Sequence record: NC_019407.1
Strand: one strand, 5' to 3'
DNA length: 64,000 nucleotides
Made by a program: the position numbers and the translations under genes
The notes under the pieces: model-generated
Database searches by the model: none
Told to the model about the DNA's origin: nothing
What the model saw: the letters and a program-made list of their open reading frames with translations, nothing else
Shown: positions 1-64,000 of the stretch, piece by piece
How the letters are laid out: each line of letters begins with the position of its first letter
Position numbering within the stretch: the first letter of the stretch is position 1

Positions 1-779
1 GCGCCCTGGGCGAAGTTTTGTGGGACTACTATGACTTGCATTATTTCAAGCGCAAGCGGTCCGAGTGGAAGTACCAAAGATTTGCTTTGGTTTATCAACA
101 ACTTGCCGACGCGGCCTCGGACACCTCCATCGCGTCCAAGTTTCAGACCTATGATCACCTGCCGCACCTGGAGCCGAAGGTGCTCAAGGCCCGGCTTGAC
201 GCGGGTCACGCCGACGAGCGCGGGCGGCCGATTCCGGACCGCAAGGAGCACTTCCGGCGGGTGGTGGTCAGCGTCGACTCGGCCAACAAGCCCGGCGCCC
301 GCAACGACTACAGCGTCGCCCAGGTCTGGGGGGAGACCCACGCCCGCAAGCACTACCTGATCTACCAGGAGCGCAAGAAGGTCGACATCACCGGCCTGAC
401 CGAGATGATCGAGCGGGTGGCCAAGCGCTACGAGGTCGACGCCATCCTGGTCGAAGACAAGGGCAACGGCACCGCCTACATCCAGGCGCGGGGCCAGACC
501 GACAGCCAGCGGCGGCTCGCCCCGGCCCCGATCGAGGCGATCCAGGTCCCGAGCACCTATTCCAAGGAGTTCCGCTTCAACGAGATCGTCCCGATGATCG
601 AGGCCGGCGAGGTCTTCCTGCCGGGCAAGGCCCCGTGGCTCGACCTGCTGATCCGCGAAATCGGTCAGTTCCCCGAAGGCGCCCATGACGACCAAGTCGA
701 CGCCATGACGCAGTACCTCCGCTGGGCCAAGTCCAAGCGCACGCGGTTTGGCGCGCGCAAGGTCGGCTCGATGGGCTGA
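1..779 (+). CDS. terL: Terminase large subunit, C-terminal nuclease domain (5' truncated; frame open from window start)
   Basis: SVDSA...DYSV, ILVEDKGNG, SKEFR and HDDQVDAMTQ motifs typical of TerL RNase H-like nuclease domains. Confidence 0.9.
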   Translation, partial: ALGEVLWDYYDLHYFKRKRSEWKYQRFALVYQQLADAASDTSIASKFQTYDHLPHLEPKVLKARLDAGHADERGRPIPDRKEHFRRVVVSVDSANKPGARNDYSVAQVWGETHARKHYLIYQERKKVDITGLTEMIERVAKRYEVDAILVEDKGNGTAYIQARGQTDSQRRLAPAPIEAIQVPSTYSKEFRFNEIVPMIEAGEVFLPGKAPWLDLLIREIGQFPEGAHDDQVDAMTQYLRWAKSKRTRFGARKVGSMG

Positions 780-850
780 CGAGGCCCGTTAACCACGTTT
801 GTTAACCTCCGCCGGGGCCTTAACCCTAACACGGCGAGGGTTAACAGGCC

Positions 851-1005
851 AGGGACCCTTCGAAATTAACCTTTCGGGGACCCTGGGAAATCGTAAGGCG
901 GGGACCCTGGCCATTTTCCGCCTGGGGACCCTCCAAAATTCACCGTCGGGGACCCTGGGAAATTCATCTTCCGGGGACCCTGGCAAATTCAAAGCCGGGG
1001 ACCCT
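851..1005. repeat. Seven (A/G)GGGACCCT copies at 24-25 bp spacing
   Basis: Copies start at 851, 876, 900, 924, 948, 973 and 997, each followed by an A/T tract. Confidence 0.9.
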
Positions 1006-1013
1006 GGCGAATC

Positions 1014-1217
1014 ATGGAGCCGACGATGGCCGGATTTCTCAACCTGATCCCGAACCTCGCGCCGTTCGCGCTTTGGGGAATCCTCCTCTGGATCGCCGCC
1101 GAGGTGGTCTGGAGCGTCTGCCTCTGGGTCTATGGCCTGCGAACCCTGTTCAAGCTGCACCGTGACGATGTGGCCGAGGCCCTGACCCTGGAGCGGGCTC
1201 TGGCGCCGTTCGACTGA
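1014..1217 (+). CDS. Small membrane protein (67 aa)
   Basis: ATG start and a hydrophobic stretch (FALWGILLWIAAEVVWSVCLWVYGL). Confidence 0.6.
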   Translation: MEPTMAGFLNLIPNLAPFALWGILLWIAAEVVWSVCLWVYGLRTLFKLHRDDVAEALTLERALAPFD

Positions 1218-1286
1218 CCCAAGTCACGGACTGTAGGTTTCGTGACAAGGTGAGATATTCCACAACGATTTCAAAGGCTTACTGCG

Positions 1287-1535
1287 ATGTCGATCCGCAC
1301 GTTCTTCCACGATCTGGCCGTCCGTTTCGTCGTTTTGGGGTGGATTTTTGCCCGAAAACCGCTGAAATGGGCTCCAAAAGGGCATAATTTTCAGCCCAAA
1401 CCGCCGGTCCAGGTCGGCGCCCTGGCGGCCGGCTCGCTCCTCGCCCTCAGTCTGGCGCTCGGCGGGCTCTGGTTCCGCTTCACGTTTCCGGACAAAAGTC
1501 AAGTGGTCTCGCGCCGGCCGCAGGCTATGTCATAG
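1287..1535 (+). CDS. Small membrane protein (82 aa)
   Basis: ORF track; C-terminal hydrophobic segment. Confidence 0.5.
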   Translation: MSIRTFFHDLAVRFVVLGWIFARKPLKWAPKGHNFQPKPPVQVGALAAGSLLALSLALGGLWFRFTFPDKSQVVSRRPQAMS

Positions 1536-1596
1536 ACCGTGGGCTTCGTGACCAGATCACGCTTCCGTTACCGCTCCAGCCCTTGTGAGGCCTCGG

Positions 1597-1701
1597 ATGT
1601 TCGCCTTTCTCCGCCGGCTCAGCCTCGCCGCCGTCCATGGCGTGCTCTGGGCGATCCTCCTGGCGATGTACGCCGTGGGCGGGCCGCGCCGCGCGCCCTA
1701 A
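1597..1701 (+). CDS. 34-aa hydrophobic peptide MFAFLRRLSLAAVHGVLWAILLAMYAVGGPRRAP
   Basis: Read by eye; below the ORF-track cutoff; phage-like codon usage. Confidence 0.45.
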   Translation: MFAFLRRLSLAAVHGVLWAILLAMYAVGGPRRAP

Positions 1702-1782
1702 AGCGCCATATCTGACGCCTAAGGCCCCCTAAGGCCTCATCTGTGAGACATTCAACGCCCTCGTGTTCCTCTGAACGCGGGG

Positions 1783-1896
1783 GCGTTTTGACGTCGGCGC
1801 ATTTTTGACTTGACGCGCGAGCGTTTTGACGCGGGCGCATTTTCGATTCGACGCGCGAGCGTTTTGACGTCCGAGCATTTTTCAACTTGACGTCGT
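1783..1896. repeat. Three imperfect 38-bp tandem repeats beginning GCGTTTTGACG
   Basis: Units start at 1783, 1821 and 1859; most contain two TTGACG-like hexamers. Confidence 0.85.
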
Positions 1897-1921
1897 TCCA
1901 TTTACCGGGAGCGCCTTAGGG

Positions 1922-2088
1922 TTAACGCCGGCCGCCGAGCCCTGGGGCGATTTACCACCGCCACGTTAACCTAACGCCTGTTAACCTATCGGTTGTTAAG
2001 GTTAACGCCCCGTTAGGGTTAACGCCCCTTAACCCTGCCCGCGTTAAGGTTAACGCGCCCGCCGCCCGGCCCTACCCGTTAACCTTAA
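1922..2088. promoter_or_regulatory. Dense cluster of TTAA(C) CtrA-like half sites
   Basis: 11 TTAA in ~170 bp of otherwise very GC-rich non-coding DNA. Confidence 0.6.
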
Positions 2089-2199
2089 CCGCCAGACCCC
2101 CGCGCCCAGGCCCTACCCGGTAGGGCCTGACGGCCCTACCGGGTATGACCCCGCGCCCCGGCGGAGGCCAGGGACCGCCCCGGCGCTTTTTCGCGCCCG

Positions 2200-2231
2200 T
2201 TTACCTTTTGTTAACGTCTGGCCTCTAGGGT
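2200..2231 (+). promoter_or_regulatory. CtrA-box early promoter
   Basis: TTTA-N7-TTAAC-N10-TAGGGT. Confidence 0.75.
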
Positions 2232-2279
2232 CGCCCTTGTCCCCGCCGCACTCCCGCGCCGGGCAAGGAGCTTCCCGCC

Positions 2280-2465
2280 ATGGTCCCCGACTCGATCATG
2301 AACCCCCGCGACCACTTCCACCGCCTGCGCGAGGAAACCGCCCGCGCTCTGGTCGAGGCCTTCGCCGAAACCGACCCCGGCGAGGATTACCGCGCCGAGG
2401 AAAAGGCCGGCGCGTGGGTTGTCGCCTATTACGACGCGGCGGGCGAATTCGTCGCCTATCTCTAA
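2280..2465 (+). CDS. Hypothetical early protein (61 aa)
   Basis: SD AAGGAG, ATG. Confidence 0.75.
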   Translation: MVPDSIMNPRDHFHRLREETARALVEAFAETDPGEDYRAEEKAGAWVVAYYDAAGEFVAYL

Positions 2466-2489
2466 CCGCCTTCGCCCCCTGGCGCCGCG

Positions 2490-2521
2490 TTAACGGTTTG
2501 TTAACATGTCGGCGCCAGGGT
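2490..2521 (+). promoter_or_regulatory. CtrA-box early promoter
   Basis: Perfect TTAA-N7-TTAAC, then N10-CAGGGT. Confidence 0.75.
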
Positions 2522-2564
2522 CGCCCTAGCCCGGCGCGTCGCCGCGCCTTCGGAGAAAACCGCC

Positions 2565-3368
2565 ATGCTCTACACCCCCGCCGCCCGCCGCCTTCGCGGC
2601 TATCGCGAAACCGCCGCGAAGAACGCCGAAATTCACGCCCGCCCGCACATGGCCGGCAACGTCGCCGGCTACAACGAGTCGGTGTGGCCGACGACGGCGC
2701 TAGGCGTCGCCGCCAAGGCCGGCGCCTTCAAGCGCCCCGAAACCGCCGGCAACTGGTCGGAGGATCGCAAAGCCTATTACGCCCCCGCGTGGCCGGCCGG
2801 CTGGCGCGTGCTGGGCACGGCCGAAGAGGTCTGCCGCAAGGAAGGATCGCGCCGGGTGGAACATTCCGGATGGTACACGACGCCCGACGACTACAGCGCC
2901 ACGCTTTCGGGCTATGTGCTGCAAATCCCCGCCCGCGACGGGGTCGCCCAATACGTCGCCGGGACCGCCCATAGTGAATGGGACGGGGTGACCCTCTACC
3001 CCGCCGACCGCTACGACAACCCGCTTGACGCGGCGAGCGCCGCCGACCGTCACGCCGAACGCGACGCCGAAGAGGAACGCGAATATCAAACCGCGTGGCA
3101 AGCGGGCCAGCGCTACGCCGAACTCGGCGCCGAAGCCAAGGAGGCCCGCAAGGAAGCGCTGGCGATCCTCGCCGAACGCCGCAAGGTCAAGGGGCTGGAA
3201 ACCCCCGCCTTGTGCGGCGCGATCCGGGCGCAGGTCGAGGCCCTGCTAGGCCGGATCGAAGAGGCGCGCGAGGCCCGCGCCAAGCTCAAGGAAGGCGAGG
3301 ATTCGCGCCTCATGTTCTACCCCTCCGCCCGCCTCGTCGCGGCCTTCAATGACGGGGCGGCCGGGTGA
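2565..3368 (+). CDS. Hypothetical early protein (267 aa)
   Basis: SD GGAG, GC3-biased ORF. Confidence 0.8.
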   Translation: MLYTPAARRLRGYRETAAKNAEIHARPHMAGNVAGYNESVWPTTALGVAAKAGAFKRPETAGNWSEDRKAYYAPAWPAGWRVLGTAEEVCRKEGSRRVEHSGWYTTPDDYSATLSGYVLQIPARDGVAQYVAGTAHSEWDGVTLYPADRYDNPLDAASAADRHAERDAEEEREYQTAWQAGQRYAELGAEAKEARKEALAILAERRKVKGLETPALCGAIRAQVEALLGRIEEAREARAKLKEGEDSRLMFYPSARLVAAFNDGAAG

Positions 3369-3574
3369 AGGTCGCCCGCGACGCCTTCGCCGTGTTCTGG
3401 ACCCTCCCCGCCGGAGGGGTCCAATTTCATGCGGACATGAAACGGGCGCTCTACCCGACCGCCCGCGACGCCGCCCGCGCTTTTCGCGCCATGTTCCCCC
3501 GTGACCGCGTTCGGAGCGTCCGCGACGCCTCCGGCCGCTTCCTGGCCTTCAAGGAGTCCAACCCGTGCGCCTGA
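3365..3574 (+). CDS. Hypothetical early protein (69 aa)
   Basis: GTGA overlap with the upstream stop. Confidence 0.65.
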   Translation: MKVARDAFAVFWTLPAGGVQFHADMKRALYPTARDAARAFRAMFPRDRVRSVRDASGRFLAFKESNPCA

Positions 3575-3846
3575 CTAGCTACAACGTCAACGGAACCGGC
3601 TTTAAGGGCGGCTCCGCCCCGCCCGTCCCCGCCCAAGGCCTGACCGGGCACGCCGACGGCTTGAACCTTTGGGTTCCCTCGCGCGAGCATATCGCCGCCA
3701 TGCTCCCGCAACGCTGGCGCCACGCCTTCGCCCACGCGGCGTTTTGGTATGACGCGCACGACAACAAAAAGCCGTGCCGCGCCGACCTCTACGACTCGCG
3801 CGGCCGGTACCTGACTCAGGTCTGGGCGCACCCGGTTTTCAGCTAG
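3565..3846 (+). CDS. Hypothetical early protein (93 aa)
   Basis: SD AAGGAG before GTG. Confidence 0.7.
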   Translation: MRLTSYNVNGTGFKGGSAPPVPAQGLTGHADGLNLWVPSREHIAAMLPQRWRHAFAHAAFWYDAHDNKKPCRADLYDSRGRYLTQVWAHPVFS

Positions 3847-3852
3847 GCCAGG

Positions 3853-3880
3853 ACGCCCCGGAAGATTTTCCGGGGCGTTT
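3853..3880 (+). terminator. Intrinsic terminator-like hairpin
   Basis: ACGCCCCGGAA/TTCCGGGGCGT stem followed by T's, abutting the next promoter. Confidence 0.6.
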
Positions 3881-3909
3881 ACCTTTTGTTAACTTCTGGC
3901 CTCTAGGGT
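3878..3909 (+). promoter_or_regulatory. CtrA-box early promoter
   Basis: TTTA-N7-TTAAC-N10-TAGGGT. Confidence 0.75.
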
Positions 3910-3967
3910 GACTTTCGCCGCCGGGCAATCCCGCCCGCCGGACCCTCTTTCAAGGATTGCTCCCGTC

Positions 3968-5020
3968 ATGACCTCTCATTCCATGGTCGCGCACCGTTGG
4001 GCGCAGGACGACGAGAACGGCCGCACCGCGCGCGGCTTCAACATGTATTTCGAGCGCTACGGGCGCGGCGCCGACCGCGTCAACGTGATTTTTTCCTACG
4101 GGACTCACTTCCCGGCCGCCGCCTTCGTGACCGACGCGCACGGCCGCCGCGTGGTCCTCTACACGACGCACCGCCGGAGCGTTTCGACCGCGAAACACCT
4201 TTCCCACATCCGCCACGCGATTCCGTCGGGCGTGCCGGTGTTTTCCGTGCCGAACGTGTCGCGGATGCACAAGCCGGGCGGCGCGGGCGACTTCCACGGG
4301 GACAACCTGCGCGCCTATATCGAGAGCGCCGCCGGCCTCGCCGAAAAGGCCAAGCGCGCCCGCGTCAACGGCCCTTGGCTGCTTAGCCAAGCCCGCGACC
4401 AACTCGCCGAAGCGCAACGCTACGCCGACGCCTTCAAGGTCAAGGGCTTCAAGGTCCCGGCCTTGGAAGACGTCGCCGGCCAATGGGCGAAGATGACGGC
4501 CGCCAAGGCGCGGGCCGAAGCCAAGGCCCGCAAGGAAGCCGAAAAGCGCGCCCGCGAAGCCCGCGAAGCCGAACGGCTCGCCGACGCCGAAGCCTTCGCC
4601 GCTTGGATGCGCGGCGAGCGCCAGAGCGCCCCGTTTAGCTACCGGGTGCGCGATGACGGGACCGTCTATCTTCGCCGCTTCCGGGGCGTGGTCCGCGACC
4701 TGCGCAGCCAAGAGCGCGACGGCTCGCGCGTCGATGAACTGCAAACCTCGCAAGGCGCGGCCGTGCCGTGGGAACACGCGGTCAAGGCCTTCCGGTTCAT
4801 CAAGCTTTGCCGCGAACGCGGCGAGAGCTTCCACCGCAACGGCCGGGTGATTCGCGTCGGACACTTCCAAGTTGACGCGATCAGCCCGAACGGGGACATG
4901 ACGGCCGGTTGCCACCGGTTCGCGTGGGATGAAATCGAACGCATCGCCAGGGCCGAAGGGGTTTTCGACCTCCCCGCCGACGCCGGCGCCGTCGAAACCC
5001 GGCAAGCCGAACCGGCCTAA
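3968..5020 (+). CDS. Hypothetical early protein (350 aa)
   Basis: ATG at 3968 after SD AAGGA; the ORF-track start at 3908 lies in the leader. Confidence 0.8.
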   Translation: MTSHSMVAHRWAQDDENGRTARGFNMYFERYGRGADRVNVIFSYGTHFPAAAFVTDAHGRRVVLYTTHRRSVSTAKHLSHIRHAIPSGVPVFSVPNVSRMHKPGGAGDFHGDNLRAYIESAAGLAEKAKRARVNGPWLLSQARDQLAEAQRYADAFKVKGFKVPALEDVAGQWAKMTAAKARAEAKARKEAEKRAREAREAERLADAEAFAAWMRGERQSAPFSYRVRDDGTVYLRRFRGVVRDLRSQERDGSRVDELQTSQGAAVPWEHAVKAFRFIKLCRERGESFHRNGRVIRVGHFQVDAISPNGDMTAGCHRFAWDEIERIARAEGVFDLPADAGAVETRQAEPA

Positions 5021-5075
5021 GCCTCCCCGCCCCTCTCGCGCCCCGGCTCCCCGCCGGGGCGTTTTCGTGTACGCG

Positions 5076-5107
5076 GTAACCTTTTGTTAACTTCTGGCCT
5101 CTAGGGT
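5076..5107 (+). promoter_or_regulatory. CtrA-box early promoter
   Basis: GTAA-N7-TTAAC-N10-TAGGGT; leader nearly identical to the one at 3878. Confidence 0.75.
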
Positions 5108-5155
5108 GACTTTCGCCGCCGGGCAATCCCGCCCGCCGGCCAAGGATCGCAGACT

Positions 5156-5455
5156 ATGAATCTTTTCGTTGTCGCCATTGACCCCGCCCTCATCCCTTCG
5201 GCCGCCGGCTTTGTGGTCGCCTCCCCCTACGGGTGCGGCAAGTGGCGCGCGTGCGTCGGGAGCGAGGCGGACATGATCGCGCTTCGCGACAAGATGCGCC
5301 GCGCGCACCCGGCCCCGGAAGGCTACAGCGTCCAGCCCCTGGCGTCGTTCCTGGCCTATCTGGAGACGGTCGGGCAAAGCCCTTATGACCAGTTTCGCGC
5401 CCGCGACGCCGCCGCCCGCATCCTTGACACCCTGACAACGCACCTCGCCGCCTAG
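5156..5455 (+). CDS. Hypothetical early protein (99 aa)
   Basis: SD AAGGA, ATG. Confidence 0.75.
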   Translation: MNLFVVAIDPALIPSAAGFVVASPYGCGKWRACVGSEADMIALRDKMRRAHPAPEGYSVQPLASFLAYLETVGQSPYDQFRARDAAARILDTLTTHLAA

Positions 5456-5514
5456 CCCCGCCTAGCCCCCGGCCGCGCGCCGGGGGCGCTTTTCCCTCGA
5501 AAGGATCGCCGACC

Positions 5515-5823
5515 ATGACAACCCGTCTTATCGCCGTTCGCGCGCCGACCGCCGCCGAACTCGCCGACCCGTCCAGCCGCGCGGGCGGCGCCGAAGTCGT
5601 CTTTGTGCGGCGCGACCGCGAAGGCCGCACGCGCCTTGTGTTCGCCGCGACCTGCTACGGCTCATATCAGCAATGGGGCGAAACCCGCGACGTGCTCGCC
5701 GACAACGTCGAGGCGGTCACCGTCTGGGCCGAAGGTATGGCGGCCGTCGCCGACCTCATCGACGAGGACGACGATTTCGAGGGCGACGACGCCCCGGCCG
5801 AAGACGACGACGGGGAGGCGTGA
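5515..5823 (+). CDS. Hypothetical early protein with acidic C-tail (102 aa)
   Basis: SD AAGGA; DEDDDFEGDD tail. Confidence 0.75.
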   Translation: MTTRLIAVRAPTAAELADPSSRAGGAEVVFVRRDREGRTRLVFAATCYGSYQQWGETRDVLADNVEAVTVWAEGMAAVADLIDEDDDFEGDDAPAEDDDGEA

Positions 5824-5826
5824 GCC

Positions 5827-6246
5827 ATGCGCACAACCAAGGCTCAACGCTTCGCCGCCATCGCCTTTGACGCCCTGGCCAAGGCCCTAAGCGAGCCGCG
5901 CCAAGCCGTCGCCCGCGTGACCAAATGGGAGGGCGCGGGTCATAGCTTCGCCAACCTGCAACGCGATTATGAGCGGTACGGCCCCGGCTCGCGCTCATGG
6001 TTCGGCCGGGCTGAAATGCGCTTCTTTGGGACGCGCCTAGAGGCCGCGCCGCTGGATTTCCCGGCGCTGGGCTGCACCCTCTTTCTGACCTCCGAAACCC
6101 CGCCCGGCGCCGGCCGGGTCTGGACCCTTCGCGCCTATGTCTGGGCTTCGGCCGATATCACCACGCTAACCCATGGCGACGAAACCGACGCGGCGACCGC
6201 GCAAGCGGCCTTTGACCTGCTTTGGAGGGTCCTTTCGCAGCGGTAA
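5827..6246 (+). CDS. Hypothetical early protein (139 aa)
   Basis: ATG 3 nt after the previous stop. Confidence 0.7.
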   Translation: MRTTKAQRFAAIAFDALAKALSEPRQAVARVTKWEGAGHSFANLQRDYERYGPGSRSWFGRAEMRFFGTRLEAAPLDFPALGCTLFLTSETPPGAGRVWTLRAYVWASADITTLTHGDETDAATAQAAFDLLWRVLSQR

Positions 6247-6274
6247 CCTTTTGTTAACTTCTGCCCGCTAGGGT
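6243..6274 (+). promoter_or_regulatory. CtrA-box early promoter
   Basis: GTAA-N7-TTAAC-N10-TAGGGT. Confidence 0.75.
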
Positions 6275-6322
6275 CTTCTTGCGGCCGGGCAATCCCGCCC
6301 GGCCGCCCAAGGATTGGACCGC

Positions 6323-6595
6323 ATGACCCGCGCTCAAGCCCTCGCCGAAATGAACGCCCTTCCCGGTATCATCGCCTCCTTTGAGCGCGAGACGGGTGAA
6401 TATCGCGTCACCCTGCGCTTTGGTCCGCTCCCCATGGGGCGCGGCGCCCAAGAGTGGATGCACGCGCGCCGCGAAGCCGTCGCCAGCTACAGCGACGACA
6501 AGGCCGACGCCCTGGCCACCGCCCGCGACATGTCCGCCCGCTGGGAGGCGATGAGCGCCGAAGAGCGTTCGCGCCTCTATCATAACCCCGCCTAA
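6323..6595 (+). CDS. Hypothetical early protein (90 aa)
   Basis: SD AAGGA, ATG at 6323. Confidence 0.7.
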   Translation: MTRAQALAEMNALPGIIASFERETGEYRVTLRFGPLPMGRGAQEWMHARREAVASYSDDKADALATARDMSARWEAMSAEERSRLYHNPA

Positions 6596-6661
6596 AGCCC
6601 CGCGCGCCGCCCTGGCCTTCGCCGGGGCGGCTCCCTCAACCCCTCGCAAGGATCGCACCCC

Positions 6662-6946
6662 ATGACCGCCCGTAAGCCCCTGACCAAGGAACAAAAGGCC
6701 CGCCGCCGCGCGACCCGTCGCGCCGCCCGCCTCAACTGGTCGGATGAGCGCCGCGCTCGCGAATTCGAGCGTCAAGCCCGCTTCTTCCTGATGATCGCCA
6801 CCCACGCCCAAGGCGCCGGCCAAGGCCAGGAAGCCGCCCGCCTCGCCACGGTCGCGCAACGCAAGGTCACAAACTGGCGCATGGCGCAGGCCTGCGCCCG
6901 GATTAACGCCCTGGCCGCGCATCCGTTCGCGGCCGTGGTCGCCTAA
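6662..6946 (+). CDS. Hypothetical basic early protein (94 aa)
   Basis: SD AAGGA; Arg/Lys-rich N-terminus. Confidence 0.7.
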   Translation: MTARKPLTKEQKARRRATRRAARLNWSDERRAREFERQARFFLMIATHAQGAGQGQEAARLATVAQRKVTNWRMAQACARINALAAHPFAAVVA

Positions 6947-6959
6947 GGAGGCCCGCCCG

Positions 6960-7142
6960 ATGACGCACCCTCACGCCCTGGCGCTGATCGCCCTCGCTGA
7001 AAAGGTGTTGCCGCTTACCCGGCTGCACCCGCTCGACCAACGCGCCGCCGCCGTCGATCTAATCGGCGACCTCTACCGCCTCGCCGACGATATCGACGCG
7101 ACCCCGCAAGCCGCCGCCCTGGCGCAACCGAAGGCCGCCTAA
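6960..7142 (+). CDS. Hypothetical early protein (60 aa)
   Basis: SD AAGGAGG. Confidence 0.75.
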   Translation: MTHPHALALIALAEKVLPLTRLHPLDQRAAAVDLIGDLYRLADDIDATPQAAALAQPKAA

Positions 7143-7145
7143 GCC

Positions 7146-7736
7146 ATGAACCCGAACCGCTACCGCCTCGCGCCCCGCGACCGCTTCAGCCGTGAGCTTT
7201 CCGAAACGCTCTATCAGGCGGCCGAAGCCGTCGCCCGCGTGATTCCGCTCATGCCGGAGTCCGCCCCCGATGAGCGCCGCGCGCTGGGCAAGGTCCGCGC
7301 CGACCTTCTAACCCATAGCGCCGGCGCCCTTGTTCCCAAGCCGCCGGCCGCCGTGCTCGCAACCCTCATTTGGGTTGTCGAGATGGCGCAAGATCGCGCC
7401 ACAAACGCCGATTTCAACACCGCCCAAGAGGGACTCGACGAACACGAGTCCCTCGCCTTTGTCGCCGACTGGCTGGAGGCCGAAGGCCTAGACGTGACGC
7501 CGATTCGCAACGCGCAACCGTCCGCCGACGCCCTGGCCGAACTCGCCGCCCGCCGCGACGCCGAACAAGCGGCGCTAGACGCCTTGGAGGCCGAAGCCCT
7601 GGCCGAAGCGCCGGGCGACGTGATCACCGACATCTTGCGCCCTTATCTGGGCTCCATCCTGGCCGAAACCCACGCCGACGACGTGCTAGACGCCCTCACG
7701 CGCGCCGGCTTCCAAATCACCCGCAAGGAGGCCTAA
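7146..7736 (+). CDS. Hypothetical early protein (196 aa)
   Basis: ATG right after the upstream stop. Confidence 0.75.
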   Translation: MNPNRYRLAPRDRFSRELSETLYQAAEAVARVIPLMPESAPDERRALGKVRADLLTHSAGALVPKPPAAVLATLIWVVEMAQDRATNADFNTAQEGLDEHESLAFVADWLEAEGLDVTPIRNAQPSADALAELAARRDAEQAALDALEAEALAEAPGDVITDILRPYLGSILAETHADDVLDALTRAGFQITRKEA

Positions 7737-7741
7737 AGCCC

Positions 7742-8311
7742 ATGACCGACTCCGCCAAGATCACCGGCGCGCTCGCGCTACTCGCCGTCGCGGCCGATAA
7801 TCTCCGCCAAGGCCCGGCCATGTCCAAAGCCGCCGACAACGTCACCAACGTCTGTAACTACGCCCTGACGCGCGCGGCCATGCTCAAGGCCGCCGACCAA
7901 ATCGGCGAGGCGCTGGAGGCGCTGGGCGCCCTGCAAGCGGGCGGCTATGTGATCGCCCGCCGCCGCGACGTTTTCACCGATGCGGGCGAGAAGCTGGGCG
8001 ACCTGTTGGCGGCGCTTTATGACGCCGTCCCGAACTACGCCGTAAGATCGCAGCGCCTCGCCGACGCCCTGGCCCCGGCGCGAAATTACGTCTATCAGCC
8101 CCGGTTCCGGGTCAAGCTGGACGCCGCGCCCGGCGCGCTTTTGACCGACTGCGACACGGGCGCAACGGTCTATTTCCAGCCGGGCGACGACGCCGACGCC
8201 TTCCGGGCCGAATTCGCCCCGTGGGTTCACGCCGCCAACGTGACGGGCGACGGCGCGGCCCTGGCCTCGATGATGAACCCGACCGCCGAAGAGTATTTCA
8301 GCCCCGCCTAA
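7742..8311 (+). CDS. Hypothetical early protein (189 aa)
   Basis: SD AAGGAGG; ATG at 7742 within the ORF-track frame 7370..8311. Confidence 0.75.
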   Translation: MTDSAKITGALALLAVAADNLRQGPAMSKAADNVTNVCNYALTRAAMLKAADQIGEALEALGALQAGGYVIARRRDVFTDAGEKLGDLLAALYDAVPNYAVRSQRLADALAPARNYVYQPRFRVKLDAAPGALLTDCDTGATVYFQPGDDADAFRAEFAPWVHAANVTGDGAALASMMNPTAEEYFSPA

Positions 8312-8492
8312 GTCATCATTCCTACCGTCTATGACTTGTCACCGGCCGAAGTCTTACCCGGTGACAGTCTGGGCAAGTAAAGCTCACTCTGGATTTTATG
8401 ACTTAGCGCAAAGGATTGAAATTGCTCGAAAAATTCCTAGAAGCTCACAAAGTCGTTTTCTGGCTGCTCTTGCTGGCCTGTTTGTGGCGCTT

Positions 8493-8525
8493 TTAACGGT
8501 TTGTTAACCCCTGGCCCTCTAGGGT
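8493..8525 (+). promoter_or_regulatory. CtrA-box early promoter
   Basis: Perfect TTAA-N7-TTAAC, then N11-TAGGGT. Confidence 0.75.
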
Positions 8526-8579
8526 CGAATTCCCGGCGCGGCAATCCCGCCGCCCGGCCTTCCTTCGGAGCTTCTGATC

Positions 8580-9026
8580 ATGTTCGCTTCCGTGACCCTT
8601 CCCGCCCATGACGCCCAAGGCCTGAGCCTCGAAACCGTCCACATGGTTTTCGCCCGTGAACTGGCGCAACACTTCGAGCACGTAATTTCCGCCCCCGTGA
8701 TCGAAAGCTGGACCGACGAGGAAACCGGCGCCGTGCAAGAGCAAGCCGCCGTTTGCTTCACCGTTTCGGCGACCCCGGCCGCGTGGGAAGCCAAGGGCGG
8801 CCGGCTCGCGCGCCGGCTGGAAAACCTCGCCGCGCGCTATGCCGCCGACTGCGACGCCCCGGCCCTGACTGTCACCCATTGCGACGGGCAAACGGTCTAT
8901 GTCGGCGCTCTGGAAGCCCTGGCGCGCCCCGCCCCGGTGCAAGGCCCGACCCGCGCGGCGGACCCGGCTTTCCTCCCCCGCCAGCGTGAAGACAAGGCCG
9001 CCCGCTTCGATCGCCTGACCGCCTAG
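8580..9026 (+). CDS. Hypothetical early protein (148 aa)
   Basis: SD GGAG, ATG. Confidence 0.75.
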   Translation: MFASVTLPAHDAQGLSLETVHMVFARELAQHFEHVISAPVIESWTDEETGAVQEQAAVCFTVSATPAAWEAKGGRLARRLENLAARYAADCDAPALTVTHCDGQTVYVGALEALARPAPVQGPTRAADPAFLPRQREDKAARFDRLTA

Positions 9027-9042
9027 CCCCTGGCCTCCCCCT

Positions 9043-9076
9043 AGCGCACCGCCCCTAGAAAGGCGGTGCGCTTTTC
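9043..9076 (+). terminator. Intrinsic terminator
   Basis: AGCGCACCGCC/GGCGGTGCGCT stem followed by TTTCT. Confidence 0.75.
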
Positions 9077-9084
9077 TGTGTCTG

Positions 9085-9117
9085 TTTACTTGTTGTTAAG
9101 GAATAGCCTGCTAGTGT
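9085..9117 (+). promoter_or_regulatory. CtrA-box early promoter
   Basis: TTTA-N7-TTAAG-N11-TAGTGT. Confidence 0.65.
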
Positions 9118-9168
9118 CTCCTTGTCGGCGGACGCATCCCGCGCCCGCCCCTTTCTGGATCGCTTCCC

Positions 9169-9561
9169 ATGGCTCGCCCCTCTGACCTGCTCAACGTCAA
9201 CGCCGCCCGCGTCCTGGCTTGCCTTGAGCCTATCGCCGCCGCCGCTAAGACGGCCCCGGCCGCCGACCGCGCCGCCCTTTCCTACCTGCTCGACGCTGGC
9301 GAGTATGTCGCCGCGTGGCGCCGCAACCTCACGGAAACCGACCGCCGCAAGGCCTATGGCGCGGCCTGCGCCGCCGAAGCCCTGGCGCTCGCCAACGCCT
9401 ATCAGCCCGCCACCCTGCAAGGCGGCGCCGTCCGCCGCGCTCTGGGCGCCTATGCCGCCGCCCTTAAGGTCCTGCTAGACGGGGAGCCGGTTAAGGCGGT
9501 CCGCGCCGCCGAAGGCGCGGCGCTTTCGGTCCGCGCTCGCTACGCCAACACCCGCCTTTAA
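9169..9561 (+). CDS. Hypothetical Ala-rich early protein (130 aa)
   Basis: ATG after GGAT; GC3 bias. Confidence 0.7.
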   Translation: MARPSDLLNVNAARVLACLEPIAAAAKTAPAADRAALSYLLDAGEYVAAWRRNLTETDRRKAYGAACAAEALALANAYQPATLQGGAVRRALGAYAAALKVLLDGEPVKAVRAAEGAALSVRARYANTRL

Positions 9562-9589
9562 CCTCTTGTTAAGACCTCCCGGCTATGGT
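9558..9589 (+). promoter_or_regulatory. CtrA-box early promoter
   Basis: TTAA-N7-TTAAG-N10-TATGGT. Confidence 0.7.
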
Positions 9590-9615
9590 CGGGAGGTCGC
9601 AAGGAGACACCCGAC

Positions 9616-9810
9616 ATGACCCGCCCCGGCCCCGCCTCGCTCTTGACCCCGCAAGCCCGTTTCTCGTCGCCGCGCGTCCTGATCCTTCCGGGCGCGGCTC
9701 CCATGCCGATTCGCCAGCCGCGCGGCCTTTGCGCCGTCGAGTGCGTCGCCCTTGGCGTGACGCTGGGCGCGGCGCTCTACCTCGCCGCCCGCGTGTTCGG
9801 TCTGGTCTGA
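9616..9810 (+). CDS. Small protein with C-terminal TM helix (64 aa)
   Basis: SD AAGGAG; hydrophobic C-terminus. Confidence 0.65.
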   Translation: MTRPGPASLLTPQARFSSPRVLILPGAAPMPIRQPRGLCAVECVALGVTLGAALYLAARVFGLV

Positions 9811-10196
9811 CCAGACCCCCGCCCCGCCCCCGGTCGGACCGGTCGGGGGTGTGTCCCATAATGACACACCCCCCGCCACCTAGTATCTTTTTTGATTCGG
9901 AGGGACCCAAAGGCCCCCTACGTTAACCATTTTTGGCGGCGCCCCCCGGCGCCTACGGATCATTTTGAAAAATCGCGTTGACAAAACCAGCGATCAACGT
10001 CAAGGATCGTGACGTCGAGCAGCCCCGCCCGACACGGGCGGCCCGCCCCCCATTCGCCGCCCGACGGCCCCATCTCCGACGTCCACCGGGGGTGGGGCCT
10101 TTTCATTTTCCAGCCAGGGGACCCAAGGCCCCCTGGCTTTGTAAATCGGACCGCCAAAAGGTCCCTCCAAAAATTTTCAAAACCAGAAACGCCCGG

Positions 10197-10225
10197 TTGA
10201 CACTTCCAGACTTGGCTTCTAAGTG
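10197..10225 (+). promoter_or_regulatory. Sigma70-type promoter for the middle-gene operon
   Basis: TTGACA-N17-TAAGTG upstream of SD GAGGAG and the ATG at 10258. Confidence 0.65.
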
Positions 10226-10257
10226 TTGCGCGACGACACGCAATCGAGGAGCCCGTC

Positions 10258-11004
10258 ATGACCGACGACATCACCAACGCCACCCCCTACCACAAGTTCA
10301 CGCCCTACGACTGGCGCGGCTATATCGAGTTCCCGGCCACGGTCGATCTGGCCAAGCTGGTCCAGACCATCTACGCCCGCTCGACCCCCAGGGGCCTGGG
10401 CTTCCTCCACTTCACCCCCGGCGATCTGGACGAGGGCCGCGTCACCACCGCCATCTATGACGCCCAGGAACGCTTCACCGAGGCCGAAGCCCAGTCGGCG
10501 CTCGACTTCAACGGCGAGCCCCGCGACAGCCGTCACCGCTTCTTCGACTTCGACTATGTCGACGGCCGGGCGGTGAAGTTCAACCTCTACCGCGACCTCA
10601 ACGATCGCCGCTTCTACTGCGAACTCGACTGGTTCGACCATTCCGAGTATGACGTCTTCGATCTGGTCGCCACCCTGCGCGACCTGTCCGACGACGCCAC
10701 CAAGGCCTATCTCGACGCGGTCGCCGCCGCCAAGGCCCAGAAAAAGGCCGACGAGTTCGCCGCGACCGAAGCGCGCGCCCTCCTCCTGGTCCGCGCCCTG
10801 AAAAACGTCATGGGCGGCTCGGAGACCATCCCCCGCGAGGAGTTCTATCGCCGCTACGGCGGCAAGCCGAGCGTCATGTACGCCGCCGACGCCCAGGATC
10901 GCCCCTATTTCGACTACGCGTTCAACCGCGACCACACCATTGTCACCGTCCGGCCGGACGAGGGCGGCGAGGCCCTCTACGCCCGCGACGCCGTCCCGGC
11001 CTGA
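10258..11004 (+). CDS. Hypothetical protein (248 aa)
   Basis: SD GAGGAG; strong GC3 bias. Confidence 0.85.
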   Translation: MTDDITNATPYHKFTPYDWRGYIEFPATVDLAKLVQTIYARSTPRGLGFLHFTPGDLDEGRVTTAIYDAQERFTEAEAQSALDFNGEPRDSRHRFFDFDYVDGRAVKFNLYRDLNDRRFYCELDWFDHSEYDVFDLVATLRDLSDDATKAYLDAVAAAKAQKKADEFAATEARALLLVRALKNVMGGSETIPREEFYRRYGGKPSVMYAADAQDRPYFDYAFNRDHTIVTVRPDEGGEALYARDAVPA

Positions 11005-11008
11005 TCCC

Positions 11009-11236
11009 ATGAGCGACGAACGCGGCCCCGGCCACACCAAGTTCTACGCCTCCGAGGACGGCAAGCACGTCATGCGCTGCCTGAACAACGACCCGGCCTG
11101 GGTCAGTCCGGTCGTCCATGACGAGGCGCCGCTGCCGGCCTGGAAGATCGCCTCGATGTTGCAGGACGCCTATAATCTCGGCAAGCGCGAACAGCAGGAG
11201 ATCATTCGCCGCGCCCTTGGAGTTCCCGGACGATGA
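11009..11236 (+). CDS. Hypothetical protein (75 aa)
   Basis: ATG at 11009; ATGA overlap with the next gene. Confidence 0.7.
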   Translation: MSDERGPGHTKFYASEDGKHVMRCLNNDPAWVSPVVHDEAPLPAWKIASMLQDAYNLGKREQQEIIRRALGVPGR

Positions 11237-11907
11237 CCGAACTGTCCCTTGGCGAGCGCTATGCGCGGGAGGCCCTGGCGGTCGCCCTGTTTGGCCAGCG
11301 CCGCACGCCTTCGTCGATCGGCGGCGCGCCGGCCTCGCTCTGGCACGAGATCGCGCCCCAGCAGCGCGGAAGCTGGCGCGAGCAGGCCGATCGCCTCGTC
11401 GCCGAGCAGGCGGGGGACGCCACGGCCGTCACCAAGGACCAGACTCGCATCCTGGAACCCTGGGAGGCGGCGCTGAAGGCCCTGGCCGACGGCAAGGACC
11501 CGGACGACTACTACGGCGGCGATGACCACCGCGCCGATCGCCCCATTTCGACCTACTACCGCACCACAGTCACCTACGACTACGCCCTGACCGACGAGAC
11601 CCTGCTGAAGGCCTGGGCCAGCGCCGAGCGCCAGGGTCTTTCCCTGCCGGCCTTCCCGGAAGACGCCTTCTCGGGCGCGGCGATCGACGAGACCAAGTTC
11701 CGCACCCTGACCGCCTGGGAGGCGGCCGTCATGGCGGTCACCCAGTACGACAAGGCCGAGCGCTTTGACGCCTACCGCTTCAAGGTTCCGTTCGAGTTCC
11801 GGTTCACCGCCCAGACCCTGGCGGAGTTCAACGACCTGCTGACCGCCGCTGATGAGCAAGCCCTGCCCAACCGCGCGCCGGCCGACAACAAGAGGTACCC
11901 CGCCTGA
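11233..11907 (+). CDS. Hypothetical protein (224 aa)
   Basis: Translationally coupled ORF. Confidence 0.8.
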   Translation: MTELSLGERYAREALAVALFGQRRTPSSIGGAPASLWHEIAPQQRGSWREQADRLVAEQAGDATAVTKDQTRILEPWEAALKALADGKDPDDYYGGDDHRADRPISTYYRTTVTYDYALTDETLLKAWASAERQGLSLPAFPEDAFSGAAIDETKFRTLTAWEAAVMAVTQYDKAERFDAYRFKVPFEFRFTAQTLAEFNDLLTAADEQALPNRAPADNKRYPA

Positions 11908-12179
11908 TGCGCCGTCTCGCCATCCTGACCCTCGCCGCGATCACCCTGACCGCCTGCGCCGAGCAGACCAAGGTGGACGATCAGGTCTACGCCACGCTGG
12001 AGAACGGCTGCGTCGTCCACAAGATCGTTCGCCAGGAGAAGGGCAGCATGTTCGTCGAGGAGGTCTACACCACCGTCTGCCCCAACGGGGCGACCCGGAC
12101 GGAGTGGGAGACGACCAAGATGGTCGGCAAGACGGTGACCGTCGAACGGCACGCCACCGAAACCCCGGCGACGCGCTGA
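11907..12179 (+). CDS. Putative lipoprotein (90 aa)
   Basis: MRRLAILTLAAITLTA-C signal peptide with lipobox. Confidence 0.75.
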   Translation: MRRLAILTLAAITLTACAEQTKVDDQVYATLENGCVVHKIVRQEKGSMFVEEVYTTVCPNGATRTEWETTKMVGKTVTVERHATETPATR

Positions 12180-12256
12180 TGACCGCCGCCCTGACCCTCT
12201 CGCGCCGCTTCACCCCCGCCGCCCCGGCCGACGCCATCGAAGACTTCAACCCGTAG
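12179..12256 (+). CDS. 25-aa peptide MTAALTLSRRFTPAAPADAIEDFNP
   Basis: TGATG coupling; fills the gap in the operon. Confidence 0.45.
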   Translation: MTAALTLSRRFTPAAPADAIEDFNP

Positions 12257-12263
12257 GCGTAGC

Positions 12264-12638
12264 ATGAGCGTCAACTACTATATCGAGCAAAAAGGTCGCT
12301 ACCCGCAGATCGTCGATTGGGTCAAGGAAGATCACATCGGCCAGTGGGCGGACGGCCGGTTCCTGTTTTGTGGGACCAAGCACCGCACCACCCGCGAATG
12401 GCGTGATCGCCTGCGCAAGCTGTACGCCAACGAGCGCATCGTCAGCGAGAACGGCGTGGTCATGAGCCCGAGCGAGTTCTGGAACATGGTCGGTCAGACC
12501 CTGGCCAACGACACCACGCTCGACTACGCTTTGAACGTCGCCCAGGGCTTCGAGCAATACAGCCTCGCGCGCGGCTTCCTGGAGGGCCGCTTCTGGATGG
12601 ACGGTCCCTTCGCCTTCACCAGCAACGAGTTCCATTGA
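12264..12638 (+). CDS. Hypothetical protein (124 aa)
   Basis: ORF track; coupled to the next gene. Confidence 0.75.
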   Translation: MSVNYYIEQKGRYPQIVDWVKEDHIGQWADGRFLFCGTKHRTTREWRDRLRKLYANERIVSENGVVMSPSEFWNMVGQTLANDTTLDYALNVAQGFEQYSLARGFLEGRFWMDGPFAFTSNEFH

Positions 12639-13063
12639 TGCCCGGATTTTTCGCCCGCCTGCTTTACCGGATCGCCGGCGTCGCCCCGATTAGCACGCCG
12701 AAGACCGCCGCCCTGGTCGCGGCGGTCTGGTGGACGACCCGGATGAATATCGAGGCGGCCGTCGACCCCGGCACGAGCGACGCCGAAAAGCTCCAACTGG
12801 CCGATGCCTTCCAGGACGAGCTTTGCCGGCTGATCGACGGGCGCCTGCGGCGGATCGGCAAGCGTTCCGAGGGGCTGTCGATCGACTTCGACTACACGCC
12901 CGACCCGCTTCTGGCCGAGGCCTTGCGCAAGGCCGGCGTCTCGCGCAGCGTCTGGAGCGACCTGTGGCTCAACAAGACCCGCATGGTCGTCCAGTCCCAC
13001 CAGATCAGCGTCAAGCCCGGACTGGCCGGGCAGCGCTACACCATCCCCATCGGAGAGGTCTGA
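12638..13063 (+). CDS. Hypothetical protein (141 aa)
   Basis: TGATG coupling on both sides. Confidence 0.75.
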   Translation: MPGFFARLLYRIAGVAPISTPKTAALVAAVWWTTRMNIEAAVDPGTSDAEKLQLADAFQDELCRLIDGRLRRIGKRSEGLSIDFDYTPDPLLAEALRKAGVSRSVWSDLWLNKTRMVVQSHQISVKPGLAGQRYTIPIGEV

Positions 13064-13365
13064 TGCCCTACTACCGCAAGAAGCCCGTCGTGATCGAGGC
13101 CATCACCTTCGACGAACTCGTCGCCCACGGGATCGCCGAGTACAAGGCCGGGCGCGGGAACTACGTCAACGGCATGCCCTGGTCGTTCGACTACAAGGGC
13201 CAGCGGGTCACCCACGAGGACGACGACACCTATCTGATCCCGACCCTGGAGGGGACCATGACCTTCAGCCGGGGCGCGATGCTGATCACCGGCGTCCAGG
13301 GCGAGGTCTACCCGTGCGCGATGGACATCTTCGAAGCAACCTACGAGCGCGTGGAGGCTCCGTGA
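13063..13365 (+). CDS. Conserved phage protein of the YRKKPVVIEA type (100 aa)
   Basis: YRKKPVVIEA, IPTLEG and ITGVQGEVYPC..DIFEATYE motifs. Confidence 0.8.
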   Translation: MPYYRKKPVVIEAITFDELVAHGIAEYKAGRGNYVNGMPWSFDYKGQRVTHEDDDTYLIPTLEGTMTFSRGAMLITGVQGEVYPCAMDIFEATYERVEAP

Positions 13366-13631
13366 GCAAGTCCCAGCCGAGCAAGGCCGAACTGATGGCG
13401 GTCGGCGAGCGCAAGCACGAGACTTGCCGCTACGGCCGGCTGACCGAGATGTGGACCACCGACCTCGTCACCAACAAGGAGACGGCGGGCGTGGCGCCGC
13501 TCTGCACCTTCGACCCGCCCGGCGATCTCCCGCCGGCCCTCAAGCGGGTCTGGGGCGGCATCATCGACCTGGATCGCGACTGCGCCGTCTGTCTGGCCCA
13601 TCGCGAGGTGCCGGCGGAGCCGCTCCCGTGA
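13362..13631 (+). CDS. Hypothetical Cys-containing protein (89 aa)
   Basis: GTGA overlap; SD GGAGG. Confidence 0.65.
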   Translation: MSKSQPSKAELMAVGERKHETCRYGRLTEMWTTDLVTNKETAGVAPLCTFDPPGDLPPALKRVWGGIIDLDRDCAVCLAHREVPAEPLP

Positions 13632-13924
13632 GCAAGACCTGGGACCACCGCGTCTTCTGCCCTTGCGGCCACAATGACGAGCACTATGGCGGCGATCCGG
13701 CCCTGGCCGGGTACTGGTACAAGAACGACGTCTGCCCCCGCTGCGCCACGCGCGGCGACCGCTGGCGCGTCTTCACCGTCCGCTGGGTCTCGAAGGCCAA
13801 GCTCTGGGCGCCGTGGACCTGGGGCCGGGGCTATTGGGAGGCCGACACCGGCGAGGCGCGCAAGCCCCTGACCGAGGTCTGGCCGGTGCTCGCGGGCAAG
13901 GAGGCGATCCATGCCGAAATCTGA
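13628..13924 (+). CDS. Putative Zn-ribbon protein (98 aa)
   Basis: CPCG...CPRC; GTGA overlap. Confidence 0.65.
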   Translation: MSKTWDHRVFCPCGHNDEHYGGDPALAGYWYKNDVCPRCATRGDRWRVFTVRWVSKAKLWAPWTWGRGYWEADTGEARKPLTEVWPVLAGKEAIHAEI

Positions 13925-14312
13925 GGTCGACGGCGTCCTTGACGCGGCCTTCCCGCCGCTGGTCAAGGTCTGGACCTACGACAAGGCCCCGCGCTACCGC
14001 GCCAAGCGAGTCCTGCGCATGGAGCACCACGCCGCCCCAAGGACCATCTGGGTCGTCGGCCGGCGCCTGCCGCTTCCGTGGATCAACCTCTACTGGCCGC
14101 TGCGCTACTGGTATGTCGAGCCGGGCGAGAAGCCCATCAAGCTCGCCGCCCAGTTCAGCACCCCCGAGGCCGCCGCCAAGTTCATCGTCTCCAAGCCGGA
14201 CTTCTTCCCTCACCGCCCGGCCGTGCGCCTGGATGATGTCCACTACTTCACCCAGCGGGGCGATCCGGCCATCCTGGGCGAGCCCAAGCCCCGCAAGGAG
14301 CGTGTCTTTTGA
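13911..14312 (+). CDS. Hypothetical protein (133 aa)
   Basis: SD AAGGAGG. Confidence 0.75.
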   Translation: MPKSEVDGVLDAAFPPLVKVWTYDKAPRYRAKRVLRMEHHAAPRTIWVVGRRLPLPWINLYWPLRYWYVEPGEKPIKLAAQFSTPEAAAKFIVSKPDFFPHRPAVRLDDVHYFTQRGDPAILGEPKPRKERVF

Positions 14313-14974
14313 GCATCCGGATCGGCGAGCGCCACCTCGAATACACCACCGACAAGGTCTACTGGCTCCCGCGCGGCTATTCCAAGCGGAGCGGCCGGTA
14401 CGTCTACCCGCACCAAGGCTGGTCGTGGACCGAGTGGCGCTCGGAGGTCACCGACACCTACGAGACCCTGGAGCGCGCCCAGCAGGCGATCTCCGGCGGC
14501 TATCTCAAGGACATGATCAAGTCCCAGGAGATCGTCGACATCGTCATCCTCCAGGTTCGCACGGTCCGGGAGATCGTCGAGGACCGCACCATCGTGGCCC
14601 ATGACCTCGCCGGCAAGCCACTCGACCGAGCCGAGCCGTCGGTGAGCGCCCAGGGTCATGTCCTGGAGCCGGGCGCCTATGTCTTCCTCAACTATGACGG
14701 CGACGCGGACCCGACCACCTATGCGGTCTATGGCAAGGTCCTGGCCATCCACGAGGACCGCGTCAGCCTGTGGGTGGTCAACGGGGCCTGGACCATGGTC
14801 CTGACCGCCGCCGACGGGACCTTGCGGGTCGCGCCCGAGAGCCACGGCCCCGCCGGGCGCGAGGTCTTCATCCTCTATGCCGGCGAGCCGCCCAACCCCT
14901 TGACCGGGTCGGACTTCTACACCGACCAGTTCAACGCCTATCTCAAGTTGCGCGGCCTGGAAGCTGCCGCCTGA
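14309..14974 (+). CDS. Hypothetical protein (221 aa)
   Basis: TTG start with SD AAGGAG and TTGA overlap. Confidence 0.75.
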   Translation: MSIRIGERHLEYTTDKVYWLPRGYSKRSGRYVYPHQGWSWTEWRSEVTDTYETLERAQQAISGGYLKDMIKSQEIVDIVILQVRTVREIVEDRTIVAHDLAGKPLDRAEPSVSAQGHVLEPGAYVFLNYDGDADPTTYAVYGKVLAIHEDRVSLWVVNGAWTMVLTAADGTLRVAPESHGPAGREVFILYAGEPPNPLTGSDFYTDQFNAYLKLRGLEAAA

Positions 14975-14982
14975 AGGACAAC

Positions 14983-15603
14983 ATGACCGACTCGCCCCTT
15001 CACCCGACCGACCGCGCGATCCTCGACCTCCTCCAGGAGGAGGCCGCCGAGACCCTGCTGGAATTCGCCCCGGTGATCGGCCGGCTGATCAAGATCGCCT
15101 CCAAGGTCAAGCGCTTCGGCAACGGGACCAACCCGTTCGAGCCGGACGCCAAGCCCAACTTCGAACTCCTCGAAGACGAGATCGGCGATCTGGAGGCCCT
15201 GGTCGACCTCCTGTCCGAGCGCGGTCTGGTCTCTCGCGAGCGGATCAACGCCCGCAAGGTCTGGAAGCGCGGCATGCTCAAGGTCCACAAGACCCTTCCC
15301 GAGGACGCCTTCTCGGTCGAAAACCTCCCGCCGCCCACCGTGCCGGGCCTTGACCTGGACCCGTCCAACCCCATTGTCGCTTTGGCGGCTGACGTCCGCA
15401 CCGGAGGCTATACCGCCCTCTTCGGCGGCCACGCCCCGTCGGCCGAGCCGCCCGAGCCGCCCGCGCCGGGCAAGCCGCTCTACATCCGCTACATCGACAG
15501 CCAGTCGATCCACTCCAACCGCTTCCTGTCCTGGGAAGAACTGAGCAGCGCCGACCGCCAGCGGTGGAACGACGCGGCCAAGGCCGGCAAGATCGCCCCG
15601 TAA
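14983..15603 (+). CDS. MazG-like (all-alpha) NTP pyrophosphohydrolase
   Basis: LQEEAAE...ASKVKRFG...LEDEIGDLEALVDLL pattern; SD AAGGA. Confidence 0.65.
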   Translation: MTDSPLHPTDRAILDLLQEEAAETLLEFAPVIGRLIKIASKVKRFGNGTNPFEPDAKPNFELLEDEIGDLEALVDLLSERGLVSRERINARKVWKRGMLKVHKTLPEDAFSVENLPPPTVPGLDLDPSNPIVALAADVRTGGYTALFGGHAPSAEPPEPPAPGKPLYIRYIDSQSIHSNRFLSWEELSSADRQRWNDAAKAGKIAP

Positions 15604-15613
15604 CGAGGACCCC

Positions 15614-16174
15614 ATGACCCAGCTTCTCCCCGACACCCTCTATGTGACGTCCCGCGAGGGTCCCGAATACAGCGCCACGACCCAGGAGGGCCTGCCCGAC
15701 GCCGTGCGCTACACCCGCTTCGACCACGACCAGCACATCAAGGCCGCCAAGATGCTCTTGGCCGGCGCGACGATCCACGAGGCCCACGGGCAGTACGGCA
15801 TCGCCGCCGGCCTGAAGGCGGCCGTGACCGAGGCTGGCGTCAACATCGTCGGCGAGGCCACCGACATCCTCAAGGCCCAGGAACTGACGATCGCCCAGTT
15901 GCGCCGCCAGCGCAACGACCTCCTGGTCGCCAACAACCACTATCTGGCCGACGCCCGCGCCGCGCGGGCTGGCGAGCCATCCCCGCCGGTGACCCCGGAG
16001 GTCGCCGACGCCATCCGGGCGATCGGGATCGACGCCCTTCAGCGCAAGGCCAAGGACTACCTGGAGGACTACGAGTACCGGGGCGAGTTCGGGACCTTCC
16101 AGCCCGGCCCGCAGGAACGGATCGTGCTCGACGATCTCCTGCAAGGCTTCCTGGCCCTGATCACCGAGGCCTGA
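15614..16174 (+). CDS. Hypothetical protein (186 aa)
   Basis: SD GAGGA. Confidence 0.8.
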   Translation: MTQLLPDTLYVTSREGPEYSATTQEGLPDAVRYTRFDHDQHIKAAKMLLAGATIHEAHGQYGIAAGLKAAVTEAGVNIVGEATDILKAQELTIAQLRRQRNDLLVANNHYLADARAARAGEPSPPVTPEVADAIRAIGIDALQRKAKDYLEDYEYRGEFGTFQPGPQERIVLDDLLQGFLALITEA

Positions 16175-16175
16175 C

Positions 16176-16406
16176 ATGGACGAAGCGGCCATCCGAGAGG
16201 AGTTCGAGCGCCGGATGTTGACGCTGATGCGCAACGCCCCGCCCGGCTATGTCCAAGCCGCGCTGGAGCGCCGCCCGGATGGGCGCTACGTCCAGATGAC
16301 CATCCAGCGCAACTACCGTCACTTCCGGATCGGCTTCGAGATGGGCTACATCGCCCGCGCCAAGGACGACGCCCTGAAGGGCATGAAGAAGGGCTCCAAG
16401 CGGTGA
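16176..16406 (+). CDS. Hypothetical protein (76 aa)
   Basis: ORF track, operonic. Confidence 0.7.
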   Translation: MDEAAIREEFERRMLTLMRNAPPGYVQAALERRPDGRYVQMTIQRNYRHFRIGFEMGYIARAKDDALKGMKKGSKR

Positions 16407-16621
16407 TCCCCTACGATCTGCGTCAGCAGCATGACGAGTGGGGCAACGCCGAGCACCTCCTGTCCCCGCTCGACGCGGGCAAGCTGCGCGACAACGACTG
16501 GCGCCGCGTCTCGGGCGATTGCGTCTGCGCGGTCTGTGGCAAGCTCTACTACGACCACCCGCCCGTCCTGGGCGCGCTCTGGCTCAACCGCATCTGCGAT
16601 GGGAACTTGGTGAAGCTCTGA
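16403..16621 (+). CDS. Small Cys/His protein (72 aa)
   Basis: CVCAVCGK..HP...C; overlapping start and stop. Confidence 0.7.
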   Translation: MIPYDLRQQHDEWGNAEHLLSPLDAGKLRDNDWRRVSGDCVCAVCGKLYYDHPPVLGALWLNRICDGNLVKL

Positions 16622-16788
16622 TGAAGGACGACAAGGGTCTCCCCATGGCCTTCACCCTGATCGGGGCGATCGCCCTGATCATCATCCTGTCGACGATCTT
16701 CCTCGGGGTCGCGCGGCGCTATGGCTGGACCGAGCCGAAGCTGGACCTGAATCTGGACCCGCCCGAAACTGTGAGGCCCATTCGATGA
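16621..16788 (+). CDS. Small membrane protein (55 aa)
   Basis: TGATG coupling; one TM helix. Confidence 0.65.
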   Translation: MKDDKGLPMAFTLIGAIALIIILSTIFLGVARRYGWTEPKLDLNLDPPETVRPIR

Positions 16789-16991
16789 TCAATCCCGACG
16801 GCGTTCTGATCAAGACCTGGGAGGTCCACTGTCGGGCCTGCCAGGAGCCCTATCTGGGCATCCGGGGCGACATGTCCCAGGCCCAGGCGGAGCTTCGCAA
16901 GATGGGCTGGCGCACGCGCGGCGGTCGCTGGGTCTGCGCGGACTGCGAGCCGGGCGTGCCGATCGGCCACCGGTGGACAGATGAGCCCTGA
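16785..16991 (+). CDS. Zn-ribbon protein (68 aa)
   Basis: CRAC...CADC. Confidence 0.65.
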   Translation: MINPDGVLIKTWEVHCRACQEPYLGIRGDMSQAQAELRKMGWRTRGGRWVCADCEPGVPIGHRWTDEP

Positions 16992-17082
16992 ATGACTTAC
17001 CTGTCGTCCATATAGGGCCATTACGCCTTACCTGTAAGGCGCCCGGAAATGGGCTAGTCGCGGCTCCAAGCCCTCTGGAGGG

Positions 17083-17286
17083 CTACTTTTCCATGAATTT
17101 CCGCACCTGGAGGTAGCGCCCAAGCAAGTCGTGCAGCACCTCCGCCTCCCGGAGCGTGATGATCTGCTCGCCGAGCGAGGTCGGCCCCTCTAGGGCGACC
17201 AGTACCTGATCGTCGACCGCATCCTCGATCGTCACCACGATGGGGTTGCCAAGTTCGTTGATGAACGCCTTCTGAAGCTGTCGCAC
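17083..17286 (-). CDS. Hypothetical protein (67 aa)
   Basis: SD AAGGAG before GTG on the minus strand. Confidence 0.65.
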   Translation of the reverse strand: MRQLQKAFINELGNPIVVTIEDAVDDQVLVALEGPTSLGEQIITLREAEVLHDLLGRYLQVRKFMEK

Positions 17287-17290
17287 GGTG

Positions 17291-18037
17291 CTACTCCTTG
17301 AGGTAGCCGGCGGCGATCGCCTCGGCCCTGGTGTCGGCTTTGCTCAGGACCGAATAGCCCCGCGCCTGGATGAAACGGACGTCCTCGTAAAGCTGGACCT
17401 CCAGCTTGCCGTCGAGCGCGATGCGCCCCAGCCGAACGGGCGAGGCCACGAACGGCGCCGGCTCTCCGCCCTTCCAGACATTGATCTCGACCTCGCCGCG
17501 ATCGGCCGTCGCCACCACCAGCGAGGCGTGGCCGCCGATCCAGTTGGGATTCCAGATTTCCAGCCACATCGTGTCGCCGCCCGCGCCGGCGTCGGCCAAG
17601 CGGCGCGCCAGCGTCAGGGCGTAGTCCTCGCAGTCGCCGCAGAAGGCGTTTTCGGCCCAAAAATCGCCCTTTTGGTACATCGTGCGGTCGGAAGTGTACT
17701 GAAAAGTGCTCCTGAGCGCCTTGTCTTGCTCAAAAACCTCTGAAAATGCCAATTTTTGCCCCTTCCTGACCTCGCAGAGGGGATTTTTGGCCCATTTTTC
17801 GCAGAAAACCCGCAGATCGGGGATCGCCACCGCCACTTCGCCGCCATAGGCGGGCGTCTCGTCGCCCGAGCCGCTGGATTTCGGGTCGGCGGGGCATTGG
17901 TGGTCGACGGCGGCCGGCGCGGTGACGAACGGCAAGTCCTGGCCCGGCGCGGCGAGGGAAAGAGCGCTCCAGGCGAACCAGCCCAGGGCGCCAAACAGGA
18001 TCGTTGCGATCGCGACGACGACAAGCCAGAAACGCAT
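17291..18037 (-). CDS. Exported transglutaminase-like cysteine protease (BTLCP / peptidase C93, LapG-like)
   Basis: N-terminal signal/TM segment; GDCEDYAL catalytic Cys motif; GHASLVV. Confidence 0.8.
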   Translation of the reverse strand: MRFWLVVVAIATILFGALGWFAWSALSLAAPGQDLPFVTAPAAVDHQCPADPKSSGSGDETPAYGGEVAVAIPDLRVFCEKWAKNPLCEVRKGQKLAFSEVFEQDKALRSTFQYTSDRTMYQKGDFWAENAFCGDCEDYALTLARRLADAGAGGDTMWLEIWNPNWIGGHASLVVATADRGEVEINVWKGGEPAPFVASPVRLGRIALDGKLEVQLYEDVRFIQARGYSVLSKADTRAEAIAAGYLKE

Positions 18038-18107
18038 GATCGACACCCCTTAAGTGTCATTAACCATGACACAAGATGTCGTGAATCGCAACATTCGCGC
18101 ATAAGAA

Positions 18108-18140
18108 GAGCCCCGCCTGTCGTGATTCCAGGCGGGGCTC
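18108..18140 (-). terminator. 12-bp hairpin, terminator-like on the minus strand
   Basis: GAGCCCCGCCTG/CAGGCGGGGCTC; loop carries GTCGTGATTC. Confidence 0.5.
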
Positions 18141-18340
18141 GTGCTGCTTAGGAGAAACAGAAGAGAAGAGGTCGATCCCTGGGTGGCGGATCAACCTCTC
18201 GACAGTTTACTTGAGCATACCGGTCTCCTTCCTTGGTCTGGTCTGTCTGGCGGCCTTGCGTGGCCCCTTGTGCAGATTTGAAGCTAAACCGGCAACGAAA
18301 CGGCGTCAAGACCTAAATGTGCTGATTCACGACTTCGAAT

Positions 18341-18356
18341 GTCGTGAATCTTGACA
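18341..18356 (+). promoter_or_regulatory. GANTC/-35 promoter motif upstream of portal
   Basis: GTCGTGAATCTTGACA; one of nine copies. Confidence 0.65.
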
Positions 18357-18464
18357 ACCGGGCGTTAACCATGCCATTTTCCCGCCTACCTGCCCCACCG
18401 GTAGGGCCTCCAACGTCAACTTGGGGAGGATGCGTGCGTCCTCCCCTCCTTCTCCGGGCGCCGC

Positions 18465-20366
18465 ATGGCCGGTCAGACGCCGAACTCCCTGAACATCTCG
18501 CGGGTCGCCCGCGCGACCTCGCAGGCCATCTATCTGGTCACCCATCCCGAGTACCAGCACTGGCGCTCGGAGTGGACCAAGCTGCGCGACGTCCTGGCGG
18601 GTCAGCGCGAGATCAAGCGCAAGGGCGAGGCCTATCTGCCGGCCATGAAGGGCGCCGACAAGGACGACTACAAAATCTACCTGGAGCGGGCGACCTTCTT
18701 CAACATGCTCGCCCAGACGCGCGATGGCATGACCGGCATGGTCTTCCGCCGCGACCCGTCGATCAAGAACCTGCCGCCCAAGTTCAAGGACGCCGTGCGG
18801 CGCTTCGCCAAGGACGGCTCCTCCCACGCCACCTTCGCCAAGGCGGTCCTGTCGGACCAGTCGGGCATTGGCCGCTACGGCGTCCTGGTCGACGTCACCG
18901 ATTCCCCGGTCCGCAACGCCCAGCCGTCGAGCTTCGCGGTCGGCTACGCGGCCGAAAACATCCTCGACTGGGACGAGGTGGTCGACACCGCCGGCTTCTA
19001 TGTCCCCAGCCGCGTCCTGCTGCGCGAATTCGTCCGCGACCTGCGCTGGAAGAGCGACATCGAGCCCCTGACCACCGCCAAGGCCCGCAAGGCGCGCGCC
19101 GAGGCCCTGGCCTCCGGCTCCTCGTCCAGCCCCCTGGTGCGCCAGACCGCCCGCACCCTGGGCGGCTACAGCTACATCACCGTCTATCGGGAACTGAAGC
19201 TCGAAGAGATCGAGTGGCCGTCCGGCGAGGTCAAGCCCGCCTACGTCCAGTACCTCTACGAAGAAGACCCCGAGTCGACGCCGATCGCCCGCCTCGTCCC
19301 CAATGTCCGGGGCGAGCCGCTCGACTTCATCCCCTTCAAGTTCTTCGGCGCCTCGGGCAACACCGCCGACGTCGAAAAGCCGCCGCTGCTCGACATCTGC
19401 GACCTCAACCTGTCGCACTACCGCACCTACGCCGAACTCGAATACGGCCGCCTGTTCACCGCCCTGCCGGTCTATTACGCGCCGGGCACCGACAGCGAGG
19501 GCACCGGCGAATACCACATCGGCCCGAACATGGTCTGGGAAGTCCCGCAGGGCTCCGAGCCGGGCATCCTGGAATATACCGGCCAGGGCCTGAAGGCCCT
19601 CGAAACCGCCCTCAACGACAAGGAGCGGCAAATCGCCGCGATCGGCGGCCGGATGATGCCCGGCGCCTCCAAGTCGGTGTCGGAGAGCAACAACCAGACG
19701 ACTCTTCGCGAGGCCAACGAGCAATCGCTGCTCCTCAACATCATCCAGGCCTGTGAGGCGGGGATGACCGACGTCGTCCGCTGGTGGCTGATGTGGCGCG
19801 ACGTCCCGCTGGCCGAGACCGAGAACCTGCGCTACGAGATCAACACCGACTTCCTGTCGACGCCGATCGGCGCGCGCGAGATGCGGGCGATCCAGCTTAT
19901 GGCCAACGACGGCCTGCTGCCCGATCCGGTCTTCTACGAGTACATGCGCAAGGCCGAGGTCATCTCCTCGGACATGACCTTCGAGGAGTTCCAGGAACTG
20001 CGCGCCGATCCGGATTCGTTCATCAACAACCCGGACGCCCAGGCCCGCCAGCGCGGCTTCACCAACCGCAGCCAGGAACTCGAACAGACCCGCATGGCGC
20101 GCGAGGCCGACTTCACCCAGCAGAAGATCGATATCCAGGAGCGCGCCGTCGCCGTCCAGGAAGGTCATGCCGAAGTCGCCCACGCCGTCGGTTCGACCTC
20201 GGTCTCGGCCTCGCGCAAGCTGGGCGATCCCGAGCAGGCCAAGCCGGCGCAGGCCGAGGCCGCCCAGATCGCCAACCAGCGCCGTCAGATCAACAATGCC
20301 GCCGCCCCGCCGGCGGCCCCTGGCGCGCCGCCCGCTCCCGCCCCGAACCCGAGGACCGCCCGATGA
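18465..20366 (+). CDS. Portal protein (633 aa)
   Basis: HPEY..W...RD...G...IKRKGEAYLP, YLERATFFN, PLLDICDLNLSHYR (DUF4055-type portal signatures); size. Confidence 0.8.
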   Translation: MAGQTPNSLNISRVARATSQAIYLVTHPEYQHWRSEWTKLRDVLAGQREIKRKGEAYLPAMKGADKDDYKIYLERATFFNMLAQTRDGMTGMVFRRDPSIKNLPPKFKDAVRRFAKDGSSHATFAKAVLSDQSGIGRYGVLVDVTDSPVRNAQPSSFAVGYAAENILDWDEVVDTAGFYVPSRVLLREFVRDLRWKSDIEPLTTAKARKARAEALASGSSSSPLVRQTARTLGGYSYITVYRELKLEEIEWPSGEVKPAYVQYLYEEDPESTPIARLVPNVRGEPLDFIPFKFFGASGNTADVEKPPLLDICDLNLSHYRTYAELEYGRLFTALPVYYAPGTDSEGTGEYHIGPNMVWEVPQGSEPGILEYTGQGLKALETALNDKERQIAAIGGRMMPGASKSVSESNNQTTLREANEQSLLLNIIQACEAGMTDVVRWWLMWRDVPLAETENLRYEINTDFLSTPIGAREMRAIQLMANDGLLPDPVFYEYMRKAEVISSDMTFEEFQELRADPDSFINNPDAQARQRGFTNRSQELEQTRMAREADFTQQKIDIQERAVAVQEGHAEVAHAVGSTSVSASRKLGDPEQAKPAQAEAAQIANQRRQINNAAAPPAAPGAPPAPAPNPRTAR

Positions 20367-20689
20367 GCTACCTCCTTTCGTCCTACAAGGCTCCCGCGTC
20401 CGAGGCGGTCGCCGCCCACGCCAAGTCCCTCCTGGCCGAGCAGGGCTACGCCGCTCGTGAGGACCTGATCGGGCGCTGCCAGGAAGCCAGCGTTGATCTG
20501 GCCCGCACCGCCGGGCTGAACGCGGCCGAAGCCGCCGAGGTCGGCGAGGAGATCGCCGGCTTGCAGCGTCTGATCGCCGAACTGGTCGCCACCCAAGCCA
20601 AGCTGGAGGCCGAGGGCCGCAGCGCCTACGAAGCCGCCGCCCTCAACGCCGCGACGGCCGTCTATCTGTCGCGCGGCCTGACGCCGTAA
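20363..20689 (+). CDS. Hypothetical helical protein (108 aa)
   Basis: SD GAGGA; ATGA overlap with the portal stop. Confidence 0.75.
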   Translation: MSYLLSSYKAPASEAVAAHAKSLLAEQGYAAREDLIGRCQEASVDLARTAGLNAAEAAEVGEEIAGLQRLIAELVATQAKLEAEGRSAYEAAALNAATAVYLSRGLTP

Positions 20690-20708
20690 CCCTAGCTTGT
20701 AGAGTAAC

Positions 20709-20888
20709 ATGCCCTCGCGCTACGATTCCCTTGAAGACCTGATGCACGACCTCGATCACGAGGGCATCGTGGACGATGGCTTTGGCGAACTGGACGAGGA
20801 GGACTTGTCCCTTCTCGCCCCGCCGGGCAAGAAGACCGCGCCCGCGCCGGCCGCCAAGAAGCGGGGCCGTCCCAAGAAGGCGACCTGA
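20709..20888 (+). CDS. 59-aa acidic protein with C-terminal KKRGRPKK (AT-hook-like)
   Basis: Read by eye; TGATG coupling to the next gene. Confidence 0.7.
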   Translation: MPSRYDSLEDLMHDLDHEGIVDDGFGELDEEDLSLLAPPGKKTAPAPAAKKRGRPKKAT

Positions 20889-21127
20889 TGCGCCACACCT
20901 CCGCCCGCTGGAACGTCCTGACCGTGCGGCTGGACGACACCGCCCACTGGGTCGACGAGGTCGACGTGACCATCACCGACCTGGAGACGGGCGAGCATCC
21001 GCGCGGCGAGGACGGCGAGTTCCTCCCCATCCTGGCGGCGACGCCCGAGACCATCACCCTCTACAACGGCCACGCCATCGCCGGCCGCTACGAGATCACC
21101 TCCAGCCTTGAGGCGCCTTGTGTCTGA
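20888..21127 (+). CDS. Hypothetical protein (79 aa)
   Basis: ORF track, coupled. Confidence 0.7.
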   Translation: MRHTSARWNVLTVRLDDTAHWVDEVDVTITDLETGEHPRGEDGEFLPILAATPETITLYNGHAIAGRYEITSSLEAPCV

Positions 21128-21293
21128 GACGACCCTGATCGGCGATCCGAACGCCGAGCGGACCATCGAGGTCCTGGCCATGCACCCCGACGAGGCCGCG
21201 AGCTTCGTCCCCACGCCCGAGCAGGCCGCCAAGATCGCGGCGGGCGACATGATCATCGGGATCATCCGCTACGGCCCCCCGCCGACGTCGTGA
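21120..21293 (+). CDS. Hypothetical protein (57 aa)
   Basis: GTG at 21120 with SD GAGG. Confidence 0.6.
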   Translation: MSETTLIGDPNAERTIEVLAMHPDEAASFVPTPEQAAKIAAGDMIIGIIRYGPPPTS

Positions 21294-21302
21294 ATCTTGA
21301 CA
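21287..21302 (+). promoter_or_regulatory. GANTC/-35 promoter motif
   Basis: GTCGTGAATCTTGACA. Confidence 0.65.
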
Positions 21303-21353
21303 CGCCATGTCAGGTGTGATGACGTAGCCCTCGTTAACCACGAGGGCTTTTCC

Positions 21354-21611
21354 ATGACCACCGCCGTCGACATCCAGGCCGCCGGGCACAACCTGATCGT
21401 CTACCTGACGGACACCTTCCTGATCGACGGCGAAGTCCAAGAACGCGATTCCATCGAGTTCGTCCGCAAGGGCGCCAAGCGCACCTTCCACGTCCATCAG
21501 ACCCGTGATCTCTACGTCACCGAGGTCCGGGACGCCGAAACCGATCTCAACGCGCTGATCGATGCTGGCGACGAGGCTGCGGCCCGCCAGTACATCCTCG
21601 ACGCGTCCTAG
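21354..21611 (+). CDS. Hypothetical protein (85 aa)
   Basis: ATG at 21354 after GAGGG. Confidence 0.7.
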   Translation: MTTAVDIQAAGHNLIVYLTDTFLIDGEVQERDSIEFVRKGAKRTFHVHQTRDLYVTEVRDAETDLNALIDAGDEAAARQYILDAS

Positions 21612-21798
21612 TTTGTAGCGGCGCCGATTGCCCAGCGGGCGCATGCCGGACACGCGCTGGGAACCAAATCGGCCGCGATGCGCGCGAGGGCTTTTTGATG
21701 CAGGCCTAGCGCGTCAACAGGTGGCGCCGGCCTCTGGCTTCCAGGGGTTCCTTTCAACCTGAATCGCGGCAAGTCCGGGCTCCTTTCCCGAGGGCTCC

Positions 21799-22383
21799 AT
21801 GAGCGACGATTTCGACAAGCGTTTCGACGAGAAGAAGGCGGCCCTCGACGGCGCCGCGCGGGGCCAGCTTTCGCTCCCCTTCCCTGGATCGTCCTCGGCC
21901 TCGGCCGAGGAGTTGATCCGCCGCTTTTCGTCGCTCAACCCCACCCCGCTGCCGCCGTTCGTGCTCGGCGCGGCCGTCAAGCTGTCGGACACGCCCATCC
22001 AGCCCGCGCCGCGCGAGGGTCATGCCGACGAGGTGTTCATCGACCTGCCGTTCGATCACAAGACGGTGTCCGACTGCAAGGCCAAGTTCGTCGACGACAA
22101 GAAGGCCTTCCAGGGCTTTCCAGGCGAGCCGGTCGAGGAAGCGGCGCCCAAGATCACGATCCAGGTCTATCTCAAGAACGGGCAGGTGCGCGAGTACGAC
22201 GTCGACACCCAGGCCGCCGCCCGCGAGCACGCCTTCGAGATCATCCAGACCGGCTATCGCGCCGTCGACGAGGCCGATCCCTGCACCCTGACCCACTGGC
22301 CGCCGCACGAGATCAAGAAGGTCAAGCTCAAGGCCGCCAAGCCGTGGACGACCCAGTATTTCGACCGCGTGCGGGGCACCTGA
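21799..22383 (+). CDS. Hypothetical protein (194 aa)
   Basis: ORF track; GC3 bias. Confidence 0.75.
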   Translation: MSDDFDKRFDEKKAALDGAARGQLSLPFPGSSSASAEELIRRFSSLNPTPLPPFVLGAAVKLSDTPIQPAPREGHADEVFIDLPFDHKTVSDCKAKFVDDKKAFQGFPGEPVEEAAPKITIQVYLKNGQVREYDVDTQAAAREHAFEIIQTGYRAVDEADPCTLTHWPPHEIKKVKLKAAKPWTTQYFDRVRGT

Positions 22384-22619
22384 TGACCCCGACCGAAGCC
22401 GTCATCGCCCGGATCGAGTCCGGCGAGCCCTTCACCTATCACACCCTGAGCGTGATCAACGACGCGGCGGGTGGGAACGAGGCGCGCGACCGGCTGGCCG
22501 ACCGCACGATCCAGAAGTACCGCCGCAAGGGCTGGATCACCTTCACTCGCGAGGGCCGCTACGTGGTCTGGCGTCCGACGCCGGCCGGCGCAGCGCAGTT
22601 TCACAAAGACAATGGGTAG
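22383..22619 (+). CDS. Hypothetical protein (78 aa)
   Basis: TGATG coupling. Confidence 0.7.
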   Translation: MTPTEAVIARIESGEPFTYHTLSVINDAAGGNEARDRLADRTIQKYRRKGWITFTREGRYVVWRPTPAGAAQFHKDNG

Positions 22620-23067
22620 GCCGGCTCTAAATCGTTGCACCAAATGCGAAGTGCCGTTGGTGACTGGAGAGACGCGCACGGCGGCTCAAGAAGTTCATCA
22701 GAGTCCTTATTGCACGTCTTGCGCGAACACCGCGCAGAAACAGTATAGAGATCGACAGCCTTTGGAATGGCACATGGTGCGTAACGCTATGCGCCGCGCG
22801 AGGGAACAGGGACTGGATTTTAACCTAGTCACGACTGACTTGAGCATCCCTGAAACTTGTCCAGTTTTGGGGATCACTTTGGTCAAAGGAGCGGGTTTTT
22901 CGCATGATGCCTCGCCTTCCCTAGATCGAATTATCCCGGAAAAGGGCTACGTCAAAGGAAATGTGATCATCATTTCCCACAAGGCTAACCGAATGAAGAA
23001 CAACGCAACGTTGCCCGAACTTAAGCTTCTCGTTTCGTGGTTGGAGGGCGTACAATGTGTACGGTGA
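22612..23067 (+). mobile_element. Free-standing HNH endonuclease gene (151 aa), homing-endonuclease-like
   Basis: CTKC/CTSC, CPVLG, SLDRIIPEKGYVKGNVIIISHKANRMKN; visibly lower GC than its neighbours. Confidence 0.8.
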
Positions 23068-23438
23068 GCGCGATTATGGATTATGGCCGCCATCAATGGC
23101 CCGACCTCCTGGGTCCGGGCAGTCCGAACATCGTTCCGGCCACGGATCAGCCGTGGTTCGAGATCGTCTCGCCCGGTCTGCCGCCGGCCCCGGTCCACCC
23201 TAAACCCAAGGTCCCGACCCGCGCCGAGATCGAGGCCTTCCGTCGGCTGGTCAAGGCCGCCCAGGAGTTCGACGAGCAGACAGGCCAGCCGCACTGCGAG
23301 GACCCCGAGAAGATCAAGCTGCTCGACGCGATCAACAAGCTGGCCGATCGCCTCGACGCCATCGAAAAGCGTCTCGCCGCCCAGGACAGCGCCGACGCCG
23401 AGGACGCGGCGGCGATCACCGCTTCGGTCAAGACGTGA
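23055..23438 (+). CDS. Hypothetical protein (127 aa)
   Basis: ATG at 23055, SD GGAGG. Confidence 0.75.
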   Translation: MCTVSAIMDYGRHQWPDLLGPGSPNIVPATDQPWFEIVSPGLPPAPVHPKPKVPTRAEIEAFRRLVKAAQEFDEQTGQPHCEDPEKIKLLDAINKLADRLDAIEKRLAAQDSADAEDAAAITASVKT

Positions 23439-23677
23439 GCGTCTTTGATCTCCCGGCCGACGGCTTTGATCGCCGCAAGCCGCTCTACCGGGTCTTCAAC
23501 ATCGACGGCGAGAAGCAGTGGTGGACGGTGATCGCCGCGCTCAACGCGCCGGGTCGCCGCTGCACCAAGCAGGAGGCCCAGGCCTGCGAGGACTATGTCG
23601 CGGCCCACGCCTGGGCCGAGCACTTCTGGAATTGCTACGCCGGTAGCGGCAAGGCCACCATCTACGAGAGCACGTGA
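23435..23677 (+). CDS. Hypothetical protein (80 aa)
   Basis: GTGA overlap. Confidence 0.7.
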   Translation: MSVFDLPADGFDRRKPLYRVFNIDGEKQWWTVIAALNAPGRRCTKQEAQACEDYVAAHAWAEHFWNCYAGSGKATIYEST

Positions 23678-23961
23678 TGAAACTCACCGTCAGCGGCCAG
23701 GACATGAGCGGAACCGAGACCGTTTACCTGATGCTGGTCCCGCGCGTGGGCGTTCGCCTGGAGAGCGACAAGCCCGTCACCCTGACCTTCGACCCGCTGC
23801 CGGGCGCGGCCGGCGCCGTCAGGGTCGATCCAAAGACCCCCCTGACCCTGGCCGAGAACCCCAAGCCGAGCGAACTGCGGCTGCTGCCGGCCGGCGCCGA
23901 ACAGGTCTTCTACCTCAACGCCAATGGCCGCTGGATGGTGACCTTCCGGGAGGAGTCGTGA
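23674..23961 (+). CDS. Hypothetical protein (~95 aa)
   Basis: Coupled ORF. Confidence 0.7.
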   Translation: MMKLTVSGQDMSGTETVYLMLVPRVGVRLESDKPVTLTFDPLPGAAGAVRVDPKTPLTLAENPKPSELRLLPAGAEQVFYLNANGRWMVTFREES

Positions 23962-24197
23962 AACCGGCCCAGCCCATGCCCAACGGCATGCCGTTCGGGC
24001 GCGACGGCTTTCCTCGCGTCGAGAAGATCGACGCGGTGCGCAACATCGTCACCTTCCATACCGGCGAGACGTCCCCGATCACCAGTTACCTCGCCGGCGG
24101 CGAGGAGGTCGGCAACCCGCTGCGCGCCCAGGTCATCGTCTGTGGCCCCTATCGCGGCAAGTGGCTGGTCATTCCGGTCGAGGAGGGCGACATTTGA
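23958..24197 (+). CDS. Hypothetical protein (79 aa)
   Basis: SD GGAGGAG, GTGA overlap. Confidence 0.7.
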   Translation: MKPAQPMPNGMPFGRDGFPRVEKIDAVRNIVTFHTGETSPITSYLAGGEEVGNPLRAQVIVCGPYRGKWLVIPVEEGDI

Positions 24198-24433
24198 GCC
24201 GGCCCCGCAGCGTCACCGAAGTCCTCTGCGACGACTTCCGCGCCCTCCTGACCACGGGCTTCTACGTCACCGACGAGCATGGCGAGGTCCATGGGCCGGG
24301 CACCCCGCTAGGTGATGCGGCCCTGGCGGCGACCAAGGCGTGGCGCGGCGATCTCTGGAAGGCCTTCCGCCCGATCGACGACAGCATGTGCCCGGTCCGC
24401 GTACACGAGCGCGAAGCCGCCAAGCGTCCGTGA
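24194..24433 (+). CDS. Hypothetical protein (79 aa)
   Basis: TTG with SD GAGGAGG. Confidence 0.65.
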   Translation: MSRPRSVTEVLCDDFRALLTTGFYVTDEHGEVHGPGTPLGDAALAATKAWRGDLWKAFRPIDDSMCPVRVHEREAAKRP

Positions 24434-24801
24434 CCCACCGTCCCTCGGCTTATCTCCGGACCCCGCCGATGCGCTATCCCGGCCCTTCCGGCTTCGATGA
24501 ACGGCTGCACCGGGCCGACGGCCGCCCGACGCGGCTTTTGGTCGCGCCGCATCTGGCCTGGGCGCTCCACCAGCTACGGCGCTATGGTTCGCCGATCGAC
24601 TGGCTCCTGCCGGTGACGCGCGAGGGCCTCGCCGCGCCGGGCGATCGTCCGTTCGGCCAGAAGACGGTGCGTCTCAAGCTCGGGCGCCGGAGGCTGACCC
24701 GCCTGGGCGGCTATCTCGAATACATGCAGTTCGCGAGCGATGCGGACCTTGCAACCTACAGGCAATGGCTGAAGGAGACGCCGATTTTTCCGGTGTCATG
24801 A
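24430..24801 (+). CDS. Hypothetical protein (123 aa)
   Basis: GTGA overlap. Confidence 0.6.
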   Translation: MTHRPSAYLRTPPMRYPGPSGFDERLHRADGRPTRLLVAPHLAWALHQLRRYGSPIDWLLPVTREGLAAPGDRPFGQKTVRLKLGRRRLTRLGGYLEYMQFASDADLATYRQWLKETPIFPVS

Positions 24802-24810
24802 TTCTTGACA
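24795..24810 (+). promoter_or_regulatory. GANTC/-35 promoter motif
   Basis: GTCATGATTCTTGACA. Confidence 0.65.
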
Positions 24811-24846
24811 CCCTATGTCGTCTGTGGTGACATCCGCTCGTTAACC

Positions 24847-25209
24847 ATGACGGGCTCCCCGATGATCCGCCTGACCAAGTCCCAGCACTACACCAACACG
24901 GCCAAGAACGACCGTAGCTGGTACCTGGACCCGACCCTGAAGTTCGAGGTCCATGCCCTTCCGATCGTGGCCGAGGGGCAAAAGTGCGGCTATCCGTCGG
25001 CGGGCGCCCTGGTCTGTATGAATGGCGAGGCCCACTATGTCGACGAGGACGTCGACACCATCCTGACCCTGATCAAGATCGCCCGCGCCCCGCACCTCTA
25101 CCCCCTGCAAGACTCGAACGGTCGCCTGATCAATCGTGACGCCTTGATCTATCTGGGCTTCTCGAACGGCGCGTTCGACTACGGCCTGATGAGCGGGGTG
25201 GACGCGTGA
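24847..25209 (+). CDS. Hypothetical protein (120 aa)
   Basis: ATG at 24847 (or 24862) downstream of the promoter motif. Confidence 0.7.
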   Translation: MTGSPMIRLTKSQHYTNTAKNDRSWYLDPTLKFEVHALPIVAEGQKCGYPSAGALVCMNGEAHYVDEDVDTILTLIKIARAPHLYPLQDSNGRLINRDALIYLGFSNGAFDYGLMSGVDA

Positions 25210-25886
25210 TCGGCAACCTCATCGCGCTTCGTCAGAACGAAGCCCTGGCCCTGGCGCGCGGCGTGCTGTCGAGCCCCGATCCGGTCGGTCACATCACCCG
25301 CAAGCTGGCCCAGGCCCTGGTCGACGAAGCCGCGCTCTACGAGGACCGGCGCCTCGCCTTCATGCACCCGTCGATCCTCTGCGCCAACGGCGAGTATTAC
25401 GACTTCACCGATCCCGACGCCTTTTCCTGGGACATCGAGGTGATCGCCGCCGGCCTGCGCGCCCCGCGCTTCACCGCCCAGACCCGGAGTCTCGGGACCT
25501 ATTCGATCCTCCAGCACTCGGTCCTGGCCAGCTACATCGTCCCCAAGGGCTTCGAACTTGAGGCCCTGCTGCACGACGCCCAGGAGAGCGTGCTCGGCGA
25601 CAAGGCCACGCCGTTCAAAATCCTCCTGCCCGACTACAAGCACTACGAGGACGCGGCCGAGCGCGCCGTGCGGCGCAAGTACGGCCTGCCCGAGACGATG
25701 TCGCGCGAGGTCAAGCACGCCGACGTCGTCATGCTCGCCACCGAGAAGCGCGACATCATGCCCAACCCCGAGGACGAGTGGGAAATGCTCAGGGATATCA
25801 AGCCCTTGGACTTCCCGATCGAGGTCTGGGACGTCGAGCACGCCCGCAAGGTCTTCCTCGAACGCTTCGCCGATCTGACGGCCTGA
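25206..25886 (+). CDS. HD-domain phosphohydrolase (YfdR-like deoxynucleotidase)
   Basis: RFT, YSILQHSVL, ALLHDAQE..LGD, VKHADVVMLATEKRD. Confidence 0.85.
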   Translation: MIGNLIALRQNEALALARGVLSSPDPVGHITRKLAQALVDEAALYEDRRLAFMHPSILCANGEYYDFTDPDAFSWDIEVIAAGLRAPRFTAQTRSLGTYSILQHSVLASYIVPKGFELEALLHDAQESVLGDKATPFKILLPDYKHYEDAAERAVRRKYGLPETMSREVKHADVVMLATEKRDIMPNPEDEWEMLRDIKPLDFPIEVWDVEHARKVFLERFADLTA

Positions 25887-25925
25887 CGTCCGCTCCTGAC
25901 GTAGAACGATACGAGAACATCCGCT

Positions 25926-26450
25926 ATGCGCAATGTCACCCTCACCCTGGATGGTCCGATCGCCGTCGGCAAGTCGCGCCTGCTGCGCACCATCGCCTTC
26001 GCCCTGGAGAAGACCTATCCGGGCAAGTTCGCCTTCACGGGCGACGTGGTCGACTGCGCGCCCCTGGCGGTCAACACCATCGAGCCGATGACCATCACCG
26101 TGGTCGAGAAGACCGACGGCCGCGCCTATCCCGCGACCCAGGCCGCGCTCCTGAGCGCCGAGACGGCGCGCGAACTGACCGCCGGCCTGACCAGCGACGA
26201 ACTCGTGGCCGAAATCTCCAAGGCCGTCGGAGCCGCCGCTCGCGCCGGCCTGAGCCGCGCGGTGATCGGCAAGGACATCGTGCGCGGGGTCTCCGACTGG
26301 AACGGCGACGCCAACGACACCGTGATCGGCCGGGCCGCCAAGCAGGCGCGCGCCGCCGGCTACGCGGTCAAGAAGGGCATGGATGGCGACCTCGTCATCG
26401 AGTGGAAGACCAAGGTCGCCCCGCCTTTCGCCGGCTATCTGGATCGCTGA
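25926..26450 (+). CDS. Hypothetical protein (174 aa) with N-terminal P-loop-like GPIAVGKS
   Basis: LDGPIAVGKSRLL; rest unassigned. Confidence 0.65.
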   Translation: MRNVTLTLDGPIAVGKSRLLRTIAFALEKTYPGKFAFTGDVVDCAPLAVNTIEPMTITVVEKTDGRAYPATQAALLSAETARELTAGLTSDELVAEISKAVGAAARAGLSRAVIGKDIVRGVSDWNGDANDTVIGRAAKQARAAGYAVKKGMDGDLVIEWKTKVAPPFAGYLDR

Positions 26451-26454
26451 GCCG

Positions 26455-26658
26455 ATGTCGACCCGCATCCAGCCGCATGACCTTCGCCTCCAGTCGGCGA
26501 TCGCCGACTTTCACGAGCGCAACCTGATGTGCCCGGAGCCGGACTGCGACTGGGGCGTGATCGAGACCGGGGAAGAGGACCCCGACACCTGCATCCCCAT
26601 CACCAAGACCTGTCCGGTGTGCGCCGGCCGGGGCTTCCTGCCGAAGAAGGCCGCCTGA
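26455..26658 (+). CDS. Zn-finger protein (67 aa)
   Basis: CPEPDC...CPVCAGRG. Confidence 0.65.
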   Translation: MSTRIQPHDLRLQSAIADFHERNLMCPEPDCDWGVIETGEEDPDTCIPITKTCPVCAGRGFLPKKAA

Positions 26659-27716
26659 TGACCGACATCTACGCCCCCGATCTCTGCATCTACCACGGCA
26701 ACTGCGCCGACGGGTTCACCGCCGCCTGGGCGGTCTACCGCCGCTTCGAGGGCGCGGTGCAGTTCCTGCCCGGCGTCTACGGCCGCCAGATCAGCGACGA
26801 CGTCGTGCTGGGCCGCCACGTCCTGCTGGTCGACTTCTCCTTCAAGAAGGAGGAGTTGAAGCGCATCGCCCAGATCGCCGCCTCGGTGACCATCATCGAC
26901 CACCACAAGTCGGCGGCCGAGGACCTCAAGGACTTCATCGTCTCCGAGGCGCTGATGGACCTGACCCCGGCCGAATACGCCGAACTCTGCCATTTCGCCG
27001 GGCGCCTGCCGATCCGCGCCCTGTTCGACATGGACCGCTCGGGCGCGGGCATGACCTGGGACTTCTTCCACCGCGCCACCCCGCGCATGAAGATCATCGA
27101 CTATGTCGAGGACCGCGACCTGTGGCGCTTCAACCAGGAAGGCTCGCGCGAGGTCTCGGCCTACATCTTCGCCCACGACTACCGCTTCGACAACTGGGAC
27201 GCCCTGGCCGGCGAGATCGAGATCGACCTCCCGACGGTGATCGCCGCCGGGGCGGCGATCGAGAAGAAGCACCACAAGGACATCGGCGAGCTTCTGCGCC
27301 AGACCCAGCGCGAGATGATCATCGGCGGCTACCGCGTGCCGGTCGCCAATATGCCCTACACCCTGGCCAGCGACGCGGCCAACAAGATGGCCTCCACCCC
27401 GCGCGCCGACGGGACCATGCCGGCCTTCGCCGCCTGCTACTTCGACAACAACGCCGGCAAGCGGGCCTTCTCGCTGCGGGCGATCGACGGCGGCGCCGAC
27501 GTCTCGCAGATCGCCAGCCAGTACGGCGGCGGCGGCCACGCCAAGGCCGCCGGCTTCTCGGCCGACCAGGGCTGGGAGGGCGAGGGCGACGAGGCCTATG
27601 ACGCGTGGCTGAAGACCAGGATCGCCGCCAGCATCGCCGAACTGGAAGCCGGCAAGGGCATCCCCGGCGAACTGGTCGAGGTCGAATTCGCCAAGCGCCG
27701 GGCGGGGACGGCGTGA
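26658..27716 (+). CDS. DHH/DHHA1-family phosphoesterase (352 aa)
   Basis: YHGNCADG, VDFS, IIDHHK, YVEDRDLW, GGGGHAKAAGF. Confidence 0.9.
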   Translation: MTDIYAPDLCIYHGNCADGFTAAWAVYRRFEGAVQFLPGVYGRQISDDVVLGRHVLLVDFSFKKEELKRIAQIAASVTIIDHHKSAAEDLKDFIVSEALMDLTPAEYAELCHFAGRLPIRALFDMDRSGAGMTWDFFHRATPRMKIIDYVEDRDLWRFNQEGSREVSAYIFAHDYRFDNWDALAGEIEIDLPTVIAAGAAIEKKHHKDIGELLRQTQREMIIGGYRVPVANMPYTLASDAANKMASTPRADGTMPAFAACYFDNNAGKRAFSLRAIDGGADVSQIASQYGGGGHAKAAGFSADQGWEGEGDEAYDAWLKTRIAASIAELEAGKGIPGELVEVEFAKRRAGTA

Positions 27717-27889
27717 CCGAGACCCGCACCCGGATCGCCAAGGCCGTCCACACCCTCGTCAAGGTGCTGACCGCGCCGGACGTTCCGGACGAACTGACCA
27801 AGAAGCTCGTCCTCGCCGATATCCAACGCGCCCGCTGGGAACTCCAGGAGATCGAGCGCATCTGCCAACAGGAGATCGCCGGTGGCTGA
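27713..27889 (+). CDS. Hypothetical protein (58 aa)
   Basis: GTGA overlap. Confidence 0.6.
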   Translation: MTETRTRIAKAVHTLVKVLTAPDVPDELTKKLVLADIQRARWELQEIERICQQEIAGG

Positions 27890-28358
27890 TCTGACGATCA
27901 ATCTCGACGCCCTGCCGGCTCCGCCCGAGCCGCCGCCCTACGATTTCCGGGACGATCGCAACCTCGTCCCCCGCGCCCGGATGATCGCCGACGGCCTCCT
28001 GGCCGGCCGCCACATCCTCCACGGCGACGAGCACACCCTGGCGCGCGCCGTGATCGTGCTGCTGGAGGAGCGGGAGAAGAAGGCCAATTCGCCCTGCACC
28101 CTGATCGTCGTCGAGGGCGTGGTCGAGCGCGATCGGCTGCAAAAGCTGCTCGATCCGACCACCAAGGCCTTCCACGTCATCACCCCGATGCAGCGCGGCG
28201 ACGCCACGCGGGGCCGGCGCTATGCGGCGATCTTCGTCCGCTATCCCTCGGCCGCGTGGTTCGACGCCAAGAACGTCGAGACCCACCAGTTCCAGGCTTG
28301 GGAACGCGAGCACCTCTTTCCCCGCCTCCTCAAGGGCGGCCACTTCCAGCACATCTAG
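27882..28358 (+). CDS. Hypothetical protein (158 aa)
   Basis: SD AGGAG. Confidence 0.7.
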   Translation: MADLTINLDALPAPPEPPPYDFRDDRNLVPRARMIADGLLAGRHILHGDEHTLARAVIVLLEEREKKANSPCTLIVVEGVVERDRLQKLLDPTTKAFHVITPMQRGDATRGRRYAAIFVRYPSAAWFDAKNVETHQFQAWEREHLFPRLLKGGHFQHI

Positions 28359-28364
28359 GACCCC

Positions 28365-28529
28365 ATGCAACAGCCCGAAACCATCACCGTCGACGTCCAG
28401 CCGGCCGAAGTCCCCGCGCCCAAGCCGCGCCCGCGCGCCAAGGTCCACGAGCCCCAGCGGTTCAACACCTTCAAGGCCGCCCTGTTCGGCACCACGTCCC
28501 TGATCCAGATCACCCGCTACGCCGGATGA
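28365..28529 (+). CDS. Hypothetical protein (54 aa)
   Basis: Read by eye; SD AGGA; ATGA overlap. Confidence 0.6.
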   Translation: MQQPETITVDVQPAEVPAPKPRPRAKVHEPQRFNTFKAALFGTTSLIQITRYAG

Positions 28530-28795
28530 ACCCCTCCCGCCGCCGCGCGATGCTGGCCCAGATCGAGACCTGCAAGCAGTCGAGCTTGGTCGTCGAGGAG
28601 GCGACCAAGCACTGGCGGCGCGATTACGAGGCCTATCACCACGTGATGGTCTCCGGGCAGGTGGGGCGCTATTCCGAGGAGGCCCTGAAGGCGCTTACCC
28701 TTCAGGCCTCCGCCACCTACGAGGCGCTCTTGGACGCGCTCCGTGTACACGCCAATAACCTCGAACGCCTGCGTTCGCTGCGAGGCCATTTCTGA
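28526..28795 (+). CDS. Hypothetical protein (89 aa)
   Basis: Coupled on both sides. Confidence 0.7.
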   Translation: MNPSRRRAMLAQIETCKQSSLVVEEATKHWRRDYEAYHHVMVSGQVGRYSEEALKALTLQASATYEALLDALRVHANNLERLRSLRGHF

Positions 28796-29235
28796 TGCGT
28801 TACTACCTCGACACCGAGTTCAACGGCTTTGGCGGGGAACTGATCTCCCTGGCCCTGGTCCGCGAGGACGGCAACTGGCTCTATCTGATCTACGAGCCGA
28901 CCCAGCCGATCGATCCCTGGGTCGCCGAGAACGTCATGCCGATCCTGCACCTGCCGGGCCTGCTGCCGATCCACGTCAACCAGGAGGCCGGGGCCGAGTT
29001 CATCGCCCACTTCCTGGCCGGCGACGACGCCGTCGAGATCATCACCGACTGGCCCGACGACATCCGCTATTTCTGCCAGTCGATCATCTCCGGACCGGGC
29101 ATGATGTCGCGCCTCGTCCCGAGCCTGAAGTTCTCGATGATCCGCGCCGACGCCTACCCGACTACCCTGCCGGGCGCGGTGCAGCACAACGCCGTCTGGG
29201 ATGCGCGCGCCCTGCGCCACCTCATGCTCTCGTGA
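28795..29235 (+). CDS. DEDDh-family 3'-5' exonuclease (146 aa)
   Basis: YLDTEF, TDWPDD, HNAVWDARAL. Confidence 0.8.
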   Translation: MRYYLDTEFNGFGGELISLALVREDGNWLYLIYEPTQPIDPWVAENVMPILHLPGLLPIHVNQEAGAEFIAHFLAGDDAVEIITDWPDDIRYFCQSIISGPGMMSRLVPSLKFSMIRADAYPTTLPGAVQHNAVWDARALRHLMLS

Positions 29236-29762
29236 GGCCCACGGCTCGGCGCCGGCGCAAGAAGCCGGCGCGCAACTTCCGGATGATGGCGGCGACCTCG
29301 ACCACGAGCGTCGCCACCCACCGCACCTATCCCGGCAAGCTGATCTCGCCCGCCCCCGGCCACTGCCGCTGGTGCCAGGGCGCCATCCTCAAGCCGGACG
29401 GCTCGATCAATCGCCGCAAGACCTTCTGCTCGCAGGTCTGCGTCTCCCACTACCTGCTGCGCGCCGATCCCGCCGAGATGCGCCGCCACGTCTTCTTCCG
29501 CGACCAGGGCGTCTGCGCCATGTGCAAGAAGCGTTGGCTCTACCTCGACGACGCGTGGCAGGCCGACCACATCGAGCCCCTCTTCCTGGCCTTCGGGGAC
29601 CTCGCCTACTGGGAGCCGGAGAACGTCCAGGTCCTCTGCACCGACCCCTGCCACAAGCAGAAATCGGCCGACGACATGCGCAAATACGGCTTCGTCCTGA
29701 AGCTGACGCGCGAGCAGAAAAAGCCCCAGGAGCGGCGCCGGTTAGCCGAAAGGTTGGGTTAA
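29232..29762 (+). CDS. HNH endonuclease with N-terminal Zn ribbon (176 aa)
   Basis: CRWC..CSQVC; CAMC..WQADHIEPL..NVQVLC..CHKQKS. Confidence 0.8.
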   Translation: MRPTARRRRKKPARNFRMMAATSTTSVATHRTYPGKLISPAPGHCRWCQGAILKPDGSINRRKTFCSQVCVSHYLLRADPAEMRRHVFFRDQGVCAMCKKRWLYLDDAWQADHIEPLFLAFGDLAYWEPENVQVLCTDPCHKQKSADDMRKYGFVLKLTREQKKPQERRRLAERLG

Positions 29763-29776
29763 GTCAAGCGCGTAGT

Positions 29777-29815
29777 GTCATGAATCTTGACATTCGGCGT
29801 ATTTTTTGCTAGGTT
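29777..29815 (+). promoter_or_regulatory. GANTC/-35 promoter upstream of the head genes
   Basis: GTCATGAATC-TTGACA-N17-TAGGTT. Confidence 0.75.
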
Positions 29816-29920
29816 CCCCAGCATCCCGATAGAGGTTGGCATATCCCGACGCCGCCAGCCGTCTCGCAACGCGACGGGTCGTCGCCCATACCACGGGGTC
29901 CGTGGGAAGAGAGAAACTGT

Positions 29921-30712
29921 ATGCCTGTTCTGTCCTACGATACGCTCGACATGGTCCCCGAGGGCCTGCGCGAGTTCGCAAAGCAAGTCGACGGCAGCGA
30001 GAAGTTCCAAGTGAACGTCGTCAGCGCCGCGAAGATCGACGAGTTTCGCGACAACAACATCAAGATTTCGAAGGAGCGCGACGCGCTCCTGGAGAAGGTG
30101 GCCCGGCTGGAGCCGATCGTCGGCGAGGACCCGGACGCCTTCAGCGCCAAGCTGACGGAACTGCAAGCGATCGCCCAGCGCGTCGCCGACGGTGACCTGA
30201 AGGAAGGCCGCGCCCTCGAAGAAGCGCTCCAGAAGCGCACCGAGGAGATGCGGAAGCAGTACGACGACCGTCTTCAGCAGACGGGCAAGGAACGGGCCGC
30301 GTGGCAGGCCAAGCACGATGAACTGGAGCGCCGGTTCAAGCAGTCGCTGGTCAGCAACGCGATCACCGCCGCCGCGATGGCGCAGGGCTCGGGCATCGAC
30401 CCGACCGCGATCACCGAGGTGGTTCGCTCGGGCCTGGACGTGTTCAAGGCCGACGATCAGGGCCGTCTGACCCCCTATGTGGGCGACGCTCCGCTCTACG
30501 GCGCCGACGGTGTCACGCCGATGACGCCGAAGGAATGGCTGCAAAAGCTGAAGGAGGAGAAGCCGTTCTTCTTCCTCAACAGCAGCGGCGGCGGGGCCGG
30601 CGGCGACAAGACCAAGACGGTTCACGGCGTCACGCCGGAGCGTCTGAAGGGCATGTCGGCGGCCGAGCGTCTGGCCATCGCCAATGGCGAGAAGTCGGCG
30701 CGGCTGCGCTAA
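29921..30712 (+). CDS. Capsid scaffolding / head assembly protein (263 aa)
   Basis: Coiled-coil, charged, immediately before the MCP; C-terminal PFFF..S.GGG and MSAAERL motifs. Confidence 0.7.
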   Translation: MPVLSYDTLDMVPEGLREFAKQVDGSEKFQVNVVSAAKIDEFRDNNIKISKERDALLEKVARLEPIVGEDPDAFSAKLTELQAIAQRVADGDLKEGRALEEALQKRTEEMRKQYDDRLQQTGKERAAWQAKHDELERRFKQSLVSNAITAAAMAQGSGIDPTAITEVVRSGLDVFKADDQGRLTPYVGDAPLYGADGVTPMTPKEWLQKLKEEKPFFFLNSSGGGAGGDKTKTVHGVTPERLKGMSAAERLAIANGEKSARLR

Positions 30713-30876
30713 GTCACGAAACCCTGGTTTCGTGATCTGATCTAGGCCCTTCGGGGCGGAGTTGCCGGGCTCTCCTGCAAAAGCCCGGACCGATTTCGCC
30801 CGCACGGGCCAGAGCTTGAGCGCCGATCCTGGCGATCGCTCGAACAAGTCAAGTCATGAAACCCTGGTTTCGTGAC
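30713..30876. repeat. Two copies of the palindrome GTCAYGAAACC-CT-GGTTTCGTGA(C)
   Basis: 30713-30736 and 30853-30876. Confidence 0.9.
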
Positions 30877-30975
30877 AAGAGAATTCCCTCGGTGACGGCC
30901 GGTCGACCGAGGGGCAGACCGAGACGGGGTCCGTCTCTCAACCAGACCGGTGCGAACACCAAGAGGAGCAAGCCA

Positions 30976-31911
30976 ATGGCTGCTGTGACCCTGCTGCAAG
31001 CGTCCGAAATGGCGCTCGGCAACGACGAAGTCAAGCGCGCCGCGATCATCGAACTTTTCGCGACGCCCGACATCCTGCGCGTGATCCCGTTCCTGGACAT
31101 CCAGGGCGGCGCGTACACCTACCTGCAAGAAGGCCAGCTCTCGGGCGTCGCCTTCCGGGGTATCAACGAGTCCTACGACACGTCGACCGGCGTGATCAAC
31201 CCGCAAGTCGAGCGCCTGCGCATCGTCGGCGGTGACCTGGACGTCGACAAGTCCCTGCTGAAGACCCACGGCGCCAACGTGCGTTCGCAGCAGGAGCGCA
31301 TGAAGGTCAAGGCCCTGAGCCTGTACCTCGCCGGCAAGATCATCAACGGCGACTCGGAAGCCGACCCCCGCGAGTTCGACGGTCTGCGCAAGCGCATCAC
31401 CGGTTCGCAACTGTTCCCGGCCGGCGCGACCGCTGGCGGTGACGCCCTGTCGCTGGCCGTCCTGGACGAAGCCATCGACGCGGTCGACGGCGCCACGCAC
31501 CTGATCATGTCGAAGCGCATGCGCAACCTGCTCGCGCAGTCGGCCAACAACCCCAACGTCACCGGCTACGTGTCGTGGGAAAAGGACGAGTTCGGCATGC
31601 GCGTGATGCGCTACGCTGACCTGCCGATCCTGGTCACCGACTACGACGACAAGAACCAGCAGGTCATCGACTTCAACGAAGCCTGCCCTGGCGGCGGCTC
31701 GGCGGTCGGCACCTCGATCTACGTCGTCAACATCGGCGACGAAGGCGTGGTCGGCCTCCAGAACGGCGTCATGGAGATCGAAGACCTCGGTGAGATCGAC
31801 GCCAAGCCGGTTCTGCGCACCCGCGTCGAATGGCTGGTCTCGCTGGCCGTCCTGAGCGGTCGCTCCGCCGCTCGCGTCTGGGGCATCAAGAAGGCCGCCG
31901 TCACCCGCTAA
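30976..31911 (+). CDS. Major capsid protein (311 aa, HK97-like fold presumed)
   Basis: SD GAGGAG; strongly optimised codons; AFRGINESY, GGDLDVDK, FDGLRKRI; position after the scaffold gene. Confidence 0.85.
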   Translation: MAAVTLLQASEMALGNDEVKRAAIIELFATPDILRVIPFLDIQGGAYTYLQEGQLSGVAFRGINESYDTSTGVINPQVERLRIVGGDLDVDKSLLKTHGANVRSQQERMKVKALSLYLAGKIINGDSEADPREFDGLRKRITGSQLFPAGATAGGDALSLAVLDEAIDAVDGATHLIMSKRMRNLLAQSANNPNVTGYVSWEKDEFGMRVMRYADLPILVTDYDDKNQQVIDFNEACPGGGSAVGTSIYVVNIGDEGVVGLQNGVMEIEDLGEIDAKPVLRTRVEWLVSLAVLSGRSAARVWGIKKAAVTR

Positions 31912-31987
31912 GGGTGATGGCTCAGGGGGCTCCGGCCCCCTGACCTTCCTGGTCCTCTCCACCCCCATCTAAGCAGGAAATCCCCAG

Positions 31988-32434
31988 ATGGAATCCAAGA
32001 TTCGTCACCAGTACGACGCGCTCCTGGCGCTTCAGCCGGTCGGCACCGCTGCGGTGACCGCCGACGGCTCGTCCGTCAACGCGGTGGACATCTACCGCAT
32101 CGCCAACGGTCGCGGCGACGTCGCCGGCCGCTACGGCATCGGTTCGTTCGACATCGTGTTCTACTTCAAGTCGGCCGTCACCGGCGGCGCGACCCCGGAG
32201 ACCTACACGATCAACGTCGTGACCACCGACGCCGACGGCGCCAACCCCGTGGTGCAGGAGACCTTCACGGTCGAAAGCACTATGATCGGCGATCCCTACG
32301 TCCTGGCCTTCCACCCGGCCACGCTGAAGCTGAAGGACGCCGACGCCGCCAAGGTGAAGCTGACCATCGACGTGGCCGGCACCGCGCCGTCGCTCGACTT
32401 CTACGCCTTCGTGGCCCCGCACTCGCACCAGTAA
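31988..32434 (+). CDS. Minor capsid / decoration protein (148 aa)
   Basis: Follows the MCP; beta-rich; highly expressed codon style. Confidence 0.65.
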   Translation: MESKIRHQYDALLALQPVGTAAVTADGSSVNAVDIYRIANGRGDVAGRYGIGSFDIVFYFKSAVTGGATPETYTINVVTTDADGANPVVQETFTVESTMIGDPYVLAFHPATLKLKDADAAKVKLTIDVAGTAPSLDFYAFVAPHSHQ

Positions 32435-32469
32435 TGGGCGAGCCGGGTTCCCGGCGTTTGGTCAAAGTC

Positions 32470-32502
32470 AACCCCCGGACCTCGGTCCGGGGGTTTTCTT
32501 TT
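32470..32502 (+). terminator. Intrinsic terminator after the capsid operon
   Basis: AACCCCCGGACC/GGTCCGGGGGTT followed by TTCTTTT. Confidence 0.85.
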
Positions 32503-32522
32503 GGGTGCTGCGGCCCAGAAAT

Positions 32523-32538
32523 GTCGTGAATCTTGACA
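32523..32538 (+). promoter_or_regulatory. GANTC/-35 promoter motif
   Basis: GTCGTGAATCTTGACA. Confidence 0.65.
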
Positions 32539-32626
32539 CAAGGGCCGTTTCATGCCAGAAGTCAAGTCTCTTTTGAGCGCGGCGTTGAAGGGCCGTGCCG
32601 GTCTCCCCCGAAACGGAAAATCCCCC

Positions 32627-33010
32627 ATGAGCAACAAGAACCTCGTGCCCGTCTACTCGCCGGAAGGCAAGAAGGAACTGCACACCCGCCTGAACGCCTA
32701 CGACCTCGTCAATGGCGCGGGCTGGACCTGGAAGCCGGGTGTCGAGACCACGCCGGCCGCGATCCCGCCCTACCGCGCTCCGCCCGTCGGCGCTGAGCCG
32801 GCCCAAGCCGTGCTGGACCGCGCCGGTCACCGCAACGACCGCACCCTGACCGAGGTGGTTGGCGCCGATGACGCCGACGCTGATCTGGACGCCGCCGAGG
32901 ACGAAGTCGTCGAGGACGCCGCCGACGAGGCTCCGGTCGCCGAAGAAGCCCCCGCCGCTCCTGCCGCCCCGGCGGCGCGCGGTCGCGGCCGCAAGCCCAC
33001 GGCGGCCTAA
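32627..33010 (+). CDS. Small acidic protein with C-terminal RGRGRK (127 aa)
   Basis: ATG at 32627; D/E/A/P-rich linker. Confidence 0.75.
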   Translation: MSNKNLVPVYSPEGKKELHTRLNAYDLVNGAGWTWKPGVETTPAAIPPYRAPPVGAEPAQAVLDRAGHRNDRTLTEVVGADDADADLDAAEDEVVEDAADEAPVAEEAPAAPAAPAARGRGRKPTAA

Positions 33011-33013
33011 GCC

Positions 33014-33295
33014 ATGGTGGAACTCGGCTACTTCAGCAAGACCTGGGTGGTGGACGTCACTGCTGCCTCCGACGTCTTCGCCAATCCCGGCAACGGGCAG
33101 ACCTTCATGCTGCGCGCCGACCGCAAGATTCACATCGCGCGGTCGGTGGACAACAACGCCGAGGCCACCACGGGCGACTGCCTCCTCCTGGCCGACGAGC
33201 CCGCCAGCTTCGCTATGGAAGTCGGCGGCTCGATTGCCTTCATCCTGGCCGACGGCGAGACCGACGGCAAAATCTTCATCACCCAGGTGAACTAA
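33014..33295 (+). CDS. Putative virion structural protein (93 aa)
   Basis: Operonic, beta-rich. Confidence 0.7.
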   Translation: MVELGYFSKTWVVDVTAASDVFANPGNGQTFMLRADRKIHIARSVDNNAEATTGDCLLLADEPASFAMEVGGSIAFILADGETDGKIFITQVN

Positions 33296-33298
33296 GCC

Positions 33299-33691
33299 GT
33301 GGCGAACCAGTCCTACAAGCTGCACGACGTGATCATCGCCTACGTCAAGGCCAGCAACCCGGAACTCGGGCTGCTGACCGCCGCTCCGAACCCGGACGGC
33401 ACCGGCGTGGTCGAGCCCAACAGCGTCTACGGCTACGGACGTCAGCCCATCACGTTCGGCACGACCGTGCGCATGACCGGCGTCGACGCCGGCAAGTCCT
33501 CGATCTCCAACACCGTGCCGATCGTCTTCGGCCCGACCGTCACCGACGGCTGGCCGACGGTCACCCACTGGGGCGTGTTCGACGAGAACGGCGACCTGCT
33601 CGACTATGGCCCGCTGCCGGCGACCCGCACCCTGCCGGTCGGCGACTCGATCTCGTTCGGCGTGGGGGCGGTGCAACTCCGCTACGCCTAA
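33299..33691 (+). CDS. Putative virion structural protein (130 aa)
   Basis: WPTVTHWGVFD..G.LL.YG.L..RTL..GD.ISF pattern seen in phage minor structural proteins. Confidence 0.7.
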   Translation: MANQSYKLHDVIIAYVKASNPELGLLTAAPNPDGTGVVEPNSVYGYGRQPITFGTTVRMTGVDAGKSSISNTVPIVFGPTVTDGWPTVTHWGVFDENGDLLDYGPLPATRTLPVGDSISFGVGAVQLRYA

Positions 33692-33694
33692 GCC

Positions 33695-35638
33695 ATGGCC
33701 CGCGTCTGGACCGCACGCGCTGGCGCCCTGGTCCGCTCCGAAGCGGTCCTGGTCTCCAATCTCCAGCAGGCGACCGAGTTCGTCGGCGAGATCGCGTTCG
33801 ACGCCACCCTCAAGCCCTATTCGGGGCAGTCCTCCACCATCGTCGCCGAGTTCGGCCTCGATGGCGACTCGGTCTGGTGGCCGGGCTATCCGGTCGCGTT
33901 CGATCCGCCGTTCCTGATCATCGGCGAGTTCGGGCTGAGCCTGTCGAAGGGCGCCTCGTCGATCTTCCCGTTCGAGTTCGACCGGGGCATCGACGACAAG
34001 ACCTCCCTGGTCCAGGCCCTGAACGACGCCGGCTACACGGGCGGCGGGGGCGGCACGCCCTTCGATGACAGCTTCGACATCGTCCTGAGCGACGGCGACG
34101 AGGATGTCTCGCAAGGCGCACTGGACCTCACCGGCCTGTCGGTCGGCGAGTCGATCGTCAATCTCGACGTCCTGCTCGGCAAGCTGATCCCGCCGATGCC
34201 GCCGGCCTTCCCGAACGGCACCCTGTCGATCAGCAACACCGCCGGCAACGACCCGCGACTGGCGAGCGGCTTCACCGACAACATCGGCTCGGGCCTGACG
34301 GCGGGGACCTCGGTCACCCGCATCACCGCCACCGGCGTCTCGACCTTCGCCTTCAACGACGTCGGTCCGGGCAATGACGGCGTCCTCCAGGCCCTGCTCA
34401 ATGGCGCGGTCGCCGCCACCCGTACCCTGACCGGCGCCGACGAGGGCAACTATTCGGGTCTGGTGATCGCCGACCAGAAGGACTACCCGACCGACCGGCC
34501 GGGCTTCTGGAAGTCGATGGACGTCAGCCTCAACCTCCTGGCGGTTCCGGTCGGGGTCGACAAGATCAGGCTCAATCATACGGCGGCGGGCCAGACCAAC
34601 GAGGTCGTGTTCATCCGTGACACCCTGACGGCGACCCCGACGGTGACGGCCGGCAGCGTGGTGCAGGAGACCGCCGGAACCCTGGCCTATTCGTCGAGCG
34701 TGCCTCACTACGGGACGGGCGCGACCCTGACGGTGGGCATGTCCTACAACAACATCGCAGGGGAGACCTATTACGGCGGCGCGGACCCGGTGTCCATCTC
34801 CGGCTCCAACTCGATCATGACGACCAAGACGCTGAGCTACGGCGCCATTGGCTTCACCACGCCGTTCGCGCGCAACACCACCGCCGCCCAGGCCATCACG
34901 CCCCAATCGGTCGCCATCGACGGCACCAACGTCCACACCTCGGGCGTGATCCAGGGCACGGCGCGCAACGTCAACGGGGCCTCGGCCACGGCGACCCTGT
35001 CGTCGACGGTGATCCTGGTCAAGCGAGGCACGGCGACCGGCAAGCTCGACGAGCTTTCGATCCCGGTCACGGGCATGGGCTCCACCCCCAACGGCCTCAA
35101 CGCCATCCGGGTGGGCCTGGGCGCGGGCGACACCCCGGCCGGCACGCCTCAGTCCTGGGATCAGACGGCGGCGCTCGCCTCGCATGAAGCGGCGGTCGTC
35201 GCCGGCATCATGGGGCACAACCAGAACAACTACGCCACCGGCTACCTCCCGGTGGGTCCCAACCTCTCGGTGGGCCGCACCGGGGCGCAGTACGTCACCC
35301 TGTCGTTCAAGCGCGCCTCGCGTTCGACGTTCCGGATCGCCATCACCGGGTCCTACGCGGGCTGCTGGATCAAGCTGCCGGGCGTCTCGGACGTCCAGCC
35401 CAACGCCCCGAACGGCTGGTGGAATGGCTTCCAGGCCTATGATGGCGCCGGCATCCCCGGCGAGGCCGGCGACCCGAACGCCGGCTGCGCGCTCGGCGCG
35501 GTCATGACCGGAGCCTCCGGGACGTTCCAGATGACCTTCGGTACGGAGTCCTCGACCAACGCGACCAACAACGAAATCCTGGTCCGCTTGAAGTTCAACG
35601 CGGGCCAGAGCCTCACGGCTCTGTCGTTCACGAGCTAA
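33695..35638 (+). CDS. Virion structural protein (647 aa)
   Basis: Thr/Gly/Ser-rich beta protein in the structural operon. Confidence 0.75.
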   Translation: MARVWTARAGALVRSEAVLVSNLQQATEFVGEIAFDATLKPYSGQSSTIVAEFGLDGDSVWWPGYPVAFDPPFLIIGEFGLSLSKGASSIFPFEFDRGIDDKTSLVQALNDAGYTGGGGGTPFDDSFDIVLSDGDEDVSQGALDLTGLSVGESIVNLDVLLGKLIPPMPPAFPNGTLSISNTAGNDPRLASGFTDNIGSGLTAGTSVTRITATGVSTFAFNDVGPGNDGVLQALLNGAVAATRTLTGADEGNYSGLVIADQKDYPTDRPGFWKSMDVSLNLLAVPVGVDKIRLNHTAAGQTNEVVFIRDTLTATPTVTAGSVVQETAGTLAYSSSVPHYGTGATLTVGMSYNNIAGETYYGGADPVSISGSNSIMTTKTLSYGAIGFTTPFARNTTAAQAITPQSVAIDGTNVHTSGVIQGTARNVNGASATATLSSTVILVKRGTATGKLDELSIPVTGMGSTPNGLNAIRVGLGAGDTPAGTPQSWDQTAALASHEAAVVAGIMGHNQNNYATGYLPVGPNLSVGRTGAQYVTLSFKRASRSTFRIAITGSYAGCWIKLPGVSDVQPNAPNGWWNGFQAYDGAGIPGEAGDPNAGCALGAVMTGASGTFQMTFGTESSTNATNNEILVRLKFNAGQSLTALSFTS

Positions 35639-35647
35639 GGGGCGGCC

Positions 35648-36346
35648 ATGGCGATCAACAGCACTGAACTCGTCGACCGGCTGATCAAGCTGGTCGCCTT
35701 CGGGGTCACCAAGACCGGCAAGGCCTCCGACAAGACCGGCTCCAACGAGTCGATCCCCTCGCCGACCGTGGTGTTCCCCGAGAACATCTGGAACGAGAAG
35801 GCGCTGCTGCCGGCGACGCCGCCGACGGCCGACACCGCCCAGGTCAAGGTCTATTCAGGCGCCACCCGCATCCGGGCGACCGCCGATCCGACCGCCCAGC
35901 CCAACGAGACGTGGCTGGCGACCTCGACCTACGGCACGCCGTCCACCCGGCTGACGAACTTCATCGCCCCCTCGGTGGCGGGCTCGGGCTACGCGGCCCG
36001 CGTCTTCATCGGGGACCCCAACACCGGCCCGGCGGCCCGTATCTTCCCCGACACCACGGGCGAGGAATGGACCTTCGACTACATCGCCGGCGTCCTCAAC
36101 TTCCCGACCGCCGTGCCGGGCTCCAAGACCGCCACCATCGGTTCGGGGAGCGTGAGCATCGCGGCCAACGGCATCTATCTCGAACTCTACCGCTACATCG
36201 GGGCTACCGGCGGCGGCGGAGGCGGGGTCGACCCCGACACCCTCGGCACCATGGCGTACCAGGATGCCGACGCGGTCGCCATCACCGGAGGCGACATCAG
36301 CAATGTCGTCTTCACCAACGTCACCATCGACGGTGGAACCTTCTAA
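35648..36346 (+). CDS. Virion structural protein (232 aa)
   Basis: Operonic; ends in IDGGTF. Confidence 0.75.
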   Translation: MAINSTELVDRLIKLVAFGVTKTGKASDKTGSNESIPSPTVVFPENIWNEKALLPATPPTADTAQVKVYSGATRIRATADPTAQPNETWLATSTYGTPSTRLTNFIAPSVAGSGYAARVFIGDPNTGPAARIFPDTTGEEWTFDYIAGVLNFPTAVPGSKTATIGSGSVSIAANGIYLELYRYIGATGGGGGGVDPDTLGTMAYQDADAVAITGGDISNVVFTNVTIDGGTF

Positions 36347-36365
36347 CCCCCAGGAGCCCTGAACC

Positions 36366-36782
36366 ATGGCCTCTCTCGTCTATAACTCCATGCTGCACGA
36401 TCTGGTCAACGGCGACATCGCCTTTGACACCGACACCTTCAAGGTGATGCTGGTGACCTCGGCCTACACGCCGAACAAGGACACCCACACCCGCAAGAAC
36501 CAAGTCACCAACGAGGTGACGGGCGCGGGCTACACCGCTGGCGGACAGAACTCGGCCGTGACCATCACGCCCGACACCGCCAACGACCGCGAGGACCTGT
36601 CCTTCGCCACGGTCACCTGGACCAGCGCCACCATCACCGCCCGCGCGGCCGTGATCTACAAGGACACCGGCACGGCCGCGACCTCGCCGCTGATCGCCTA
36701 TGTCGACTTCGGCACGGACGTGTCGTCGACCAACGCGAACTTCGCCGTGTCGTTCTCGTCGCCGCTGCGCTTCCAGAACTAA
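36366..36782 (+). CDS. Virion structural protein (138 aa)
   Basis: FDTDTFKVML...EV.G.GYTAGG motif common in phage minor structural proteins; SD AGGAG. Confidence 0.75.
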   Translation: MASLVYNSMLHDLVNGDIAFDTDTFKVMLVTSAYTPNKDTHTRKNQVTNEVTGAGYTAGGQNSAVTITPDTANDREDLSFATVTWTSATITARAAVIYKDTGTAATSPLIAYVDFGTDVSSTNANFAVSFSSPLRFQN

Positions 36783-36787
36783 GCCCT

Positions 36788-36816
36788 AAGTCACGATTCC
36801 AGAGGATCGTGACTTA
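36788..36816. repeat. Palindrome TAAGTCACGAT...ATCGTGACTTA
   Basis: GTCACG-N12-CGTGAC family member. Confidence 0.8.
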
Positions 36817-36855
36817 GTCCGCCTCTTCGTCTCCGCCGCCTCAAGGGTCTTCGCG

Positions 36856-39800
36856 TTGGTCGATATCGTCGCCGGCACGCCTGTGTCCGTCTCCTATTCG
36901 GGGGCGTCGACGACCTATGTCGCGGCGGAAACGGGCCTGATGACCGTCCACCTGTGGGGCGGTGCGGGCGCGGGCGGCTATTACGCCAACGGCTCGGGCA
37001 ACGCCAACAAGTACGGCGGCGCCGGCGGCTACGCCACGCTCAACTTCCTGGTCCAGGAAGGCGACGTCCTGACGATCGAGGTTGGCCAGGGCGGGCAGGT
37101 CGCCACGGGCTCGGGCACCACGGCGACGGCGGGCGGCGCCGGCGGCTGGCCCGACGGCGGCTATGGCGGCAAGTCTTCGACCAACACTTCGATCGGTTTT
37201 GGCGGCGGCGGCGGCTCGACCCGCCTCTACCGCAATGGCGAACTGATCGGCGTCGCCGGCGGCGGCGGCGGCGCGACCGGCTTCTACCACGGCGGCAACG
37301 GCGGCGGCATGGTCGGTTTGGCCTCGGCCGACGCCTCCTCGGGCGCGGGCGGCACCCAGAGCGCGGGCGGCGCCGCCGGCTCGGGCACCCTGGCGATCCA
37401 GACCGGTCTAGGATTCCAAGGCGGGCGCGGTGGCGCGACCGCCTCGACCGCGCACGCCTATGCCGGCGGTGGCGGCGGCGGCGGGCTCTATGGCGGCGCC
37501 TCCAACGGCGGCGGCTCCGGCGCGCACGGATCGGGCGGCGGCGGCTCGGGCTATATCAACCAGAACCTCCTCTACTCTGGCCGTCTCCAGGCGGGCCGCA
37601 TCGACGCGCTCGGCGTGCCGTTCGATGTCGCCGGCATCCGCCCGGCCGGCGTCGCCGAGGGTGGCACGGGTCCGACGGTCGCGAGCACCGGCTGGGGCTC
37701 GATCACGCCGGGCGGCGACGGTTTCGCCTATCTGTCCCTCACCTCCGTGGCCTCGGCGACGGCCTTCCCGACCTCGGGTACGACCACGCTGGCCTATAGC
37801 GGCTCCCGGCAGGTCTATACGGTCACCCAGCTTTCCACCGTCGACATCGAGATGTGGGGCGGCGGCGGCGGCGGCGGCTTCTACACCTCTGGCGGGGCCT
37901 CGCCGCGCTATGGCGGCGCGGGCGGCTACACCAAGTTCACCAAGGTCCTGTTCCCCGGCGATATCGTCGAAATCGAGGTCGGTCAAGGCGGTCAGGCCCC
38001 GACCGGGGTCGGCGGCAATATCGGCGGCTTTGGCGGCTGGCCCAACGGCGGCGACGGCGGACGCTCGTCGGTTAACTCCGCCACCAACATGGGCGGCGGC
38101 GGCGGCTCGACCAACATCTATGTCAACGGACGTCTGCTCGGCGTCGCCTCGGGCGGCGGTGGCTCGACCGGTTTCTACAACGGCGGCAATGGCGGGGGCA
38201 AGTGGGGTCTTGCCGACGCCGCCGCCGCATCCGGCACGGCGGGCACCTGGGCGCGGGACAACAGCACTGGCACGGGCCTGGGGCGCGGCTTCTTCCTGCG
38301 CGGCGGCCATGGCTCGCCCAACGAATCGCGTGACGTCGCCCATCCCAACGCGGGCGCGGGCGGCGGCGGCGGCTACTGGGGCGGCGGCGGCGCGCGCGGC
38401 GGCTCGGGCACCCACGGCGCGGGTGGCGGCGGCTGCGGCTTCATCAACGGCGACCTGACCTGGAACCGCGACTATCAATGGGGCACGCAAGGCACCGGCC
38501 AGCCCTATACGGGCGGGGCCTACACTAGCGGCGTGGCCGTCGGCGGCACCAGCGGCAATACCGCCGGCTCGACGACCAATGGCGGCGACGGCCAGATCGT
38601 CTTCACCGTCACGGCCGCCAGCACCACGACCCTGCCGTCCGACAAGAACGCGCTGACCTATAGCGGCGCGGTCCAACACTATGTCGTCCCCACCGCCGGC
38701 GTCATTGACCTGAAGATGTGGGGCTCGGGCGGCGGCTCGGCCGTGCGTTCCACCGGCACGCCGGGACGTGGCGGCGGCGGCGGCTGCACGCAGGTTCCCT
38801 TCATCCCGATCAAGCCGGGCGATATCGTCACGTTCGCCGTGGGGCAAGGCGGCCGAGGCGCGGTCGACGCCAACTCCATCTCGCCCGGCGGCTGGCCCAA
38901 CGGGGGCTATTCGGGTCCGTCGGCCTCGGCCGGCGGCGGCGGCGCCAGCCTGTGCTACCTCAATGGCGAGCTAGTCGCGGTCGCCGGCTCCGGCGCGGGC
39001 GCGGGCATCTCCAACGGGGGTTTCGCCGGCGGCGCGGCCTCGTGCGATCCGGGCTACGTCAACTTCACCTCCCACGGGGGCACCCAGACCACGGCGGGCT
39101 GGTGCCCCACGCGTGTCCTCGAAGGCACCACCTACGGCACCTACATGCTGGGCGGCGATGGCCAGATCGACGGCGTCGCCCCCAACAACGTCAACGTCAA
39201 TACCGGCGGCGGCGGCGGCGGTGGCTACTATGGCGGCGGTGGCAACGCCACCAACTCCAGTCGCTATTGGGGCGGCGGCGGCGGCTCGGGCTACATCAAC
39301 CCGAAGTTCGCTGGCACCATCATTGGCGCGACCAGCGTCAACGCCGCCAACAACACCGATCCCGACTATGTCGCAGGCGTCGGCGTCGCGGGCGTCGGCT
39401 CGACGACCTACGCCAATCCCGTCACCAACGGCGGCGATGGCCGGATCGTCTTTACCTATGACACGCCGCCCAATCTGGTAGAAAGCCTGACCACGGCGGT
39501 GCCCGTCGACGGGGCGGTCAAGACCTACATCGTCGGCGCCGACGGTGATCTCGTCCTCGACCTGTGGGGCGGCGGCGGCGGCGCGGCGACCATTCTGGGC
39601 GGCGGTGGCAGCGAGCGCGGCGGCGGCGGCGGCTATGTCGGCGGCACCTATCCGGTCACCGCCGGGCAGGTCATCCGGTTCTATAATGGGCGCGGCGGCG
39701 GCGGCGGGGTCTATACGAGTGGCACGGCCACGGCGCTGGTGGGGACCGGCGGTCCAAGCGGCTGGCCCGATGGCGGTGCAGGCGGCTATTATGCCGGCGC

Positions 39801-42800
39801 GGGATCGAATGGCATCCTGGCGGGCGCTGGCGGCGGCTCCTCGCGTGTCTATGTCGACGACCAACTGATCCTCGTGGCCGGTGGCGGCGGCGGCGGCGGC
39901 GCGGGCACCACCACGACCACGCCGGGCGGCGGCGGCGGCTCGACGGGCGGCGACTCCGATGCGCCTGCGGGCCGCAACTTCGGGGCCACTCAGGCACGTG
40001 GCGGCTATAACTCCAACCGTCCGACCGATACGGTTTCGTCGGGTGGTCTCTTCCGAGGCGGCGCGGGCTATCTCTCGGGTGGTTCAAGCAGCATCAGCGC
40101 TCAATCGGCGGGCGGCGGCGGCGGCGGCGGCCTATTTGGCGGCGGCGGCTCGGGTAGCTCGGTCACCTATATTGGGGGCTCGGGCGGTTCCGGGTTCATC
40201 TTCGACGGGCTGGTGGTCTCGAAGAAGGACCCCTATCGCGCCGATGTCATCGCCCAGATGTCCTTCGAGTCCGGCGCGGTCGTCGCCGACGGGCGAGTGT
40301 GTGAAATCCAGCCGATCGACACTCCGCCGACGGCGGTCACCACCTCGCCCAAATATGGAGCCTATTGCGGTAACTATCCTGGCAGCGGTCATAGCACCAT
40401 GCCCGTGCCGGCCTTTGGCCTGCAAAACTTCACGATCGAGGCGTGGTTCAATCCGTCCTCGCTCGGCAACGGGGTTCTCTTTGCCTATGGCAACAGCGGT
40501 GTCGGCGGTTTTTCGCTGCACTACGCTTCCACCACGCTTTACCTGCGCCACAATGGCGACGCCGCCACCGATGTAACTTGGGCTGACACGGGCCGCACCG
40601 CCAATGTCTGGGCGCACTATGCCGTCGTCCGCGACATGGCCGGCACGCGCGTCTACAAGGACGGCCGGCTGGTTATGTCCTATGCCAACTCGATTGGCAC
40701 GACCTTCACCGCCACCCAACTGACCCTGGCTAACTATACCGGAGCCTCGGGGGCCAGCACGCGCTTTTCGGGCCGGATCGACGAGTTCCGCGCCACCCTG
40801 GGCGCGTGCCGGTATGTCAAGCCGTTCGTTCCCTCGTCGTTCGCGGCGCCCCTGTCGACCCCGCTCCCGACCCTAACGACCATCACCCAGGCCCCGCAGG
40901 GCTCGTCGGGCAACGCCGCCAATAATACCGATACGAACTATATCGCTGGACGCGGCGTCGGCGCTCAGACGCGCCAAACCGCCGGCACCGCCCCGTCGGG
41001 CGGCGATGGTCAGATCAGTTATTTCATCGCCACCTCGACCATCTCGGCGTCCGGGCCGATCGGCACGGTCACGGTCTCGGGCCTGACCGACGCCGCCGCC
41101 GGCGCCTTCTATCCCCTGCCCGGCGTGGGCTCGGTCGTCGTCGAGCCCTACACGGGCGCACGCGTCAACTACGAGGTCACCGAGGCCGTCGGCGCGCGAA
41201 TCAAGGTCGAGATGTGGGGCGGCGGGGGCGGCGGCAGTTCGGCCAACACCGCCCTGACCACCAATGGCGGCGGCGGCGGCGGCTATACGGTCATCGAACT
41301 TGATCTCGTCCAGGGCGATCGGATCACCGTCCAGACGCCGTCGGGTGGCGCGGGCGGCGTCAACGCCGGTAGTGGCTCGGCGATCAACCTCGGCGGCTAT
41401 CCCGACGGCGGCGATGGTTATCGTCCGGCCTTCACGGCGCTCAACTGCGGCGGCGGCGGCTCGGCGCGCCTGTGGGCGCAAGGCAATCTAGCGGCGGTCG
41501 CTGGCGGCGGCGGCGGCGCGGCCTATGGCGGCGGCGGCTATGACTTCCCTGGCGGCGCGGGCGGCGGCAACCTCGGCGGTCCGGGCGCCTATGATGGCGT
41601 CAACGCTCCCTTCCCCAATGGCGGCGGTACCCAGATCGCCGGCGGCGCGGGCACGGCGAACGGTTTCAATGGAGCCTCGCTGCAAGGCGGGCACGGCGGC
41701 GTCACTCCCAGCGTCGCCAACAACGGCTGCGGCGGCGGCGGCGGTTATTACGGTGGCGGCGGCGGCGGCGCCTATAAGGCGGGCGGCGGCGGCTCGGGCT
41801 ACGTCAACACCGGTCTGCCGGGCTACCGCACGGGCTCGACTACGGGCGGCTCTGGCAACCTGCCGGCCGGCATGTCTTCGCCTAACTACGTCTCGGGCAT
41901 CGGCGTCGGCTCGAACGGCAAGGGTGGGGCGTTCACCAACGGCGGCAATGGCCGGATCGTCATTTCGGTCATCACCCCGACGCCGGGCAATGCGTCGGGG
42001 TCGATCGGCACCGTCAACGTCTCGGGTCTGGACGAGTTCGGCCTGCTGATCGGCGTTCCGACGGGTGATCTCGACACCATCGATGTCGTGGTTCCGGTCG
42101 GGCAATCGGGCCAGCCCGGTTTCGCCGAAGGCCCGCTGACCACCATCGGCGTGGGTCCGGCTGAGACGATCCCCCAGGCCCAGGCCGTCGTCATCGTTCC
42201 GATCAACGATCAGACCTCGATCCTGATCGAGCCGCCGATCAACGCGCCGCTGGAGGTCCCTGGCGAAGGGATCGGCGAACTTGACACGATCCTCGTCTCG
42301 CCGTTCGATTCGACCCAGACGGCCGGCGTCGCCTTCGATGCGGCGGACGTGCCGACCATCACCCTGGTCGCCCCCGAGGCCGAAGCGGTCGAGATTCCGC
42401 CGGTCCTGACGTCGGGCGACATCGGCACGGTCATCGTCACCGCGCCCGAGGCGACCACCCAGGTCATCCCGCCGGTCGAGACCAGCGGCGACATCGGCAC
42501 CATCACCGTCGTGACGGTGACGGGCGAGGCGTCGTGGAACAACAACGTCTCGGCCTCGGGCGACATCGGCACGATCATCGTTACCGTGCCCGACGTCGTG
42601 GCCGTGGGCGACGATCTGGCCGAAGGGCTGATCGGCACGATCACGGTGATCGCGCCCGAGGGCGTGGCGCTCCAGGACGCCAATGTCGCGGCCGACATCG
42701 GCACCATCTCGGTCTATCCGATCGAAGGCGGTCAGCCGGGCGACGCGGTCGGCGACATCCCCTATATCCAGGTGGTCACGCCGGGCGCGACGGTTAACGC

Positions 42801-45252
42801 CTCGTCGGGCGACGACATCTCGCTCTACGCCGACATCGGCACGATCTACGTCCTCCAGGTTTACGGCCAGGGCTTCTGGATTTCCGAGGACAACTACGTC
42901 CACGCCCTGCCCGATCCGCTGATCGTCACCACCACCGCGCCGGAAGGTTCGGCGCGAGGCGACGTCCATATCGTCCAGGTCCTGCCGACCATCGTCGTCA
43001 CCCCGCCGGCCCCGGCCGCGACGGGCGAGGGTTTTGTTGACGGTTACACGGGCGACTTCATCATCCTGGTCGACCCGCCGGTTCCGCTGACGGAACTGAA
43101 CGCGAACGTCAACGTGGCGATGCCGCCGCCGATCGTCATCAATGGCAATGACGCGGAAACCTCGCTCGACGTCACGATCCCGTTCAGCGATACGGCGGTG
43201 TTCGTCTCCGGTCCCGAGGCCCTGGGCCTGGGCTTCCATGGCGGCGAGATGGGGCCGCCGATCCTGGTCACGCCGCCGGAAGGCGGGCCTGAGATTTCGG
43301 TCGAAATCTTTGTTGACCCCGGCACGATCCTGGTGGAGGCCCCGCGCTTCCACTATATCCCGCCGATCACGGTGCTCCCGCCTGAAGGGGTGGCGCTGGA
43401 CGCGCACTCGGCCGAGGCCTCCGGCGATCTGGGCACCATCACCATCGGGGTCCCGACTGGCGGCTATCAAGCCAACGTCGCCATCAACCTGCCGCTGCCG
43501 ACGATCTTCGTCAATGTCCCGCAGGTCGTGGTCTTCGCCTCGGTCGCCGTCTCGGGTGACGTCGGGACCATCACGCTCACGCCGCCTGACGCCACGCTGA
43601 CGGCGGGCGTCGATGCGTCGTTCGCCCTGCCCGGCCCGATTGTCGTCTCGACGCCCGAAGCCACGGCGACGGCGGGCTCCTCGGCGGCGACGTCCGGCGC
43701 CCTGGGCACGATCACGATCACGCCGCCCGAGGGTTTGGTCTCGACCGGCACGGCGGCGGCGACCTCGGGCGCGATTGGCACGATCGTCGTGTCGCCGTTC
43801 GACGGCAGCGTCTTCATCTCCTATCCGGGCAATGCGTCTGGCGCGATCGGTACGATCATCGTCACCCCGCCGGCGGCGAGCCTCACCCACGGGCACGACC
43901 TGTCGATCGCCCTGCCCGGCCCGATTATCATCACCGCGCCTGAGGCTCAACCTCAGGCGGGCGCGACGGTCTCGGGTGATATCGGCACGATCATCGTCAC
44001 CCCGCTCGACGGGCATGCCACCGGCGATACCGTCCTGGCTTCGGGGGATATTGGCACGATCGTCGTCTCCACCCCGGACGGCGAAGCGACGGGACGTGGT
44101 CTGGGCTCGGGTGCGATCGGCACGATCGTCATCACCCCGCCGGCCGCGACCCTGACGGCGGAGGCCAACAAGGCGGTCGCCCTGCCCGGCCCGATCATCG
44201 TCACCCCGCTGACCGGCGTGGGTCAGGTCCCCGCTGCGGCGGCGGGTGATCTGGCGACGATCACGATCACCAGCGTCCCCGAGGCGACGCTGTCGATCGG
44301 CCAGGACATTTCGGCCCAGATCGGAACCATCACGGTCACCCCGCCCGAGGCGTTCCCGCAAGGCTCGGTGTTCGTCGATCCGACCGACGAGATGGTCGTG
44401 CAGCTTCTGCCGCCGCAGGCCATCCTCTTCCAGGAAGCCACGGTCATCGTCGGCTTCCCGACGGTCTACCTGATCGCGCCCGAGGCCATCACCTATTCGC
44501 TGGCCGAGTTCGCCTCGATCACCTTGCTGCCGCCGGACGCCTATGTCGACGTCCCGCTGCCGCTGGGCAAGAACCGCATCCGCTATCGCCGCAACAACAC
44601 CGCCGGGCTCGCTCCGACCAGCCTGCGGCCCAACGAAATCGCGCTGAACGAGACCGACGGCCTGCTGTTCACGCGTGACGGGTCCGGCGCGGTCAAGGCC
44701 ACGCCGCTGGGCTTCCTGACCGGCGCGGGCGTACCCCCGCCGGTCACCGACAACGGCAAGGTCCTGTCGGGCGGCCTGTCTTGGGAAACGCCCAACACCC
44801 GCTATCTCCTGCCGGTGCGCAACGCGCCGCCGGCTGGCACGCGCATCGCCCTGGGCGAGGGCGTGGTTGGCGTTACGACCTTCACCCCGACGGTCGACGT
44901 CACCTACACGCGTCCGTTCTTCGTGGCCAAGACCATCGACATCCAGGCGCTGTCGGTGGATGTGGTGGGCGCCGCCGCCGCCACGGCCGAACTGGGCCTG
45001 ATCGGCTGGTCCCTGTCGGGCGTGCCCGGCGCGACCCTGGCGCTCGGTACGGTTAGCACCGCGACCACCGGCATCAAGACCGCGACCGGCACGGCCGTGA
45101 CCTTGACGCCGGGCTGGTATGCCTCCACCTTCAAGGTCACCGGCGCGGCGGGGGCGGCGTTCCGGGCTCCGACCGCACCGACGGCGATCGCGCCGGACTT
45201 CACCGTGACGCCGGGCGCCCCGGCGCCGGTCATGGCTGACCTGGAGGCCTAA
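36856..45252 (+). CDS. Giant virion appendage / adhesin-like protein (2798 aa): five Gly-rich units, LamG domain, ~24-aa SGDIGTI repeats, C-terminal fibre-like domain
   Basis: (L/M)WGG repeats; FTIEAW/WAHYAVVR/GRIDEFR LamG motifs; repeated GxIGTIxVxxPEA; TTG start uncertain. Confidence 0.75.
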   Translation: MVDIVAGTPVSVSYSGASTTYVAAETGLMTVHLWGGAGAGGYYANGSGNANKYGGAGGYATLNFLVQEGDVLTIEVGQGGQVATGSGTTATAGGAGGWPDGGYGGKSSTNTSIGFGGGGGSTRLYRNGELIGVAGGGGGATGFYHGGNGGGMVGLASADASSGAGGTQSAGGAAGSGTLAIQTGLGFQGGRGGATASTAHAYAGGGGGGGLYGGASNGGGSGAHGSGGGGSGYINQNLLYSGRLQAGRIDALGVPFDVAGIRPAGVAEGGTGPTVASTGWGSITPGGDGFAYLSLTSVASATAFPTSGTTTLAYSGSRQVYTVTQLSTVDIEMWGGGGGGGFYTSGGASPRYGGAGGYTKFTKVLFPGDIVEIEVGQGGQAPTGVGGNIGGFGGWPNGGDGGRSSVNSATNMGGGGGSTNIYVNGRLLGVASGGGGSTGFYNGGNGGGKWGLADAAAASGTAGTWARDNSTGTGLGRGFFLRGGHGSPNESRDVAHPNAGAGGGGGYWGGGGARGGSGTHGAGGGGCGFINGDLTWNRDYQWGTQGTGQPYTGGAYTSGVAVGGTSGNTAGSTTNGGDGQIVFTVTAASTTTLPSDKNALTYSGAVQHYVVPTAGVIDLKMWGSGGGSAVRSTGTPGRGGGGGCTQVPFIPIKPGDIVTFAVGQGGRGAVDANSISPGGWPNGGYSGPSASAGGGGASLCYLNGELVAVAGSGAGAGISNGGFAGGAASCDPGYVNFTSHGGTQTTAGWCPTRVLEGTTYGTYMLGGDGQIDGVAPNNVNVNTGGGGGGGYYGGGGNATNSSRYWGGGGGSGYINPKFAGTIIGATSVNAANNTDPDYVAGVGVAGVGSTTYANPVTNGGDGRIVFTYDTPPNLVESLTTAVPVDGAVKTYIVGADGDLVLDLWGGGGGAATILGGGGSERGGGGGYVGGTYPVTAGQVIRFYNGRGGGGGVYTSGTATALVGTGGPSGWPDGGAGGYYAGAGSNGILAGAGGGSSRVYVDDQLILVAGGGGGGGAGTTTTTPGGGGGSTGGDSDAPAGRNFGATQARGGYNSNRPTDTVSSGGLFRGGAGYLSGGSSSISAQSAGGGGGGGLFGGGGSGSSVTYIGGSGGSGFIFDGLVVSKKDPYRADVIAQMSFESGAVVADGRVCEIQPIDTPPTAVTTSPKYGAYCGNYPGSGHSTMPVPAFGLQNFTIEAWFNPSSLGNGVLFAYGNSGVGGFSLHYASTTLYLRHNGDAATDVTWADTGRTANVWAHYAVVRDMAGTRVYKDGRLVMSYANSIGTTFTATQLTLANYTGASGASTRFSGRIDEFRATLGACRYVKPFVPSSFAAPLSTPLPTLTTITQAPQGSSGNAANNTDTNYIAGRGVGAQTRQTAGTAPSGGDGQISYFIATSTISASGPIGTVTVSGLTDAAAGAFYPLPGVGSVVVEPYTGARVNYEVTEAVGARIKVEMWGGGGGGSSANTALTTNGGGGGGYTVIELDLVQGDRITVQTPSGGAGGVNAGSGSAINLGGYPDGGDGYRPAFTALNCGGGGSARLWAQGNLAAVAGGGGGAAYGGGGYDFPGGAGGGNLGGPGAYDGVNAPFPNGGGTQIAGGAGTANGFNGASLQGGHGGVTPSVANNGCGGGGGYYGGGGGGAYKAGGGGSGYVNTGLPGYRTGSTTGGSGNLPAGMSSPNYVSGIGVGSNGKGGAFTNGGNGRIVISVITPTPGNASGSIGTVNVSGLDEFGLLIGVPTGDLDTIDVVVPVGQSGQPGFAEGPLTTIGVGPAETIPQAQAVVIVPINDQTSILIEPPINAPLEVPGEGIGELDTILVSPFDSTQTAGVAFDAADVPTITLVAPEAEAVEIPPVLTSGDIGTVIVTAPEATTQVIPPVETSGDIGTITVVTVTGEASWNNNVSASGDIGTIIVTVPDVVAVGDDLAEGLIGTITVIAPEGVALQDANVAADIGTISVYPIEGGQPGDAVGDIPYIQVVTPGATVNASSGDDISLYADIGTIYVLQVYGQGFWISEDNYVHALPDPLIVTTTAPEGSARGDVHIVQVLPTIVVTPPAPAATGEGFVDGYTGDFIILVDPPVPLTELNANVNVAMPPPIVINGNDAETSLDVTIPFSDTAVFVSGPEALGLGFHGGEMGPPILVTPPEGGPEISVEIFVDPGTILVEAPRFHYIPPITVLPPEGVALDAHSAEASGDLGTITIGVPTGGYQANVAINLPLPTIFVNVPQVVVFASVAVSGDVGTITLTPPDATLTAGVDASFALPGPIVVSTPEATATAGSSAATSGALGTITITPPEGLVSTGTAAATSGAIGTIVVSPFDGSVFISYPGNASGAIGTIIVTPPAASLTHGHDLSIALPGPIIITAPEAQPQAGATVSGDIGTIIVTPLDGHATGDTVLASGDIGTIVVSTPDGEATGRGLGSGAIGTIVITPPAATLTAEANKAVALPGPIIVTPLTGVGQVPAAAAGDLATITITSVPEATLSIGQDISAQIGTITVTPPEAFPQGSVFVDPTDEMVVQLLPPQAILFQEATVIVGFPTVYLIAPEAITYSLAEFASITLLPPDAYVDVPLPLGKNRIRYRRNNTAGLAPTSLRPNEIALNETDGLLFTRDGSGAVKATPLGFLTGAGVPPPVTDNGKVLSGGLSWETPNTRYLLPVRNAPPAGTRIALGEGVVGVTTFTPTVDVTYTRPFFVAKTIDIQALSVDVVGAAAATAELGLIGWSLSGVPGATLALGTVSTATTGIKTATGTAVTLTPGWYASTFKVTGAAGAAFRAPTAPTAIAPDFTVTPGAPAPVMADLEA

Positions 45253-45255
45253 GAC

Positions 45256-45924
45256 ATGCCGACCAACATCAACATGCCGCCGGACTCCACCCTGCTGGCG
45301 GACATCCTGCTCAATGGCGGGGCGGGCGCGCCGGCGGACCTGGAGGACGGCGAACTCTACATCGACGAGGCGGGCCGCACGCTCTATGTCGAGACCGTGG
45401 TCGGCGTCCAGCCTATCCCACTCGACGTCGGCTATGTCCCGCGCCGCCCCAGCGGCACGCCGCTCGACTACGTGGTCAACAAGACCGAGACTGGCGCCGA
45501 GTGGGGGCCGCTGGACGGCGGTGCGGGCGGCTCGCCGTTCGATGCGGCCGAGTTCCGCGTCCCCGGTTTGGCCCCCACGGGCCTGGACACGGTCGTCATG
45601 CCCGGCGCCTCCGGAGGCCTGGGCCTGTTCGAGATGCCGATCCAGGACGTGCTCCTGAGCATCCGCGTACACGCCTCGGCGGGCGCGGGGTCCGTGACCG
45701 TGGCGCTCTATCCGTACAACGGCTCGCTCGGCTCGCTGATCTTCACCCAGACCCTGACCTTCGCCGCCCCCGAGGCCCAGGTCGTGCCCGTGTCCCAGCC
45801 CCTGACGCCGGGCGTCTACGCCTGGGTCTGGACCGGGACCGACGGCCTGACTCTCGACGCGATCAAGGGCTCGCTCCCGTGGGCGACGCGCGAGCAAACC
45901 CATCCCGTGGCGATGAAGTTCTAA
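45256..45924 (+). CDS. Fibre-associated protein (222 aa)
   Basis: PADLEDGELYIDE..RTLYV motif resembling the C-terminus of the upstream giant protein. Confidence 0.7.
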   Translation: MPTNINMPPDSTLLADILLNGGAGAPADLEDGELYIDEAGRTLYVETVVGVQPIPLDVGYVPRRPSGTPLDYVVNKTETGAEWGPLDGGAGGSPFDAAEFRVPGLAPTGLDTVVMPGASGGLGLFEMPIQDVLLSIRVHASAGAGSVTVALYPYNGSLGSLIFTQTLTFAAPEAQVVPVSQPLTPGVYAWVWTGTDGLTLDAIKGSLPWATREQTHPVAMKF

Positions 45925-45926
45925 CG

Positions 45927-46703
45927 ATGGCGATCCAGAACCCCCATTCCACCACGCCCGGCACCATGCCGCACCTGACGCCCGGCGAGGTCGGCGTCAA
46001 CAAGGCCGACGACATTCTCTGGTTCCGCTCCCAGGGTCGGCGGGTGCCGATCACCCTGAGCGACCTTACCCGCGCCCCACCTGCGGACGGCTATGTGGGC
46101 GCGCCCCTGGCCCTGGAGGGTGGCGCTCCGGTCTGGAACGTCAAGCTCTTGCCGTCCTCGATCGTCGCCGGCGCGGTCAAGGTCGATCTCCCGCCCGCCG
46201 CCGGCCTGCACGCCGTGCCGAGCGTCCTGCTCCAGGGCCTGGGGGCCGATCGCGCCCTGGCGACTAATGATCTGGACCTCACCCCCTTCTACGTGCGTTC
46301 CGATTCCATCACCCTGACCCATTTGGCGTTCAGCGTCCGCTCGGCTGGCGCGCCGGCCATGCGCGTAGGTATCGTCGACAGTTTCGGCGTCGTCCAGGCC
46401 GATGTCCTGGTCGCCGCGCCGGTCGTGGGCGCCAATGTCGTGGCGCTCTCGCCAGTCCTGACCCTCCAGCGCGGGGTTTATCGCACCATCCTGGCGACGA
46501 CGGGCGCGGTGACGGTGGGGATCGCCACGGGCGCGCGCATGGAGCAGGGCTGGGACATCATCGCCGACGCCCCGTCGTTCATCCACGGCTACAGCGGCAG
46601 CAAGAACACCGCCGGCGGCATCGGGAGCCTGCCGGCCTTGACCCCGCGCCGCGCCGCCGTTCCGGGGCAGGATCACGCCGTCCTCCTGCGCTGGACGGCG
46701 TGA
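45927..46703 (+). CDS. Fibre-associated protein (258 aa)
   Basis: ATG at 45927; PHLTPGEVGVNKADDILWF motif; C-domain resembles the preceding two ORFs. Confidence 0.7.
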   Translation: MAIQNPHSTTPGTMPHLTPGEVGVNKADDILWFRSQGRRVPITLSDLTRAPPADGYVGAPLALEGGAPVWNVKLLPSSIVAGAVKVDLPPAAGLHAVPSVLLQGLGADRALATNDLDLTPFYVRSDSITLTHLAFSVRSAGAPAMRVGIVDSFGVVQADVLVAAPVVGANVVALSPVLTLQRGVYRTILATTGAVTVGIATGARMEQGWDIIADAPSFIHGYSGSKNTAGGIGSLPALTPRRAAVPGQDHAVLLRWTA

Positions 46704-46735
46704 ATCTTGACACTCGGTCCAAATGCGGTTAACCT
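46697..46735 (+). promoter_or_regulatory. GANTC/-35 promoter
   Basis: GGCGTGAATC-TTGACA-N17-TAACCT. Confidence 0.7.
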
Positions 46736-46765
46736 GCGCGCTCATCTGGAGTTTCGAGCGCCATC

Positions 46766-47032
46766 ATGGCCGAGCTTGTCCGCATCTATCACCCCGAGAC
46801 GAACGAGCCGTTCGACGTGATCCCGTCGACCGCCGAACGTCTGCGCCTGGGTCAAGGTCTGGACGGTCTGGTGTGGCTCTCGCAGCCCTTCTCCCGCGCC
46901 GCTGCCGAAGAGCCGGCGCCGGAAGCCCCCAAGGGGCGAGGTCGTAAGCGCGTCGCCGCGCCCGTCTCGGACGAAGCCGAAGACGATGGCTGGCGTGACG
47001 CGCCGACCGAGGACGCTTCCGAAGCCGCGTAA
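46766..47032 (+). CDS. Small acidic protein with GRGRKR (88 aa)
   Basis: SD GGAG; composition like 32627..33010. Confidence 0.7.
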   Translation: MAELVRIYHPETNEPFDVIPSTAERLRLGQGLDGLVWLSQPFSRAAAEEPAPEAPKGRGRKRVAAPVSDEAEDDGWRDAPTEDASEAA

Positions 47033-47076
47033 GGCGCTTCCCCGTCCACTCTGCTGAAATTCGGTCTCAGTCCCAT

Positions 47077-47152
47077 GTCGGTCTAGCTCATGGGGTAGAG
47101 CGGCGGTCTCCAAAACCGCGCGTGGCAGGTTCGAGTCCTGCGACCGGCGCCA
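47077..47152 (+). tRNA. tRNA-Trp(CCA)
   Basis: Cloverleaf, loop CT-CCA-AA, TTCGAGT, encoded CCA. Confidence 0.9.
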
Positions 47153-47157
47153 TTTCC

Positions 47158-47232
47158 GCGTCCATCGTATATGGGTTATTGCTTCGCGTTGCCAACGCGA
47201 CGAACCGGGTTCGAGTCCCGGTGGACGCTCCA
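47158..47232 (+). tRNA. tRNA-Gly(GCC)
   Basis: Loop TT-GCC-AA, U73, CCA. Confidence 0.9.
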
Positions 47233-47238
47233 ATCCAG

Positions 47239-47312
47239 GCGGATATAGCTCAAAGGGAGAGCTACTGCCTTCCAAGCAGAAGATGCGGGTTCGAGCCCCG
47301 CTATCCGCTCCA
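47239..47312 (+). tRNA. tRNA-Gly(TCC)
   Basis: Loop CT-TCC-AA, CCA. Confidence 0.9.
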
Positions 47313-47333
47313 AAATTTTCTTCCACGACAAGC

Positions 47334-47362
47334 TTGACAGCCGTCGAGATTTGTGAGAGCCT
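47334..47362 (+). promoter_or_regulatory. Promoter of the Glu/Asp tRNA unit
   Basis: TTGACA-N17-GAGCCT with TGTG extension, same as at 48129. Confidence 0.7.
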
Positions 47363-47370
47363 CAACCATT

Positions 47371-47433
47371 ATGACGCACCTCCTGACCCGTTACGAACGC
47401 GAGGCCACCGGCCTCGATACCACCACCGCCTAA
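47371..47433 (+). CDS. Leaderless 20-aa leader peptide MTHLLTRYEREATGLDTTTA
   Basis: ATG 8 nt after the -10; contains GAA, GAG and GAT codons; followed by hairpin(s) and TTTT. Confidence 0.5.
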   Translation: MTHLLTRYEREATGLDTTTA

Positions 47434-47467
47434 AAGCGGTTCTGGTAACCGAGGCCTTTTGTCATGT

Positions 47468-47545
47468 GGCCCGGTCGTCTAGCGGTTTGCAGGATTCGTG
47501 ACTTTCAATCACGAGAGCGGAGTTCGAGTCTCCGTCGGGCCTCCA
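47468..47545 (+). tRNA. tRNA-Glu(TTC)
   Basis: Loop CT-TTC-AA, CCA. Confidence 0.9.
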
Positions 47546-47568
47546 CCCCCAAAGCCTCCTCTGAGCTT

Positions 47569-47643
47569 GGTGCGTTCGTATATCGGTCAATACTCCGGAT
47601 TGTCGATCCGGCAAGAGGGGTTCGATTCCCCTACGCACCGCCA
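47569..47643 (+). tRNA. tRNA-Asp(GTC)
   Basis: Loop TT-GTC-GA, G73, CCA. Confidence 0.9.
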
Positions 47644-47654
47644 GGGCTTTCCCA

Positions 47655-47813
47655 ATGCCGCTTCAGTCGGGTTCGAGCGACGCCGTCGTCTCGCACAACA
47701 TCGCCAAGCTGATCGACGAGGGCTACTCCAAGGAGCAGGCCGTGGCGATCGCCCTCTCCCAGGCGCGCAAGCCGCGCCGTCCGAAGGTCTCGCGCGGCTC
47801 GCGCCGGCGCTGA
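47655..47813 (+). CDS. 52-aa basic protein [42 protein letters not shown]...
   Basis: Read by eye; PLxxGxS..NI..QAVAIAL pattern of small phage proteins. Confidence 0.7.
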
Positions 47814-47883
47814 TCTCGCCTCGCTAAAGCACCCCAGGTCCCCGGCCTCGTCGTGAGGCCGGCTGCGGTTGCGCGAGGCTTCC

Positions 47884-48108
47884 ATGACCTTTCTTGATCT
47901 TCGTTCGCAGTCGAGCGCCGCGCTCCTGCGCCATGTGTCTTCCCGATCCCCGATGGCGGAAGCGGCTCGCACCGAGTTGCTGACCCGAGGCCTCGTCCCG
48001 CTCCTCACGCGGCACAACGGCTGGCGCCTCGCCCCGAGCGAGCCCTTTCCGCAGCATCTCATCCCGCGCCCCGATCCGCTCGCGAGGTTCACGTGGCGGG
48101 CGGGATGA
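47884..48108 (+). CDS. Hypothetical protein (74 aa)
   Basis: ATG at 47884 after GAGG. Confidence 0.55.
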   Translation: MTFLDLRSQSSAALLRHVSSRSPMAEAARTELLTRGLVPLLTRHNGWRLAPSEPFPQHLIPRPDPLARFTWRAG

Positions 48109-48128
48109 AGATTTTTCTCACGCCGTGC

Positions 48129-48157
48129 TTGACATCCGTCTGAAGTTGTGAGAGCCT
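48129..48157 (+). promoter_or_regulatory. Promoter of the 14-tRNA sub-operon
   Basis: TTGACA-N17-GAGCCT. Confidence 0.75.
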
Positions 48158-48251
48158 GTCCAACGTCACGGATCACGACACTCCTCGGAGTGCAAAAGCG
48201 CGATCCTTCGTTATTCCCTGGACGCCAGCGGGCGTCCGTTCGAGAGCCATC

Positions 48252-48389
48252 ATGTTCGCCTTGTCGCATAACAGCCTGAGCACGAAAGCCGCCTCCCCGG
48301 CGTCGCTTTCGCTTGCCCTGCTGGCGACGGCCACGAAGCCCTCGACCAAGCCGACCACCTCGGCCTCGCACTCGACGGATCACCTCTAA
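48252..48389 (+). CDS. 45-aa attenuator leader peptide MFALSHNSLSTKAASPASLSLALLATATKPSTKPTTSASHSTDHL
   Basis: 41/45 residues are P, T, K, L, H, A or S, the amino acids of the downstream tRNAs. Confidence 0.85.
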   Translation: MFALSHNSLSTKAASPASLSLALLATATKPSTKPTTSASHSTDHL

Positions 48390-48454
48390 GGTATCCCGTC
48401 TCGGGTGCAGGCCTTGGAGCCGCACCCGCTACCAACATCCTGTTGACCTAGCGC

Positions 48455-48491
48455 AAGGCGGCTCCCAGCAAGGAGACCGCCTTTTCTTTTT
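48455..48491 (+). terminator. Attenuator terminator before tRNA-Pro
   Basis: AAGGCGG-CTCC/GGAG-A-CCGCCTT followed by TTCTTTTT. Confidence 0.85.
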
Positions 48492-48503
48492 CGCGTTGAT
48501 CAT

Positions 48504-48579
48504 CGGGGTGTAGCTCAGTCGGTAGAGCGCTCGGTTCGGGACCGAGAGGCCGTGGGTTCGAGTCCCGCCACCCAGACCA
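48504..48579 (+). tRNA. tRNA-Pro(CGG)
   Basis: C1-G72, A73, loop TT-CGG-GA; G2.A71 mismatch. Confidence 0.9.
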
Positions 48580-48586
48580 ACGCCAT

Positions 48587-48661
48587 CGGGATGTAGCTCA
48601 GCGGTAGAGCGCGCGGCTGGGGGCCGCGAGGCCGCAGGTTCGAGACCTGCCACCCCGACCA
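48587..48661 (+). tRNA. tRNA-Pro(GGG)
   Basis: Loop CT-GGG-GG, CCA. Confidence 0.85.
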
Positions 48662-48666
48662 ACAAT

Positions 48667-48739
48667 GCTGCTGCGCCTGGATCGGCGCCGGCCCCTTGGT
48701 ATGGGGAAGTAGAAGGTTCAATTCCTTCCGGCAGCACCA
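48667..48739 (+). tRNA. tRNA-Thr(GGT), atypical D-arm
   Basis: G1-C72/C2-G71, loop TT-GGT-AT, T-loop TTCAATT; C at position 8. Confidence 0.65.
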
Positions 48740-48744
48740 ACAAC

Positions 48745-48814
48745 GCCGATGCCTCTAGGAGGACACGTCTTTCGTAATGACGTCAGGTGGGTGCGATCCC
48801 CACTTTCGGCTCCA
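48745..48814 (+). tRNA. tRNA-Thr(CGT)-like, reduced D-arm, T-loop TGCGATC
   Basis: G1-C72/C2-G71, U73, loop TT-CGT-AA, CCA; 70 nt. Confidence 0.55.
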
Positions 48815-48849
48815 TCAAGATGATCGAGGAGAGATCAGACGAAACAAAT

Positions 48850-48936
48850 GGATGTGTCACCTCAGTGGCGAGAGGACCGGGCTCTTAATCCGGCAGCGAA
48901 AGCTCATCGTGGGTTCGAGTCCCACCACATCCTCCA
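48850..48936 (+). tRNA. tRNA-Lys(CTT) with long variable arm
   Basis: Loop CT-CTT-AA; V-arm AGC-GAAA-GCT; 87 nt. Confidence 0.85.
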
Positions 48937-48941
48937 ATAAT

Positions 48942-49031
48942 GCACGAGTGACCCGAGCGGCGAAGGGCGTCGACTTTTAATCGACTGGGCGTCCAGCCTC
49001 ACCGAGGGTTCGAGTCCCTCCTCGTGCTCCA
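48942..49031 (+). tRNA. tRNA-Lys(TTT) with long variable arm
   Basis: Loop CT-TTT-AA; 18-nt V region; class II-like D-arm; 90 nt. Confidence 0.85.
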
Positions 49032-49037
49032 AAATGT

Positions 49038-49123
49038 GCGAAAGTGGCGGAACAAGGTAGACGCACCGGTCTCAGGTACCGGCGGCTTCGGTCATGAGGG
49101 TTCGAGTCCCTCCTTTCGTACCA
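49038..49123 (+). tRNA. tRNA-Leu(CAG)
   Basis: Class II cloverleaf, loop CT-CAG-GT. Confidence 0.9.
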
Positions 49124-49130
49124 ACGACAT

Positions 49131-49215
49131 GCCGGTCTGGCGGAAATGGCAGACGCAGTGGCTTCAAGTCCCACCGCCTTCGGGCGTCCCGGTTCGATGC
49201 CGGGGACCGGCACCA
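49131..49215 (+). tRNA. tRNA-Leu(CAA)
   Basis: Loop TT-CAA-GT. Confidence 0.9.
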
Positions 49216-49221
49216 CCATGA

Positions 49222-49309
49222 TGCGAAGTGGCGGAATTTGGTAGACGCACCGGCATGAGAGGCCGGCGCCCTTCGGGGCGTGAGGGTTCGAGTCCCTTCT
49301 TCGCGACCA
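49222..49309 (+). tRNA. tRNA-Leu(GAG)
   Basis: Loop AT-GAG-AG. Confidence 0.85.
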
Positions 49310-49322
49310 AAGACGAGATCAT

Positions 49323-49394
49323 GCCGGCCGGCGCAGGCGCGCGGGGGAGGTTGTGTCCCTCCTTGGCTCAGTTCGATACTGAGGGTCGGTTCCA
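49323..49394 (+). tRNA. tRNA-His(GTG), minimal D-loop, no G-1
   Basis: Loop TT-GTG-TC; 7/5 stems; D-arm GCGC-AGGC-GCGC. Confidence 0.7.
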
Positions 49395-49399
49395 GTTAC

Positions 49400-49470
49400 G
49401 GGGTATGCGCAGGGCGCAGGCATCCTTTGCAAGGAAGTCGGGGTGGGTTCGAGTCCCACATACTCCACCA
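49400..49470 (+). tRNA. tRNA-Ala(TGC), minimal D-arm
   Basis: G3.U70 identity pair, A73, loop TT-TGC-AA. Confidence 0.8.
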
Positions 49471-49474
49471 ATAC

Positions 49475-49562
49475 GGTAGGTTGGCTGAGAGGCCTAAGGC
49501 GCCCGTTTCGAAAACGGGAGAACCGCAAGGTTCCGTGGGTTCGAATCCCACACCTACCTCCA
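49475..49562 (+). tRNA. tRNA-Ser(CGA)
   Basis: Long V-arm, loop TT-CGA-AA; U73. Confidence 0.9.
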
Positions 49563-49566
49563 ACAT

Positions 49567-49654
49567 GGATGTATGGCTGAGAGGCCGAAGGCGCCCGCTT
49601 GGAAAGCGGGTGAACCGCAAGGTTCCGTAGGTTCGAATCCTACTGCATCCGCCA
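49567..49654 (+). tRNA. tRNA-Ser(GGA)
   Basis: Long V-arm, G73. Confidence 0.9.
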
Positions 49655-49658
49655 ACAT

Positions 49659-49745
49659 GGTAGGTGGTTCCGGCCTGGGGCCGGACCCGGTTGCTAACCG
49701 GCCGGAGCCGCAAGGCTTGGGGTTCGATTCCTCCTCCTACCGCCA
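49659..49745 (+). tRNA. tRNA-Ser(GCT) with 8/4 fold and 6-7 bp D-stem
   Basis: 8-bp acceptor (one U.U), 4-bp T-stem, TCCGGC/GCCGGA D-stem, G73. Confidence 0.8.
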
Positions 49746-49753
49746 CTTCGATG

Positions 49754-50008
49754 TTGACACCCGCGACGCGGCCTGTCATACGTCACGACAGAGCGAACAC
49801 CCCCCGGCCGGGTTTGTTGTCATACCGGGTCGTCACGCCCCGTCGGGGCTCTAGTAGCTCTTCGTGTGGAGTTTTCCGCCTCCCTCCCAGACAAGGAGGC
49901 GGACCCAACCAACATCGCGATCTCCCGTGATCGTCGGCGACGGGCGCCGTCAGAGACCTTTGCCTGCGCGGCTCCGCTGCGGCCCTGGTCTCGTCCCGAC
50001 CAAATTTT
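49754..50008 (+). ncRNA. Promoter plus candidate structured non-coding transcript(s) ending in CCA-AATTTTTT
   Basis: TTGACA-N17-CATACG; multiple stems; no convincing ORF. Confidence 0.45.
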
Positions 50009-50021
50009 TTCGTCGTGGTGC

Positions 50022-50050
50022 TTGACACTGCGAAACTGTTCTGCTAGGGT
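50022..50050 (+). promoter_or_regulatory. Promoter of the 12-tRNA sub-operon
   Basis: TTGACA-N17-TAGGGT. Confidence 0.85.
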
Positions 50051-50057
50051 TCACGTC

Positions 50058-50156
50058 ATGAGCAAGACCTATCGTCAATTTGTGCGCCAGATTCAGGTCG
50101 TCCGGAATATCCGGGCGGGCCGCTCGCGCATGGCTGACGAAGGGTTCAGGGACTAG
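50058..50156 (+). CDS. Leaderless 32-aa attenuator peptide MSKTYRQFVRQIQVVRNIRAGRSRMADEGFRD
   Basis: ATG 7 nt after the -10; codons 5-19 are all Y/R/Q/F/V/I/N, matching the downstream tRNAs. Confidence 0.85.
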   Translation: MSKTYRQFVRQIQVVRNIRAGRSRMADEGFRD

Positions 50157-50186
50157 GTCCCACACCACGCTCAACCAGCTTTCGAG

Positions 50187-50223
50187 AGGCCCGCCTGGAA
50201 ACCCCAGGCGGGCCTTTTCTTTT
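50187..50223 (+). terminator. Attenuator terminator before tRNA-Tyr
   Basis: 12-bp AGGCCCGCCTGG/CCAGGCGGGCCT followed by TTTCTTTT. Confidence 0.9.
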
Positions 50224-50258
50224 CCCCCTTTCGATCACGGAGATCGCCAAACAGACAC

Positions 50259-50343
50259 GGATGCTTAAAGCTGGAGGGCTCCAGCCGGGGACTGTAAATC
50301 CCCTCTCTTCGGAGGAGTGGTTCGATCCCACAAGCATCCACCA
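50259..50343 (+). tRNA. tRNA-Tyr(GTA) with 8/4 fold and 6-bp D-stem/4-nt D-loop
   Basis: GGATGCTT/AAGCATCC, GCTGGA-GGGC-TCCAGC, GGGGA-CTGTAAA-TCCCC, GTGG/CCAC, A73. Confidence 0.85.
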
Positions 50344-50348
50344 ACCAC

Positions 50349-50424
50349 GGACTCGTAGCTCAGCAGGTAGAGCGCCGGCTTGAAACCCCGGAGGTCGGAG
50401 GTTCGACTCCTCCCGTTTCCACCA
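50349..50424 (+). tRNA. tRNA-Phe(GAA)
   Basis: Loop TT-GAA-AC; two acceptor mismatches. Confidence 0.85.
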
Positions 50425-50429
50425 ACAAC

Positions 50430-50505
50430 GCCCGATGAGCCAGATGGGAAGGCGCCGCCGTGACATGGCGGGATTGAGAAGGTTCGATTCCTTCATCAGG
50501 CACCA
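50430..50505 (+). tRNA. tRNA-Val(GAC)
   Basis: Loop GT-GAC-AT. Confidence 0.85.
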
Positions 50506-50507
50506 AT

Positions 50508-50583
50508 GCAAGTGTAGCTCAGTTGGTAGAGCAGCGGACCGATAATCCGCCCGTCCCTGGTTCGAGTCCAGGCATTTGCACCA
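50508..50583 (+). tRNA. tRNA-Ile(GAT), C33
   Basis: Loop CC-GAT-AA. Confidence 0.85.
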
Positions 50584-50590
50584 ATTCTGA

Positions 50591-50665
50591 TGTGGCATAG
50601 CTCAGGGGTAGAGCGCGCGCTTGATAAGCGTGAGGTCGGGGGTTCGAAGCCCTCTGCCACTACCA
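50591..50665 (+). tRNA. tRNA-Ile(GAT), second copy
   Basis: Loop TT-GAT-AA; U1.U72 mismatch. Confidence 0.85.
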
Positions 50666-50698
50666 GTTTCCAGGCCGGCGGAGATGCGCCGGACCTGA

Positions 50699-50774
50699 TG
50701 GCGTTTAGCATAGTGGGAGTGCAGGGGTGTCACATACCTCGATCGAACTGGTTCGATTCCAGTAACGCCAACCA
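50699..50774 (+). tRNA. tRNA-Val(CAC)
   Basis: Loop GT-CAC-AT. Confidence 0.85.
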
Positions 50775-50779
50775 AATGT

Positions 50780-50853
50780 TGAGGGTTCGTCTAATGGTAG
50801 GACGGCTGGGTCTGGTCCAGCTAATCTAGGTTCGAGTCCTAGCCCCTCATCCA
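50780..50853 (+). tRNA. tRNA-Gln(CTG)
   Basis: U1-A72, loop GT-CTG-GT. Confidence 0.85.
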
Positions 50854-50860
50854 AGCTTGT

Positions 50861-50934
50861 TCTCGGGTGGTCTAATGGTAAGACATCTGGTTTTGGTCCA
50901 GAGGATTGGGGTTCGATTCCTTGGCCGAGAACCA
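50861..50934 (+). tRNA. tRNA-Gln(TTG)
   Basis: U1-A72, loop TT-TTG-GT. Confidence 0.85.
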
Positions 50935-50949
50935 ACTATTTGAATTTAT

Positions 50950-51024
50950 TCCAGTCAATGCACAAGGTGTGCAGCGGCACTGTTAATGCCTGTGAGCCCG
51001 GTTCGATTCCGGGGTCTGGAGCCA
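50950..51024 (+). tRNA. tRNA-Asn(GTT)
   Basis: U1-A72, G73, loop CT-GTT-AA. Confidence 0.85.
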
Positions 51025-51050
51025 ACATGCCGGCCTCGGCCGGCACATGC

Positions 51051-51133
51051 GCCCTGGTAACCGAGGGGGATTACGAATCCCTTAGTCGTAGCAGGAGTTG
51101 AAAAGGGTGGTTCGAATCCACTCCAGGGTGCCA
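51051..51133 (+). tRNA. tRNA-Arg(ACG)-like lacking a D-arm, with 22-nt extra region
   Basis: 7-bp acceptor, only TAACCGA before the anticodon stem, loop TT-ACG-AA, normal T-arm, CCA. Confidence 0.65.
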
Positions 51134-51140
51134 AATTCAT

Positions 51141-51223
51141 AGCGCGCAGGCCGAGCAGGATCATCGTCAGGCGTCGCCCTCCGAAGGCGAAGAGGCCCGG
51201 TTCGAGTCCGGGGCGCGCTGCCA
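51141..51223 (+). tRNA. tRNA-Arg(CCG) with enlarged D-loop
   Basis: Loop CT-CCG-AA; 17-nt D-loop. Confidence 0.8.
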
Positions 51224-51226
51224 TCC

Positions 51227-51304
51227 GCGCGGGTAGCTCAATGGACCCAGAGCAGCCGTCTTCTACACGGTGGGTTGGGGGTTCGAGTCCCTCCCCGCGC
51301 GCCA
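51227..51304 (+). tRNA. tRNA-Arg(TCT)
   Basis: Loop CT-TCT-AC. Confidence 0.9.
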
Positions 51305-51307
51305 AAC

Positions 51308-51650
51308 TTGACGGGCGATGTCGAATCGCCGAGGATCAAACCGTAGGCCTCTTCCCGTGGGCCTGACATATACGTCCGCCAGCACTGCCATTCCGCGTCA
51401 GCGGGCGCGGCGCGAGGAGGGTTAACCCCTCGTTGTCGTGCAGCCGGGTGGTGTGGACGTCCCAACGTGATCTTCGAACGCGGCATGCCGTGGAGGGGTG
51501 ATCGGATGGCGAACCAAGGGACACCTCCTTATCCTAGCCTGGGCCGCATGGGGCTCCGCTGGGAGAAACGGCCTGACCCGACCGGAGGTGCGTCCAGGAT
51601 GCCGGCTCTCCATGCCAGAGTCTCGTGGACTAGGGTCTGAAATTTTTTCT
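51308..51650 (+). ncRNA. Promoter plus candidate ~310-nt structured RNA
   Basis: TTGACG-N17-GAGGAT; many nested stems; ORFs have atypical codon usage; ends at TTTTTT. Confidence 0.4.
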
Positions 51651-51662
51651 GGCGCTGATGTG

Positions 51663-51794
51663 TTGACACTCCTCGGAGGCTCGGCTAAAACCAGCAGCGT
51701 CAGAGCGGCGTTGGACCACGAGGTCCGCCGCGAGCTTCTGCGTTGTCGTCAGGAACGGCCCGTCAGCAATCCCGCTGGCGGGTCGTTTCGTTTT
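51663..51794 (+). ncRNA. Promoter plus candidate ~100-nt sRNA with its own terminator
   Basis: TTGACA-N17-TAAAAC; rod hairpin; 13-bp terminator with AATCCC loop followed by TTCGTTTT; no ORF. Confidence 0.55.
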
Positions 51795-51830
51795 GGGCGC
51801 AATGCGACGTTCAGTCCAACCATGGGTAGT

Positions 51831-51869
51831 GTCATGAATCTTGACTTTCGGCGCTTATTCCGGTAGCTT
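51831..51869 (+). promoter_or_regulatory. GANTC/-35 promoter
   Basis: GTCATGAATC-TTGACT-N17-TAGCTT. Confidence 0.7.
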
Positions 51870-51914
51870 GCCCGACATCAGCAAACGCTCACAAGTCGGG
51901 GACCGAGAGCCGTC

Positions 51915-52331
51915 ATGTCGCAAGACCACCACGGCTCGTCCTCGGGCCAAGAACGCATCTACCAGAAACTGGATGAGCTTGGCTCCATGCACGCGCGCAC
52001 CCGTGAAGATATTGCCCGCATCCAGGAGATGATGCGAGCGGTCGGTTCGTCGCAGGAGCGAATCGAAAAGCGCCAGGACCATTTCGAACGCGAAATCTGG
52101 CGCGAGATGGAAGATCGCGCCGCGCGCACGAGCGCCCAACTCGACGAAATCAAGAGCCACACCAACCTGCGGATCGAGGAGATCGAGGCCAAGGTCGACA
52201 CGATCCGCGAAGAGCGGATCGCCGAAAAGGCCCAGTGGCGCGGCCCCGAGAAGGCCATCGCCGCCCTGGTCGCCGTCGCCGGGGCCATCGCCGCCTTCGC
52301 CACGATCCTCACTTTCCTGAAGGGACACTAG
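51915..52331 (+). CDS. Coiled-coil protein with C-terminal TM helix (138 aa)
   Basis: Heptad-rich body; AIAALVAVAGAIAAFATILTFL. Confidence 0.75.
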   Translation: MSQDHHGSSSGQERIYQKLDELGSMHARTREDIARIQEMMRAVGSSQERIEKRQDHFEREIWREMEDRAARTSAQLDEIKSHTNLRIEEIEAKVDTIREERIAEKAQWRGPEKAIAALVAVAGAIAAFATILTFLKGH

Positions 52332-52438
52332 GACTTACAGTCAAGCTTGCGCGCCTGCGGCCAGAAGTCGCGCTTCTTGACACCCGATCTGGGCCGGCAT
52401 AACCATAGGACCATCGTTCCTGGGTGGAGTTTTCCCTA

Positions 52439-52645
52439 ATGGCTGTCGCGCTTACTGTCGTCTCGGTTGAGACCGAATCTACCATCCAAGGTGTTGACCC
52501 CGACGCGGCGCATGTCCGCCTGATCGAGGTTCTGCATACCGCCGCAGAAGCGGGTCTTGGGGAAATGACGTTGGAAGTCAAAGCGGAGATCGCGGCGCTG
52601 CTCCAGCAGGCGTCCGTGGAACTCTCCCACTGCCGGCCGGTGTAG
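52439..52645 (+). CDS. Hypothetical protein (68 aa)
   Basis: Own TTGACA-N17-TAACCA promoter near 52377; SD GGAG. Confidence 0.6.
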   Translation: MAVALTVVSVETESTIQGVDPDAAHVRLIEVLHTAAEAGLGEMTLEVKAEIAALLQQASVELSHCRPV

Positions 52646-52679
52646 GGGTCCCGTAAATCGCCATCCCAGAGGGAGCGAC

Positions 52680-53546
52680 GTGTCCGAGTCTGCTGAGTTC
52701 AACCCGCTCGACCAAAATCAGTTCCCTCCTCGCCTCACCAAGGCTGCTGCGCGACAGGCGCGGCGCCAGGAGCGCAGCCAGAAAAAGGACCCCACGGCCA
52801 ACAAGCCGAACTACAAGGCGCTCGAAGCCAAGACCGAACGCCAACGGCGCTATATCCAGGCCCTCAAGGCTGGCGAAAGCGTCATCGCCATTGGGGGAGC
52901 CGGCACGGGGAAGACCTACATCCCGTCCCGGCTCTTCGCCAAGAAGCTGATCGAGGCGAAGATCGAACGCCTGATCATCGCCCGCGTCACCGCCTCGCGT
53001 CCCAAGCACGCCCTGGGCTTCCTGCCCGGCAAGCTGGAAGCCAAGCTCGCCCCGTGGCTCGTCCCGGTGATCGAGGGCGTCAAGGCCGAGATGAACGCCC
53101 AGACCTACACGCAGTTGCAGGAGGCCGGCAAGATCGAGTTCGCCTCGTTCGAGCACATGCGGGGCCGGACCTTCGCCGAGTGCTGCGTCCTCCTCGACGA
53201 GGCGCAGAACGCCGACTACAAGGACCTAAAGATGGTCCTGACCCGTTGGGGCGAGAACGCCCAATACGCGGTCACCGGCGACGTCGACCAGATCGACGTC
53301 GACGATTCTGGCCTGGAGACGGTCGTCGACATCGTCGAGACCCACGACATCCCGATCCACGTGATCGAGTTCACCGACGAGGACGTGGTCCGCTCGCCCA
53401 TGGCCAAGGCCTGGGTCAAGGCGTTCTCCGCCCACGAGGGTAAGGACGGGCGGACGCGGCGCTTCCATCGTCCCACTGTCAGGAATCTTGACGTCCTGCC
53501 GGCTTTTATCGATAATGGCCGAGTCACGAAACCCGTGGCGTCGTGA
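52680..53546 (+). CDS. phoH: PhoH-like ATPase
   Basis: GGAGTGKTY, LGFLPGKL, FEHMRGRTF, LLDEAQN, VTGDVDQID, DVVRS. Confidence 0.95.
   Translation: MSESAEFNPLDQNQFPPRLTKAAARQARRQERSQKKDPTANKPNYKALEAKTERQRRYIQALKAGESVIAIGGAGTGKTYIPSRLFAKKLIEAKIERLIIARVTASRPKHALGFLPGKLEAKLAPWLVPVIEGVKAEMNAQTYTQLQEAGKIEFASFEHMRGRTFAECCVLLDEAQNADYKDLKMVLTRWGENAQYAVTGDVDQIDVDDSGLETVVDIVETHDIPIHVIEFTDEDVVRSPMAKAWVKAFSAHEGKDGRTRRFHRPTVRNLDVLPAFIDNGRVTKPVAS
53478..53516 (+). promoter_or_regulatory. GANTC/-35 promoter inside the phoH 3' end, driving the neck genes
   Basis: GTCAGGAATC-TTGACG-N17-GATAAT. Confidence 0.65.
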
Positions 53547-53563
53547 CAAAGACGTAGCGCACC

Positions 53564-54085
53564 ATGGCCTTCACCTTCGTTGTTGAGACTGGCGCCGGGG
53601 ACCCGGCCGCGAACTCGTACTGCGACGTGCAGTTCGCGGACGACTATATCTACGCCAACGTCTATGCCAACACCGCCTGGGACGCGTTGGACCAGGATGA
53701 GAAGGAACGCTTCCTCGTCCGGGCGTCGAAATATCTCGACCGCACGATCGCCTGGGCCGGGGAGAAGGTCGACGAGGATTCCGGCCTGCGCTGGCCGCGC
53801 GCCGGGGTCTATGACATCGACGGCTTCCTGATCCCCAGCGACGCGATCCCCCAGCAACTCATGGAGGCCACCGCCGAGATGGCGGCGGCCCTTATGAACA
53901 ACGACTGGACCTCGCCGCAGACCACGCGCGGCATGAAGGAAATCCAGGTCGACGTCATCGAACTGAAGTTCGACAGCGAAATCCAGCGCGGCTCCATGCC
54001 CGACATCGTCATGTCGATCCTCGAAGGTCTGGGGGTCGTCAAGACCGGCACTCGTCCGGCCTTCAAGAAGATCATTCGCCACTAA
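53564..54085 (+). CDS. Head-tail adaptor (173 aa)
   Basis: ANSYC....ADDY...W...A..YLD...W.G...GLRWPR...IP..L.EAT.E pattern; position. Confidence 0.8.
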   Translation: MAFTFVVETGAGDPAANSYCDVQFADDYIYANVYANTAWDALDQDEKERFLVRASKYLDRTIAWAGEKVDEDSGLRWPRAGVYDIDGFLIPSDAIPQQLMEATAEMAAALMNNDWTSPQTTRGMKEIQVDVIELKFDSEIQRGSMPDIVMSILEGLGVVKTGTRPAFKKIIRH

Positions 54086-54477
54086 TGGCCCTCGAAGCCT
54101 TCATCCGTTCCCAGGTCGTCATCGCCTTCAACCAGCTTGACGACATCGCCAAGCGCTGGACCTACGTCCAACGCTCGGGCGATCCGGTGCGCGATGTCGA
54201 GAGCGGCGTGACCACCTATCCCTCGACCGAGATCGTCATTCCCAAGGCGGTCAAGGTGCGGTTCAAGAAGGACGAGAAGGACGCCCACGGCCAAACCCTG
54301 GTGGGCGAGAAGGTCCTGTTCCCCCGCGTCTATCTGCCGGGCGACTTCGAGACCGCGACCTCCGACTACCTCGTCGACCAGAACGACATCATCTGGGAGA
54401 TCATCAGCGACCTGGGCGACCCGGCCTCGGCGCTGGCGATGTTCCAGGTCCGCAGCACGCGGAAGAAGGCCCCGTGA
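54085..54477 (+). CDS. Head closure protein (130 aa)
   Basis: Gene order after the adaptor; beta-rich. Confidence 0.65.
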   Translation: MALEAFIRSQVVIAFNQLDDIAKRWTYVQRSGDPVRDVESGVTTYPSTEIVIPKAVKVRFKKDEKDAHGQTLVGEKVLFPRVYLPGDFETATSDYLVDQNDIIWEIISDLGDPASALAMFQVRSTRKKAP

Positions 54478-54947
54478 AGTCGGGCGGAGCCAAGCTCAGC
54501 TTCTACACCGACGGGAACCTGGAGGCGGCGTTCAAGCGCTTCTTCGCCACCGCCGAGAAGCGCTATGACGAGCGGGCCGATCGCCTGCTGATCAAGCTGA
54601 ACGAACTGATCCTCGCCCGCACCCCGGTGTGGGAAGGCGACACCATCCACAACTGGCGCTGGTCGACGCGCGCCCCGGACATGCGCCACGAGGCCCCGCT
54701 CGACAACGGCGATCCGGGCCGCACGAGCGAGATGGACCTGGGCCAGGAGCCGCGCCGCCGCGTCAACGAGACGCGCCCCCGACAGTCGCTGGCCGGCGCC
54801 CTGCGCGCCAAGGAGCCGATCGACATCTATCTGACCAACACCGCCGAGAGCGCGGTCGATCTCGAATACGGCCTGCTCCCGACCAGGGCGCAGAGCCGAA
54901 ACAAGATGGGGATGGTCCGAATCTCGATTAAAGAGGTGTTCGGATGA
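54474..54947 (+). CDS. Neck / tail-completion protein (HK97 gp10-like, 157 aa)
   Basis: RTPVWEG...NW, YLTN.AE....LEYG. Confidence 0.7.
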   Translation: MKSGGAKLSFYTDGNLEAAFKRFFATAEKRYDERADRLLIKLNELILARTPVWEGDTIHNWRWSTRAPDMRHEAPLDNGDPGRTSEMDLGQEPRRRVNETRPRQSLAGALRAKEPIDIYLTNTAESAVDLEYGLLPTRAQSRNKMGMVRISIKEVFG

Positions 54948-55018
54948 TCCCCGCCTTCATCATCCTGCCGCGCGTCTATCTCGCCGCGTGGCTGTCGTTT
55001 TGGCTGGGAGAGGACTGA
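54944..55018 (+). CDS. 24-aa hydrophobic peptide MIPAFIILPRVYLAAWLSFWLGED
   Basis: ATGA overlap upstream, TGATG overlap downstream. Confidence 0.55.
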   Translation: MIPAFIILPRVYLAAWLSFWLGED

Positions 55019-55473
55019 TGCTCGAACACGACATGCTCCGGCAAGTCCTGGAGCAGCAGGCCGTCGCCGCCGCCCCGACGATCGGGCTGAAGCTGAACTT
55101 CGACAACTCCGAATTCGTCCAGCCCAAGGACGGAGCCCACTGGGCTGAGTTCTGGGTCCAGACCGGCAACACCGTGCCCTGCGAGGTCGCCGGCCCGCGC
55201 GGCTACGAAAAGACCTCGGGTCTGATCCAGTTCACGCTCAAGGCTCCCGAGGAAGAGGGCAACGGCGCGATCCTCAAGAAGGCCGGCGCGCTCAAGAAGG
55301 TCTTCAACCGTCGCCAATGGGTCGTGCCGCCGGACGGCTATGTGACCCTCGACCCGATCTCGATTCAGTCGCACGGCAAGCCGATCGACGGCTTCTATAA
55401 TGTCGTGGTCTGGGCGACCCTCTGGTTCCACCACCGCGATCCCGACGCCGACGATCGCTGGATTCGCGGTTGA
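55018..55473 (+). CDS. Tail terminator protein (151 aa)
   Basis: ATG at 55018, SD GAGAGGA; FDN..F.QP...W....Q.G...G..Q..L..P...G pattern. Confidence 0.7.
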   Translation: MLEHDMLRQVLEQQAVAAAPTIGLKLNFDNSEFVQPKDGAHWAEFWVQTGNTVPCEVAGPRGYEKTSGLIQFTLKAPEEEGNGAILKKAGALKKVFNRRQWVVPPDGYVTLDPISIQSHGKPIDGFYNVVVWATLWFHHRDPDADDRWIRG

Positions 55474-55496
55474 CGAGGTCTTTCACGCCGGCTAAG

Positions 55497-55535
55497 GTCG
55501 TGAATCTTGACATTTCCCAAAGTCTAGGGTAGGGT
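55497..55535 (+). promoter_or_regulatory. GANTC/-35 promoter of the tail operon
   Basis: GTCGTGAATC-TTGACA-N17-TAGGGT. Confidence 0.75.
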
Positions 55536-55616
55536 CACCACACTTGCGATGCAGGGCCGGGTCGGCACGCTCGCTGACCCCCTTTTGTCACAAAACCGTG
55601 GATTGGTGACCTGCCC

Positions 55617-57449
55617 ATGGCTGCATCGTTCTTCGCCGACTCCAACCGCGCGCGGATGCGCTACATCAAGGAGAACAACGTTGTCTGGGGCGTGACCCCG
55701 GCCAGCGGCGTCTCCCGTGAACTGCGGTACACCGGCTCCACCGTCAACGCCCAGAAGGACACGACCCTCTCGGAAGAAATCCGTGCTGACCGCATGGTGT
55801 CCGAGATCGTCGAGGTCGCCGCGCGCACGACGGGCGAAATCAACATCGAATTCTCGGCCGGCTCGCACGACGACCTGCTGGAAGCCTTCATGTACGGCGC
55901 CTGGACGCGCCCGATGACCTTCGACTCGGTCCAAGGCGTCTCGCTCGAATGGGCCGACACCGACACCCTGTACGTCAAGGGCAAGAACGTCACGCCCTAC
56001 TTCTTCGCCGGCCGTCGCGTCCGCACCCAGGGCTTCATCAACGTCGCCAACAACGGCTACTGGCAGATCGACACGATCACCTTCAACGCCGGCGCCAACC
56101 GCACCGAAATCAACATGTCGACGTCGACCGCTGTCGCTGAGCGCGGCACGGCCTACTCGGCGCTGTACGACGCCAACGACGTCATCGTGCTGAACAACAC
56201 CGCCATCCGCGCCGGCACCGCCGGCGAGGCGGCGTTCGACTCCAACGGCACCAACGCCTTCGCTGCGGCGATCGCGGCGGGCCAACTGTCGGTCGGCCAG
56301 AAGATTTTCGTCGAAGGCCTGGGCTTCGAGACCGGCACGGTCGTCCTGGCTGGTCTGCCGACCGCCGGAGCCCGCGTCCAGATCAGCGACGGCGTCAAGA
56401 CGGTTCCGTTCCAGTTCGGCGGCTCGGCGGCTCAGCCGACCGTGGTCGTCGCCCTTGGCGCCGACGAGGAAGAGACCGCCCAGAACCTCGCCGACGCGAT
56501 CAACAAGCTGCGCGTGCGCAAGCAACTGGAAGTCGGGGCCTCGGCCGCGACCGGCACCGTGACCCTGCGCAACCTGCTGGTCACCGGCGGCTCGATCATC
56601 GAGACCGTGGCCGACGCCAACGTCACCGTGACCAACTTCTCGGGCGGCGACGCCTCGCTGCGCGGCGTGTTCACGATCGAAGCGCTGACCGACGACAAGA
56701 TCACCGTCAACCCCGCGCCCGCGACCCTGGCCAACACGACGGCCAAGGTCAACATCAAGGGCTCGATGCTCCGCAACCCGTTCGACCCGGACGTGATCAC
56801 GGCGCAGTCGTTCACCTTCGAGACCGGCTTCGAGGACGTCGACCAATACTACCTCGCCGACGGCATGCGGATCGGCACGGTCGCGCTGAACATCGCCGCC
56901 AACTCGATCCTGACGGGCTCGTTCGGTCTGCAAGGCCGCGCCTCGACCCGCCAGAACACCTCCAAGCTCGGCGAAGCGCCCTACACCGCGCTCCAGACGA
57001 CCGCGACGCCCGTGGCCAACGCCACCGTCAACGTCGGCAAGATCGCCATGAACGGCGAAGAACTGTCGACCGCCGTGCAGTCGATCGCCATCAACGGCAC
57101 GAACAACCTGCGTGACCAGATGGCCGTGGGCTACAAGTTCCCCGCCGGCATCGGCGCGGGCCGCATGGAAATCTCCGGCTCGCTGGTCGCCTACTTCGCC
57201 GACGGCAACCTGTGGGACAAGTTCATCAACCACGAGACCGTCTCGGTGAGCTTCCCGCTGACCGACGTGCTGGGCAACCACTACGAGTTCACGATCCCGG
57301 CGGCGAACTTCTCGACTGACACCGTGAACCCGGCCGGCGGCAACCAGGACATCATGGAGAACCTGGAATACACCGCCAAGCGCGACCCGGTCACCGACTG
57401 CCAGTTCCAGATCGACCGCTACTCCTCGATCTTCGCGAACACGAACTAA
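55617..57449 (+). CDS. Major tail tube protein (610 aa) with inserted extra domain(s)
   Basis: LRYTGSTV..SEEIRADRM, SFTFETGF, GRMEISGSLVAYF..L..KF; position; optimised codons. Confidence 0.85.
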   Translation: MAASFFADSNRARMRYIKENNVVWGVTPASGVSRELRYTGSTVNAQKDTTLSEEIRADRMVSEIVEVAARTTGEINIEFSAGSHDDLLEAFMYGAWTRPMTFDSVQGVSLEWADTDTLYVKGKNVTPYFFAGRRVRTQGFINVANNGYWQIDTITFNAGANRTEINMSTSTAVAERGTAYSALYDANDVIVLNNTAIRAGTAGEAAFDSNGTNAFAAAIAAGQLSVGQKIFVEGLGFETGTVVLAGLPTAGARVQISDGVKTVPFQFGGSAAQPTVVVALGADEEETAQNLADAINKLRVRKQLEVGASAATGTVTLRNLLVTGGSIIETVADANVTVTNFSGGDASLRGVFTIEALTDDKITVNPAPATLANTTAKVNIKGSMLRNPFDPDVITAQSFTFETGFEDVDQYYLADGMRIGTVALNIAANSILTGSFGLQGRASTRQNTSKLGEAPYTALQTTATPVANATVNVGKIAMNGEELSTAVQSIAINGTNNLRDQMAVGYKFPAGIGAGRMEISGSLVAYFADGNLWDKFINHETVSVSFPLTDVLGNHYEFTIPAANFSTDTVNPAGGNQDIMENLEYTAKRDPVTDCQFQIDRYSSIFANTN

Positions 57450-57456
57450 GGGCTTA

Positions 57457-57480
57457 GTCACGATTCCCCCGAATCGTGAC
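57457..57480. repeat. Perfect palindrome GTCACGATTC-CCCC-GAATCGTGAC
   Basis: Directly after the tail-tube stop; two GANTC sites. Confidence 0.85.
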
Positions 57481-57599
57481 GGCCCCACCCGCTTCCCCCG
57501 ATAGACCAAAGTCCCCAGGACAGAAGTCTCAGCGCTGAGCAGGGCCGCCCGGAAATCGGGGCCGGGCGGCCCACCCTCCCCGATACGGAATCCCCGAAC

Positions 57600-58028
57600 A
57601 TGACCGACAAGATCAAGATCGACATGCTGGACCTCTTCTCGACCGATCGCGAGTCGGAAGAAGCGGGCGTCTGGATTTACCTGGACGAGGCCGAGCAGAC
57701 CGGTTTCAAGATTCGCGCCCTGGGCGCCAAGGCGGTCCTCGACCTGCGCGAGGAACTGACCAAGAAGTACCAGTCTCTGATCCGCGCGGGCGGCAAGCTC
57801 CCGGACGAGAAGGTCGAGGAAATCAACCTGAAGGTCATCGCCGGCGGCGTGCTGGCGGACTGGAAGGGCATCATCGTCGGCGGCGAGGAAATCCCCTACA
57901 GCGCCGAGGCGGCCTATACGGTCCTGAGCAACCCGAAGCTGGGCAAGATGTCCGCCTTCATCGCCCAGCACTCGATGGACGCCCAGAACTATCGTGACGA
58001 CGCCCGTGAGGACGCCGCAAAAAACTAA
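57600..58028 (+). CDS. Tail assembly chaperone (gpG-like, 142 aa)
   Basis: Between tube and TMP; ends on slippery A AAA AAC TAA. Confidence 0.8.
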   Translation: MTDKIKIDMLDLFSTDRESEEAGVWIYLDEAEQTGFKIRALGAKAVLDLREELTKKYQSLIRAGGKLPDEKVEEINLKVIAGGVLADWKGIIVGGEEIPYSAEAAYTVLSNPKLGKMSAFIAQHSMDAQNYRDDAREDAAKN

Positions 58029-58495
58029 CGGCGGCTCTGGAGTTCACGCTCAGCCAGAAGCACGGGGGTAGCGGGCGCGTCAAGTCGGCGGCCCGCGCTC
58101 CCAATGCCGAATCGCCTGACGACTGGCTGGCGCGGATCAAGGCTCAGAACTCCGGCCCTCCGCCGAGCGCGGACGACGAGTTCGACCTGAACGCAGAGCC
58201 GAAGGGGATTGAGCCCTATCCGGACCTTCTGTGGGTCTGGGACGGTTTCTGGCGCCTCTCGAACAAACGCCCCAACGGCATGTCCGGCCCGATGCGGATT
58301 CCGACCTCGGAGATCGAGGCCTTCACCCGCATCCGGCGCTGGGACTACGCCAAGAGCAACGAATTCCTGTTCTACGTCGACATGATGGACGAGGTCTACA
58401 TGGCCCACGTCGCCAAGGTCCTCGAAGAGCAGGAGCGCCAGCGAGAAACCGCCGCCAACAAGCCCCCGATCCACAATAAGCGGGGCCGCCGATAG
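58019..58495 (+). CDS. -1 frameshift extension (gpGT-like)
   Basis: The -1 frame is open from the slippery site to the TAG at 58493-58495 (W.GFWRLS.KR...PMRIP.SEI.A). Confidence 0.75.
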   Translation, partial: KKLTAALEFTLSQKHGGSGRVKSAARAPNAESPDDWLARIKAQNSGPPPSADDEFDLNAEPKGIEPYPDLLWVWDGFWRLSNKRPNGMSGPMRIPTSEIEAFTRIRRWDYAKSNEFLFYVDMMDEVYMAHVAKVLEEQERQRETAANKPPIHNKRGRR

Positions 58496-58500
58496 GATCA

Positions 58501-61500
58501 ATGGACAGCGAAGCCCTCAAGCTTAAGATCGATTCCTCGCAAGCGCGTACCGACCTGGACGCGCTTGCGAAGTCCCTCGACCGCGCGTCCAAGGCCGCCG
58601 GCTCCATGCAGTCGAACCTCGCCAAGGGGGTCGACAAGTCCAACGAGGCCCTGTCGCGCGGGGCCAAGAACATCGAGAAGTTCGCCCGCGTCACGGCGGA
58701 ACTCTCGAAGGTCAAGCTGTCCGGCGACCCGGCCAAGCAACTCACCGAATTCGCTAACGCCGTCTCGGCCGTGGCGCGCGCGCGCGAGATCAGCGCCGCC
58801 AAGCTCAATGGCCTGTCGAAGTTCGTCCAGGTCGGCGCGGCTATCTCCAAGCTGCGGTTCACCGGCGAGTCCTTCTCGGGCCTGCACGCCCTGACCCAGG
58901 CGATGGACGAGGCCGGCCGCGCCCGCGCCGTCAGCGCCGCCAAGCTCAAGTCGTTCGTCGACTACATGGAAGTCGCCGCGCGCGCCTCGCGCCTGCGCTT
59001 CTCCTCCCAGACCTCCGAAGCCCTGAAGTCCCTGGCCAGCGCCATGGACGCGGTCGCGCGCTCGCGCGTGGTCAGCCCTCAGAAGCTGGCGGCCTTCAAG
59101 GAACTCTTCGCCACCCTGGCCACCGCCAAGGGCGTGCCGAACGCCGGCGCGATCGCCCGCGACCTCGACACCATCGCCGGGGCCGCCTCGCGCGCCGCCA
59201 AGGCCATGGCGGAACTCAAGGGCGCGCGCTCGGGCATGGGCTCGATGCGCGCCTCGGGCGGCTCCGGAGGCGGCGGAGGCATCGCTTCGGGCGCGTCCTC
59301 CAACGTCAAGCGCTTCAACGAGGAAGTCGCCAAGGTCAAGGGCCATACCGACAACGCCGCCAAGGGCGTCGACGGCCTGGGCAAGGGCCTGGGTTTCCTG
59401 ACCGGCCGCTTCAACCTGTCTTATCAGGCGGGTACGCTGTTCTCGGCGCTGTTCTCGTCCTTCACCTTCGGCCAACTGGTCAAGGGCATCTACGACACCA
59501 CGGTCTCGTTCCAGAAGCTGAACAAGGCCATGCTGTTCGTCACCGGCACCTATGCCGGCGCGCACAAGGCGACCCAGGACTTCATCGACATCTCGGTGCA
59601 ACTGGGCGCGTCCGTCGAAGACAACGCCGACGCCTATTCGCGCTTCGCCATCTCGTCGGCCGCCGCCGGCCTGAAGCTGAACGACGTCAACAAAATCTAC
59701 CGGTCCACCCAACTTGCCCTGACCGCCGTCGGCGCCAACAGCGAGCAGGTCGGCTATGCCTTCTACGGCCTGTCGCAGGCCATGGCGAAGGGCAAGATTT
59801 CGTCCGAAGAATTCAACCGTCAGATCGGCGAGCAAATCCCCGGCAACGCCCAGGCGGGCGCGCGCGCCCTGTCCAAGCTGACCGGGCAGCAGAAGTCGGT
59901 CGCCGACCTCTTTGACGAGATGCGCAAGGGCACGCTCCAGTCCGCGCCGTTCCTGAAGGCCTGGGCCGACGAGATCAACCGCATGTTCGCCCCGCTGCTG
60001 CCGGAGGCCGAAAAGCGTCCTGACTTCCAACTGGGTAAGCTGAAGACCGCCTTCTCCCTCTGGAAGGCGGAAGTGGGCCGGTCGCAGTTCATCGGCGCCC
60101 TGACCACCCAGTTCAAGAAGCTCTCGGACATGTTGATCGTGGTCGACGGGGATCACCAAGTCCTGACCGAGCGCGGGCGCAAGCTTGCCGAGTCGTTCGG
60201 CAAGGGACTGGCCCAGGCCGTCAACATCCTCGGCAACGCCCTGGCGTGGCTGGCGGACAACCTCGACAAGGTCGTCGCCGTGATCAAGGTGGTTGGCGCC
60301 CTGGCGATCGGCAACGAGTTCGCCAAGTGGGGCCGGCAGGTCGCGGCCTTCGCCGACAACATGCTGGGCGTCAAGCGGGCGATCGAGGAAGTCTCGGCCG
60401 CCGAGACCGCCGCCTCGGGCAAGCGCGCGGTGACCTCCAAGGCCGGGGCGGTCAACGCCGTCTCGACCGTGGCGTCCGATCGCATGGCGATGGCGACCAA
60501 CCGCACCCGTAACGCGGTGATGGGCGGCACCTTCGTCGCCAATGCGGTGGCTCCGGCCGTGCGTCAGTCGCCGCAGTTCTCGCAACTCTCCTACCTGACC
60601 GGCAACCCGACCTCGCCCACGCGGGGCGCGCCGACGTTCGGCCGTCGCCAGCCCTATACCGGCACCATGACCTTCGACGCGCGCCCGACGGGCCGGGCCG
60701 GCGGCATGGGCGGCCTGTTCGCCGCCATGGGCTCGGGCGCGGCGACCGCCGCCACCGGAGCCTTCACGGGCCTGCGCAAGGCGCTCAACGTCCTGCCCGG
60801 CGTCGCCCTGGCTGGGGCCGTGGCCCTGGCGATCTTCGGCAACAGCATCACCAAGCTGAACGACAAGGCCGTCTCGTACAACAACATCGCCGCCGGCGCC
60901 CTGGGCACGGTGGGCGACGAGATCGGCAACGGCATGACCGGGCTGATCAACGGCATCCGGGGCCTGTTCGGCGCCGAGCAGAAGGCCCAGGGCACCGGCG
61001 ACTGGCTGGTGGACCTCTCGGCGACGTTGATCGTCTTCGGTAAGGCCATCTTCACCCTGGCGACCACGCTCGGTAAAATCCTCGGCACGCTGATGGCCAA
61101 TGTCATCATCCCGTGGATCGAACTGGGCCAAAAGGTCGCTTCGGGCGACCTGAAGGGCGCGGCGGGCAAGGCCGGCGAGGTCCTGATGGGGCAGATCGGC
61201 AAGGGCAATCGCGAGCGCTGGGCCGAACTGGGTAAGGAACTGGGCAAGGACTGGGGCAAGGCCCTGGACTACGCGGGCACGCGCCAGTCGATCGTCAACG
61301 GCGCCCTGAAGTCGGCGGCCGGCGACAGCGCCACCCCGCAGGGAGCCTCCGACAAATTGACCGAGGCGGCCCTGGCGCAGATGAAGGCCGCCGACCAGCA
61401 GGCCCTCGCCGCCGCCGACCTGAAGGACGCCACGGCGAACTTCAAGAAGGACCTGGAGCCGCTCAACTTCAACGACCTCTTCAAGCGCGCCTCGGCCCTG

Positions 61501-64000
61501 GCTGATGGTAGCTTCGCACGCACCGCCGCCGCGTCCAAGCCGGGCGGCGTGATGGCGTCGCCGGCCGTGGCGACCCAACAGACCGCCGCCACCATCAAGA
61601 CCGTCATGGCCTCGATGGGCGATCGCGTGTACGCGACGGCTGGTCAGCACCTCGGACAGACCGAGGCCAAGGATGCGGCGTCGCTGCAAGCCTACTTCAA
61701 GGCCAACGGCGTCACCATCGACCCCAAGAAGCTCTCCTGGTGCGCGGCCTTCGTCAACGCGGTCCTGGCCCAGAACGGGCTCTCGGGCTCGGGCTCGCTG
61801 GCGGCTTCGTCCTTCAAGGACTATGGCGACGAGGTCTCGCGCACTGACGCCCGCAAGGGCGACATCGTCGTCCTCAAGCCCCAGGCGGCGGGCGCCACCG
61901 GTCACGTCGGCTTCCTCGACGGCTTTGACCGTCACGGCAACGTGCGCGTCCTGGGCGGCAACCAAGGCGCGGCCGGCGGCGGCGGCGTCAACGTCTCGAC
62001 CTTCGCCTCCAATCAGGTCGTCTCCTTCCGTCGCACGGGCAGCGGCGGGGCCTCCAACTTCCAGGGCGGCGGCATCACCGAGGCCCAGGGCGAAGAAGGC
62101 GGTTCGCTGTACGAACGTCGGATGAATATGGTCAAGGCGCTTGGCACGATCACGGGCCAAGCCTCGCCTGCTGCCGACGCCATTTCTGAGTATCAATCGT
62201 CTCTCGAAAAGCTCCGTGACGTCCTGGTGTTCGAAGAAGGACTGGCTAAGAAGGTGGGTCCGGAGTTCCAGTCCATCTTCAACGCCAAGGTCCTGGAAGA
62301 GACGGTCGCCGCCCAGAAGAAGTGGAACCGCTCGATCGTCGAGGCGCTCAACCCGATCGCCAAGGAATCCCGGACCCTGGCCGAGGCCAACGACGTTCTG
62401 CAACTGCGCGCCAAGGGCCTGTCGCAGGAAGCCGACTGGCAAGAGCGCCTGACCGAACTGCGCAACTCCGGCATCAATGTCGACCTGATGCAGGACGAGG
62501 CCAAGTGGACCCAGTACCTGAACGAGTTGAAGAAGCAGGGCCTGGAGATCGACGTCAAGGCCCTGCAACTGAAGCCGGACGAACTGCGCTACCAGCAGGG
62601 CCGCGCCGAGGCGCTCCAGGCTGAACTCGACCTGACCAAGGCGCTGAACGACGCCAAGCTGGCGGGCATCGCCCGCACCGGTTCCAGCTATGACCGCACC
62701 CTGTCGGGCCTCGTCGCCGGCAAGGGCCGCGACGGCGAGACGCTCGACCAGACCCGTCAGCGTCTGGCGGGCTCGGTCGGCAGCGACGGCCGCAGCGCGC
62801 TGGAAGCCCTGCAAGAGCAGGCCGGCGTGATGGAAGGCTCGCGCATGGCCGACGTCAAGGCCAGCATGCAGTCGCAGCTTGAGATCATGCGCGAGAGCGC
62901 GCGCCTCAACAACACCCAGCGCGGCATCTACGACGACTACCGCAATATCCTGGGCGAACTGCTGAACAAGCAGGGCGCCTCGCTGAAGGAATTGCTGGAC
63001 TCGGCCGACGAGGAGACCAAGCGTCTCGCCCAGTCGTTCGTCCGCGCCAAGGCGGACTTCGAAAACCCGCCCGGCTTCCAGAAGTGGGCCGACTCCCTGG
63101 AGCCGCTGGACAAGCGCCTCCAGGACATCAAGGCCAACTTCCTCGACAACTTCTCCGGCGGCATCACCGATGCGCTGCTGGGTGAGAAGGTCGACTGGAA
63201 GGCGATGCTGCACGATACCTTCAAGCAGATGCTGCGCGCCCAGGTCGATGAGGGTCTGAAGAGCCTCACCTACAAGCTGCTCGGCCAAGGTGGCGACCAG
63301 GGCGCGGCCCAAACCCCCGAAGCCCAGGCGCTAGTCTCGGCGGCCGATGTCCAATTGCAGGCTGGCAACAGCCTGCAACAAGCCGCCGCGAGCCTGATGC
63401 AGGCGGCTCAGGCCACCGCGACCGCCGGCGTGGGCGGCGGCCTGGGCGTGATGACGGGCGGACCCGCGATGGGCGGCCTCGGCGGTCTCCTGGGCGGCGG
63501 CGGCCCCCTGGGCGGTCTCGGCGCGATCTCCAGCGTCCTGGGCGGCGGCGATGGCACGGCGACCAACCCGTTCTCGATCGCCGACACCATCCTCAAGCCC
63601 CTGGTCGTCGACCAAACCGGCGGACCGGGCTTCCAAGCGGCGGGCGCGGCGCTCCAGGGCCTGAACATCACCCCGCCGGGCGGCGGCGGCTTCCTGTCGG
63701 GCCTGGGCTCGATGTTCCAAGGCGGCCTGGGCTCGATGCTGCAAGGCGCCCTGAGCTTCGCCGGCCCGCTGCTGGGCGGCCTGCTGACGGGCGGCAAGAA
63801 GAGCCCCAAGGCGCCGGTGAGCTATCGCATGCCGGGCGGCGTCATCGGCCAGCCGAGCACCAACAGCGTCTCGGCTCGCATGGTCGGTCCCAAGCAAAAC
63901 CTGATCGGCACCCTGGCGAACCTGGGCTTCCAGTTGTTCGCGGGCGGCATGGGCGGTGGCGGCCTGATGAGCATGTTCGGCATGGGCGGCGCTGGCGGCG
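58501..64000 (+). CDS. Tape measure protein (3' truncated; absent from the ORF track because it runs off the window)
   Basis: ATG at 58501 (MDSEALKLKIDSSQ...), helical Ala/Lys-rich, GKISSEEFNRQIGEQIPG, internal WCAAFVN..GHVGF hydrolase domain. Confidence 0.9.
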   Translation, partial: MDSEALKLKIDSSQARTDLDALAKSLDRASKAAGSMQSNLAKGVDKSNEALSRGAKNIEKFARVTAELSKVKLSGDPAKQLTEFANAVSAVARAREISAAKLNGLSKFVQVGAAISKLRFTGESFSGLHALTQAMDEAGRARAVSAAKLKSFVDYMEVAARASRLRFSSQTSEALKSLASAMDAVARSRVVSPQKLAAFKELFATLATAKGVPNAGAIARDLDTIAGAASRAAKAMAELKGARSGMGSMRASGGSGGGGGIASGASSNVKRFNEEVAKVKGHTDNAAKGVDGLGKGLGFLTGRFNLSYQAGTLFSALFSSFTFGQLVKGIYDTTVSFQKLNKAMLFVTGTYAGAHKATQDFIDISVQLGASVEDNADAYSRFAISSAAAGLKLNDVNKIYRSTQLALTAVGANSEQVGYAFYGLSQAMAKGKISSEEFNRQIGEQIPGNAQAGARALSKLTGQQKSVADLFDEMRKGTLQSAPFLKAWADEINRMFAPLLPEAEKRPDFQLGKLKTAFSLWKAEVGRSQFIGALTTQFKKLSDMLIVVDGDHQVLTERGRKLAESFGKGLAQAVNILGNALAWLADNLDKVVAVIKVVGALAIGNEFAKWGRQVAAFADNMLGVKRAIEEVSAAETAASGKRAVTSKAGAVNAVSTVASDRMAMATNRTRNAVMGGTFVANAVAPAVRQSPQFSQLSYLTGNPTSPTRGAPTFGRRQPYTGTMTFDARPTGRAGGMGGLFAAMGSGAATAATGAFTGLRKALNVLPGVALAGAVALAIFGNSITKLNDKAVSYNNIAAGALGTVGDEIGNGMTGLINGIRGLFGAEQKAQGTGDWLVDLSATLIVFGKAIFTLATTLGKILGTLMANVIIPWIELGQKVASGDLKGAAGKAGEVLMGQIGKGNRERWAELGKELGKDWGKALDYAGTRQSIVNGALKSAAGDSATPQGASDKLTEAALAQMKAADQQALAAADLKDATANFKKDLEPLNFNDLFKRASALADGSFARTAAASKPGGVMASPAVATQQTAATIKTVMASMGDRVYATAGQHLGQTEAKDAASLQAYFKANGVTIDPKKLSWCAAFVNAVLAQNGLSGSGSLAASSFKDYGDEVSRTDARKGDIVVLKPQAAGATGHVGFLDGFDRHGNVRVLGGNQGAAGGGGVNVSTFASNQVVSFRRTGSGGASNFQGGGITEAQGEEGGSLYERRMNMVKALGTITGQASPAADAISEYQSSLEKLRDVLVFEEGLAKKVGPEFQSIFNAKVLEETVAAQKKWNRSIVEALNPIAKESRTLAEANDVLQLRAKGLSQEADWQERLTELRNSGINVDLMQDEAKWTQYLNELKKQGLEIDVKALQLKPDELRYQQGRAEALQAELDLTKALNDAKLAGIARTGSSYDRTLSGLVAGKGRDGETLDQTRQRLAGSVGSDGRSALEALQEQAGVMEGSRMADVKASMQSQLEIMRESARLNNTQRGIYDDYRNILGELLNKQGASLKELLDSADEETKRLAQSFVRAKADFENPPGFQKWADSLEPLDKRLQDIKANFLDNFSGGITDALLGEKVDWKAMLHDTFKQMLRAQVDEGLKSLTYKLLGQGGDQGAAQTPEAQALVSAADVQLQAGNSLQQAAASLMQAAQATATAGVGGGLGVMTGGPAMGGLGGLLGGGGPLGGLGAISSVLGGGDGTATNPFSIADTILKPLVVDQTGGPGFQAAGAALQGLNITPPGGGGFLSGLGSMFQGGLGSMLQGALSFAGPLLGGLLTGGKKSPKAPVSYRMPGGVIGQPSTNSVSARMVGPKQNLIGTLANLGFQLFAGGMGGGGLMSMFGMGGAGG

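Follow-up and report, generated by a model that had tools for sequence, protein, structure and literature searches.

Among described tRNAs, the closest relatives of the element reported here are those whose acceptor branch is divided 8/4 or 9/3 between acceptor stem and T stem. These comprise the allo-tRNAs, (8/4) tRNA-Ser, (8/4) tRNA-His, selC* tRNA-Cys and minor tRNA-Sec (Mukai et al., 2017, Nucleic Acids Res, PMC5389517). In the tRNA clusters of alphaproteobacterial phages, (8/4) tRNA-His coexists with (8/4) tRNA-Ser, and both 8/4 and 9/3 tRNAs are functional in E. coli translation (PMC5389517). Allo-tRNAs of the 8/4 and 9/3 types with many non-Ser anticodons are serylated in E. coli, the Ser-type allo-tRNAs carry G73 or U73, and allo-tRNA-UAU species were found that are inactive in translation (Mukai et al., PMC5389517). 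The first-pass annotation of this locus had listed Ser, His, Cys/Sec and allo-tRNAs as the known bearers of the 8/4 fold and had named no known 8/4 tRNA-Tyr. Both statements held: no 8/4 tRNA-Tyr was found in the literature searched, which included the main text of PMC5389517 and a 2020 review of non-canonical tRNAs, while the phage clusters in the supplement of PMC5389517 were not covered, so that a Tyr member there is not excluded. The Tyr-accepting allo-tRNAs of later engineering papers are synthetic.

The stretch of DNA analysed (the window, 64,000 nucleotides) corresponds to bases 1-64000 of Caulobacter phage CcrMagneto (JX100812 / NC_019407), with which it is identical coordinate for coordinate. 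CcrMagneto is a phiCbK-like siphophage of the genus Shapirovirus, and the published genome paper on these phages reports no Tyr tRNA in them. We consider it likely, with a probability of about 0.8, that 50259-50343 on the + strand is a functional, unannotated 8/4 tRNA-Tyr(GUA) gene of CcrMagneto; transcription, processing, charging with Tyr and use in translation are inferred, and what is shown is its sequence and predicted fold, its conservation and covariation, the family it belongs to and its genomic context. Read 5′ to 3′, the element is GGAUGCUU / AAA / GCUGGA-GGGC-UCCAGC / C / GGGGA-CUGUAAA-UCCCC / UCUC-UUCG-GAGG / A / GUGG-UUCGAUC-CCAC / AAGCAUCC / A / CCA, and its parts are as follows.

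50259..50343, + strand: whole proposed tRNA-Tyr(GUA) gene, 85 nt including the encoded CCA; complete cloverleaf as the MFE structure; unannotated in GenBank
50259..50266, + strand: 5′ strand of the acceptor stem, GGAUGCUU, pairing with 50332-50339; G1-C72; 8/8 Watson-Crick; eighth pair U8-A65
50267..50269, + strand: AAA linker from acceptor stem to D stem, read directly from the sequence
50270..50285, + strand: D arm, 6-bp stem GCUGGA/UCCAGC and 4-nt loop GGGC (RNAfold); matched by a 6-bp stem and tetraloop when aligned with the tRNA-Sec model
50287..50303, + strand: anticodon arm, 5-bp stem and loop CUGUAAA with U33 and A37; anticodon GUA at 50294-50296
50304..50316, + strand: variable arm (13 nt), 4-bp stem UCUC/GAGG with UUCG loop, plus a single A before the T stem (RNAfold)
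50317..50331, + strand: T arm, 4-bp stem GUGG/CCAC and loop UUCGAUC (RNAfold, pair check, and RNAalifold on 64 relatives)
50332..50343, + strand: 3′ strand of the acceptor stem, AAGCAUCC, discriminator A73 (50340) and CCA (50341-50343), read directly from the sequence

Like (8/4) tRNA-Ser and the allo-tRNAs (PMC5389517), the element divides the 12 pairs of its acceptor branch 8/4 and combines a long variable arm with a long D stem capped by a tetraloop; it likewise belongs to phage tRNA clusters, including those of alphaproteobacterial phages, and the tRNA-Sec model is its best match in Rfam. It departs from them in carrying A73 rather than G73/U73, in its GUA anticodon and Tyr identity elements, in a shorter variable stem, in an anticodon stem of 5 pairs (6 in most of its relatives) and in a fixed AAA linker. 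With the (8/4) tRNA-His of alphaproteobacterial phages (PMC5389517) it shares an ordinary identity kept on an 8/4 scaffold and a place in phage tRNA gene clusters, but the identity set is another one and tRNA-His has no long variable arm. CcrMagneto's own tRNA-His (49323-49394) is 7/5, and the same array holds a Sec-like 8/4-type tRNA-Ser(GCU) at 49659-49745, which scores 44 bits on the tRNA-Sec model. Bacterial tRNA-Sec (RF01852; 8/5) resembles the element in its 8-pair acceptor, 6-pair D stem, 4-nt loop and long variable arm, and aligns with it over its full length at 42.4 bits. In contrast to tRNA-Sec, the CcrMagneto stack has 12 pairs rather than 13, the anticodon is GUA rather than UCA, A73 replaces G73, and the score lies below 47 bits; there was no sign of Sec machinery. 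Canonical bacterial class II tRNA-Tyr (7/5) has in common with it GUA, A73, G1-C72, a stemmed variable arm, the UUCGA T loop and the D-loop GG, but differs in having 7 acceptor pairs, a linker of U8 and N9, a D stem of 3-4 pairs that closes a large loop, and 5 pairs in the T stem. Because the gene lacks the Ser features of allo-tRNAs and has neither the score nor the anticodon required of tRNA-Sec, we class it as an 8/4 tRNA of Tyr identity. Tyr would thereby join Ser, His, Cys and Sec as an identity carried on an 8/4 scaffold.

Predicted fold and genomic setting of the element

The 8/4 cloverleaf is both the MFE and the centroid structure in RNAfold (-36.4 kcal/mol, z = -3.0, with 1 of 200 shuffles folding as well). 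All eight acceptor pairs and all four T-stem pairs are Watson-Crick, while a 7/5 reading of the same sequence requires an A.A mismatch at 49:65. The linker of three nucleotides stands beside the 2 nt (U8, N9) found in canonical tRNAs. The anticodon stem is limited to 5 pairs, the next position being C.U, so no extended 6-pair stem is formed. General tRNA criteria are met: a four-arm cloverleaf, a 7-nt anticodon loop, U33, a purine at 37, a UUCRA T loop, a 12-pair acceptor/T stack, and a discriminator followed by CCA. The first-pass annotation had described an 8-bp acceptor, a 4-bp T stem, a 6-bp D stem with a 4-nt loop, a long variable arm, GUA, G1-C72 and A73, and each of these held against the sequence and RNAfold, with the coordinates exact. 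The eighth acceptor pair, U8-A65, gains only 1 kcal/mol and has a pair probability of 0.82; thermodynamics is therefore weak by itself, and the single sequence leaves the choice between 8/4 and 7/5 undecided. The CcrMagneto genus itself offers no variation at U8-A65, and the support for 8/4 over 7/5 comes from covariation in relatives. As a control, the same pairing test was applied to the array tRNAs: nine of them (two Ser, His, two Lys, Leu(CAG), Arg(ACG) and others) are cleanly 7/5, with a base 8 unable to pair with 65, and the only non-7/5 members among those so tested are the Tyr element and tRNA-Ser(GCU).

The element lies inside the tRNA array of CcrMagneto (47077-51304) as the first gene of its fourth tRNA block, with the Phe, Val, Ile, Gln, Asn and Arg tRNAs of that block downstream. 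The GenBank record has no feature between tRNA-Ser, which ends at 49654, and tRNA-Phe, which starts at 50349, 5 nt past the end of the element. CCA is encoded at the element's end, as it is in its array neighbours. With this gene and six further missed genes counted, the array comes to 31 tRNAs for 18 amino acids, against a published account in which phiCbK-like phages lack a Tyr tRNA, and the annotation of a model phage group is affected. Several array neighbours are irregular too and are marked as pseudo-tRNAs in some databases.

Standard tools do not report the gene. ARAGORN made no call at 50259-50343 in the window, nor in the copies of Rogue, BL10 and phiCbK, while it does call tRNA-Tyr for relatives with a 5-bp D stem and a 6-nt loop. 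At this site, Rfam returned no match at the gathering threshold, nor at E<=10 when 4.8 kb were searched, RF00005 included. When the element was searched alone, tRNA-Sec (RF01852) was the top family at 42.4 bits, below its cut-off of 47, and outscored the general tRNA model, which bears out the likeness to selenocysteine tRNA and allo-tRNAs that the first reading had proposed. We read the silence of ARAGORN and Rfam as a limit of the tools rather than as absence of the gene. Standard tRNA finders under-call or mis-fold the 8/4 tRNA-Tyr class, leaving the tRNA inventories of large phages incomplete.

Relatives in isolated phages and covariation in a metagenomic family

A 201-nt query around the gene matched 24 phage records at 96.6-100% identity and CcrBL10 at 87%, and no Tyr tRNA is annotated beneath the match in any of those 24 records or in CcrBL10. 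The gene was extracted from Magneto, Ccr32, phiCbK, BL57, CcrRogue and CcrBL10 (Shapirovirus and Poindextervirus) and is identical in all of them bar one anticodon-stem pair: in CcrRogue and CcrBL10 the last (closing) pair is G-C instead of A-U, a compensatory change. Base-for-base conservation across Shapirovirus and Poindextervirus genomes, apart from this single compensatory change, argues that the CcrMagneto element is more than chance.

Beyond these close relatives, two tRNA types occur in the Dolichocephalovirinae at the same array position, that is, as the first gene after the leader ORF and terminator and followed by Phe or Val. One type is found in the Brevundimonas phages Bajun, Gurke and Kikimora, which carry the same 8/4 architecture in a different sequence, with 8 bp in the acceptor, 5 bp in the D stem and 4 bp in the T stem, together with AAA, A73 and CCA. 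The acceptors of Bajun and Gurke read GGGUGGUG/CACCACCC or GGGUGGUU/AACCACCC, the eighth pair being G-C in Bajun and U-A in Gurke. The tRNA of the Brevundimonas phages is a tRNA-Tyr both in the depositors' annotation and according to ARAGORN. BLAST from Bajun and a metagenomic member added Sinorhizobium phage Phosso and Erythrobacter phage vB_EliS-L02, where the 8/4 type is unannotated in both. The relatives found by BLAST, which were not pattern-scanned, also have the AAA linker (Bajun, Gurke, Phosso and Erythrobacter L02), and all five relatives identified through BLAST or array position keep the GUA anticodon (Rogue, Bajun, Gurke, Phosso and Erythrobacter L02). The other type, present in Colossus, CcrPW, CcrSC, Papperlapapp and one IMG/VR contig, is a tRNA(GUA) of another build that occupies the same array position. 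Its acceptor has 7 bp, its D stem has 4 bp and closes loop ACGAGUGA, and its T stem has 5 bp and closes a loop of 8 nt. None of the records whose features were examined annotates it; the IMG/VR contig carries no annotation, and ARAGORN made no call for the Colossus-type tRNA(GUA) on it. Because sister phages thus carry a tRNA(GUA) with a 7-bp acceptor at the same position, the 8/4 shape is not demanded by the host TyrRS.

Two other routes into IMG/VR, one through the neighbouring PhoH-like gene and one with an exact 31-mer, led only to isolates already known and to one metagenomic contig (of the 7/5 type), and BLAST of the 85-nt gene against PLSDB plasmids gave no match. Descent from the neighbouring tRNA-Ser(GGA) was suggested by the first five acceptor bases that the two have in common, GGAUG, and was set aside, five bases being too few.

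The wider family was recovered by a pattern scan of IMG/VR that fixed GG at positions 1-2, AAAG at 9-12, CTGTAA and GGTTCGA and imposed no pairing requirement. Since the pattern fixed them, these columns are conserved by construction, and the GUA anticodon in this set is not independent evidence of retention. At least 118 loci were found, giving 81 unique sequences, of which 61 were kept because seven acceptor pairs form a good core and the four inner pairs of the T stem are present, criteria that are neutral between 8/4 and 7/5 and blind to base 8. Positions 8 and 65 form a Watson-Crick pair in 59 of these 61 unbiased candidates (AU 30, UA 14, GC 13, CG 2), while shuffling gave a mean of 29 and a maximum of 41 of 61 in 10,000 trials. 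Base 49, the partner of 65 in a 7/5 fold, is A in 57/61 whatever base 65 may be, and this constancy argues that the single A before the T stem does not pair with 65. Both folds remain possible in about half of the family (base 8 = A, 65 = U, 49 = A), with A49-U65 able to form in 29/61. A73 is present in 61/61.

The 8/4 tRNA(GUA) architecture therefore occurs in at least 59 distinct IMG/VR sequences. The carrier loci range from 25 to 49% GC and show 37 different acceptor strands; in most of them the gene sits among 10-30 tRNA genes, and the contigs reach 460 kb. An alignment of 64 sequences (these 59 together with Magneto, Rogue, Bajun, Gurke and Phosso) is 97.4% paired under the 8/4 structure. 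The eighth acceptor pair (8:65; alignment columns 8:75) is paired in 64/64 with 33 double changes (AU 31, UA 17, GC 14, CG 2), while the 7/5 alternative (alignment columns 59:75) is unpaired in 33/64 with zero double changes. As the 59 IMG/VR rows had been pre-filtered for a pairable 8:65, the count of 59/61 is the one to trust over 64/64. RNAalifold, unaided, predicted the eighth acceptor pair and the 4-bp T stem from the 64 sequences. In most relatives the D stem has 5 bp and closes a 6-nt loop in which a GG is conserved, as against the 6-bp stem and 4-nt GGGC loop of Magneto, and the five inner anticodon-stem pairs are kept throughout, the outermost sixth pair being standard in 51/64.

R1, a covariance model trained solely on the 59 IMG/VR sequences, from which Magneto was excluded, gave the following scores.

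CcrMagneto element: 71.7 bits, E about 5e-18
8/4 relatives: Phosso 79.2 bits; Gurke 78.3; Erythrobacter L02 77.9; Bajun 71.4
Next best match, a second, degenerate GUA element in Phosso: 41.8 bits
Canonical bacterial tRNA-Tyr: 30-32 bits
Other tRNAs of the window: 29 bits or less
Colossus-type genes: 20-24 bits

Because these scores separate the family (71-79 bits) from all else (41.8 or less), the Magneto gene is a member of a distinct 8/4 tRNA(GUA) family. The analysis goes beyond the first reading in placing the gene in a widespread phage family whose covariation at 8:65 backs the 8/4 fold. When the same pattern was scanned against one genome per bacterial species, 0/65 unique matches were 8/4 (the scan is not exhaustive), the 65 being canonical 7/5 tRNA-Tyr with AAAG in the D arm or chance matches. 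It is possible that the 8/4 tRNA-Tyr class is mainly viral, which the bacterial scan suggests and does not prove.

The leader ORF and the putative attenuator upstream

Upstream of the element, two features precede the fourth tRNA block.

50058..50156, + strand: leader ORF of 32 codons, with codons 5-19 all read by downstream-encoded tRNAs, TAT first
50188..50223, + strand: intrinsic terminator GGCCCGCCUGG / AAACC / CCAGGCGGGCC followed by a U run, called by folding; the phiCbK ortholog is annotated as a rho-independent terminator

Leader codons 5-19 read TAT CGT CAA TTT GTG CGC CAG ATT CAG GTC GTC CGG AAT ATC CGG, and the chance of such a 15-codon run is about 2e-8 for a given run at phage codon usage. 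All 11 of the 11 distinct downstream tRNA species have a cognate leader codon, only if the 50259 gene reads TAT. The reading of Tyr codons by this gene is supported by the leader, since TAT would otherwise be the sole codon of the run without a matching gene. The leader ORF is conserved in Rogue, CcrSC, CcrPW, Bajun, Gurke and Papperlapapp, with a Tyr codon at the head of the run in every relative examined. Cross-controls for the matching of leaders to tRNA blocks gave 6/31 and 2/44. The first-pass annotation had placed the element as the first gene after an attenuator whose first sensing codon is TAT, and this held in that a leader ORF and terminator precede it and TAT is the first codon read by a downstream tRNA.

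A simple terminator scan missed the hairpin at 50188-50223, and the call rests on folding and the phiCbK annotation. A leader segment at 50111-50121 (CCGGGCGGGCC) is a near-copy of the terminator's 3′ arm and is able to pair with the 5′ arm as an antiterminator, and a segment at about 50096-50105 can in turn sequester it. Duplex energies are -29.5 kcal/mol for the 2:3 antiterminator and -30.5 for the 3:4 terminator. The three segments covary in CcrSC, Bajun and Colossus. The layout is that of a classic attenuator with 1:2, 2:3 and 3:4 pairings, as read from sequence alone. No description of attenuators before phage tRNA genes was found in the literature searched. The putative attenuator suggests that phages regulate tRNA supply by sensing the decoding of the codons those tRNAs read, which the Caulobacter/phiCbK system can test.

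Elsewhere in the array, the preceding block follows the same scheme: in gp080 (48252-48389), 41/44 codons come from the seven amino acids of the 14 following tRNAs and every anticodon is represented (binomial P about 1e-12). A small ORF at 47371-47433, before Glu and Asp, was considered as a third attenuator, and with 3/20 codons matching it is not claimed.

Amino-acid identity, proposed mechanism and rival readings

The identity set of bacterial TyrRS comprises GUA, A73, G1-C72 and a stemmed variable arm. All four Tyr-type features are present in the element, as an anticodon GUA, A73, G1-C72 and a class II stemmed variable arm. The Ser identity features of allo-tRNAs are not met, with A73 rather than G73/U73 and a variable stem of 4 bp in Magneto (about 3 bp in most relatives), as against 5 bp in the phage's own Ser tRNAs. 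The phage neighbours follow host identity rules, tRNA-Ala having G3.U70 and the Ser tRNAs having G73 or U73 with 5-bp variable stems, and the GUA tRNA is the sole Tyr decoder in these arrays. In E. coli, A73 is the leucine discriminator, and A73 with a long variable arm could also fit leucine identity in some bacteria. Charging with Tyr by TyrRS is likely, but it is inferred from sequence alone and on indirect evidence, there being no charging data. Of the Tyr identity proposed in the first-pass annotation, the sequence features have held and the charging is still an inference.

In the mechanism we propose, the gene would be transcribed from a promoter-like TTGACA at about 50022, through the leader-peptide attenuator, together with the Phe, Val, Ile, Gln, Asn and Arg tRNAs, and would be excised from the polycistronic precursor to its encoded CCA. 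The normally unpaired base U8 would pair with 65, giving an acceptor of 8 and a T stem of 4, such that the 12-pair acceptor/T stack gauged by EF-Tu and the ribosome would be preserved. The core would be rebuilt with the AAA linker and the long D stem and tetraloop, as in tRNA-Sec and the allo-tRNAs. The host tyrosyl-tRNA synthetase would then charge the tRNA via A73, G1-C72, GUA and the variable arm, and the charged tRNA would read UAC and UAU in phage protein synthesis. The simplest account of why the 8/4 form is retained may be that the gene descends from a lineage of 8/4 class II phage tRNAs and that the form is tolerated since it leaves the 12-pair stack intact.

A bolder reading, which we advance tentatively and judge more apt to fail than to hold, is that the gene belongs to a phage-specific tyrosine tRNA class without a cellular counterpart. 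In this reading, the class would be spread over many large phages, from AT-rich metagenomic ones (25-49% GC loci) to GC-rich alphaproteobacterial ones, and kept since its rebuilt core differs from that of the host tRNA-Tyr; in the phiCbK group, an attenuator that lists the tRNAs of its operon would also place its supply under feedback control. Feedback by leader codons that list the operon's tRNAs was not found described for tRNA genes in the literature searched. If the bolder reading is true, the difference in core from the host tRNA-Tyr may matter for host tRNA-targeting nucleases or modification enzymes.

Three rivals to the main reading were weighed. The one that survives best, though still unlikely, is that the gene is a tRNA-Tyr of near-canonical 7/5 form, with U8 unpaired and a T stem of 5 pairs that tolerates an A49.A65 mismatch at its base. 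In its favour are the modest energy and probability of the eighth pair (1 kcal/mol and 0.82), the ability of A49-U65 to form in 29/61 family members, and the use of a 7-bp-acceptor tRNA(GUA) by sister phages. Against it, 8:65 covaries through four Watson-Crick combinations while base 49 stays A, and RNAalifold picks 8/4; moreover, a 7/5 fold would stretch the linker to four nucleotides, UAAA, and leave no unpaired base to separate variable arm from T stem, and in the nine clear 7/5 array tRNAs tested, base 8 is never able to pair with 65.

The second rival, which we regard as very unlikely, is an allo-tRNA-like missense adaptor, that is, an 8/4 class II tRNA charged by SerRS (or LeuRS) and acting at Tyr codons, or charged and unused in translation. 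It draws support from the serylation in E. coli of 8/4 and 9/3 allo-tRNAs with many non-Ser anticodons (PMC5389517), from the Sec-like tRNA-Ser(GCU) in the same array (44 bits on the tRNA-Sec model), and from A73 being the leucine discriminator of E. coli. Against these points, A73 is found in 61/61 family members while Ser-type allo-tRNAs have G73 or U73, and the variable stem, with 4 bp here and about 3 bp in most relatives, falls short of the 5 bp of the phage Ser tRNAs. The gene is also the only Tyr decoder in the arrays, the leader ORF counts TAT among its operon-matched codons, and Ser at all Tyr codons would harm the phage's own proteins. The third rival, likewise very unlikely, is a tRNA-like element without a decoding role (which might serve as a processing signal of the polycistronic transcript or as a regulatory RNA, or be a decaying pseudogene), for which speak its rejection by standard tRNA finders, the irregular array neighbours that some databases call pseudo-tRNAs and the inactivity of allo-tRNA-UAU in translation (Mukai et al., PMC5389517), but against which stand four perfect stems with U33, A37, the D-loop GG, the UUCGA T loop, A73 and the encoded CCA, stems that vary solely by compensatory substitutions across distant phages, and a GUA kept in 5/5 BLAST or array-position relatives (Rogue, Bajun, Gurke, Phosso and Erythrobacter L02).

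Taken as an 8/4 tRNA-Tyr gene, the element and its family offer dozens of natural variants for studying how a rebuilt tRNA core is accepted by a bacterial TyrRS, by EF-Tu and by the ribosome, and they also matter in practice for orthogonal Tyr pairs used to expand the genetic code. In the long ORFs of the window, Tyr accounts for 3.0% of codons, and TAT for 40% of the Tyr codons.

Missed genes and the inventory of the array

Besides the tRNA-Tyr gene, six tRNA genes in the CcrMagneto array are absent from both the annotation and the ARAGORN calls.

tRNA genes lacking both annotation and an ARAGORN call
48667-48739, tRNA-Thr(GGU)
48745-48814, tRNA-Thr(CGU)
49323-49394, tRNA-His(GUG), without G-1 and with U73
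49659-49745, tRNA-Ser(GCU)
51051-51133, tRNA-Arg(ACG)
51141-51223, tRNA-Arg(CCG)

With tRNA-Tyr included, the array totals 31 tRNAs for 18 amino acids, where Met and Cys are the only ones absent. ARAGORN reads 50950-51024 as tRNA-Ile(AAT), as does the GenBank record of CcrBL10, an assignment we reject; the anticodon loop is CUGUUAA, and the gene is therefore tRNA-Asn(GUU).

The tRNA-Ser(GCU) resembles tRNA-Sec, with an acceptor of 8 or 9 pairs containing one U.U mismatch, a T stem of 4 or 3 pairs and a discriminator G73, and it scores 44 bits on the Rfam tRNA-Sec model, for which the cut-off is 47. An (8/4) tRNA-Ser has been reported in alphaproteobacterial phages (Mukai et al., PMC5389517), and the gene in CcrMagneto is likely to be this tRNA. 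Bacterial tRNAs with a long stemmed variable arm are, as a rule, only those for Leu, Ser and Tyr. Here, such arms are found in both tRNA-Lys genes (48850-48936, 87 nt; 48942-49031, 90 nt) and in tRNA-Arg(ACG) (83 nt), all three having the canonical 7/5 split of acceptor and T-stem pairs.

Leader regions and promoter-like elements of the tRNA blocks

Two of the phage tRNA blocks appear to be headed by leader-peptide attenuators (50022-50223 and 48252-48495), a reading inferred from sequence alone.

Leader ORFs ahead of tRNA blocks
50058-50156, leader ORF
48252-48389, leader ORF gp080

Nearly all codons of both ORFs are those decoded by the immediately downstream tRNAs, with a codon present for each downstream anticodon. 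A leader segment closely resembles the 3′ arm of the terminator, creating a putative antiterminator of -29.5 kcal/mol versus -30.5 kcal/mol for the terminator. The attenuator segments covary across genera.

Attenuator regions in stretches from relatives
L008:240-400, CcrColossus
L018:17515-17675, a further relative
L017:15000-15215, CcrSC

No attenuators of this kind for tRNA genes were described in the literature searched. A TTGACA -35 box lies ahead of every tRNA block (46708, 47334, 48130 and 50022, within 46700-50030). The -10 regions are atypical, and two of them have TTGTGAGAGCCT in common; a sigma-70 consensus scan detected none of these four promoter-like elements.

A second kind of tRNA(GUA) and other arrays

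In four sister phages and one IMG/VR contig, the array position of the Tyr gene is occupied by another type of tRNA(GUA).

Second-type tRNA(GUA) genes
L008:466-551, CcrColossus
L016:18730-18815, CcrPW
L017:15219-15302, CcrSC
L020:7088-7168, minus strand, Papperlapapp
L012:8196-8279, IMG/VR contig

In this type the acceptor is 7 bp long and the T stem 5 bp, the T loop has 8 nt, and the 4-bp D stem closes a loop, ACGAGUGA, that lacks GG. The discriminator is U in CcrColossus and CcrPW, and A in CcrSC, Papperlapapp and L012. None of the four GenBank records annotates the gene, and ARAGORN makes no call for it on L012.

Among carriers of the 8/4 tRNA-Tyr, Sinorhizobium phage Phosso has a second, unannotated GUA-anticodon element (L258:4317-4404). 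Its acceptor is 8 pairs long, its linker spans 7 nt and its T stem is imperfect; it scores 41.8 bits on the 8/4-Tyr model and is possibly a duplicate in decay. In AT-rich phage arrays with this tRNA-Tyr (IMG/VR loci L021, L030 and others), some ARAGORN tRNA-Leu genes are just 73-74 nt and without a long variable arm, and the Ser(GCU) genes are ambiguous between 8/4 and 9/3, as in the window. The tRNA array of Erythrobacter phage vB_EliS-L02, wholly unannotated in its GenBank record, ends with a permuted tmRNA called by ARAGORN (L259:3930-4338).
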